The notes below the pieces were generated by a model, which did no database searches, was not told the origin of the DNA, and saw only the letters and a program-made list of their open reading frames with translations. Below, piece after piece: positions 1 through 64,000 of a stretch of DNA of 64,000 nucleotides. The DNA lies in NCBI RefSeq assembly GCF_011386835.1, contig NC_088802.1, positions 52,328,001 to 52,392,000 of the forward strand, written 5' to 3'. Made by a program: the position numbers and the translations under genes. Positions within the stretch are counted from its first letter, which is position 1, and every line of letters starts with the position of its first letter. The stretch is from Chrysemys picta bellii. Lineage: Eukaryota.

Positions 1-12890: not shown

Positions 12891-14667
12891 AGTCTCTCAT
12901 TCCTGATTTACATAGCCTTCAAATAGGGGTGAGGACGGAATCTCTGCTCCTCCCTCTCGCCATGTTTAACATTGCACACTCAGATATGTGCTGTATTATG
13001 GAGTTACCTTTTTCTTAAGCTACTGGGCTCTGGTGGTGGGAAGATTATTATTATGATATAATAATATCAATAACAGCAGCACCCGCAACTTGCTAAGCCC
13101 TGTGCACACACAGAGAAGAGATAGATTATTGGTCTGACCCTAAGTTTCTACATTCCTAGGAATCAAAACCAGGGGGCAGAGACAGTCCTTTTGTTCTGTT
13201 TGTACAATATCTAGCACAATGGAGTCCTAGTCCGTGACTGGGACTCCACAGTGCTACAGTAATGGAAATATATAAATAACGAATAGTAATTTCTAGTAGC
13301 TTTGAGAAGATGGTAAGGAAAGGTTCACAAGCGCATTATATAATATAAAAGGGTGACACATTGCAATAAGCACCAGGATCCATGAAGTTTCACCATCTTC
13401 ACATGCCTTGGAGGCAATTTATAAATTACAGTTTAGGAGCTATTTATGCATAATCTCGCTCCTGTAAACATTAAAAATGTTACCATTTGTGGGGGCGGGA
13501 GAGAAAAATCACACTGGTCTCATTCACCCTCAGCCATCCTACGTGCACTGACCTGTTTTTCTGTGCTTGCAAGATGGAAAGTACAACTGCGACAAAGTCC
13601 AAGGTCTAGTTTGGGCTGGACAGAAAATTGCCCTGATCGATGCAAAGGAATGCAGCCTAAGCAGTGGGGAATGGGATTTCATGCCAGTCCCTGTTCTGAT
13701 CAGTGCTTGTAGTTTAGTTAGCAGTAAGAATTGTCATGATCCTGGGGAGAGGGTAATGTGCAGTTGCTATGGTGAATAACAGATGTTGAACTAATTCCTA
13801 ACAATGCCACATAGGGCAGGATTCTGAGACTCCTACACTGAATAGCATTGAAATGAGCGGGAGTACTTTGGGGTAGTAAGCATTATCTGTCAGAAGTCAG
13901 AATCTGGCCCATAAGAAGGAGAAAAGTAAATGTGGAATGACATTAATTTTCAAGAAGCTCGTGGTTTTATCATGGGTTTAGCTTGTTCCTAGTCTGTTCA
14001 TGAAGTAAGTGTAAAGGCAATTGCAGAGTTATGACCAACAAAATGGCACCTGTTGTAAAGTAGCTGAAGTCAGATGTTGCAATCCTCCGAGAGGTTACAA
14101 AATCAAAACAGGTTCTCTGGACGAGTGTGAGGCTTGGCAAAAGGATAAGGAACCTTCCATCTATTCAAATAGACCCTAGGGCTGTACAGGCTAAAGTGCC
14201 TTATTATTCGTCAGGTGCTTGATATTTGAGATGAGTCAGTGGATTTCAGTCTATTTCCTGGTGATTTTGTGCAATCTGGCAATTCAACAAAGCCCTTGAG
14301 CATGTGCTGAACGTTAAGCAGGGAGGCCTGGCTACTAAAATACACACAAGCAATGGGATGTAGCCCACACTCACATGATTTGCTGACTGGAAGGCTCAGC
14401 AGAACGCCTCGGAACAGATGGGTTATTCAAAACTTGAATTTCCATCCTGACCCTTTTAAGCGTGTCATTTCTCTGGGTCAGTGGAGAGACAGCAGAAGGG
14501 CATTGTGGGGAATTTTGCACTGCTGCCGCCTGGACTGTACTAGGTCTGTGGGTAACAATTAACTCTTTGTGCTTGTAGGCCATGTGTACATTAGGGAATT
14601 TTAGAAAAGCATTCCCGCTGGTGCCAGCCCCAGCTCAGCTTTACCAGTGGGAGCCAGAGTATAGACA

Positions 14668-14864
14668 GTAAGAGAGGCCATACTGGGTCAGACCAAAGAT
14701 CCATGTAGACCAATATCCTGTCTTCAGACAATGGCCAGTGCCAGGTGCCCCAGAGGGAATGAACAGAACAGGGAATCATCAAGTGATCCATCCCCTGTCG
14801 CCCATTCCCAGCTTCTGGCAAACAGAGGCTAGGGACATCCTCCCTGCCCATCCTGGTTAATAGC
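14668..14864 (-). mobile_element. CR1 3'UTR fragment
   Basis: ggccatactgggtcagaccaaag...atcctgtcttc...cagcttctggcaaacagaggctaggga; homologous to 37175-37390 and 31872-32152. Confidence 0.8.
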
Positions 14865-17800
14865 TCCCTTAACGTGTGGTCTTTTTAACACTGTGTGCTT
14901 CTATTCAGCAGCAATATAAACCACAAGCATCGAGGGTGACATTCTCCAGCACCATTAATTCATCATGGCTCATTGGCATTCACTTGACTAATAGGAGGAA
15001 AAAATTAAACAACTCCTCCTTTCCATGTGTCTCACATCTCACATGCTCTGCAGCCCATGATTCCATTGGATAATAGCATTTTGCAGTGGTGAAATAGTAA
15101 AATAAAATAATACCACCCCAAAATGTCAGGGTTTCTTTTACAGGAAATCTATTGATGTTAAAATAAATAGAATGATATTCTTTCTTTTTTTTTTTAAAGC
15201 TAGTAAATTCCAAAAGCGGATTTATCCAGTTCCTACAATATGCTTAAGGACTTATAGCACATGATCAAATGCAGATTTATTAGGGGCATAAAGAGTTGGC
15301 ATACGGCATCCTCAGTGCTGCTTTGTTCTGGTCAATGAGGATTTTTCATCTTAATCATTATTCCTGGGACCATATGTGGCCCTGCATTTTCCAGAGCTGT
15401 TTTAGTTTTATTACATATAAGGGGTGGATGAGCACTTCTTGCTGGTACATTTTGCTAGAGACCGTGGGAAGAATGATCTTGTAGTGAAGTCACTGGGCTG
15501 TGACGCCGTAGAGCTGAGTTCAAAAACTATTGCACTAACGATTTTGCAAAATGTTTTCATTGTTCATCAGAATGTTCCGGCTGAAAGCACTCTCATTCTT
15601 AAGAGGAAAGCATTAGGAGAAAACAAAGAGCAAAAAGACCTACACACATGCTAAAGAGCTTGCCAGGAGTCATTCCACTCCAACCTTGGGGCTTGGTAGC
15701 TATCAATCATTCATAACCCACAACTGAGTTTTCCCTGTGGTTACCAGTTCATAACTGTGTCGGATTCAGAATCAGAACAACCATGAATAGTTCAGTCTTT
15801 CCTCTATGCAGCTTGGGCCTTTGATCTTGGCCTCATATAACAAGTGATTAGCAGACAATGGCTCTCTCCACAGGGCGTAGTTTCAAAAGGCTGGTTTTTT
15901 GCATAACTGGAGGTGGGGAATTTTCATTTACCTCCCCCTAGATCTTCTCCAAGAAAGCCACTTAACACTTTTTGTTCCCAAGGTCCATTCTTGTCTGGCA
16001 CATTGTTCAATAAAGTCCTTTGAACCCTCAGGTCTCACATTTGTCTCATCTCCCTTCTTGAAAGGTTACATACAATTCAGGACAACAATACTACATAAAC
16101 CATTCATTTAATGTAACAGAGCCCCAAAATACTTAATTCAAGAGGGTCTCCCGAGGATATGGCAGGAAATTGTCAAATCTTTCCCACCTCCCTCCTAAAG
16201 AAGTGGGTGTAACTAGGGTGATTGACTGGCATCATAACCCATTGACTTATTTCTCAGAAAGGTTTGTTCCCTGGATTGCATTTCTGCCATGATCTTTCAT
16301 AATTTCACATTTCAAGTATTCAGATAATAAACATTCTGGTAGCATTCTACAGCCTTCAAAAATCCATACAGAGTAGTCTGACAACCGTCTGTCTGTGGAA
16401 CCTATGGGACAGAGCTCTCACATGCCCTCTCTTATGCCTGGTACCCCAAAACCTTTGGCTGAGAACTTGAGACCTGGTCCTCCCACTCTCATCTGGTTTC
16501 TAGGGAGTGTGTGTGGTGTCCCTGCATCCTTCAAGGGGTTGGCTGCATCAGTGATGGGTTGAGGTTCTCCATCACATGCAGCATTTTTCTGGACCAAAGG
16601 GAGAAATAAGGTAGGGCTGGCTCCCTGTGAAGCAGCTTTCAACCATGCACTACTTTTAACAGCAGAGGGTTTGGGCAAGAGAGATTATTCAAACCTCCCA
16701 ATAGCCAAATTCCTTTCTCTGCCCAGAGGTCAGGACCCAGAGACCTTGGTGGCCTAACTTTAGCTTCTCTGGGGGGAGAGGAAGGAGTATTGATCCCCAC
16801 ATCTCTAAGGTGGCCTTTTGTTCCCCCCACATTGGGTTAAGGTGAGCAAAATATAGTCCTTTGAACTCCCAGGTTTTACATCTGTCATGTCGCCCCCCCC
16901 CTCAAGAGGTTACCTATAACTCTGACCCACAATAATACATAAGCCATTCACTTAAGTTGACATATCTTTGGTGTCCATTGTATTAATTCTGTAAATTCTC
17001 CCAAGGATATGACAGGAGAAGGAACTCACTGGAGGGCACTCACTGGAGTCAGTGAAAAGACGACCCGGCTAATTCTCCCCTCTGTTGGCAACCGATTCAA
17101 CTCTCATTGTGCCACGGGAGTTGGATCAGCTTTTGGTCTTCTTGAGAGGAACTGGTCACTTGAGATATCAGATAGGGAAGTTTATCAAATCATTTCATAC
17201 CAGTCAGAGCCTGGAAAGTCTACGAAAGCTCTGGGGCAATGGAAAATAGGAAAATTAAACACAGATTAGAGCAGGCCAACTCAACTGTATTCTGCAATCT
17301 AGTCTTCTGAATTATATATATTTACCTTTTAATAATGATCCTTGCTAAGCACACAGGCCTGGCTTGATAACATCTGTTCACGGAGATAGTATTTATATTT
17401 TGAACATAAGTAGCAGGTACTTATTAGGAGGCACCATACATTTTTATGAGACTTCATTTGATAACCCAAATCAGTTTCCAGCACTAAGAAAACAAAGCAT
17501 TATATTATTCTTATTTACTTTATGTTTCAGAATATAACACACAATGCAGCAAACTGCAGATAAGATTAAATCATAAGCTTTTTGAAAGCCATTCTAATCT
17601 ACAGAGTACAAAACTCTGGCACAAGGATGCATGATAATGGGTTTCCAGAATCACATGATCTTGATCTCCAAAATTATGCTCCGTTATCCTTAGGGAGCTC
17701 AGGCTATTTTCCATGACCAGTTTTTATCTATCATGTTTAACCTGTAGAGAGGTGTGTGTGTATGACTGGAAAATTTTTGTCCCCTTTGATAAGCTCAGAG

Positions 17801-18053
17801 AACCACCTTTTTAAAATAGAGATGATATATATGTAAAAAATATCTTACTCTACTCTGCATAATACTGCACTGTGTCAAACACAAAGACACAGAAGTTGCC
17901 AAATTAAAAGTAGGTACTCTATTGGAGAAAGAGGAATCCAGTCCTTTAAATAAACTTCTCCATTAAAATTTAGGATTCTTTCTTAAAATAAGACACTATA
18001 TTCCTTTTCATGCTTTTCATACAGGGTGTTCCTTCTGGCCACATGTGAATATA

Positions 18054-18249
18054 CACCTCTACCCCGATATAACACCACCTGATATAACACAAATTCGGAT
18101 ATAACACGGTAAAGCAGTGCTTCGGGGGAGGGGGGGGGAAGGGCTGCGCGCTCCGGCGGATCAAATCAAGTTCGATATAACGCGGTTTCACCTATAACAC
18201 GGTAAGAATTTTTGGCTCCCGAGGACAGCGTTATATCGAGGTAGCGGTG
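18054..18249. mobile_element. Tc1/mariner (Tigger/pogo-like) MITE
   Basis: 20-bp TIRs CACCTCTACCCCGATATAAC / GTTATATCGAGGTAGCGGTG (18/20 match), TA on both flanks, repeated subterminal ATATAAC motifs. Confidence 0.85.
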
Positions 18250-21200
18250 TATTCTAATTAATAATAGCTTTAGAGAAAATGGGGATTATATCTAGGTCTT
18301 AATTTTCAACTGGGCCTTAGCTGGCTTCCATTTTTGCAGGATAAATGTTGCTCCTGAAAATAATCATACTCGTATTTTTTGTGGGCACAGACAGACAGCT
18401 TAATATGTAACTTCTAATATTTCTTACTGTAATGTACTGTGGGCACAAAAAAGCGGGCTCAACTAATTATTTGCTGTCACAAAAAAATTGCACCTATGGA
18501 AACGTCAGCTGACTGGATACTCAGCTGGAAAATGGACCCCTAACATTCAAAGGAGCTTCAGATGTTTCCTGTTATCTACATACCAAGAAGAAATTAAGGT
18601 GCCAATCCTGATGTACTTCAATGGGAGTTTTGCCCAAAATGCAGGATCGGGTCCCAAATTACACAGTTTGTTCTACTTAGTTATTACTGTCTGCAGTGAA
18701 TCCCATTAGATAAAGGGGAGAAAACATAATCAACATTTTTATAATTTCTTAACTAATATTAGCAGGATGAAGAGAAAGCAAAATATTGTATTTTATTTTG
18801 CACAGACTCTTTTACAAGTAACAAAAGAAGTGGCTAGTTGGGTCATGCCCCTGGAAAAAAATTATAGTTTGGGACATTTCCCCCATTTTATTTCTGTAGC
18901 AAGTTGCATTTGCTGCCAGGATTAAAGATGTTTAATTGAAGATCAAAAGCCCCCCAGCATATTTGTTTTTAAGTACAAAATCATACGAAACATATCTGGA
19001 AAAAGTTTTTTTTCTTCTTCTCAGATTTAGAAGAATGAGATACCCCTGATTACTATGAAGGAACAACACAAAGCAATAAACAGCCTAACAAAATGGACTT
19101 TGCTTGTATGTTTAAGATTAAGGCTAAAGCAGGTGTGTTTTAAAACGAACAATCAGTGACATTAACTGGGATGAGACGCTTGCAGAATTTCCTTGTGATC
19201 GGATTGTTGTTGCATCTTCAAGGTCAAACTGTTCCAGGCTGAAAGGAGACCTACATTTTCTGAACAATCCTGTGCTTTATTTGTCTTTGCTCATGCAGGG
19301 CTTTTGTGGTGCTGAATGGATAGCGCCCACTCAAACACAACACTTAGGTCCCTCTCTTTATCTTAATGAGGCTCAGTATAAGAGCAACTGAACTTTGTGC
19401 TTGTTAAACCATAATGACTATTCAGCCTATGAAACGATGCCAGAGGCATGAAAACAGAATACATCTCTATTAGTACCCAGCCTGACATTCAGCTCTATCT
19501 CTCAGATGACATGCAAAACTGATATCCTGAGCACATGTGGTCAATAAAGCTGCCAGGCAATTTTGTCTACAAGAAAAGTTGTTAAAACAGTCCCCCCAAT
19601 CCAAAGGCCATTTTGGGTAACTGCATTCTGCTGACCTCAGTTCCTGTCACTCAGGTTAATTTATTGTCATGTTCATTATTATTGATTATGTATATTATAG
19701 TAGTGCTTAACGGCACCAGTCCTGGATTGGGGCACTACTGTACTAACATGTAGCAATGACATGGTCCCCACCCCAGATTGTTTACAATCTAATTAGCACC
19801 CTAACTTTGTATCCTAAACTGGTGCAGGGTGATATCGGATAGGGTTAAACAACTGCTGCATTCCACCAAAGAGGCAGCAGATAAAGTGAATTCCATTTAT
19901 GGTTTATATTTTAGTTTGTAACCAAGCTTTGGAGTGAAAGGTGCTGAAGAATTGCACCATGCTGTTATGATGAATGTTCAGCCATGCAAAATAATAACCT
20001 CATATAAGGAGCTAGATTGTGGCTGACCCTGGTGTGGGAATACGGGAAGAGAAGGCATAGGCCTTCCTGAGTTTAAGGGCTCCTGGTGACTAGCACCGCC
20101 AGCAGCACGGATCACCCAAAAGGTGTGCATGAGGGCAGGGGGAGAGCATGGCCCTGCCCAAGTACTCTCTGGTTAGTGGAGTTGGCTGGATGCAGAAGGA
20201 ACATACATGAAGTCCTTGAAGAAGTGTAGTAGAGGCTGCAGTCCCCTCTGTGCACTGGTGAGCTCTGGGAGACACCAGGGGAGACGTCAGAGCACAGCTC
20301 CCAGGAAAAGTCAAGTTAACTCCCTTAGGCACATTGGAGAAAATCTCCCTCATGTCTCCCTGAGAACTGATGCCTCCTGGAACCCCAGGAGTTGGCTACG
20401 GGGTTTGTCAGGGCTGGCTTCTGTCTGTTTATCAGATATCACATTTGAATTCTCTTCCCAACAATTACATGTTTCTAATTTACTGATCCTGAGCGGGTGC
20501 TAAAGCCAGACTGATCTGTGTCTGCTGATAGAGGGATACAGGGTATAAAATATAGAAGTACAGGAAGTGGGGAGGCAGGTCCCAGTTTCAATCTACTAGA
20601 ATAAACCCAAATCTTCAATGGCTGAATTTATTCAAACAATCCTATTGTCTTTCCAAGGCTAATGCACATGAATACTGCGTTAGCAAAGTGAATGGAAAGG
20701 GATTCCATTTCAATGAACATATATAATGTCCCAGCCCAGGAGAGTAACATTTAATTGATGAGTGGCTTTATGTCTAGAGAGTATTTATAAAGAAGAGTCA
20801 AGGTCTGCTTTACATGAGAGATTTTGGTCGTACTATCTAGCTGCTTGGTTGTTTGAGAAAGCTGTTGCTTTGCGGGCAAGAAAGAATAAGAGTAAATTCA
20901 TTCCGCTAGGACACATTTCTTTAGCCCCTCAATGAAGCCAACTCAATAGTCACAAAGTGGTCGTCCGTATTTAGCTACATACATTAATTTACTCAAGTAT
21001 AATAGAAATGCTGGGTTGTTTCAAAGCAGATATTTTAAAGCAGTTATTGTTCAACTTCTTAGGTATTAATAGTGAATCTCTCTTAACATCAGATGGCTGT
21101 TTGGTAAGCTATGTAAAATGAATAAGGGGTCAACCTATATCTCATATAAATCATTAGGTGTCTTTCTACTGATTTCAATCAGACTTGGATTTAAGCATCT

Positions 21201-21432
21201 CCATTACAGAAATATCGGAGCACCTCAGAAAGATTAATTAATTTTATCCTCACAAAATGCCTTAGAGCTAGAGTTTTACATTATTATTCCTATTTTGCAG
21301 CAGGGGAATAGAGAATGGGGGCTTGCTCATGGTCCCACTGTGGTTCAGCCAATGTTTGAACCCAGCTCACCCCAGTCCCAGTCCATATAAAGGTTCATTA
21401 AGGCAGTGGAAATAGCATGTGGCAAGTCAAAT

Positions 21433-21790
21433 GTAAGAACCTGCAGGATGAGGGCCTCGGACTACAAGGGTGGTAGGCTTCTGATAATTCTACATCACCA
21501 CCAGAAGCTCAAGCAAGGGTCCTGCTGGGGGTCCCTGTGAAGCTAGGCACTGCAGGAAGTATCGTCCAGCAGGGCTTTAGTGGCGATCTGTGCCACAGCC
21601 CACTGATTGGGCTGTGCTGTTATATAACTCAGGAAGCTTTCACAAGGAGCTGTCTGAGCAATGATGCAGACCAACTGCTTGCTTGCACTCCAAACCTTGT
21701 CTTGCTGCAAACCCTAGACCCCAGCTCCTGATCCCGATTCATCCCTGACTCCACTATTTAGCTCCTGACTGCAACTTGGTAACTGACACA
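21433..21790 (+). mobile_element. Possible solo-LTR-like element
   Basis: Begins TGTAAG and ends TGACA; internal GATTGG (CCAAT on the reverse strand) and TATATAA; no matching TSD found. Confidence 0.3.
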
Positions 21791-21957
21791 TGTCAGCTGC
21801 CCAACGCCCAGCCCTGAGCGGTAACGTGGGGTGCTCTTGGAGAACAAGCTGGTGGTGGAAGTCTGATGTACAAGAGACGTTAAAAAGAATGAAAGAATTA
21901 TTCAAAGGGATTGAGGAAGCATATCATGATAAGGAGACACTCAAAAGTGCATACAGA

Positions 21958-22140
21958 GGAACAAGGTGCGGGCGGTAATATCTTTTATTGGACGAACCTC
22001 TCTGTTGGTGGAAGAGACAAGCTTTTGAACTAAAGAGAGCTCTTCTTCAGGTCTGGGGAAGGAACTCAGAGTGTCACAGCTAAATACAAGGTGGACCAGA
22101 TTACTTAGCATAAGCAGTTAACACATATTCTAAGAGATTA
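21958..22140. mobile_element. Penelope-like element terminal fragment with a hammerhead-like motif
   Basis: acaaggtg..gtaatatcttttattgga...gagacaagctttt...gagctcttcttcaggtctgg; the minus strand of 22015-22054 has a hammerhead layout. Confidence 0.6.
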
Positions 22141-22144
22141 AAGT

Positions 22145-22780
22145 GCCATGAGAAAAGTTAAATCAAAAGAAAGCATTTGTGCACTGGGGAAGTACACTTT
22201 GTGCCATCTGAGAGAGAGCTGGAGAACTGAAAAGAAGAACCAAATATGCAGGGGTGGCAGTGAAATGGCAGCAGGAGTATTGTGGGACCAATAATTAAGT
22301 AACAAACTGAAAGGAGAAGGGTGCTTGCTGTGTGTGTTTGTCCTGGCCTGCTCTATGCTTTGGAAAGAGTGGGTTTTAGGGAGATGGAAGAAAAGAAGAT
22401 ACACGTAGTAGAAAACAATATAATGAGGAGAATGGCAGCCAAACAGATGGTAGACAGAGTGCACATGGAAGAAATGAGGTGGAAGATGAAGTTTGGACTT
22501 TCAGCGATAGGTAGGCTGAAGAGCATAGGTTTGAGGTGAGCTGGGCATGTGATAAGAATAGGAGAAGAATGACCAGCAAAGGACATATGGGAGGAAGAAG
22601 ACAGCAAGAAAGAACATGAAAGACTGAGGATATGATGGAAAGACTCTGTCAAGATAAGTTGGATGAGAAAAGGACTGGAACTCCAAGACCTACAAACTCA
22701 TGCCATGGACAAGAAGGAATGGGGAAGGACTGTGAGCACCTCAGACACCATGTAAACAGGAAAAGGAGTCAAGAAGTGAA
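22145..22780 (+). mobile_element. Old, degraded RTE-clade LINE 3' fragment (Expander/Rex3-like)
   Basis: Frame-broken translation AGVLWDQ*LSNKLKG / VLAVCVCPGLLYALE...GLR*AGHVIRIGEE resembles the RTE motifs GVLCD..SARLKGKVYKTVVRPAMLYGLE...RLRWFGHV.R. Confidence 0.6.
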
Positions 22781-24106
22781 GTGTTCCGTAGAAACCACAC
22801 CCTCAGCTGGCACTATTCATAGAGTGTGTATTTGAAAACGGAATTACTTTCATATTTATATTTAGGCTCATAGCTATTAAGACTACAGGAGGGAGGGAGG
22901 TGGATTACAACTACTTTCTTTGCAAAACTTACTTCCAATATCTTTAAACTTTTATTAAGGAATCAAATGTGCCCATTTTTAATGTACTCTTTCTTTATAA
23001 ATATGAACTAAGAACATTAGGCTAATCTAATCCTGGGTCTCCTTATAAGAACAGTAGATGTGAATGCAAAAAACCCAATATTCTTACATGTCAAATCAAA
23101 GTCCAGGTGCTGCACAAGCCCATTTCCTCCCTTCAGTGTTTTATTTTTTCCCAGGCCTATAATTCCCCCATGGGAAACTAGGAGAAATGTTAATTTCTTT
23201 TTTTTTCTTTTATTAAAGTAACAGCTCTGGTGATTTAAACAATCAAGCACATGTTCTTATGCTGCCTGCACCTTCTGCTCTCCATAAATGGTGATGTGGG
23301 TAAGAAAGTAAGGAAATGACATTAACCTTTTCCATCTGATAAATAAGGGCTCTATTCAGTTGCAATAATCCACATCCTTCCCCAGAGATCCAGTTAATTT
23401 TAAATGAACTGCGCCCTTAGGTATTAAATTATTTCCACACTGGCTGGCCGATTTCTTGGTGAATTATTCACGTCCAGGACTGAAGTAGTCTCCCTATGCA
23501 ACAGTGAATGAGGAAACTGGCCTTCTAGATTTCCCGGTAACCTGATTGTCCTGCTGGTAGGACTGAGGGATTCATCAGGCTCCCACAGGATTTATGACTA
23601 GCAGCTGTGCTCATTGAAGACAACGGGAGCAGGACTGGCTCAATGATCCATTTGATAGCACGCCTTGCTATCCTTGTCTACAGCGAATTCTTCACCCTTG
23701 ACAACCATGATACACCCTCAGCTTATGCAAAGTAAGGGGAAAAGGACACCTGGAATGGGTGGAAAATGAAAGTGTTTGTGGGTGTGGCCTGTTTACAGGC
23801 AATCCCCAAATGCAGACTCAGGTGTACAGATGTCCTTGTGTTAAAGAAACAGTTATTTTTAAGACAAGTGGCAGTGAGAGGATGGAGGTGGGGCAATGAT
23901 TCATCACTGCTCCAGTCTCCTGGCAACATGCTCGTAAAGACTAAAACGTATCCCTGCACTGGAAAAGATGGGATCCAACTTTTTTTTTTCTTCTTGCAAC
24001 TAGATTGCTCTGGTCAGGCTGGTGCCTGCTCAGACATATAAACAATGAACAGCAAAAGAAAGAGAGAGGGCTATATGCATTTGTGTATGTATATGTAGGC
24101 TGGGAT

Positions 24107-24302
24107 TTTCAAAGGAGCCTAAGGGAGCTAGGCATAATTGAAAATCCCATTGAAAATAAATGGGAATTGGAAATCTAACACTACTGGGTTCCTTTGAAAA
24201 TCACAGCCGTAATGCAATTCTTGTACATGTACCTAGGGCCTAATCCAAAGCCCATTGAAATTAAAGGGACTCTTTCCTTCAAAGGACTTTGGATTAGGCC
24301 CC
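24107..24302. mobile_element. Two adjacent short fold-back MITEs
   Basis: ggctgggattttcaaagg...cctttgaaaatcacagcc and gggcctaatccaaag...ctttggattaggccc. Confidence 0.6.
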
Positions 24303-25261
24303 TAAATCACTGAACATGGGCATTAAAAACAAATAAATAAAACAAACTAATTATGTGACCTAAACCAAGGTTTGAAGGACTTTGCAACCTTTCCACTGCT
24401 GGAATGATCTATACCCTGTGGGTGAATTATTAGATTGCATTGAATTTACTAGAAAACAGGAGAAACATTTAGGTATAAATAAGAATTCATACCTCAGTGT
24501 GTCATTTACGGATTGATTTTAAAATCCCACAGCAACTTTGTTTTCAAAGAATTCTGAACCAGATCTTCAGCTGGTACAATGGGCAAGGGGCAGTCAAAGG
24601 AGCCACATAAGGATTTGGCCCTCTAAATGTAAATCCTGTAGTGTCAGGGTTGACTCAGCATCCAACCCTGCAATTAAGTAAGTATATTTTCGCCTTTCAT
24701 ATCTATATTAGAAATCATGGCAGAACATGAGACTGCTAACATCTTACAACCTTTGGAACACTTTCTCATGCCAGCGTTTTGCTAAGCACTGGTGCATTAA
24801 ACTGTGATTCATTATCACTTAACCTTGGAGCTGGTCGTGACCAGTTCTGTCTGAATTCAGTTATCTTGTTCTCCACCAGAAAGATTTCCAAGCATTTGTG
24901 TTATCTCCCTTAGCATCTAAAGTAGGGACGCTAACCACAATTCAGAACAGTTTCTGGTGGAAAAAAGTACAGGAAAAAAATGCATATGATGACAGGAATG
25001 GAAATAAAACCTTGAAGAAGCAGAAAAAGTCAGATGTATATTAAAGTTACTTATCTGGTCAAAAATGGAGCTGCGAATTGCCTGTCAGATTTAGTGCTGT
25101 ACTGATTTTATGCATGACACAGTAAGTTCATATAGACTCTAGTTCATAATGATGACATTAAATAGAATAGTCTTTTTTTTCCAAAGTATCTAATCGTTTG
25201 CGGCTTTGCTGATCTGCTGCTTACCCATAACACACACTGTATATTGTAATGTAAATCTGTA

Positions 25262-25335
25262 GGGCCAGATCCTCATCGGATGTAAATTGAAGTCAGTTAA
25301 GCTACTATCATTTAAAAGAACTAAGGATCTGGCCC
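25262..25335. mobile_element. 74-bp fold-back MITE
   Basis: Perfect 12-bp TIRs GGGCCAGATCCT / AGGATCTGGCCC. Confidence 0.75.
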
Positions 25336-27517
25336 TTAATCAACAATATATGCACAGCATCTATTTTCAAAAGTTCACGATCAGAGTTTATAGATCATAG
25401 AATATCGTAGAAGATCAGGGTTGGAAGGGACCTCAGGAGATATGTAAAGCATCTGCAATGTTTTTACAGTGATCAGGAGGGAAAGGAAAAAAAGAGACAG
25501 AAAATAAAGATTGTGGCCAGATCATGGAAACTGTTAAAGTTTCACACCACATAATGTCTTCTTAATAACGCACACAGATATTACAGTATGAAAGATACCT
25601 GCTGTTAAGTTCTTTTGATGACTCACACTGGAGAACAGTTGCACTTAGGCTTAGGAATGTAGGATTTCCTTGTAAAAAATTACTGGTTGGGTTTTAGAAC
25701 AGATGTTATTATTACCAGTGACAGTCCGAGGAAACTTCAGTGACATGCAGAGAAGTATAGCACACACAGTAGTAGTGTCCAGTGGTGCAAGCAGCGGAAG
25801 TCAATGCATCTGAGCCCTGACCTGGATGGACTTTGCTGAGTAGAGAGGTTAAATTAGTCTCCACACCCATTAGGGCTATGTTGTAGCTGTGTAAAGACCT
25901 AGCCCATGATGGGTTGAGTGACGATGTTCTCCACAGCCGTGGAAGTCCCCAGAGGCATATACTGGTTGAATTAGCCAGAATGCCTCTAGAGGTGCTGTGG
26001 GAAAATAAGCCAGAGTGGGAAAGCAGTGCTTTGTACTGCATAGGATTCCTTTTGCACTAACTCAGCGTTTCTGGCTGGTATGGTAGGACTATGATAGCAT
26101 GGTCCCAACTCCCTTTGGGAAGTGTAGAGCTAGCAGGAATGCTTTGGTTCAGAGTTCAGTTGCCCTGCAAAAAAACAGTTGTAGGGGGCACAGGTAGGCC
26201 GTGGAGTTTTTATCGGATGTTGGGGGGCGGAGGGGCTCAGAAAGAAAAAGGTTGAGAACTCTGCTCTGAAGCATCTGGTGTCAGCCATGTCAGAAGCAAG
26301 CCATTGGGCTAGCTGTAACTTGGGTCTGATCTAGGCTGGGAAATCCTATGGTCCTATGTTACTGTCTGTCCGTTTGAGGAGGTTTATCCAGCTTGTCCTT
26401 CCTGAATGAGGAACAAAGTTAAGGTGAAGCATAATTGATAACGTGCGTCCTTAAGTTAGGAGGGCGGATCGATAGAGATGCTTTTAGCTCACACCTGAGG
26501 AAACTGAAGGTTACAAACTGTGAGCAAAGTGGGCTGAAATGACCAGGAGGCTGAAGAATCAGTCTGACCCAAAGTTTGGCTTATGTCTGGTTCTAGACAA
26601 CCAATGTATTGGTTCTCTTAGGTGAGTAGAAAGGAGACTGGCAATGGAGGACCCATATACAGAAATCAGTTCATTTCTGCTGGAAGAGGTGTGTGTGTGG
26701 GGGGGGAGGGGTTGTTGTTGACTCCCCGGTGTGTCACAAGGCTCTGCTTTTAGAGGCCCCCAAGAGCCCAGAAGACAAGGTGAGCTGAGAAAGGAGCAAA
26801 TATACAGATCCACCAAGCAGCCTCCCCATTTCCCAGTGTGTCCCCACATACTGAAGACATAGCTACAGCCCTGTTGCGGCAGCAGCAGCTGTCAAGTGGC
26901 TACGTTGCTGTTCTGAAGCCTGTTAGAGTGGGAGGGTCGGGGTCATCCCCTCACCTTCTCTGGGGCACCCTGTGCTCATTAAGCCTGGCTGGATGGGGTT
27001 GGAATGGGGGTGGGGAGAGTATTTCCCGCAAAGACAATAGAGCTCTTTGTTTATCACACACTCAGAAGGGCTGGAAGGTAACATACAATGTCTTTCCTGA
27101 CGGATGTGCTCTCTAAGAAGCAGGGGATTTCCTTTCCTCCCCCTTTGTTTACGGTTTGCGCTTCGGCTACCAAGGCCTCCCTCGTTTAAACAACCTGTCT
27201 CTTGCATCTGCCACATCACAAAGTCTGGGGGTGGGAGAAAGGGAGACAACACAGTTCTCAAATGCTGGAGCAGGGGTTCCCAAACTGTGGTCTGCAGAGC
27301 ACTCGCTGACAATCTGTGTGGAACAGACTGATCACCTGGGGCTGGCTCCTCCTCCTTGTTCCCAGCTACTAAACCTCATTAAAAGGCACTAAAAATACAT
27401 TGCACACTTTCCTCAGGGAACTCTTCCTTGTAGCGCTGTAAGGGCTGTATGAGATTGTGAAGGACTGGAGAGGTGAGCGGTATGATCACAAATCAAAGGG
27501 AACGTGTCCCCAAATAT

Positions 27518-27796
27518 CAGGGGTTCTCAACCTTTTTCTTTCTGATCCCACCCCCCATAGGCCCAGCTGTGCCACACCACCTGTTTTTATGCATATGAAA
27601 TCCAAGGCTAGCATTAAAGGGTAGCAAGCAAAGCTAGGTTGCTCAGGCTTCGGCGTCAGCCCTGGGTGGTGGGGGCTCAGGGTCCTGGGCTGTAGTCCCT
27701 TGCTGCAGGGCTTTGACTTTCTGCCCTGGGCCCTAGAGAGTCTAATGTCGGCCATGCTCACGGCCCCCTCGTAGGTTCCCTGGTTGAGAACCACTG
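27518..27796. mobile_element. hAT-Charlie-type MITE
   Basis: TIRs CAGGGGTTCTCAACC / GGTTGAGAACCACTG; 8-bp TSD CCAAATAT / CCAAAGAT. Confidence 0.85.
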
Positions 27797-28407
27797 CCAA
27801 AGATAATCCCTCCACTAAAATGCATCCCACAGGGTGACACGGTAGCACACGAGAGTTCTCCCATTTCCTCTTTGTGGCAATCTTGTCTCCTGGGTACTTC
27901 CAGCTGCTGTCATCACCCACTGACGCATCCACCAGTGGGGGTGGTGACCCAGTGACAGGCCAAGAGAGTTTATTTCGTATATGGTGCTTTTCAGAGTGTT
28001 ACTAGAAGCTTTCCTGTCTGAGGCAGAGGAGAAAGGCGAGCAGAAGAAGAGAAAGCTGCAGTTTACCCATCAGAAAGACATTCCTGCTGGCTAATTACAA
28101 TGAGAGGAGGCTCCCTCCCTCCCCCCTTTTTCTCTGGCTTCTTTTATTCTGATGTCTCTTTTATGCTAGTTAGATACGGGCTGAGTTCCACTGGTTAAAT
28201 CAAGAGTGACTTTGCTGGAGCCAATGGAATTGCACTGATCTAAAAACAGTGTGAATCCAATACGACAGCTGGTAGCACGTGGGCGGATCAATACACCAAC
28301 ATGGAGCCTCATTGAAGTCAGTGGGTTTCACTGCAGGTAGAGCTATTCATCTGTGTGCTGTCAGCTGCGGGATTGGGACCCTACGTACCATGGTGGTAGG
28401 TGCCTGA

Positions 28408-28694
28408 GGGCTTGTCTACATTACCCGCTGGATCGACGGACAGCGATCGATCCAGCAGGAGTCGATTTATCGCGTCTAGTCTAGATGCGATAAATTGACC
28501 GCTGAGCGCTCTCCCATCGACTCCGCTACTCCATCAGGGCTAGGTGCAGTCAACAGTAGAGCGTCAGCCGTTGACTTACCGCAGTGAAGACACAGTGAGT
28601 AGATCTAAGAACGTTGACTTCAGCTACGTTATTCATGTAGCTGAAGTTGAGTAACTTAGATCGATCCCTCCCACCCCCCCGTGTAGACCAGGCC
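28408..28694 (+). mobile_element. PIF/Harbinger-type MITE (turtle GTCTACAC family)
   Basis: TIRs GGGCTTGTCTACA / TGTAGACCAGGCC, 3-bp TSD TGA/TGA, internal hairpins. Confidence 0.85.
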
Positions 28695-30720
28695 TGAGAA
28701 ATGCCTTAGATCACTGATACTCAGACGGGTTCGCGAGCTGCAAGAGACTCTTTAATGTGTCTCCTGTGACTCTTTGAAGCACATGATATTAAAACACGGT
28801 GCGATTTAATTATTAACCCATCCAACTAATTAACCAGTCAGGATGCGTTGCCTATGTTATTAACCAATTAAATTATCAACTTGCACAAAGTTATTAACTT
28901 ATTTGCTGTGAGAATAATAATAAATATTTCCCCTGTCCTACTGTTTAAATATGAATAGTACTATAGTAAATGAAACAATGAATTCACACGACCGTGACTC
29001 TTTTGGATAATGTTGATCGCTAATTTGGCTCCTGAACCACTGAGATGTGAGTATCACTGCCTTAGATGGATAGGCCAAGTCCTTCACTTCTTTGCCTAGA
29101 CTTCCACATCTGTGAGATAGCAATAATAATAATAAATAATAATTATAATTAATAATAAGAAGAACTCCTTATTTCACAAGGGGGCTGGGAAGGTTCATTC
29201 ACTAATGTTTGAAAAGATGATTTGAGATTCTTCAGGGGAAGGGCAAATAAATTATCATCATCACCATCACCGCGCAATAGCAAGCCAGTACGTGCAGTCT
29301 ACAGCTCAGAAGAAATCCCACCATGAGAGACCTGTAGAGCCCAGTTCAGCAGAGTACTTAAGCATGTGTTCAGAAAAGCACTTCAGCATATGGTTAACCT
29401 AAAGCCTAATCTTAAGGTCCATTGAAGACAATGAAGTTAAAGTTAAGCTCATGCTTAAGGGCTTTGATGATTCAGGGTCTAAGGAAACATTTTTGGCAAT
29501 GGAACATATACATCTTCGTTCAAGTTTCCAGTGCCTTATTCTGCAATAATAGCAATGGGTAAATACAGAAAAACAAAGACCAATCCTCTGCTGGTTGCCT
29601 TTCAAACTTGGGCACCGGCTTGATCTGATTATTCTTTTCTCCCCTCTTTCAAACACACAAGTAGGCCTTGCTGGCTGGCAGGAAGGAATCACATACCATA
29701 GCCCAAAAGACCAAGGTGTAGCTCCACACAAAGAACTGTTCATCTTTTATTTCCATCCTGCTATTAATACAAGTCTCATTTCTAAGCCAGTTAAGAGAAA
29801 GATTGCTTTAAGAGTGCAGACAGGAGAGACTAGGTTTCAGCTACTCAATTGTTATTTGTGGTGACTTGCTGGACAGAAGAATTGGAACAGTGGGACGATT
29901 CTCAGCCTTTCATTTCCTGTGGTAGGATTCAACCATTTGATTTTTTTCTTTTCCCTTTCATGTCAGCATGATGCGGGTAACACTAGTCAGAAAAGAACTA
30001 AGAGCAACAGTCCACAGATGGGAAAATAAATCAGGCATAGGGAATATCAATGAACACCCATTTAGAGAAGGTTTTCCCCCTGCCCCCAAGCAAAGCAAAG
30101 ACAGAAATACAGTGGTGCCATTTGAAATGAAGGGCTAACATTGTTAAAAGTGTTCTGTATTACCAAATCTGAAAATTTTGCCAAAAATATTTTGGATGAA
30201 ATATTTTCTCTGGCTCTAACCATCAGCAAATGGTGTACATACCTAAGACCATTGATTCAGTACTGATAAAGCGAGAAGTGTGCCATTTCTGTACTGATCT
30301 CATGTCATGGGGCATGGCTTGTTCTGTAAAGTGTCCATCCAAGTAAGAGACCAGACTTGACCCTACTTTACTTATGTGATCTAATGAAACATAGCCCAAG
30401 TGAAGACAAACATGGTAAAAGAACAAATCTCATAAAACCACAGTGCTGTCTCACCCTACATCAAAAACAGTGATGGGAGAACTCAGGAAGTTCAGATGTT
30501 CAGTTCAGAGCCTCAACCAGCAGTCTGGATATTAACCCAAATCTTTTTGCGGTTTGCAAAACTGGATGGAACTTTTGCCAGGAAAAGTCTCTGCTGAGAT
30601 TTCCAGTGCTTCCTATTCTTGATTAGATTGGGAGTATCACAAGAACAGCTTTTCTGGTGGTATTTTGTCATGTCCACTTTCTGTTCCCACTTGGAAATAT
30701 GGTGGCCCACACAAAAATGG

Positions 30721-30770
30721 ACTCTCTCTTTCTCTCTCTCTCTTTCTCTCTCTCTCTCTCACACACACAC
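30721..30770 (+). repeat. Compound (CT)n(CA)n microsatellite
   Basis: Read directly. Confidence 0.85.
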
Positions 30771-31871
30771 AGCTGCAAACAATTTCAGAGTGACTTTAAT
30801 TTATCAGATTGCAGAAAGGTGTGGTTCAGATTTTGTATGATGGTGGATCAATGTTTAGGTTGTGCAAATCGAGTTTAAAAGAGAAAATGTTGGTGTGAGA
30901 AGGCTTAGGGTTGAAAATCAGCTGTCACAATCAAGAGTGGAATCAAAATCCTTTGGACAGCCAGCGGAATGTGGCCCTACCTGTCTGACAATATGTCGGG
31001 GCGGGGGGACAAACCAAAACAGCGCAATGGCAATTATCTGTGATTTACGGCCAGTATGCCTTTAAATCGACCCTGTTCCTGCAGATTCGTCCCCTTGTGG
31101 CAATCATTAAAATGAAAGTTACATGAAATGTGTGTAGTGGAAATATGGTAAAACATTGTTATTCATTCTGTTTTTCAAATCGAGCTGGGATACTGTATGG
31201 CTCGGCATGTTGTTAACAAGATCCTCCCAGAGGGTGAAATTCCACCTCTCTGCACAAAACCCAAACGAATGCACTTTGTGCTAAGAACAAGGCATGGTGC
31301 TGGGAACGAAGGCCCAGATTTTTAAAGGTATTTAAGCATTGCTGTGCACAGTGTTCCAACACCTAATTGATTTAGGGGCTTAGATTCCATATTCAAAAGG
31401 GATTTAGGAGCCAAAATTAAGCTAATTTAGGAGCCAAAATGAGATTTAGGTTCCTACATCGGTTAGGCACTGTAATGCTGAGCACTGCAATGCCTAAATG
31501 CCTTTAAAAATCTGTGTCTAAGGGCTTAATTCTGCAAGGTGCTGAGCACTCCAGCCACAGTGCAGTGAAGCCTTAAGTACATGCTTAACTTTAAACATTT
31601 GAGTAGCTCCCACTGATTTCAAGGGGACTGCTTTCATCTGCTAAGTTAATCATACGTGTAAGGACTTTGCTGGATCAGGAACAGAGTGCTCAGAACCACT
31701 GCAGGATTGAACCCTAAACCGATGATGGGGAGAGAAAAGAATCTAACTTCTAACCCATGGGCAGGGAATAGGATGGCTTTTCATCCCCTGCAGCCATTGT
31801 TCCAGTTCCTTAAGCAGGGTCTGGAGAATGTGTGATTGTGGAACTAGTCGCGATGTCCTCTCCTTTTTGCT

Positions 31872-32152
31872 GGCCAGAAGTATAACTGGGTTAAAAAAAG
31901 AACTGGGTACGTTCATGGAGGATACGTCCATTAATGGCTATTAGCCAAGAAGATCAGTGATACAACCCCATGCTTGGGGCGACCTGAAATCTCTACCAGA
32001 AGCTGGGAGTGGAAGACAGGGTTGGATCACTTCATAATTGCCCTGTTCTGTATGCTGCTCCTGAAGCTTTGGTATGGGTCACTGTCGGAGACACCATATT
32101 GGACAAGATGGACCATGGTCTCACCCAATGTGGCAGCTCTTATGTTCTTATG
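31872..32152 (+). mobile_element. CR1 3' end (ORF2 C-terminus plus 3'UTR)
   Basis: ataactgggttaaaaaaagaactgg..ttcatggaggatacgtccattaatggctattagcc...tail TCTTATGTTCTTATG. Confidence 0.85.
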
Positions 32153-35090
32153 AGGCATGGTGACAGTACAGAGCCCTACTCCATTGTATGCAAGGACTGT
32201 AGGGCTCTGTCTACCTCATGATACCCTGTTCTATCTACCAAAGAGATTTACAGAAAATCCATCATCACAGAATGAAATCCTGGCACCACCAAAGTCAATG
32301 GGAGTTGTGCCATTGATTTAAATGAACCCATGGCATCTAAGTGCGTCGCACATCTGTCTTCTCCCTATGCCACATTTCCACTGTCTTGGGATCTGTCTAC
32401 AGTCCCTTCACCAGACATGTAACAATATTGGGGATGGGCTCACTCCAGAGCACTGAGATTCAAACCATATCAATTCTGGAGGAGGTATACATACAGAACA
32501 GCTTTCAGATCTGCACATGGTGGCTTGACCCAACTGTAAATATCAATTATCATCTTTTTTATCCCACAAGATACCCAAACAAAATAAATGCAGCTATTTC
32601 TAGGGTGAAGTACACGATACACAAGAATGGGGGAAGGAATTTTTTTTGCCTAAGAACAGTAGGGAAAACTCTATTCTCTTTTAAAAAAAACCCTCTCAAT
32701 ATACCAATACAAACCAGGCAGCAGGGGCTTTGGGGTCCTTGTGGAGAAATTAGGTCTTCAGTTGTATCTACCCCAGAAGCACAAAAGGCTGAACTTGCCT
32801 CTTCTGGGATTTGAACCTGTGAAGTTAGGGAGCTAGGTATTCCAAACAACAGCATCTGAATTGAGTAAAGAGTAGCATGAGTGGGCCCTTTTAGATCACT
32901 TATTGTCCAATATACCCTGCAATCTTCTAGAAGAAACTTTTATTTTAGGCAGATGGAGCTGTCTTCCTTTTTCATTTTGGCTTGATCTAAAAAACAGAAC
33001 CTCCCCTAAGCATAGGTCCCTGGCATGCATTTCCCTTTCATTGTTGATATGAGGCTCCCACTACAATAAAGTTTCAAGCTAGTAGCAACAGATGGTGTTC
33101 CTCTCCTTGGGATCAAGATGCTTTTAAGAAGAACAACAGACAGTCCAATAACCCAACCTGTTTCTGTCTTCCTCTGTGGGAAATGGGTTTTGAGTTTTGC
33201 AAGGGTGTTCATAAACAGCCATGGGTGTGTGAGGAGGAGAATGACCTCAGAGCCGAGCTTTACACTGAAGAACAAAGAGATCGGAACTCCTGATTTTGAA
33301 AAACACCCAAGGACCAAATTAATGCCATAATGTCATAAGTGTCAACACACGTCACAATGTTATTTGATTCCACTTGTTGTCACTTCTGCTTTGACACACC
33401 AAATTCCTCTGCTAATTGCTACGCAGCTGTCAAGCTTTTTAAACCATGTTTGTGTCAACAATTAGTTCCAAGATAACTTCATCCCTCTAGTATTCATGTG
33501 GGCTGAAGATTCATCCTTTCTTCTTTCCTCAGGATACCTTCTGACGTCATCATTCCCTGATTGTTTTTCCATTGTTACAGTGTTTCTGGCTCCCTTCCAA
33601 ACTGATTTCTAGTGTCCCATTATCTGTGTTTCCTGCACTAAACACTAACTACAATCAAATGACAGTTGCCCCTAAACTGAGGAATTTCAAACTCAGCAAA
33701 CCCTTTGCTATCTCAGCTTGCTTCTTCACATCCTTGACAGGTTCCATTCCTTAGAAACTTAAAACTCTTTTCATTGTGGAATGAATGCAAACTAGAGCTG
33801 CACAAAATGTTCCTAATAAACCTTGTTACCACTCAGAACCAGGGTCTGAGCTTTGCTAAGCCTTGAAACCGGTCTCAGGGGTAATGAAAGGTTCACTAAA
33901 TACTTCATTAATATTTTGAGTGACCGTGGGCTGATTTAAGGCTTTGTGTCAAACCCACGTGAAACTTAGGAGTTTCTCTTTGGCTTTTGGGATTTGTTGA
34001 AATACCAAAGTCTAAGGAAACCTCTAGGTGCACATAGATTGAAAGCAAATAAAATACAGATAGGGGAACTAAGAGAGATCAATGATAAAGCTTCCCACTA
34101 TCACTGTTTGGCTGCAACTCGCATTGATTTCCATTGACGTCGAAATTTTTGTCCGCTATTCATTCAGCTCTGGTCTAATCTTAAATAGAGCTTAGCTATA
34201 TTCAAAATACATTAAAACTAAGACTGTTAGAAGTTGAAATGATGTAGAGGCCAGAACAATAACGCAACGGCATGCTATAGCCACTTGTGACGACACACTG
34301 AAAAGTTAATCTGTACTAGGCTAAACAGTGATAGATTAACTTTTATTGGTCAACTGTACCTATAAGGAAAACAAGAGAAGCTGTTTCCCAAAACATTCCT
34401 GAGCAGTTGCTTTGGCAATAAAAAACAACCTTACTGAAGTTTCTACCGATTTTCTCACAAGTGTTGACATTTCTAATGTAACAGTATTTTTATTTGAAGT
34501 ATTTTAGTTAACGTCTCGATAAGATCTGTTCCCTTTGCTATGTTTGCCTTTGAAGAATGAAATGAGAAAAGCATGGCTGTTTGAACAGATTAATGGCTAA
34601 CATCTCAAAATTAGCAGAGCCTCCCGTCTGTAGCTCACTGACAAAACTGCTAAGTGAAACTCCTCCAAGCAAAGATTAACCCTGGGGTCATACAGCTTGG
34701 GCACAAAAAGAGGCATATCCAGGATCTATTTAATAACCAGCCCCCCAGGCACACACACAATCTCTCACTTTTATTTTTAAAGGCAGCATTGACTTGCTCT
34801 TTGGAAATAGGCATGGTCTCTTTTGGAAACAACTAGTTATTTTGGACAGAAAATAACATCTTCATTTTCACAGACACAGCTGCTTGATACGCTGCTTCAC
34901 TGGCCTCAGTATGATTGGGCAGGGAGACAGGACGGCTGAATGATTCACTGCAAGACCTTCAGCAAGTATTTAACCTCTTTGGCCCCAGTTTGGGAAAGCA
35001 TTTAAGTATGTGCTTCAGTCCATCGTTATGATGTGCTTAAAGATAAGCACATGCTTAGGTGCTTTTCTTGAATTAGTGCCCAGTGTCTTA

Positions 35091-35393
35091 GCCCTGGTCT
35101 ACACTGGAGGTTGGGGAGTGGGTCAATCAGAGTTACGCAACTTCAGCTTCGTGAATAACGGAGCTGAAGTTTATGTACTTAGATCGACTTACCGTGGTGT
35201 CTTCACCGCAGTGAGTTGACTACTGCCGCTCCCCCGTTGACTCTTCCTGCGCCTCTCACCGAACCGGAATACAGGAGTCGATGGTAGAGCACTCGGAGGT
35301 CGATTTATCGCGTCTAGGCCAGACTAGACGATAAATCGATCCCCGCTGGATCGATTGCTGCCCGCCAATCCGGCGGGTAGTGTAGACATATCC
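35091..35393 (-). mobile_element. PIF/Harbinger-type MITE, inverted relative to the 28408 copy
   Basis: TIRs GCCCTGGTCTACACT / AGTGTAGACATATCC, TSD TTA/TTA. Confidence 0.85.
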
Positions 35394-36173
35394 TTAGTTC
35401 ACTCATCTTCCTCACCCCACTGTATTATTTATGTGCCCTACATGCGGCTACACCCCTCCAAACCGTTGAGGAAAAAAACCGCTGGTGCAGAAGGCCTGCT
35501 TACTGAGTGGACCACTGCGATAGGAGCACATGACATCAGTGCTCCGGCATCTGCGCTGGATGCCTGTTTGGCTCAGAGAGAGAGGGGATCCCTCAGTCCC
35601 AGGCCTTTTACAGCTTTATAGGTCACAACACACCGTAAACTGTGAGCCCTAGTGCCACAGCGGTGGTCACAAGAGCTACCCGAGTTGGATCCTCCTTATT
35701 ACAAAAGAGAGGGGGCATCTGGCCCAGTGTTCCCTGTGAGGGCTCCAACATGCTGGAACTTGCTCCCCCTCCATGGGCTGAAATAGCCTGAATTGGGTTG
35801 GCTTTTGAGGCATGCTGCAGAAGACATCTTTTTACAGAGCTTCTGGAGAAGGCTGAAAGTATGCTTCTCAGATGATGACTAGCTGGCTGAAGACCCGTGG
35901 AACTGATGATCTTAAATCTCTGGAGATTTAATTTAATGCTATTAATTGTGTAATTAATGATGTCAGGACACCGAGAGCCTTAGATAGGCATCTATATAAA
36001 TCAATAAAGATTCTGTGACTGGATATTATCCTTGGTTTTGCAATATAACTGTTGCCAATGCATGTAATTTTTTTCTTGTCTGGGTGGACAGTGCTTTCAA
36101 TCCTTCCCACCCTAACCATGTTTAGAGAACTGTATTTAAACCCTGGAAGATAATTAAAACTGTAGGTTTCTAA

Positions 36174-36369
36174 GGTTATGTCTACACAGGGATAAAACAC
36201 CTGCGGCTGGCCCAGGTCGGCTGACTCGGGCACTCAGAGATCAGGCTCTGGGGCTGAAAAATCGCTGTGTAGACTGTACACCGTGATTTTTAGCCTCCTA
36301 GCCTGAGTCAGCTGATTCAGACCAACCGCTGCCATGCTGCAGGTCTTTTATCTCTGCGTAGATGTAACT
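36174..36369. mobile_element. PIF/Harbinger-type MITE, different subfamily
   Basis: TAA|GGTTATGTCTACACAGGGATAAA ... TTTATCTCTGCGTAGATGTAAC inverted termini. Confidence 0.65.
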
Positions 36370-37174
36370 GGATACAGTTATCATATGTCTCTCTTGTTTT
36401 GCTTTTTAAATCCACAGAGGCAATAAAACAGCTCATGTTATTGCAGGGTTTGTCCACATCCCTCTTTACACATAGTTATTTTTATAGTGTGGGCAAGGCC
36501 TGCAGTTAAGTATTCAAGGAAATATTACTGCTGGTGTGAAGCAGGCTTGCGAATTACACTGTTGGAAGAAAATGTAACAAGCTATGCACTGGAGGAACAA
36601 CAGTCGTGTTTACTTTACCAATCTGTCAAGCATACAAGGAGTGTTACCAACTTAGCACCAACGTATCACCTGTAGCTTAGGCTGCGTTACAGATAGACAC
36701 AACACTATCAACATCACTCCTGGTGGAAAATATTATGGCTGCACAAGATGGGAAACAAAGAGAACAGAAATCTAGATTAAACATGGAACCGTGACAGTGT
36801 TTGACCAGGATATTTATTCAGTGTATGATTTGGAACAAGCCTGCCCACTGAAAAATTCCCACCTCTCAGTCGCAATGTATTAGATGAACGATGCTTTGCG
36901 TCAACTTGTAATGAGGATTGATAGGGTCTGGCATGGGGGATGGACCACTGAATAGGTAACTGTTTGTAAGTCTTGTGCTCATATGATTGTATTTGTTAGT
37001 AAATTTGTGGGCTAGATTCTGGACAACCTGTTTATGGCATTGGCCAAAAATTATTTGTACAGCCTCCATGCTAGAAGGTAGAAGGTCCCTTTCAGAGCAG
37101 GGTTCTTTCTTGATGGTTGTTTTCCTGAGAACAAAAAGTCAAAATTGATTCTCTAATTTCCCTGTTGGATCTGG

Positions 37175-37992
37175 AACATAAGAATGGCCATACTGGATCA
37201 AACCAATGGTCTATCTAGCCCAACATCCTGTCTTCTGACAGCAGCCAATGCCAGTTGGTTCAGAGGCAATGAACAGAACAAGGCAATTTTTCAGTGATCC
37301 ATCCTCCATTATCCAGTCCCAGCTTCTGGTAGTCAGAGGTTTAGGGAGACCCAGAGCATGGGGTTGCATCCCTGACCCTTTTGGCTAATAGCCATTGATG
37401 GACCTACCCTCCATGAATTTATCTAATTCTTTATTGAACCCAGTCATACTTTTAACCTTCACAACATCCCCCAGCAATGAGTTCCACAAGTTGACTACAT
37501 GTTGTGTGAAGAAATACTTCTTTTTGTTTGTTTTAAACTTGCTGCCTATTAATGTCATTGAGTGATCCCTGGTTCTTTTGTTATGTGAAGGGGTAAATAA
37601 CACTTCCGTACTCACTTTCTCCACACCATTCATGATTTTATAGACCTCTATCTTATACCCTCTTAGTCGTCTCTTTTCCAAGCTGAACAGCCCCAGTCTT
37701 TTTAATCCCTCCTCATACGGGAGCTATTCCCTACCCTGATCATTTTTGTTGCCCTTCTCCGTAATTTTTCCAATTCAAATATATATTTTATGAGACGGGG
37801 CGTTCAGAACTGCATGAAGTATTCAAGCTGGATTTATATAGTGGCAGAATGATATTTCTTGTCTTATTATCCACCCCTTTCCTAATGGTTCCTAACATTG
37901 CGTTAGGTTTTTTGACTGCCGCTGCACATTGAGCAGATGTTTTCAGAGAACTATCCACCCTGACTCTTTCTCGAGTGGTAACAGCTAATTTA
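37175..37992 (-). mobile_element. 5'-truncated CR1 LINE (ORF2 C-terminus and 3'UTR) with an internal deletion
   Basis: Translations KLAVTT..DSSLKTSAQCAAAVKK.NAMLG.IRKG and [20 protein letters not shown]...[18 protein letters not shown]; tail ATTCTTATGTT. Confidence 0.92.
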
Positions 37993-39127
37993 CACACTGC
38001 TTGGATGACATAATTAGAGGTCTCCAATCAGCTCTTTGCTCAACCTGCAAGGCATTTTTATCCATTCCATAGATGCAGTGTCTCTTATTAAAAAAGCCCT
38101 ATAGAATTTAACGGAGAATGGTATTTTTTCTGTACAATGTTGAAACCACCCTACAGGAATCTGTAGCCAAGACATAATTTTCTGGTTGGTGTACACATTC
38201 TATAGAAGGGATTTCATTTTCTATAAATTTTGTGAACCACATTCTCAACTGGTGTAAATGGACATAGGTCCATTGAGGTCGATATGATTTTAATGTGTAG
38301 AACCCAATTAAGATTCTGTAGAACCTTATTGGTTCAATGTATTCAATTCTATTGGACTTCTCCATAAGAAGTGAAGTAAGAGAAACTGTTGTAAGTGAAC
38401 CTTTTTTTTTAAAAGTAAGAAATAGCTAGGAGAAGTTGGCATGAAATATTCTATGAAATACACCAAATGAGATGAGGATAATTGATGTTATATCAGAACA
38501 CATTGTTAAGTTTTTCCATTGTGAAAGTCTCTCTTTAAAATGCATGAGAGGAACTTTTGTTCCTAATTGGAAAGACAAAGTTCAGTGTCTCAAAGGAATG
38601 TGTGCTAGGGTGATGAAAGCTGCAACAGAGAGAGACAGAGAGTTCACTATCTATTGTGTCAACCTTCAGAGTTGATGTTGACATGAAGATATCCCAAAAG
38701 AGATGTCCAAAAGACAAGCTGAGATGCAGGACTAGGAGGAGGGAGACATTGTGAATGGAGAGGTAGATCTATGAGCCTCTGTTGCAGAGAAGGAAGTTAA
38801 AGCCAAAGGGTTTGAACATTCAGATGGATAAAAGAAAAGACAGCATTATTGTTAATGCTGACCTAAATGTTGGGAGAGATGTTAAATCTCGTGCTTCAGG
38901 AACTGAGCCAATCTATGACTCAAGGGATCAGCAGGAGACCTAATGGGGAGGGGGAGATTATCCCACATCTGCCCAATGCAGAGTTTCTTGCACCTTCCTC
39001 TGAAGTATCTGGTTCCGGCCACTGTCAGAGACAGGCTACTGGACTCAATGGATCTCACATCTGATCTGGTCTGGCAGTTCCTGTCTTCTGATGGGTGGAT
39101 GAAATTGCCCAGTGGGACGGTGTAAAG

Positions 39128-39348
39128 CAGTGGGTCTCAAACTTTTTTTTACTGGCGACCCTTTTCACATCGCAAGCCTCTGAGTGTGACCCCCCTAATA
39201 AACGAAACACCCTTTGAAATATATTTAACACCATTATAAATACTGGAGGCAAGCAGGGTTTGGAGTGGAGGTTGACAGCTCGTGACCCCCCCATGTAATG
39301 ACCTCACGACCCCCTGAGGGGTCCTGACCCCCAGTTTGAGAACCCCTA
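39128..39348. mobile_element. hAT-Charlie-type MITE
   Basis: TIRs CAGTGGGTCTCAAAC / GTTTGAGAACCCCTA; perfect 8-bp TSD GTGTAAAG. Confidence 0.9.
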
Positions 39349-40489
39349 GTGTAAAGGAAAAAGAGTAGGAAGCCAAGAGGAATCTCTTCATCCTTCTCAC
39401 AACCATAAGATTTATTCTCACGTCGATATCTGAGATTTAAGGGCATAAATTGGGTGATGGGGACGGCATATGAACTTCAATATAGAATAGAACTCATGAA
39501 ACCCACACACTAAGATGAAACTAAGGATCTGTAAGCGTACAGTCCAAACACACACACACACACGACTTCTCCCTTACGGATGATTTTAATTATCTGTCTC
39601 TCAAAACACCAGAATACTGTAAATTAGAGTATTATTGGACTCAGGAGGAAAATGGCAATTGAAAACAACAGCTGCAGCCAACAACATGCTGAGCGTGAGA
39701 TTTGGAAAAAGCAATTGCTGAGGCTCGGAGTAACGTACCTTTCCGGGTCACTTGTGGCCTTTCAGGGAAACTGACCCTCATATGGAAGTACACACAATGG
39801 GACAACTCCCTAAGGTGCTGGGGGCCTCTGGTGAAGTGCAGATTGCACTCTTGTGCTAGTTGTGCCCTAAATTCCCATTGACACTACTGGGATCTGAGCA
39901 CCCTGTATGGGAATCCCAGGGCTCCTGAGGACAGATAAACTTGCAGGCCTGTTTCTGTGGGAAGGGAGGAGGGGGAAATAATCAAACTTAAAAGAAAACT
40001 TTTGCTCCACGAAAGCAATTGCTGTAATTTCAGCAAGCCAGCCAGTCCTAAAAATCAAACTGGGATACTATCTGCTTGAGAAATCCAGTGATCGGGCCCT
40101 AATCCAAAGCCAACTGCAGTCAGTGAGAGTCTCTGCGCTGGGCTTTGGTTCAGGCCCTTCATACCAGACACTGCTTACTATATTTCAAAAGCTGATAAAA
40201 AGATGTGATAAATGAACCCGCAAAAGGTTTGGAGGCTCCTTTCGTTTTGGACAAAGCATCTAAAACTTGGGATGAGCCACAGGACTATTGGAGTTGCCTG
40301 ACCAGATCAGACCATAGGCCCACGGACTCCATTATGCCATCTAAGTTACCCAATGTAGCATCCTGTCCTGATATCTCAGGGAAAGATGTCAGCCTTATCT
40401 CTATTAATGCACAAAGGGGGAAATTCAGCTCTGTGCTTCTTCTCTGTGAAGCCCTTAAAATAGGTCTTAATTGAGACCTCTTGGAGTTT

Positions 40490-41090
40490 TTTCACCTTCC
40501 TCTGCAGCATGGGACATGGAACACCTGCTAGGATCATGTGGGCACATCTCACCTAATCGAATCCCAGAGACCTCAGGCACTGGTGGCACCTCAGTCTCTC
40601 CAGTTCTCTGCCTCTGGCACACAACAATTTAGCTTCTTGAGGACTGAAATGCTTTAGTCTAACTGAAGTTTTTGGTCTTAATAATGGGGGTTTTGGGTGT
40701 AATTTAATGGCCTATGTCGGGGTAGGCAACCTATGGCACGCGTGCCGAAGGCGGCACGCGAGCTGATTTTCAGTGGCCCTCACACTGCCCGGGTCCTGGC
40801 CACTGGTCCGAGGGGTTCTGCATTTTACTTTAATTTTAAATGAAGCTTCTTAAACATTTTAAAAACCTTATTTACTTTACATACAACAATAGTTTAGTTA
40901 CATATTATAGACTTATAGAAAGAGACCTTCTAAAAACATTAAAATGTATGACTGGCACGTGAAACCTTAAATCAGAGTGAATAAATGAAGACTCGGCACA
41001 CCACTTCTGAAAGGTTGCCGACCCCTGGCCTGTGTTATAGAGGAGGTCTGACTTGATGATCTGATGGTCCCTTCTGGCTTTAAACTATGA
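40490..41090 (+). mobile_element. CR1-type 3'UTR interrupted by a hAT MITE
   Basis: ttcctctgcagcatggg...ggcctatgt[insert]gcctgtgttatagaggaggtctgacttgatgatctgatggtcccttctgg. Confidence 0.65.
40718..41027. mobile_element. hAT MITE
   Basis: TIRs CGGGGTAGGCAACC / GGTTGCCGACCCCTG; TSD GCCTATGT / GCCTGTGT; inverted sister copy at 57935-58227. Confidence 0.88.
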
Positions 41091-41790
41091 AACAGAGACC
41101 TCTGCACAAGTGTGAATACCCAAAGCCAATAGTGCCAAGTTGTACATGGGAGGAAAAATATCTTCCTGCCCTGTGTAGTGATTGACAAGCTGACATCCAG
41201 GAACATAAAATTTGATCACCCTCATTTTAGCTTGCATAACGACATGTGTTAATATCGTTCAGAAAATCATCCAACCCTTTCCCTAAAAAAACCAGATACA
41301 TTGTTTGACTCAATACTGAGCCAGCACTTATCTCAACCTCTTTGATCGGGGAATTAGGTTGGAAAGCTTAGACAACAGGTTTTTCTGGTGAGATTTCCTA
41401 AAAAATTAGATCAGCCCGGATGGGATTAGTCTTATTTACCTGTTTTATTTTTAGTTCTTTCTCTCTCCCTCTTTCTCCACCCATCCATTTGCTCCCTGAA
41501 GTGAAGAAATATGATATTTTTTACGACTCCACCCTATTTTAGTTTTGAAAATATAAAGGCCATACTAATTCCATTGGCATCTTATTTTATTAGGTGGGAC
41601 TGGACAGCTTCTGGGAATTGTAATGAGATTCACATCAAGGTCATTGATCTGTGAAACTGAGATCAGTAGTAACCAAACGTTGTTGCCATCTGCAGCTGTT
41701 TGGTGATCCACAGAAATTAGTCCTTGGTCTCGGTTCACCTTTTAGTGAACTTCACACACAAACACACAAAACAAAACAAAAAAAACACGT

Positions 41791-41965
41791 TGGGCAAGAT
41801 TTTCAAAAATGACTAGTGATGTTTGATTACCCCGCCTGAGACAACATAAAGGGACCTGGCTTTCAGAGAGCACTTTCTGAAAACCTGGCCCCTTTAAGGT
41901 CTCTCAAGTTGGGCAACCAAAAATAGAGGCACCCAGTCATCAGGAATCTTTTGAAAATCTTGGCC
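41791..41965. mobile_element. Fold-back MITE
   Basis: gggcaagattttcaaaa ... ttttgaaaatcttggcc inverted termini. Confidence 0.6.
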
Positions 41966-42888
41966 ACTATTGAAAAACAGCGTGTTTGTTGGCAGAAAGA
42001 TGCTGCATTTTATAACCTGGAGAACAGATCCTAAGAGAGTCCCCTTCAGAAAAGGTTAAGCCTAGAGCTCTGTGAAATGTTTACAGTGAAGCATGAAACC
42101 ACAGGACACTTGCTTCATTTTAAGTTTCATTACAAACTCAGTCCAGGTCATGAACTATTGGTGCAAAACCTTGGCCCAGTTTTGAGCCAGCCTGGTTTGA
42201 TTTATTGCTTTGTAAACTGTATGTCTCAGAGAGATGCAAAACTAAGTGAAATTCAGCCGATCTGACTAAGTTTGAGGGTTTTGTTGGGAGACAGAAAGGT
42301 CAAATTCAGTGTTGTAAACATATACAAATACACTTAGATCAAGGGAATGCACTTGTTTGCCCCAGGTTTGAACCTCACCTAGTGGGTGTAAACTCACAGC
42401 ATACTTGCTTGAAATCCTGTGAACCAAACTCATTGAACTTTGCACAGTTCTCAGTAAGGGGCACTGACGGAGCAGGGCCTGGGGGAAGCTTACTTGCATG
42501 CTGGCCATGTATAACGGGTTCTACAGTAATTGGAGGAATTCAGTCAATACTAATATGTGATATGGGCCACGAAAGCCCTAAAATCACTTATTTCATTAAA
42601 AAAAACCACCTTAATATATATATGTTGTAAGAAATCATGTTGCTTAATTTTTCCCCATGGGGGCTCCTGTTGATTCTAGATGGCTGCAGTGTTGTACCAC
42701 CAACATGACCCCCATCAGCATTAATGCTGTGATTTTGATTTATGTTAACCATTGCCACAATACCTGTATGCTCACCCCATATCTCACTCCTTACCCTCTA
42801 TAGCAGCAAAATGACCAACCATTGCTATAGAATGGTCTCGGCTCTGCTGCTTGGGAAGCCTGCAGTCCTTTGGAGATGGGGGCTAGAT

Positions 42889-43124
42889 TTGTCCCCTATA
42901 GTCCGTAAGCATATGGGCCATATCCTCAATTCGTGTAAGTCATTGAACTTGACTTGGTTTCAATGGAGTTAGGCCAATTTACAACTGAGGGTCAGCCCCA
43001 TAGAACTTGTCCCCTATAGTCCGTAAGCATATGGGCCATATCCTCAATTCCTGTAAGTCATTGAACTTGACTTGGTTTCAATGGAGTTAGGCCAATTTAC
43101 AACTGAGGGTCAGCCCCATAGAAC
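42889..43124 (+). repeat. 118-bp tandem duplication (2 copies, 1 mismatch)
   Basis: 42889-43006 and 43007-43124 are identical except ttcGtgt / ttcCtgt. Confidence 0.95.
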
Positions 43125-44411
43125 CTGGGGTACTCAGGGTCCAGACCACATTCTTGTCAGAGATTTTTAATTCTATTTTGCTTTCCAGGCTTGGGAGACC
43201 TATCATTTAAATTTAATTTTGTACATGAGACCTGTGTTCAAACCCAGTGATGTTTGGATACGGTTGAAGCAAATGGAGACTCCCACAAGGAGAGAACTCT
43301 GCCTACCCTGAATTATCCTTTGGCAAGGGAAAAGGACAGTCTACCAAGGGGGGCAGAAGTTCCCTGAGAATGGGAGGGCAGAGGGGGAAGAGAGAGAAGG
43401 TATGAAGACTCACCAGGGTAAGAGGGTAGATAGAGGGTGCAGCTGGCTCCAGACTGGGAAGAATGTCCTGCAGGTTCCTACCTGCTTCTGAGCCCATCTT
43501 TGGGTCCTGCTCTTGCCTCCAAGTTTACATGTAGGGGCACAGCCCACATGATATTTCCCCTGCAGGGGTGCCAGCTCCACCCCCATTTCCCAGGTACCGT
43601 AGCCCCTGTGGTCTACAGATGGAATTAATATGGATCCTATTTTCTTGCTATTAGTAAAATTGCGTAAAATTCCCATAAGATCCTGGGAGTTGTTCACTCC
43701 AGAGCTCATACCACATACTTTTTTAGCTGTCAGCCCTGTTCCTTTAAGAACGTGGCACCCTTCTGGAGGTGGTGTGCATAAATGGGCCGGCCAGGCTTAT
43801 GGTTCAGAGTAAAGAAGTTGGGATGGACCATAGAAGCATCATTGGTCTTGCAGAAAAAAGGATTAGATAATGTGATAAATGATATTACCATGTTAATGTG
43901 ATCTAATCTCTTTCTTCTGGGTGTCAGTTGATAAGCACACTAGGTAGGCATTTTTCTAACCTATAAACCATTGCACAGTTGGCTTGTTGAAATAAAGGAG
44001 TATTAACGTTCCTCTACAAGACGAAGGATTCCAGACTAGATAAACCATGGGTCTGGTCACATGGGGAGCTCTGCATTTTCTGTATTACACACTTTTAAAA
44101 ACCAGATCCTCGGCTGGTGTCAATTGACACGACTTCACTGAAATCAAAGGAGCCAACGCAATTTATACCAGCTGGGGATGTGGCCTGTGATGGTCAGGCA
44201 AAATATCCCTACTCACCGGTTCTTTGTTTTTAATCACAGTGTATTTCTATTGTGTTTATAATGATTTTACTTTGAATCATTGTGCTGTACTTGTAGACAC
44301 CTTTGTGAGGGGAAGGCGAGATGTTTTATCGGGCCTGTCCCAAGTGAAATCAGTGGCAGCAGGCCCAGAATAATTATTAAATAATTCTTTATGAAGAACA
44401 ATATTAATAGC

Positions 44412-44608
44412 AGAGGGGTAGCCGTGTTAGTCTGAATCTGTAAAAAGCAACAGAGGGTCCTGTGGTACCTTTGAGACTAACAGAAGTATTGGGAGCATAA
44501 GCTTTCGTGGGTAAGAACCTCACTTCTTGCAGTCTTGCAGATGCTCCCTATACTTATGCTCCCTATACTTCTGTTAGTCTTAAAGATGCCACAGGACCCT
44601 CTGTTGCT
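44412..44608. mobile_element. Penelope-derived palindromic insertion with a 12-bp direct flanking repeat
   Basis: Inverted arms at about 44446-44501 and 44553-44608; AATATTAATAGC at 44400-44411 and 44609-44620. Confidence 0.8.
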
Positions 44609-47600
44609 AATATTAATAGCAATAGTGCCCTGTTAAAAGCTACTCAATGTGAGTGGTTTTAGGTTTCATGGTGTTTGGTGGCCTGTGATATACAGGAGGT
44701 CAGACTCGATGATCTGGTGATTTCTTCTGGTCTTAAACTCGATGACTCTGCAAAACTGGCACTGAATGCTCGCATCACAGCTTTGCCATTATTATTTATT
44801 ATTTGAATATTTGGTGTATGCCAGCACTGTGCTTGGTACTGTCTGATGTGTAAAGGAATGTATGTTCTCTGCCTCAGGGAGCTGTAAATATACTGTAACA
44901 AATCAATGTAATGTGAAACAAGCATACCTTGATGCTAGAGGTCTGGCTTTAGACTATACAATCACATTACAAAACCAGCCCTTCCAAGCCCCCAAATCTA
45001 CATACTATTAATAACTAGTCAGTTTTGGAGGGCAGAGATGGCAGCACTGAAACACTGCAACTAAAAGGATTGAGGGTGTTGGCTCTGTTAACTGAAAGTG
45101 GCCAGCATTATCTAATCTGATTCTATCATTGTGCTATCATTCTTCCTGACCTGCCATTTACCATGTTGAGTATATTATTATATTACATCATGTCCTATTT
45201 AGAGCTGCAACAAACTGTTCTACTGTTCTTGTCAGCAAGAGCTGATGGAAAAGTTCCTCAAAGTTTGGGGAGGATTGTTCTGTGCCTCTGTAGGCTGAAT
45301 GTGACCCATGTGACTCCTTGTGTGGAGAAATCTGGAGAGACAATCAAACCTAAGCTTATAAACCAGCAGAGCTGCTGAAATTAACCTTCACCATGCTCAG
45401 AATGGAGATCCGCAGGTCAGAGAGAAGGAGGAAGGACGTGAGAGAGGAGGAAATTAGGCTCAGCATTCACACTTATATTTAACATCTTCTCACCTAAAAT
45501 GCGTTAAGAGCCTGGACCTGCTTCCACTGACGTCAGTGAGAGGTTTGCACTGACCTCCATGGGAATGAGATCAGACAAGCATCTCTGCTGGTTTGGGTGC
45601 TCACGCTTATTGTGTCCAGCAACCCTCTAGGGACCCACCATGTGCCAAGCACACCATATTTGAAGTGCTAATGCTCTAGTGGTTTGGCAGGACTCTTGGA
45701 CCCTTCCTGCGATTTAAAGGGCATTCTGATACTTGCATCCCAACACCAGAACTTTAAATGCTGTCGCTGGCTGCCAGTGCACAGAAGCTGCTGAGACCCA
45801 AGCCCTAACTGTCTGGGTTCTTATATACCCCCTTTAAAGGCACTTAAAACAGAAAGTGGGAATCCCGGAAATAACATTTTAGGTTCTCTGCCTCCCCATA
45901 TTCACCAAGAGACTGAGAATAGTAGGGAGCCCCAAAATCATCAGTTTCAAGTTGCCAGTGCTTTCCATTTCTCATGATATTTCAATATTTCCACTGTTTG
46001 GTCCTGGCTAAAGCCAGGCAATGCATAGGGCTAAAATAAAATTAAAATATTTCTTTTACCCCAGATCTGGGAGTTGGTCTTAGTTTTGGAGAAAGCTCTG
46101 GGTCATTTCTTTAACTCTGAACCTGGTCGCCTATCTTAGTAAGTTACCAAGTGAAATCAACTTCCAAGGCCTCTTCTGTCAACCCTCCGTGGCCAAATGC
46201 CTTCTCTCTCTCTATTTTAAACAAGATCTGGTTTCACTTAGATGAATTAAATGTCAATATATTTGTTACTGTGAGTTGTTCCAGTGCCGATTACAGCACC
46301 ATTGCATGACTTTAAAGTCTGTGCAACCGTCTGCTGCTCTGTGCTATTTATGTCTGCCTTTTAAAATGTTTAATAAACATTTTTATATTGATATTTTAAG
46401 TCTTCTCTCTCTTATTGAGGTTTGGAATGGGTAGTCCAAGAAGGATATTTTTTTTCTTCTGCCCAACTCAGATCCCAGCCCATTCATAGCTTGTTTTTAT
46501 TTCTTTGTTTGGATATTTTAAAAAAAGAACCATCTTTAAATATACGGTGTAGGCAAAAGGCATCGCTTATGGGACGCTACTGCTAGAACTGATACAAATA
46601 TGTGAACAAATATTTGTTCGGCACAATACTGTTGCCAGCTGGTATACTGCAGCCTTACCACCCTGGATTGACTCAACCTTCCCAGCTGAAGAGAATTTGA
46701 TTTGAAAAACTTCATTCCATTGACTTCAGAGGAATTATTATGGATTTAAACCTCTGACTAGATTTCATTGCTATGGTCCATATCCTGCTCTTCCTGATAT
46801 CAGTATTAAAACACACATTGACTTCATCAATGCAGGGCCAGCTGTTTGGCCCTGATCCAGCAAAGAACCTAATCTCATGAGTAGTTCCACTGAAATCAAT
46901 GCAAGTGCTCACCTGCTTAAAGTTAATCACACACTTAACTGGATAGGAACCTTAATGCAGATCACTGATTTGAGAACTCCATCACTGGCTGGGACTTGAG
47001 CCATGGTGGAGAACTTTGGATACAAAAGAAATCGTGCCAGAGAAGAAGGTGGTGGTTGGCATAATGAGGCTTGAGCCAGGAGTGGGAAAGACATTATTTG
47101 AGACTGGGAATCGTGTAGACTCTTTCTGTCTGTAGAGGAGGGAAGGGGACAAATTGGGTAAGAATAGGTATCCTAGGACCAGCAAAGGACTGCTTTGGCA
47201 GTCATGGAAAAATAGGACGAGGAATTAGTGAGATAATAGCCTACTGGAGCACATAGATGGGTGAAAACTTTCAGACATCCAAGAGATAATCTCAGTACCT
47301 TCTTGTGCTGGGAGAAGTAAACGTTCCTTTAACAGAAGAATAATTAAGGAAAAGGCCTCATTTTAGATTGTTCAACCTATAATAGATTTGTTGTTGTTGT
47401 TTTTTAAAGAGGAACTAGAGTATGAATCAGTTCCAAACCAGTTCTAAATATTTCAGCTCTTCACATTTCTTGTCTCTGAACTGAAAGTCATCCAGGGTTA
47501 CACAACAATGTACAAAACTGGAAAACTTTCAGATCCCCCTCCAACATGTGGTGGGAAAGTGTGACGCGATTGCTAAACCAACGCTGAAGTGAGTTTCATT

Positions 47601-48272
47601 GAATGCATCAGGGGTTAGAGGAAGAGTACACAATTTCTTTCGCAGGTTTCAATTGTTTTCTTTTTGATTTAATCTGATTCTCAGAATAGCATTATTTTGG
47701 AACAAAGATTTTTACATTGTTTTGCTTAATATTTTACAACCAGACTGTTGACTGACGTATCATTGAACAAAAATTCACCCCTATTAGTTTACATAATGAT
47801 GGGGAAATAGCTTCATGATGGGTGTAACAGCAACTAATAGGGTATTAGGTGAAGGTGCTACAGTACGATTGATTTAAAGTGACACTATCACACTCAATAA
47901 GCTCAAAATTACATGATTTACTTGGAACCCACATTTACTGTGAGTGTCCAAAGACTTAAGTTGGATGCTCAGTGCTCCAAAGTTATTGCTTCTCTGAGCA
48001 AGTTGACAAAATTCAAATCAGAGTTCAGGTCTCGCTCGCATCAGAATAGGAGATGGCCAAAGAGCGTTCAGATACAATTAGAACCCCTCCATACCTTCAT
48101 CCAACATTGAACCAAATTGGATCTATTTTGAGATATGAAAAAGTGTATCAATTTTTTCCCTTGGTCCGCTTTTTTTATACTCCTCTTCTGACTTGGGTTC
48201 CACTCAAGAAAAGAGGTGAAAATAATAATGATATATACAAGTTTGCATTACTCATGTCCTTGCCTGGGAGTC

Positions 48273-48350
48273 AGAAGACCTGAGTCTATGCTTGGCTCTG
48301 CCACTGACTGTGACCTTGGAGAAGTTATTTCACCTCTATGCCTTACTCCC
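48273..48350 (+). mobile_element. MIR/CORE-SINE fragment
   Basis: gacctgagtctatgcttggctctgccactgactgtgaccttggagaagttatttcacctct. Confidence 0.6.
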
Positions 48351-50593
48351 CCTCTTGCCTTTTGTCTGTCTGGTTAATTTAGGGGGTAGAGTTTCAAATG
48401 CACCAGTGTGAGGTAGGTGCCCAGCTCCAATCATTATAGCTCTTTTGGACAGGGGCTGTTCTCTAAGTTGGGTCCTAATCTTGGTTCAAATAATTAATAT
48501 GAGAGTTGTGATCCCCAGCCTGATTTCTAGACCTTTGGGGTTCATATAGAAGCTTTGGCTAAACCTCTGAAACTAGGGATGTTTACCCTCATGGAATCTC
48601 TATCCTTTCTGAAATTTGCCCATTGCTACGCACATTCCTACCCAGCTCAGCCTTACTGCTCCATTTCTAGCAGCAACCAGTTTTCTTTCTTACTTTCAAA
48701 TACAATTACAAGAAGTAAATCTACTCAGCAAGAATCTTGTAAATTTCAACACACTTCCTGCTCTGATGAAGAGAGCAAAATGGTTGGAGGGGAGAGAGGA
48801 GGAGGGGAAAGGAAAAAGAGGATCATGATGTTCATGCTCATGGCCAGGAACAAAAAAAGAGTTAGTGTGTTAGCACAAAAATGCTCCCTGGCAATATCTG
48901 AGATTCATTTGCAGCAACTGATCCATGAGCTTTAGTGAGAGGAGCGTGTCTCAGAATCAATTCTTTTTCTGTTAATCTTTACTTGATGGCAAAACCTTTA
49001 GCCCAGTTCATAGAATTTGCATATGTCTTTTCAGACAAGGGCTAAGAGATTTCATCCATTCCTTTTAGGAGGAGAATTTTACAGGATCATAGAAATGTAG
49101 GTCTGGAAGGGACCTCAGTAGGTCATCTTGTCCATCCCTTCATGCTGAGGCAGAGAGCAAAATAGATGCACTTAAATGATTTTGGAGCACAAGTCCCATT
49201 GTAGGTCAATGGGATGTATGCTCCTAACTCCCTTAGGTTCTTTTGAAAAATCTCTTCATTAAAAGGCAAATAATAATAGTCCTCACATTATTCTACAAAA
49301 GGAATAATGACACAATGGATTTAGACCAGAACTAGGAGCCAATAATATCTGAGTTCAGAACCTAGCTCTGCCTTTGATTTGTTATTGGAAAATCATGTGA
49401 CTTCTCTGTCTCTCAATTTCCCCATTGATAAAAGGGGATTAAAAATCTGACCCATCTATTTTAGGGTATAGGAGGATGGGCTTTAATTCTTCGAAGATAC
49501 ACTCAGTATCATCAGTCAATATAAAATATTTACTACATGAAATTTATTCATAGGTCAACCTTAACATATTCAGATTTTTTTCATATTATTGGTATGGTTT
49601 CTCTTTAATCACATATCTAAGATACAGGGCAAGATATTTAAAAATACCTAAATGACTTAGCAGCCTAAATTCCATTAAAAGTCTTGCAATTTAGGCTCCT
49701 AAGTCACATAGCTGCTTTTGAAAATTTTACCTACAGTTTTGTTGCATGTCTTCATGATAATGCCAAAAATATTTACATACAAATATTCATGAATGTATAG
49801 ATATTACTATTTGTAACACAATAGTACATAGAGGCCTGAACTGAAATCAAAGTCCAATTGTGCTAGGCATTGTACAAGCATATGTTCAAATACTGTTCCT
49901 GCATCTCACATGTTACTGTAAAATCAAAACTCTCCACAGGGCTTTATGTGCAGTATAATGTGCTCTAGAAGAAAACTGTTGCCAGCACCATTAGAATTTA
50001 AGATGGTTCCAATGGAATGCCATTTTTAAAACATGATGATTTTCTGTTGGAAGCAGTAGAGAGCAGAGTCAACTCAGTAGCCCTTGATTTATGAACTGTT
50101 TTGTTGCTCCCAGAATCCCATGATGTTTGTGGTTTCTTAAGGAACTATTGTTTGAACCAGTCAACAAGAAAAACAATTATAACCCTAAGCATGTTTTTTT
50201 ATTTGAAATCATATTGGCCTTTGATCAAATTTTGCCTCTTTTTCACATCTCACATCATGGAGTTTTTTCAAATAATAAAACTGTTCCCAATGTTTTGTTG
50301 TTGTTCAAAGGCAACTTATTAAATGGTAGGTCAAGAGTCTGCAATGGACGACACTACAAGGGTTATTTAAAGCCACGAGTAAAGCAAATCATACAAATTT
50401 TCCAAAGACTGTGTTCCAAGGAGTATTTTTGGAAACATTCATGTTGTGTTTTTTAATGAAGGCCACATTCTGAAGCTACAGCACCATATGTCACACATTC
50501 ATTCTTGTACCCCCCCAAAAAGGGGGGGGGGGAAGAAAAAGAAAGAAAAGGAAAGTATGTTTGGCTTTTAAGTGTTTTTGGAATAGTGTCTAA

Positions 50594-50831
50594 GGGCTTG
50601 TCTATACTTACCGCGCTGGTTCGGCGGCAGGCAATCGAACTCAGAAGTGCTCCCCGTCGACTCCGGTAATCCTGCTCGCCGAGAGGAGTACGTGGAGTCG
50701 ACGGGGGAGCCTGCCTGCCGGGTCTGGACGGCGGTAAGTTCGAACTAAGGTACGTCGACTTCAGCTACGTTATTCACGTAGCTGAAGTTGCATACCTTAG
50801 TTCGATTTGGGGGTTTAGTGTAGACCAAGCC
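50594..50831 (+). mobile_element. PIF/Harbinger-type MITE, CpG-rich internal-deletion variant
   Basis: TIRs GGGCTTGTCTATACT / AGTGTAGACCAAGCC; TSD TAA/TAA. Confidence 0.88.
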
Positions 50832-52366
50832 TAAGCATGCCTAGCGTTGTTCCTCAGATGTAAGAAGAATTTTTGGCCTGTTAATTTAGCTCATCCAGTA
50901 TTGCTCTCCATGGGACAGCTCCTCCAGTACCTTGAATCTTGTGTGGTCATTTATACCCATGCAAAATGTCTACAGAGTTGGTGCAAAATACTCAGGCTGG
51001 TTGGCCAATGTTTTTTTTTTCTTTCCATGGGGAAGTTTGATTTTTCATTGGAAAACCTAAAGCTAAAAATGTTCAACTAAAGACTTGAGAAACAGGGGAG
51101 AGGGGAGAAGGAACATTGGTTTTTGGTTGAAAAATCTAATTTTTTTGAGGAGAGCAAGCACTTTCAACAAAGAATGTTGTTCAGTTGAAAACTCAGTTTT
51201 CTGTCAAAAAAGTTATGACAGAAAATTTTCAGCAAGCCCTACAATCAACTCTGATTTGTCAGTGTTTCAACCCCCCTAGGCATGGGTATAAATGACCATG
51301 AAATGTGCCAGGCATTGGTTAGTCAGTACCTCAGTCTCTCTTTTATTACATGTTGCAATGGCCCCTATTCTCCTCTGACTTAAATCAGTTTTACACCAGT
51401 CAAACCCCACTAATGTCAGTGGAGTTACCCCTGATTTACAGCAATGTGAGAGGAGAATCTTGTCCACTGATGTCATGTATATGACATCATCTGCTTAGCT
51501 CTAGGTAGAAAAGAGGTTTAGCCCTTTTAGCAATATAACTAGCAGAACTTTGCAAAACTGTGGAAGAAAAACTTTAGCAATCCTAGCTTAGTCCTTCTGG
51601 AGCTCAGTAGGCAATCAAGAGCTTAGAAGACTGTGCATGTGTGAAATACTCTCCCATGTTGGTATGATACTGGGAATGATGATTCAAGTCTAAGGTTTTT
51701 TTTTCAGTTATGCAGTTACAAATCCAAAGTACGTCTATTGACGTCAACTGAGTTTCTCGTAATTTGTAGCTGTGTCACTGAGAGCAGAACCAAATTGGCC
51801 CTCAGAACCAAATTTTGAAATGTAGGTGCTTATGTTCATTTTCAATGGACTGTTTCAATTGACACTTAACACTTCAGTCAGGTACTAGTGTGTCTGCGAG
51901 CTCCCCTGAGGGCCTCAATTTGTAAAGGGACAACCAGATTTAGGTTTCCAAGCTTGGCAACTGGGTCCATCATTTCAAGAATATCTCTCTTCTAGTTCAT
52001 TCATTCCAGCTCTTTGTTCAAAAGGTCCATCTGCAGGTGCTTGTCATTCCTATTAAGGCTTCTTGGTAATCCATCCTGACCAAATGCAACTTGTGAGAAA
52101 CATTAAAAATATAATATATAAAATAGAAAAAAAACAAATGTTCTTTGTTGTCCATTTTGACTAGCTACAAAACCTTTAAAAAGTTCAGAAAATTGTCAGC
52201 AAGTTTTATTTTACAAGTACAGTCCCACGTTAATGATGTTTTCTGAGGTGAGAGGCATAATCAATAATCAATATCTGTACAACTTAGCAGGAGTTACTGA
52301 AACCATAGCAGTAATGTGCATAGTTTAGGTGTCATGGAAAGTCCAGCATAGGAAATCAAAAGTAAA

Positions 52367-52393
52367 CTTTCTTCTCTTCTTTTTCTTTTGTAG
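52367..52393 (+). other. 3' splice acceptor of the KCNJ16 coding exon (exon starts at 52394)
   Basis: Long polypyrimidine tract ...ctttcttctcttctttttcttttgtag, ending 74 nt upstream of ATG 52468 and 110 nt upstream of ATG 52504. Confidence 0.8.
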
Positions 52394-52400
52394 ATTTCAA

Positions 52401-52421
52401 ATGAGGAGAGAGAACAATTAG
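52401..52421 (+). other. Out-of-frame uORF MRRENN* in the KCNJ16 5' leader
   Basis: ATG AGG AGA GAG AAC AAT TAG read directly; weak Kozak context (C at -3). Confidence 0.6.
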
Positions 52422-52467
52422 CCATTGGAACCACGGACGTGTCCAGTGAGCTGAGGCCACAAGACGG

Positions 52468-52491
52468 ATGACTGAGCGCTGTGATCACTAG
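52468..52491 (+). other. In-frame uORF MTERCDH*, probable ancestral KCNJ16 start interrupted by TAG
   Basis: ATG at 52468 is 36 nt upstream of, and in frame with, ATG 52504; TAG at 52489-52491. Confidence 0.75.
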
Positions 52492-52503
52492 AGGCTTGTA
52501 AAA

Positions 52504-53724
52504 ATGCAAAGAAATAAGCTCAGCTACCCAAATTCTTCTCAAGAATGCACCACAGTGAGGGCAAAAAAAATGCAGAAGAGATTTCTCCACAAGGATGGCA
52601 GCTGCAATGTGTATTTCAAACACATCTTCGGAGAATGGGAGAGCTACGTGGCTGATATTTTCACCACATTAGTGGACATCAAATGGCGCCACATGTTTGT
52701 GATATTCTCTTTATCTTACATTCTTTCTTGGCTGTTCTTCGGCTTGGTCTTTTGGCTTATAGCAATCCAACATGGAGATTTAGTACATGATGAAGGAATA
52801 ACCCCTTGTGTTGCTAAGGTGCACAGCTTCACAGGAGCATTCTTATTCTCACTTGAAACCCAGACGACCATAGGCTACGGCTTTCGTTGTGTCACTGAAG
52901 AGTGCTCTGTAGCGATCCTCATGGTGGTTCTACAGTCGGTATTAAGCTGTATAATTGACACATTCATTATTGGAGCTGCCTTGGCTAAAATGGCCACCGC
53001 TCGAAAGAGAGCTCAGACCATCCGCTTCAGCTACTATGCCACCGTAGGCCTAAGAGATGATAAACTTTCCCTCATGTGGCGCATTGGTGATTTCCGGCCA
53101 AACCACATGGTTGAAGGCACAGTAAGAGCTCAGCTTCTGCGCTACATGGAAGATAAGGAAGGGAGAATGACAATGGAATACAAGGACTTGAAGTTACTAA
53201 ATGACCAGGTCATACTTGTTACACCAGTGACCATCGTACATGAAATTGACCATGACAGCCCTTTATACGGTCTAGATCGGAAAGCTTTGGCCAAAGACAG
53301 TTTTGAAATCTTGGTTACATTTGTCTACACTGGAGATTCAACTGGAACTTCACACCAGTCGAGAAGTTCATACGTCCCCCGAGAAATCCTTTGGGGACAC
53401 AGGTTCAACAATGTCTTGCAGGTGAGGAAAAAATACTACAACGTGGATTGCCTACAGTTTGAGGAAACCACAGAGGTTTACGCTCCCTATTGCAGCGCAA
53501 AGCAACTGGATAGGAAGGAACATGAATGGAACAGAACTAAGAAAACATTGGACAGAGGAACAAGTACATCAACACTGGAGGTCAGAGATACATCATTTAA
53601 GGCAGTTGCCCTCATCAGCAGTTCTGAAGATCCAGAAGATCTAATGAAAGCCGTCAACCAAGATTCTAGAGAACTGCCTTATCAGAAAGATCCACTGACC
53701 TTAAACAGAATCTCCAAGATGTAG
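52504..53724 (+). CDS. KCNJ16: Inward-rectifier K+ channel Kir5.1, single coding exon, 406 aa from the first ATG that is open to the stop
   Basis: TIGYG selectivity filter (ETQTTIGYGFRCVTEEC) and two hydrophobic TM segments. Kir5.1-type stretches HKDGSCNVYFKHIFGEW, KMATARKRAQTIRFS, WRIGDFRPNH and TGDSTGTSHQSRSSYVPREILWGHRF match human Kir5.1 as I recall it. Confidence 0.97.
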   Translation: MQRNKLSYPNSSQECTTVRAKKMQKRFLHKDGSCNVYFKHIFGEWESYVADIFTTLVDIKWRHMFVIFSLSYILSWLFFGLVFWLIAIQHGDLVHDEGITPCVAKVHSFTGAFLFSLETQTTIGYGFRCVTEECSVAILMVVLQSVLSCIIDTFIIGAALAKMATARKRAQTIRFSYYATVGLRDDKLSLMWRIGDFRPNHMVEGTVRAQLLRYMEDKEGRMTMEYKDLKLLNDQVILVTPVTIVHEIDHDSPLYGLDRKALAKDSFEILVTFVYTGDSTGTSHQSRSSYVPREILWGHRFNNVLQVRKKYYNVDCLQFEETTEVYAPYCSAKQLDRKEHEWNRTKKTLDRGTSTSTLEVRDTSFKAVALISSSEDPEDLMKAVNQDSRELPYQKDPLTLNRISKM

Positions 53725-53819
53725 CTATTCATTGCAATTAAAATTACTGCCCCAGCTGTTCCCTAAGCAGCCTGCAAAATATAAGCAGTGTTAAACTCCA
53801 TACACACCAGTATTTACAT

Positions 53820-53825
53820 AATAAA
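53820..53825 (+). promoter_or_regulatory. First AATAAA downstream of the KCNJ16 stop (candidate polyadenylation signal)
   Basis: AATAAA about 95 nt after TAG; usage unproven. Confidence 0.35.
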
Positions 53826-54497
53826 TCTAATTCTAAGTGTATACTCATCCAATCAGAGAATGAAAACAATATAATATGTCCTGTAGGTAGATTTTTCAAA
53901 GCTACCTAATTTATTTGGATGGCCAGTTCCCAAATTAATGGGATTTGGGTATCCATAATCTCACTGTGGTTTTGAAAATCCCTCAAAATTTCTCTACTCA
54001 AAACCTGAACACATATTGTATTTTGAATCTCAGAATTTTAGATGAAATTTTTTTGCAAAGATGCTTTTTGAAAATGTTTGGGAAATTTGATTGTTTTGAA
54101 ATCAGCATATACCGTGGTAAAATCTTTTGAAAATTCATGTTTTTGAAGAAAAATCCATAATATGGTAGTGAGAACAGATCTGTAATATGGTCATAGTGAT
54201 GAACTCTCTCAAGATTCTTTGCAATGCTCAGGAAGTGAAACCCAGGAGCTGTACCATAAAACAGTATTGCTGGCTTGCTTTTGTTATTTGTCCCCGCTTT
54301 ATCTGATCACTTTTTGTATTCTGGATCCTAATCTAAACCCTTAATACAGATTCCCTTGTTAATCTGGTTTTCACAGCAGTCTACCTGTAATCTCCTCTGC
54401 ATTATCTACAGTGCACGCCTGTTACAATTAATACAGTTCCTCGCATGGAACACTTTTCCAACAAGAAAAGGTGTCTCTGGAAACAGAACTATTGAAC

Positions 54498-55160
54498 TGA
54501 TGATGTAATGGGCGATCACTCGTTACCGAGGCTGATCATCTTCCATGGGAGTTATGGGTCCTCAGGTGGCTAATAAGGCCAATCCTTGAACCACAAGTTC
54601 TATTACAATGAGGGCAGATGTTTTCAGGCTTAGCAGGAGTCTGTTGACCACGACTGGAAGCCAGTCTCTCCTTCCTCCCGTGCCTCTTGTCTGCTCAGTG
54701 AGCAAGTTCAAAATGCAGAGGACCATCACATAGGATTTCACTCCATTTTAAGCGATCCTGGGCAAGTGTCTCCCAAGTGTCAACGTCAATATTACACTTT
54801 TTTAGGTTGTCCTTCAGCAAGTCCTTATAACACTTCCATTGTCCATCCACGTTACGCTGCCCCTCTTTCAGCAGAGAGAACAGGACCTGTTTTGGGAGGC
54901 GATGGTCTGGCATCTGGACAACATGACCAGTCCAGCAAAATTGCTGACGGATGATCATTGCCTCGATACTGGTGGTCTTTGCCTCTTCCAGAACACTAAT
55001 ATTGGTGCACCTGTCTTCCCATTTGATCTTCAGAATCTTACGAAGGCAGCGTTGATGTTGCCTCTCAAGGACTTTCGAGTGGTGTCTATAGGTTGTCCAA
55101 GTTTCGGTGCCATACAACAGTGTTGGGAGACTAATGGCTTGATAAACAAAAAACTTGGTG
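54498..55160 (-). mobile_element. 5'-truncated RTE-clade LINE (RTE-1/AviRTE-type C-terminus) with C2H2 zinc finger
   Basis: One frame reads TKFFVYQAISLPTLLYGTETWTTYR...WTGHVVQMPDHRLPKQVLF...H*ADKR...CPHCNRTCGSRIGLISHLRTH..*; short ATC-type tail; 11-bp TSD AACTATTGAAC (54487) / AATTGTTGAAC (55161). Confidence 0.9.
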
Positions 55161-55605
55161 AATTGTTGAACTATGCACGTTGCAAATGCATTAAAACCAT
55201 TTGGGGATTTTTCATTCTCTATCACCAATGGTCGGTCTGGCAAACACCTACGTGAGCAGATTTACTCATGTAATAAAGCAACATGTGTGAGTAAGTGTTT
55301 GTGGAAGAGGGTTTTATAAATAGAGTTTCATTGTATACAAGTTCACAATAAGCAGGTTGCCCTTTTCTGGAAACGCCTACTGCTAGTCAAATCCAGAGTA
55401 CAGTCATATGTTTCCTGCTGTAAGTACAGATATAGATGTGTGTGTCTGTACAAGAATGTATGGTTTGGGGCATAAGCCAACTGGTGTGGGTTAGGAAGAA
55501 ACTTCTTCTGTGGGCAGGTTAATTCATAACAGTCCACTACCAGAATTCTTATAGATTTATCTGAAGCATCTAAGGCTAGCCATTGTTGGAGACAGGACTA
55601 TAGAT

Positions 55606-55977
55606 CAGTGTTTCTCAAACTAGGGGTCCTGACCCAAATGGGTGTCGCAAGGCTATTATAGAGGGGTCTCAAGATCACAAAAAATATTGCTGGGGGGAGT
55701 GGGAGAGGGAGACAGCAGCTGACGCCCTGTATCATGCCACCTTTACTTCTGTGCTGCTGCTGGCAAGTGGCGCTGCCTTCAGAACTTGGCACCTGGCCAC
55801 CAGCCACAGCTCTCCAGCCACCCAGCGCTGAAGGAAATGCCTCCACCACAGAAGTAGTGGCAATACCAGGGTGTTCAACCCTATGAGTATGTACAGTAAT
55901 TTGCTATCACTTTGGGGGGGCAGGGGGCTGAAATATTTTCAAAGGGGGGCCCGGAAAAAAAAGTTTGAGAACCACTG
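55606..55977. mobile_element. hAT-Charlie-type MITE inside a CR1 3'UTR remnant
   Basis: TIRs CAGTGTTTCTCAAACT / AGTTTGAGAACCACTG; TSD not conserved. Confidence 0.7.
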
Positions 55978-57934
55978 AATGAATTACTGGTCTGATCCAG
56001 TTTGGCAATGCCTACATTCCTGCGTTTGCTGTTTTTATTGCATTTGTCAGAGTATATAAAATGTTGTATAATTAAGCCTGGGAATGCATGCATTGACTTT
56101 TCATTAATGAAGACACAGGAATAAAGACATGCATTAAGGGACAATGTATGCTACTGTCACATACACCCCATTATGGCACATTGTAACCCACATCCTCTCT
56201 GGGTCAGAGTGTTTGCAGCTTCCATGTCTTGTGCACTGAAGATGTCACGGAAAGATTTTCAGGGCGCAAGGTGGTACGGCTGCAGAATGAGAATTTAAAA
56301 ACAAAAGTGAAGCCCTCAACATTATGAATACATTCAAGGGAAGCCTCTTATCAAGAAGTCAGCTCATTTCACAGAACAATCCATCCACCACCCTGTGCTA
56401 TAGGTGACTTCCACTAGGTATCCCCCTCATCTAAAGTGACCATTGATCCTGGGCTGTTAATCAAAGACGCTTATTGAGCCCCAGCTTCCTTGGCTGTTGA
56501 GGGCCCTTTGATAGTGGAACTCGTGTGGTTCCACCAGCTAAAGGTGTGAATGGGATACAGAATCTCTGTCCAGCATGGAGTCCCATTTCACACAAACTTC
56601 CTGTATGATGTCATGCAGTGGGCGGAGCATGGCTGGCTCCTGTTTGAATCTTCCATCCTCTCTCCCATCACCGGACTTTGCAAACTCCTGCAGTGGCTGC
56701 TTCAGTCTGAATGGCACCGCAGCCTGGTGGCGGGTGAGAAAGAGGGCTTTTCGCCTCCCACCGGCTCTGGGTATCATCCCCGTGCCAGGCTGGGAACTAG
56801 ATGGAGAATTTGCCCCTGGAAAGCATGCAGCTTTTCCTCACTCACCGCTGTGGCAAAAAAATATGCACATCGGCAGCAGAAAAATGGGCAGAGGGTTTGC
56901 ACCAAAACCTATTGAAATTAATGGGAATCTTTTCACCCAGTGATCACGGGCCCACAAATGGCGAGGCTGTGCCTTTCAGATATGGCCCGGCGTTGGAATT
57001 ATTTGCTCAACGGGAACTCCCCCAGGCAATTTGACTGACTTTTGCAGAGTTCTGGAGAGAGGATTGGGGTGGTGGGGAATGTAGCAAGGCTGCAGCACCT
57101 GCTCCTTGTACAGAGGCAGATCTGAAGATTAGGGCAGAAGGGCAAAGAACGGTACGTAGCTCATCCCTTTGCTGCCCACCATAGAGAGACTAGGACTGGG
57201 AGAGACTGACTGCACCAGCAGAGAAGGAGACTGTGCTCTGAACTGAACAACCAGTTTGCCTCTTCCCTTTATCCAGCTCATTTTATTTCTTTTATTTCAG
57301 CAGAACATGCCTGATCATGCGAATTGTTGACTATAAAGTAAAAATCTCTTTGCAGTGGCCCCACGTATCATTAGTACAAGCTGCATCTCAGTTATTCTCT
57401 CCGCAAGCTCAGAACTATTGTTCTGAAGTCAAGGTTAGTTTATGATACAGGGAATATAATAAGACCTTATTATTTAAAAAAAATTTTTTTTTCCAGATCC
57501 GCCCCCACCATTCATTCAGGCAGTTGGCATTTCCTTCCCCATTATCATATATCATTTAGCGCATGTTTTCTGTGAAGTCAGTTTTCACATGGGGAACATA
57601 ATGTATAATCCCTTTGTTTACTCCTCATTTCTAAACACTGCGCAGGAGGTCTGACTTTGGCTCTCTACCTAACATGAAGCATTAAGCTGCACAGTCATTT
57701 CAGCAAATCGCAGGTGCAGTACTGTGCACTGAAGGCGTATTTGTAGGAACAAAACCTGCCTGTAAACACTTTACGGACATTTTTAAAAAAGTTTTGGCTG
57801 TTTCTAATCTGGGAGAATGCAGAGAGAAGGGGGTTGGGAGCAAGGTGACGATTTTAGGCAGCCCAATTAGGCTACATTTTAGCAGCTCTCTCATTTTCAA
57901 ATCATCAAGAAAGCAAGCAAAATAACATGTAGGG

Positions 57935-58227
57935 CAGGGGTCGGCAACCTTTCAGAAGTGCTGCGCCGAGTCTTCATTTATTCACTCTGATTTAAGGTTT
58001 CGTGTGCCAGTCATACATTTGAACGTTTTTAGATAGTCTCTTTCTATAAGTCTATAATAGAGAACTAAACTATTGTATGTAAAGTAAATAAGGTTTTTAA
58101 AATGTTTAAGAAGATTCATTTAAAATTAAATTAAAATGCAGAGCCCCCCCCCGGACCGGTGGCCAGGACCTGGGCTGTGTGAGTGCCACTGAAAATCAGC
58201 TCGCGTGCCATAGGTTGCCTCCCCCTG
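57935..58227. mobile_element. hAT MITE, inverted sister of 40718-41027
   Basis: TIRs CAGGGGTCGGCAACC / GGTTGCCTCCCCCTG; perfect TSD ATGTAGGG. Confidence 0.9.
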
Positions 58228-58274
58228 ATGTAGGGTAAGAACAAGTCCAGCGACTAAAGGAGCAAAGTTGGTGT

Positions 58275-58485
58275 CAGAGTAACAGCCGTGTTAGTCTGTA
58301 TCCATAAAAAGAACAGGAGTACTTGTGGCAGCTTAGAGACTAACAAATTTATTAGAGCATAAGCTTTCGTGGGCTACAGCCCACTCTTCAGCATGCATCC
58401 GAAGAAGTGGGCTGTAGCCCACAAAAGCTTATGCTCTAATAAATGTGTTAGTCTCTAAGGTGCCACAAGTCCTCCTGTTCTTTTT
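58275..58485. mobile_element. Penelope-derived palindromic element (180-nt inverted repeat 58306-58485)
   Basis: Arms aaaaagaacaggagtacttgtggca...ttcgtgggctacagcccac and gtgggctgtagcccacaaaagc...tgccacaagtcctcctgttcttttt are near-perfect reverse complements. Confidence 0.85.
58357..58398 (-). ncRNA. Minimal type-I hammerhead ribozyme-like motif
   Basis: Minus strand atGCATg-CTGAAGA-GTGGGC tgta GCCCAC-GAAA-GCTT-ATGC: intact CUGANGA and GAAA boxes, 6-bp stem II, palindromic AGCU stem III. Confidence 0.55.
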
Positions 58486-60249
58486 AAAGGCCCAAAGTAA
58501 TCATTGTATAGAGATTAGGGCCAAGATAGAAAATTTAGATCTGGATTTTGTTCAACTCCGCTCATTCTCTGCCCCCATCCTCTTCAAAAATTAATCCAGA
58601 ATCTGGTTCCAACAAGTTGAAGCCTGCTTCTAAGGTCAAATCCTAGCTCTACTGGAGTTGAATGGAAGTGAATCAAAGAAGCAGCATGTAGAGTTGGTAC
58701 TAAATTGGAAAATTCAGCTCTGGACTTTGACCACTGCCAAATTCAGAACTGATTCTTGCATATCTCTAGGAGTGTTCCTCTTTTTTTGCAAATGGGATAT
58801 TTATGTTGCCACCCATGCTCACTTCTTGCACAACGCTTGCAATGAAACCCCAGAACACCTCAAAACTCATTCATCATTTCAAACCCAAATCTCACTCTCA
58901 GCTTCTCAAAAGGTTCCCAAGCCTTCAGGCCAGACGTGGGCCCAGAATGGAATCAAACTGGGATGACTGAGATTCTGACATAAATCAGTCCCTTCACTTT
59001 CCCTCGCAAAGGAAAACCCCATGTAGACTGGAACAGAACCAACGTTTTGCACCAACCTATATGAAAGAATACAACTGGGTTTCATAGAACTCTAGTTGGA
59101 CTTCATACAACTACTGAAAATCAGGTAGGTTGTTAGTGGATGGCAGACATGCAGGGCTGGTAGACCTTGGTTTCCATTTACAGACAAGGGGGGTAAGAAA
59201 TCAAATCCCTTGGGTTTGCTCTTTGGCACTGGCACACTGTAAAGATGAAGGGTTTGACACACACAAAAATAATCGTCTGACATTAGCTCAGTCATAGCCC
59301 CTGAGACATATTTTTGGTCATCTGTGCGCCACCTTGTGGCCATAACAGGATACAGGCCTGAGCAGTCATTAAGCATGCTGGCCCCACTTGCTTCATGACG
59401 GATGCCGAGGTATTTAATGAAACATTTCTGGAAAGGACCGACTAGCAGAAAAGGGCTATAGACTAAAAATAATTCCTAAAGCTCATCCCAGAAAAGCCAT
59501 CCCTTCTCTTTCCATTCATCTTAGCTATTTCCCACCTGCCCATCTCTACAAAATCTGAGCACCAAAGTAGCATCTGTTTGCCAATAACATTTAGGAGACA
59601 TGGAATGCTCCAAATATTCAAAGCACTGTACAAGCATCAACCAATGTATTGTCCTGATACGCCGATGCACTACATTAAAAAGTGTTGTTACAACACATCA
59701 CAAATGGGGAAGCTATGACAGAGCAATTATATGGCATTGCCCAAATACAGGATTAGAACTCAAGACTTCCTAAATCTGACCCTTATGCTCAATCCATTAG
59801 ACATCACTGCCTCATTGCAATAAATCAAAACTCAGTGAATAAATAATGTTGCTATAAATACTGATTCTACACATGTTCAGTCCCTCTGATTTATACTGTA
59901 TCATCGCTCTTATATATAGAAGCAGAACTGGAGTGTTGCTTGCTTTGCCACTGTAGGTTTATATAACCAGCCAAAAACTGGCTACATTCCACCAGGGACC
60001 TTTCCAATAGAACAACAATCTATTTACAGTCAAAGATATTTACTTCAATGGGTATCAGTGACAAGAAGTTAAATGCTGCCAGTCTGTTTGGCTCTGCATG
60101 TGTGAGCCCAAGGGCTATAAAGATAATTCATTAAATACAACTACAAAATATCACTCTATGCTTATAACTGTAAATAATACAGAAGAATAGGCAGACTCTA
60201 AAATGGAAATGCCCTTATAATCACTTCACACTCAATGCTCCCTTCACTG

Positions 60250-60600
60250 TGCATAGCTGAACACAAATTTTCAAACAAGCGCCTTTGCGCTTTCTTCCAT
60301 GCTACATGGGAGGAGCTCCCTGTAAACATCTGCAGTGCAACCCCCTTGTCTTCCTTCATGTCCCTCCTTAAAACTCTCCTGTACCACGGTGCCCACAGAA
60401 AACTTGACAATGGTCAGGCAGCTGGAGTCACTGTTTTACATACTGAGCTGTATTGTCTCATTATTTCCTTGTGTACCCTCTGTCTGTTGTCTCTCATCTT
60501 ATATTTTGATTGTAAGCTCCTTGGGGCAGGGACCATCTTTTTGTTATGCATTTGTACAGCACCTAACACAATGGGGGCCTTGGGTCTATAACTAATGTCT
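60250..60600 (+). mobile_element. L2 LINE 3' fragment
   Basis: Translation KRLCAFFHATWEELPVNI..PLSSFMSLLKTLL resembles the L2 ORF2 end; tail gattgtaagctccttggggcagggacc...cagcacctaacacaatg. Confidence 0.7.
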
Positions 60601-60746
60601 CCAGGTGCGACTACAATACAAAAATGAACAACAGCACAAAGACAGGCAGGCCAAAGTCCCAGTAAGGTCACTAACCTCCACTGATCATGGCAGATATGAC
60701 CAGCACTCATTCCCTATATAGGCAGCCTGTTCGGGGCATGCTATAG

Positions 60747-61043
60747 CAGTGGTTCTCAACCTTTCCAGACTATTGCAACCCTTTCAGGAGTCTGAACCTC
60801 GATCCCCGCTGCCCAGGGCTTAAGCATATAACTTAGCTTTGGGGGCCCTTGTAGCATGGGGTCTTGGGCAACTGCCTGCTTGCCACCCTTTAATGTTCGC
60901 CTGGCACTTGCAACCCCTCTAAACCTCTCCTGTGACCTCCCTCGGGGTCGCAACACCCAGGTTGAGAAAAATTGATCTAGATGAGTCGATGGACCCCCAG
61001 GAAGACCTCGGGTACTTTGTACCTCCCTGGTGGAGAACCACTG
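60747..61043. mobile_element. Chimeric/nested hAT-Charlie MITE
   Basis: Outer TIRs CAGTGGTTCTCAACC / GGTGGAGAACCACTG, TSD TGCTATAG / GGCTATAG; an internal second right end GTTGAGAAAAATTG at 60961-60974. Confidence 0.75.
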
Positions 61044-61739
61044 GGCTATAGGATTTTAAGTTCTGTAAGAAATATGGTTAGTTTTAATGGGTGTAAAAGC
61101 TTCCACAGCCTAGGATGGGCACCAACACCAGAAAATGCAAAGAAACGGATAAGTCCTTGCTCAGGGTAGAAAGCTGGAAAAGACTCTTCTCAATATACCG
61201 TAGGGGAAAACTTCCTTCTCAGCCCAAATTTAGAGCTAGCTTCTGATATCCTTATTCATGCTAAGTAACGGCAGCCCCACTGATTTCAAAGGGACTGCTT
61301 CCAGGGTAAAGCACAGCACAGTAGTATGTGACTAGGGAGGCAGATTCTGGTAAACACCTCACCAGTTAATCACCATGGCTATAGGTTAAAATCCCCTCTC
61401 TCTGTTTGGCTAGTTACCAGCCTGTTCACAAAGACATGAATCCCCTCCCCACTGGGTTTTGCTATATATGTTTGTGGGTGTCACAGTGTGTTGAGCCCCA
61501 CTAACACTCAGGACAGCAGCATCTCCTCTCGAAGGGCCCCGCAAGCGCTTTCTCCTCCCTCTCTCTTCTTCTTCTGAGGGAAGTCATAAGAAAGGCACTG
61601 GCACTGACGGGAACAGTCTTCCATTAGGAAGGCCAATGCAAGAGATGCACCAGGATCACTTTGAAACCTGCATCATATCTGCCATCTCAGGATGCAGGTA
61701 CAATGCTGAAGAAGATGCAATCATCTCAGAGTGGAAGGG

Positions 61740-61740
<1 letters not shown>

Positions 61741-61770
<30 letters not shown>
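61741..61770 (+). repeat. Compound (TG)n(AG)n microsatellite
   Basis: Read directly. Confidence 0.9.
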
Positions 61771-61771
<1 letters not shown>

Positions 61772-62088
61772 ATAAATAGCCCCTCTGCCCTATTTAAGTT
61801 GGCTTTATTAAAATGGAACAGAGAGGGCTAAATTAACCTCAAGTTTCACTCCCATGAAAGATTTGCTATTTCACCCGCAGTGAATTTGGTCCAGTGTAAT
61901 TACTGTACAGTTGATTTTACCAGAGCTGATGAGAGCATGGGAACAGCATGACCATACAAAGGGAATAGTCACACACAGCTGATCTGTAATTATGGATCCC
62001 TTTTTTAAGCGCAGGAAGAACAGAAACACAGCTCTGTTGTCCTGGCTGCATCTATCATGCGGTTACCTCGCTGTAACTATGACACTCA

Positions 62089-62398
62089 GGGCTGGTCTAC
62101 ACTGGGAGGGGAAGGGGGGATAGATCTAAGATACGCAACTTCAGCTACGAGAATAGCGTAGTTGAAGTCGACGTATCTTAGATCGAATTAAAATTACTTA
62201 CTTGGCGTCCTCGCGGTGCGGGATCGACGGCTGCGGCTTCCCCGTCGACTTTGCGTCTGCCTCTCGCCGAGCTGGAGTTCAGCAGTTGATGGGAGAGCGA
62301 TCGGGGATCGATTTATCGCGTCTACACTACACGCGATAAATCGATCCCTGATAGGTCGATCACTACCCGCCAATCCGGTGGATAGTGTAGACATACCC
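62089..62398 (-). mobile_element. PIF/Harbinger-type MITE nested in an older related MITE (about 62044-62471)
   Basis: TIRs GGGCTGGTCTACACT / AGTGTAGACATACCC; flanks TCA/TCC; host sequence ends GTGTAGACCAGGCC at 62471. Confidence 0.85.
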
Positions 62399-62773
62399 TC
62401 CGGGGTGAGAGTTTTTCACGTTCCTGAGCGATGTGGCTAGGTCGATCTAATTTTTAAGTGTAGACCAGGCCCGAGTCCCTCTTTGTGCTGTGTTTACTGC
62501 TTCTCTTACAACCACCCTCACCCCTGGTGAACCAATACCCAGCAAAGCCCTCTACCCACAGACTTCTAATTTCTATCTGGGCTCACATACCCCCTTGTCC
62601 TAGGTGGTCCTGCATAAAGGAGCCTGTTTCCCACAGCCATCCTAAATGAAGAGTGGTGGCCACCCCCACCAGTCTAATGATGCTTTACCCAGCCCACAGT
62701 ATGGATGTGACTAATGTGTCTCTCATCCTTTCTCCTTTGTCTATGGTTGGGGCCACTATCAGGTGTTCTCCAT

Positions 62774-63184
62774 CAGCAGCTCTCAACCTTTCCAGATTGT
62801 CCCCCTTTCAGGAGTCTGATTTGTCTTGCGGACCCCCAAGTTTCACCTCACTTAAAAACTACTTAGTTATAAAATCAGACATAAAAATACAGAAGTGTCA
62901 CAGCCACACTGTTACTGAAAAATTGCTGACTTTCTCCTTTGTACCATATAATTATAAAATAAATCCATTGGAATATAAATATTGTACTTACAGTTCAGTG
63001 TATAGTATACAGAGCAGTATAAACAAGTCATTATCTGCATGAAATTTTCATTTGTACTGACTTCACCGGTGCTTTTTATGTAGCCTGTTGTAAAACTGGG
63101 CAAATATCTAGATGAGCTGATGCACCCCCTGGAAGACCTCTGCAAACCCCCAGGGGTCCGTGTACCACTGGTTGAGAACCCCTG
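62774..63184. mobile_element. hAT-Charlie-type MITE, ~410 bp, apparently complete
   Basis: TIRs CAGCAGCTCTCAACC / GGTTGAGAACCCCTG; its ends match the outer parts of 60747-61043. Confidence 0.85.
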
Positions 63185-64000
63185 TCCTACAATATTTGTT
63201 AAATCAAAATAGCGTGCATTTCAGAGTTCTGCATATTCACTCTTCCAGGCCTCAATACAGGAAAACCCTTAAGCATGTGCGTAAGTCCATCCCAATTCAG
63301 GACAGTGCTTAACCCAGGTGTTTAAGTGCTGTGCTGAATAAGGATGGTTTCCTGAAACAAGGCCCCGATAACGAACAGAAAATTGGAATATGACCCGTTT
63401 TTTCAAATGAACACAGCTCTTCAATACTTGCAAAGATCTTCACTCATGAATGAATTACAGGCTGAGAATTATTTGCAGAAGTTTTTCATGGGATTATTGT
63501 GAATGAAAAGTAACTGGGGAAAATCACGACCTGTTCACATCTAGTCCACAAGCAGCAAAAGAGAGGAAATTTGCCCGCTAAGATTCTTCTCTCTGAAGCA
63601 CTCGCTCACAGCTGGAAAGCACAAACACCAGCTCTCTCTGCAAATGAGACACGCCACTTTTGGGACCACGTTCTATGCAGGACCAGTGCAGAAAGCAGTG
63701 CACTGAATTGCCTCATGCTGTCGCAACCAGCTGTGGGCTCGAAGGAGTGTAACTTTCTGAGAATTTCCTTTTTGATTCGTGTGTGTGCGTGCGCGCTTGA
63801 TAAGAAAGTGGCATGATCTTTTTCTCTCTGACCTTCCCAATGGTGTTTGCTTAATAGGATTTGGACGTTGGCTCAAATAATATTAGAAGCTCGAAGCCAA
63901 CTTTTAAAAGTATTAGGGAGATTATAAAGTAAAGGCTGGATTGCACCTGCTAGGAACAGCCAGCGTAGAGTGCAGTGGCCCCAGGAGAGGCATTCCCTGT

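Follow-up and report, generated by a model that had tools for sequence, protein, structure and literature searches.

In the genome of Chrysemys picta bellii, the reading frame of KCNJ16, which encodes Kir5.1, is preceded by an in-frame ATG that is followed after only seven codons by a TAG stop. This arrangement raises the question of whether the short upstream frame is an error or private allele of the sequenced animal, a chance feature of the leader, an element of translational control, or what is left of a former protein start. An examination of a 64,000-nucleotide stretch of DNA containing the gene (the window) points strongly to the last of these: a change of TAY to TAG in ancestral turtles very probably turned the old start into an upstream open reading frame (uORF), and a Met codon downstream took over. 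The features concerned are as follows.

10988..11038, + strand: 3' part of 5'UTR exon A, with the donor AAAG/gtaagg after 11038 and uORF starts at ATG 11020 and ATG 11029
12366..12502, + strand: optional 5'UTR exon B, with the donor TTCAG/gtaata after 12502; its 5' limit is approximate
52394..52503, + strand: leader part of the last (coding) exon, 110 nt, behind the acceptor ...tttgtag at 52387-52393; transcript contigs match from 52392-52394
52401..52421, + strand: uORF1, MRRENN then TAG, in another frame than the CDS and 7 nt behind the splice acceptor
52468..52491, + strand: uORF2, MTERCDH then TAG, the probable relic of the ancestral CDS start; TAG 52489-52491 lies on TAT (Tyr) of owl and AAT of alligator
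52492..52503, + strand: spacer of 12 nt, four probably formerly coding codons R L V K, homologous to RLVS of alligator and RPVN of owl
52504..53724, + strand: KCNJ16 / Kir5.1 CDS, 406 aa, whose start is probably an ancestral internal Met; IRK and IRK_C domains

The window protein contains the Pfam domains IRK (residues 29-165, E 1.5e-56) and IRK_C (residues 173-339, E 2.3e-58), and the K+ selectivity filter T122 I123 G124 Y125 G126, which lies in the window sequence ETQTTIGYGFR, is invariant among 20 aligned orthologues. Nearly all named proteins among the 120 matches listed are inward rectifier potassium channel 16, with Mauremys mutica as the top match (98% identity) and mammals at 72-76%, and the KCNJ16 chains of the PDB are matched with E 2.7e-189 compared with 6e-108 for Kir2.1. 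These comparisons indicate an orthologue of KCNJ16 and not of another Kir. A protein identical over all 406 aa is already present in public collections, where it sits in a 31-member cluster of turtle KCNJ16 sequences whose emydid members Trachemys, Emys and Terrapene likewise have 406 aa. The entire CDS is contained in the last exon, the 5' exons being non-coding (transcript contigs join 11038, optionally by way of 12366-12502, to 52394), and no further long open reading frame was found besides KCNJ16 within the 64-kb window.

Despite its early stop, the gene had originally been judged functional, and this assessment is supported by the state of its core. When 900 nt of the window sequence were compared with eight other species, dN/dS was 0.03-0.11 (the range for comparisons outside Emydidae, that is, with the remaining turtles, alligator and owl), and no stop codon was found in this core in any of 10 species. 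With the core frame intact and dN/dS this low, a pseudogene was rejected. Global alignment identities of the introns to Emydura, alligator and owl (about 0.46-0.49) were set aside as alignment noise. A separate observation concerns the codon at 52957-52959 (..SCIIDTFIIG..), the TM2 rectification-controller site, which in alignment A1 specifies Asp in all turtles, crocodilians, birds, lizards, the snake, monotremes and Xenopus, and Asn in marsupials, placentals and the caecilian; Asp at this site is thus no peculiarity of the Chrysemys genome.

Read from ATG 52468-52470, the upstream frame gives M T E R C D H, TAG at 52489-52491, the four codons R L V K, and then ATG 52504; further upstream it is closed by a TGA at 52447-49. 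Several statements of the original prediction can be read directly from these letters: ATG 52468 is in frame with the 406-aa open reading frame and separated from it by the TAG, removal of the stop would give 406 + 12 = 418 aa, and ATG 52504 has a better Kozak context (GTAAAAATGC, A at -3) than ATG 52468 (AGACGGATGA, C at -3). Two further arguments did not survive. The agreement of this total with a 418-aa mammalian protein is a coincidence, given that a 3-residue indel is needed and the C-terminal tails differ in length. The ungapped match of the YP pair to mammalian YP20-21 is likewise accidental, as in the gapped alignment the N-termini of mammals and sauropsids are offset by this 3-residue indel. 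In these comparisons rodent, cetacean, marsupial and monotreme orthologues took the place of the human sequence.

At the DNA level, each codon of the upstream frame can be aligned with a codon of the N-terminal coding sequence of alligator (MKMTEHSSGHNRLVS, MKMTEH...) and owl (MRKMTEQSGRYRPVN, MRKMTEQ...), and the segments ATGACTGAG and AGGCTTGT are nearly unchanged among turtles, alligator and owl. In the protein alignment, the N-termini read MKMTEHSSGHNRLVSLQGNKL in alligators, MRKMTEQSGRYRPVNIQGSK in birds and ..GSSYR[IV]VN.. in monotremes and therians, and the upstream frame of the window (MTERCDH, stop, RLVKMQRNKL) matches alligator, bird and mammal N-termini residue for residue. The position of the TAG is occupied by AAT in alligator and by Tyr in owl (TAT), passerine, monotremes, marsupials and placentals. 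Because Tyr is found at this site in all of the latter groups, a single TAY-to-TAG change is the simplest history, and the proposed conversion of a Tyr codon into a stop is thereby upheld. The position of the working turtle start, which is ATG in all turtles examined, corresponds to CTC (Leu) in alligator, ATA (Ile) in owl and Val or Ala in placentals, and to Met in lizards, the snake and marsupials. Since alligator, owl and placentals have no Met at this position, their proteins must start upstream of it.

The KCNJ16 genes of crocodilians and birds (Alligator sinensis 424 aa, Strix uralensis 429 aa, passerines 426 aa; P0003, P0005, P0007) thus offer the closest comparison with an uninterrupted frame. 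Their CDS is orthologous and confined to a single exon, the proteins are 80-83% identical to the turtle protein, and the genes have the splice acceptor and uORF1 in common. Unlike the turtle gene, they have an open frame, TAT or AAT in place of the TAG, and no Met at the turtle start. The frame of the alligator and bird orthologues is open through the ATG homologous to 52468, as would be expected if other sauropsids had retained the longer N-terminus. The further proposal that ATG 52468 itself was the ancestral start stands with respect to homology and needs adjustment with respect to position: this codon is the second or third Met of the archosaur orthologues, whose annotated start lies 2-3 codons further upstream (MKM.. 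or MRKM..).

The interruption is widespread among turtles. Besides the window, the same TAG, the 7-codon uORF and the same downstream ATG are present in eight other turtle assemblies (Trachemys, a second emydid, Mauremys, two of Gopherus, two of cheloniid sea turtles and the pleurodire Emydura), so that nine TAG-bearing sequences from at least seven species are available. In these nine, the uORF2 peptide is MTE[RH]CDH, or MTEHRDL in Emydura, and its stop ends exactly 12 nt before the main ATG. Pelodiscus (a softshell, Trionychia) has ATA for the upstream ATG and AAG for the TAG, together with the same downstream Met start. All listed turtle KCNJ16 protein models are 392-409 aa long, and those read or aligned start at the Met of ATG 52504, except that the model of Lepidochelys olivacea starts 17 residues later and that of Pelusios is a fragment without a start. 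The existing models of Mauremys mutica (XP_044837525.1, 409 aa), Trachemys scripta elegans (XP_034646444.1, 406 aa) and Emydura macquarii (XP_067403400.1, 401 aa) share the start at ATG 52504 and record only the short protein.

Because the TAG occurs on both sides of the deepest split among living turtles, the most parsimonious origin of the stop is in their crown ancestor, with one trionychian and one pleurodire representing their groups at the DNA level; Pelodiscus would then have lost both the upstream ATG and the TAG later. The crown ancestor of turtles lived on the order of 200 million years ago. Three explanations had initially been offered for the short frame, and the occurrence of the same TAG in eight other turtle assemblies singles out the one that assumed a truncation fixed in the lineage.

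The course of events suggested by these comparisons would have begun with the change of a Tyr codon from TAY to TAG in the ancestor of living turtles, at about the 8th codon from ATG 52468 and the 10th-11th from the archosaur start. By parsimony, a Met codon probably already stood five codons downstream of the TAG, and it would have become the only usable start. Turtle Kir5.1 would consequently have lost 12 residues from its N-terminus when counted from ATG 52468, and 15-16 when compared with the alligator and bird proteins, and the old start would persist as a 7-codon uORF ending 12 nt before the working AUG. On the basis of frame and annotation, we infer that ATG 52504 is this working start, in agreement with the earlier proposal that the protein start had moved to Met13: the TAG stops the upstream frame, and turtle models start there. 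Leaky scanning is probably the route by which most ribosomes arrive at the working AUG; it is more plausible than re-initiation because the context of the relic AUG is weak and the spacer measures only 12 nt.

The relic frame is present in mature mRNA. The mature leader includes 52394-52503 with the upstream ATG and the TAG, and contigs from two transcript-like runs (X15 and X16) span 52394-52585 without a difference at either. In X15, which comes from a close relative of the window's species, exon A is spliced to 52394: the loose end of this RNA-like contig equals window 11006-11035 exactly and is joined to 52392/52394. In X16, depth is ~545 in the exon vs ~30 in the intron (18-fold). Two transcript contigs of Pelodiscus (L005 and L007) match 11010-11038; bases 24-162 of L005 then match 12366-12502 at 81% and are joined to 52392 onward, and exon B is skipped in L007. 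The coordinate 10988 given for exon A marks the reach of the 51-base loose end of a transcript contig and not the true 5' limit of the exon.

Altogether, the leader holds at least four short uORFs: exon A contributes two, and uORF1 (at 52401) and the relic uORF2 follow in the last exon. The uORF from ATG 11029 crosses the splice junction, and its TGA shares bases with the ATG of uORF1 (..AAATGA..). The ATG, length and stop of uORF1 are kept in cryptodire turtles, Pelodiscus (MRREHV), alligator (MRREND) and owl (MNKENK), with alterations by a 4-nt deletion in Trachemys and a 14-nt deletion in Emydura, and uORF1 may represent a conserved regulatory uORF of sauropsid KCNJ16. Between 52457 and 52458, 11 bases (CACTGAGCTGA) are absent from the window and from the second emydid assembly (L011), and these bases are present in Trachemys, Mauremys, Gopherus, Caretta, Emydura and run X16; their presence or absence changes the frame relation of uORF1 to the CDS.

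Given this setting, uORF2 might be more than a remnant, namely a damper or regulator of Kir5.1 translation on which selection has acted and which turtles have kept for that role. Such a role would fit the identity of ATG, TAG, length and 12-nt spacing in all nine TAG-bearing sequences including the pleurodire, and it would suit a leader with several other short uORFs, one of which (uORF1) is conserved between turtles and birds, so that translational control appears to be a general function of this leader. However, we regard it as unlikely, because divergence in the 36 formerly coding bases is close to that of synonymous sites: 6/36 differ between the window and Emydura, against a dS of 0.245, and 9/36 (a hand count on the alignment) between the window and Pelodiscus, against a dS of 0.316. 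Translational damping by uORF2 is therefore unsupported by the conservation of these 36 bases. On the TAG-bearing branches, disruptive changes to the ATG or TAG numbered 0 against ~2.3 expected, which is not significant (P about 0.10) in a test of low power; with Pelodiscus, which lost both codons, included, 2 were seen and 3.2 expected. The expectation is a Poisson estimate on a third-position tree, and as this 300-site tree misplaces Pelodiscus, only its total length was used. Neither the divergence of the 36 bases relative to synonymous sites nor the Poisson estimate, both of low power, gave a signal of selection on uORF2. Slow turtle evolution predicts the retention of uORF2 and is enough to explain it without selection, and on this evidence uORF2 appears to be a neutral relic and not a regulator kept by selection.

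A bolder extension, to which we attach little probability, is that the conversion of coding sequence was not neutral, in that additional uORF-based control of Kir5.1 translation has been gained and kept for ~200 million years, or that the loss of the N-terminal motif altered Kir4.1/Kir5.1 regulation. If the former were true, the stack of uORFs could couple channel synthesis to stress-dependent initiation in anoxia or hypercapnia; if the latter, channel regulation would have shifted with the loss of a conserved, Tyr-rich N-terminal motif, in a lineage that is extremely tolerant of acid-base disturbance.

It is also conceivable that the TAG is read through or recoded and that a full-length N-terminus is still made from ATG 52468, the frame being otherwise open from this codon and the flanking codons being little changed among turtles. 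This seems very improbable, however, in view of the neutral rate at which the former coding stretch evolves and the loss of the upstream ATG in Pelodiscus. To our knowledge, the bases that follow the TAG (AGG) form no known read-through context.

Other upstream ATGs in the leader, and the Met found at the Met13 position in lizards, snakes and marsupials as well, could suggest that ATG 52468 was never a start, that ATG and TAG form a chance uORF in an ordinary 5'UTR, and that translation always began at Met13. Yet the turtle stretch is homologous codon for codon to archosaur coding sequence, and alligator (Leu, CTC), owl (Ile, ATA) and placentals (Val or Ala) must start upstream of that position, which makes this history exceedingly unlikely; on the codon-level homology, a chance uORF was rejected.

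That the TAG reflects a mistake in sequencing or assembly, or a null or hypomorphic allele private to the animal sequenced, had been entertained at first; this has next to no probability and was rejected, as the codon is carried by nine sequences from at least seven species (the window and eight other turtle assemblies) and appears without difference in contigs of four further independent runs, two of them (X7 and X10) from other samples with the window's species label and two (X15 and X16) transcript-like. One of these runs also bears on the sequence behind the working start. Relative to the window, X7 has 52510 A>G (Arg3Gly) and 52520 T>G (Leu6Arg), the same state as in the second emydid assembly (L011), which places two amino-acid differences in a span of 11 bases, in a gene that is otherwise 99% identical. 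The new N-terminus of the window protein is variable.

With the conversion of the old start into a uORF and the takeover by the downstream Met as the preferred reading, the consequences for the channel can be considered. The lost segment would belong to the poorly conserved extreme N-terminus, so that the channel core would be unaffected, and the loss of 12 residues presumably had no functional consequence. Mammals conserve the lost motif (MSYYGSSY..), and it may have a function that turtles have given up. In the Kir4.1/Kir5.1 structures (PDB 9ma5, 9mae, 9mag, 9mai and 9mak), window residues 20-341 correspond to chain residues 11-332 (E = 2.7e-189). The deposited KCNJ16 chains (320-337 aa) start ~10 residues before window residue 20, and the lost segment lies outside them; because they stop short of the extreme N-terminus, they say nothing on the role of the 12 lost residues.

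The opposite end of the protein is unstable in turtles in its own right (window 53695-53724, compared with the ends of L001, L002, L005 and L008). Alligator and owl end in ESQI, the tail reported to interact with PDZ proteins. A 9-nt deletion is common to the emydids, whose tail reads ...ISKM, the tails of Mauremys, Gopherus and Caretta read ...AKSKI or ...AKSTI, and Emydura has a 24-nt deletion and retains ESQI. In Pelodiscus, the Gln codon of ..LPYQKD has become a stop (CAG>TAG), so that the protein loses its last 17 residues, and the Chelonoidis model likewise ends in ..LPY.

The short turtle protein is already annotated. In the titles and abstracts of the literature, nothing was found on uORFs of KCNJ16 or on the origin of the short turtle start. 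For annotation, the start shift confirms that turtle KCNJ16 models of this short length are correct and do not represent incomplete predictions. For the channel itself, turtles serve as a natural experiment, suggesting that Kir5.1, while staying under strong purifying selection, can do without its first 12-16 residues. Practical consequences would be small unless uORF2 or the lost motif proves regulatory.

The rescue of an early nonsense codon by a downstream in-frame AUG, with the old start becoming a short uORF, is a known kind of event. Turtle KCNJ16 appears to provide a clean and datable case in which a gene survived such a mutation because a pre-existing in-frame Met took over. It shares with the known rescues a stop only a few codons into the frame, an in-frame Met shortly downstream and a uORF with a weak Kozak context. 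Unlike those, which are disease alleles or polymorphisms, the turtle change appears to be fixed across an entire reptile order, and it affects a tail of the channel that looks dispensable.
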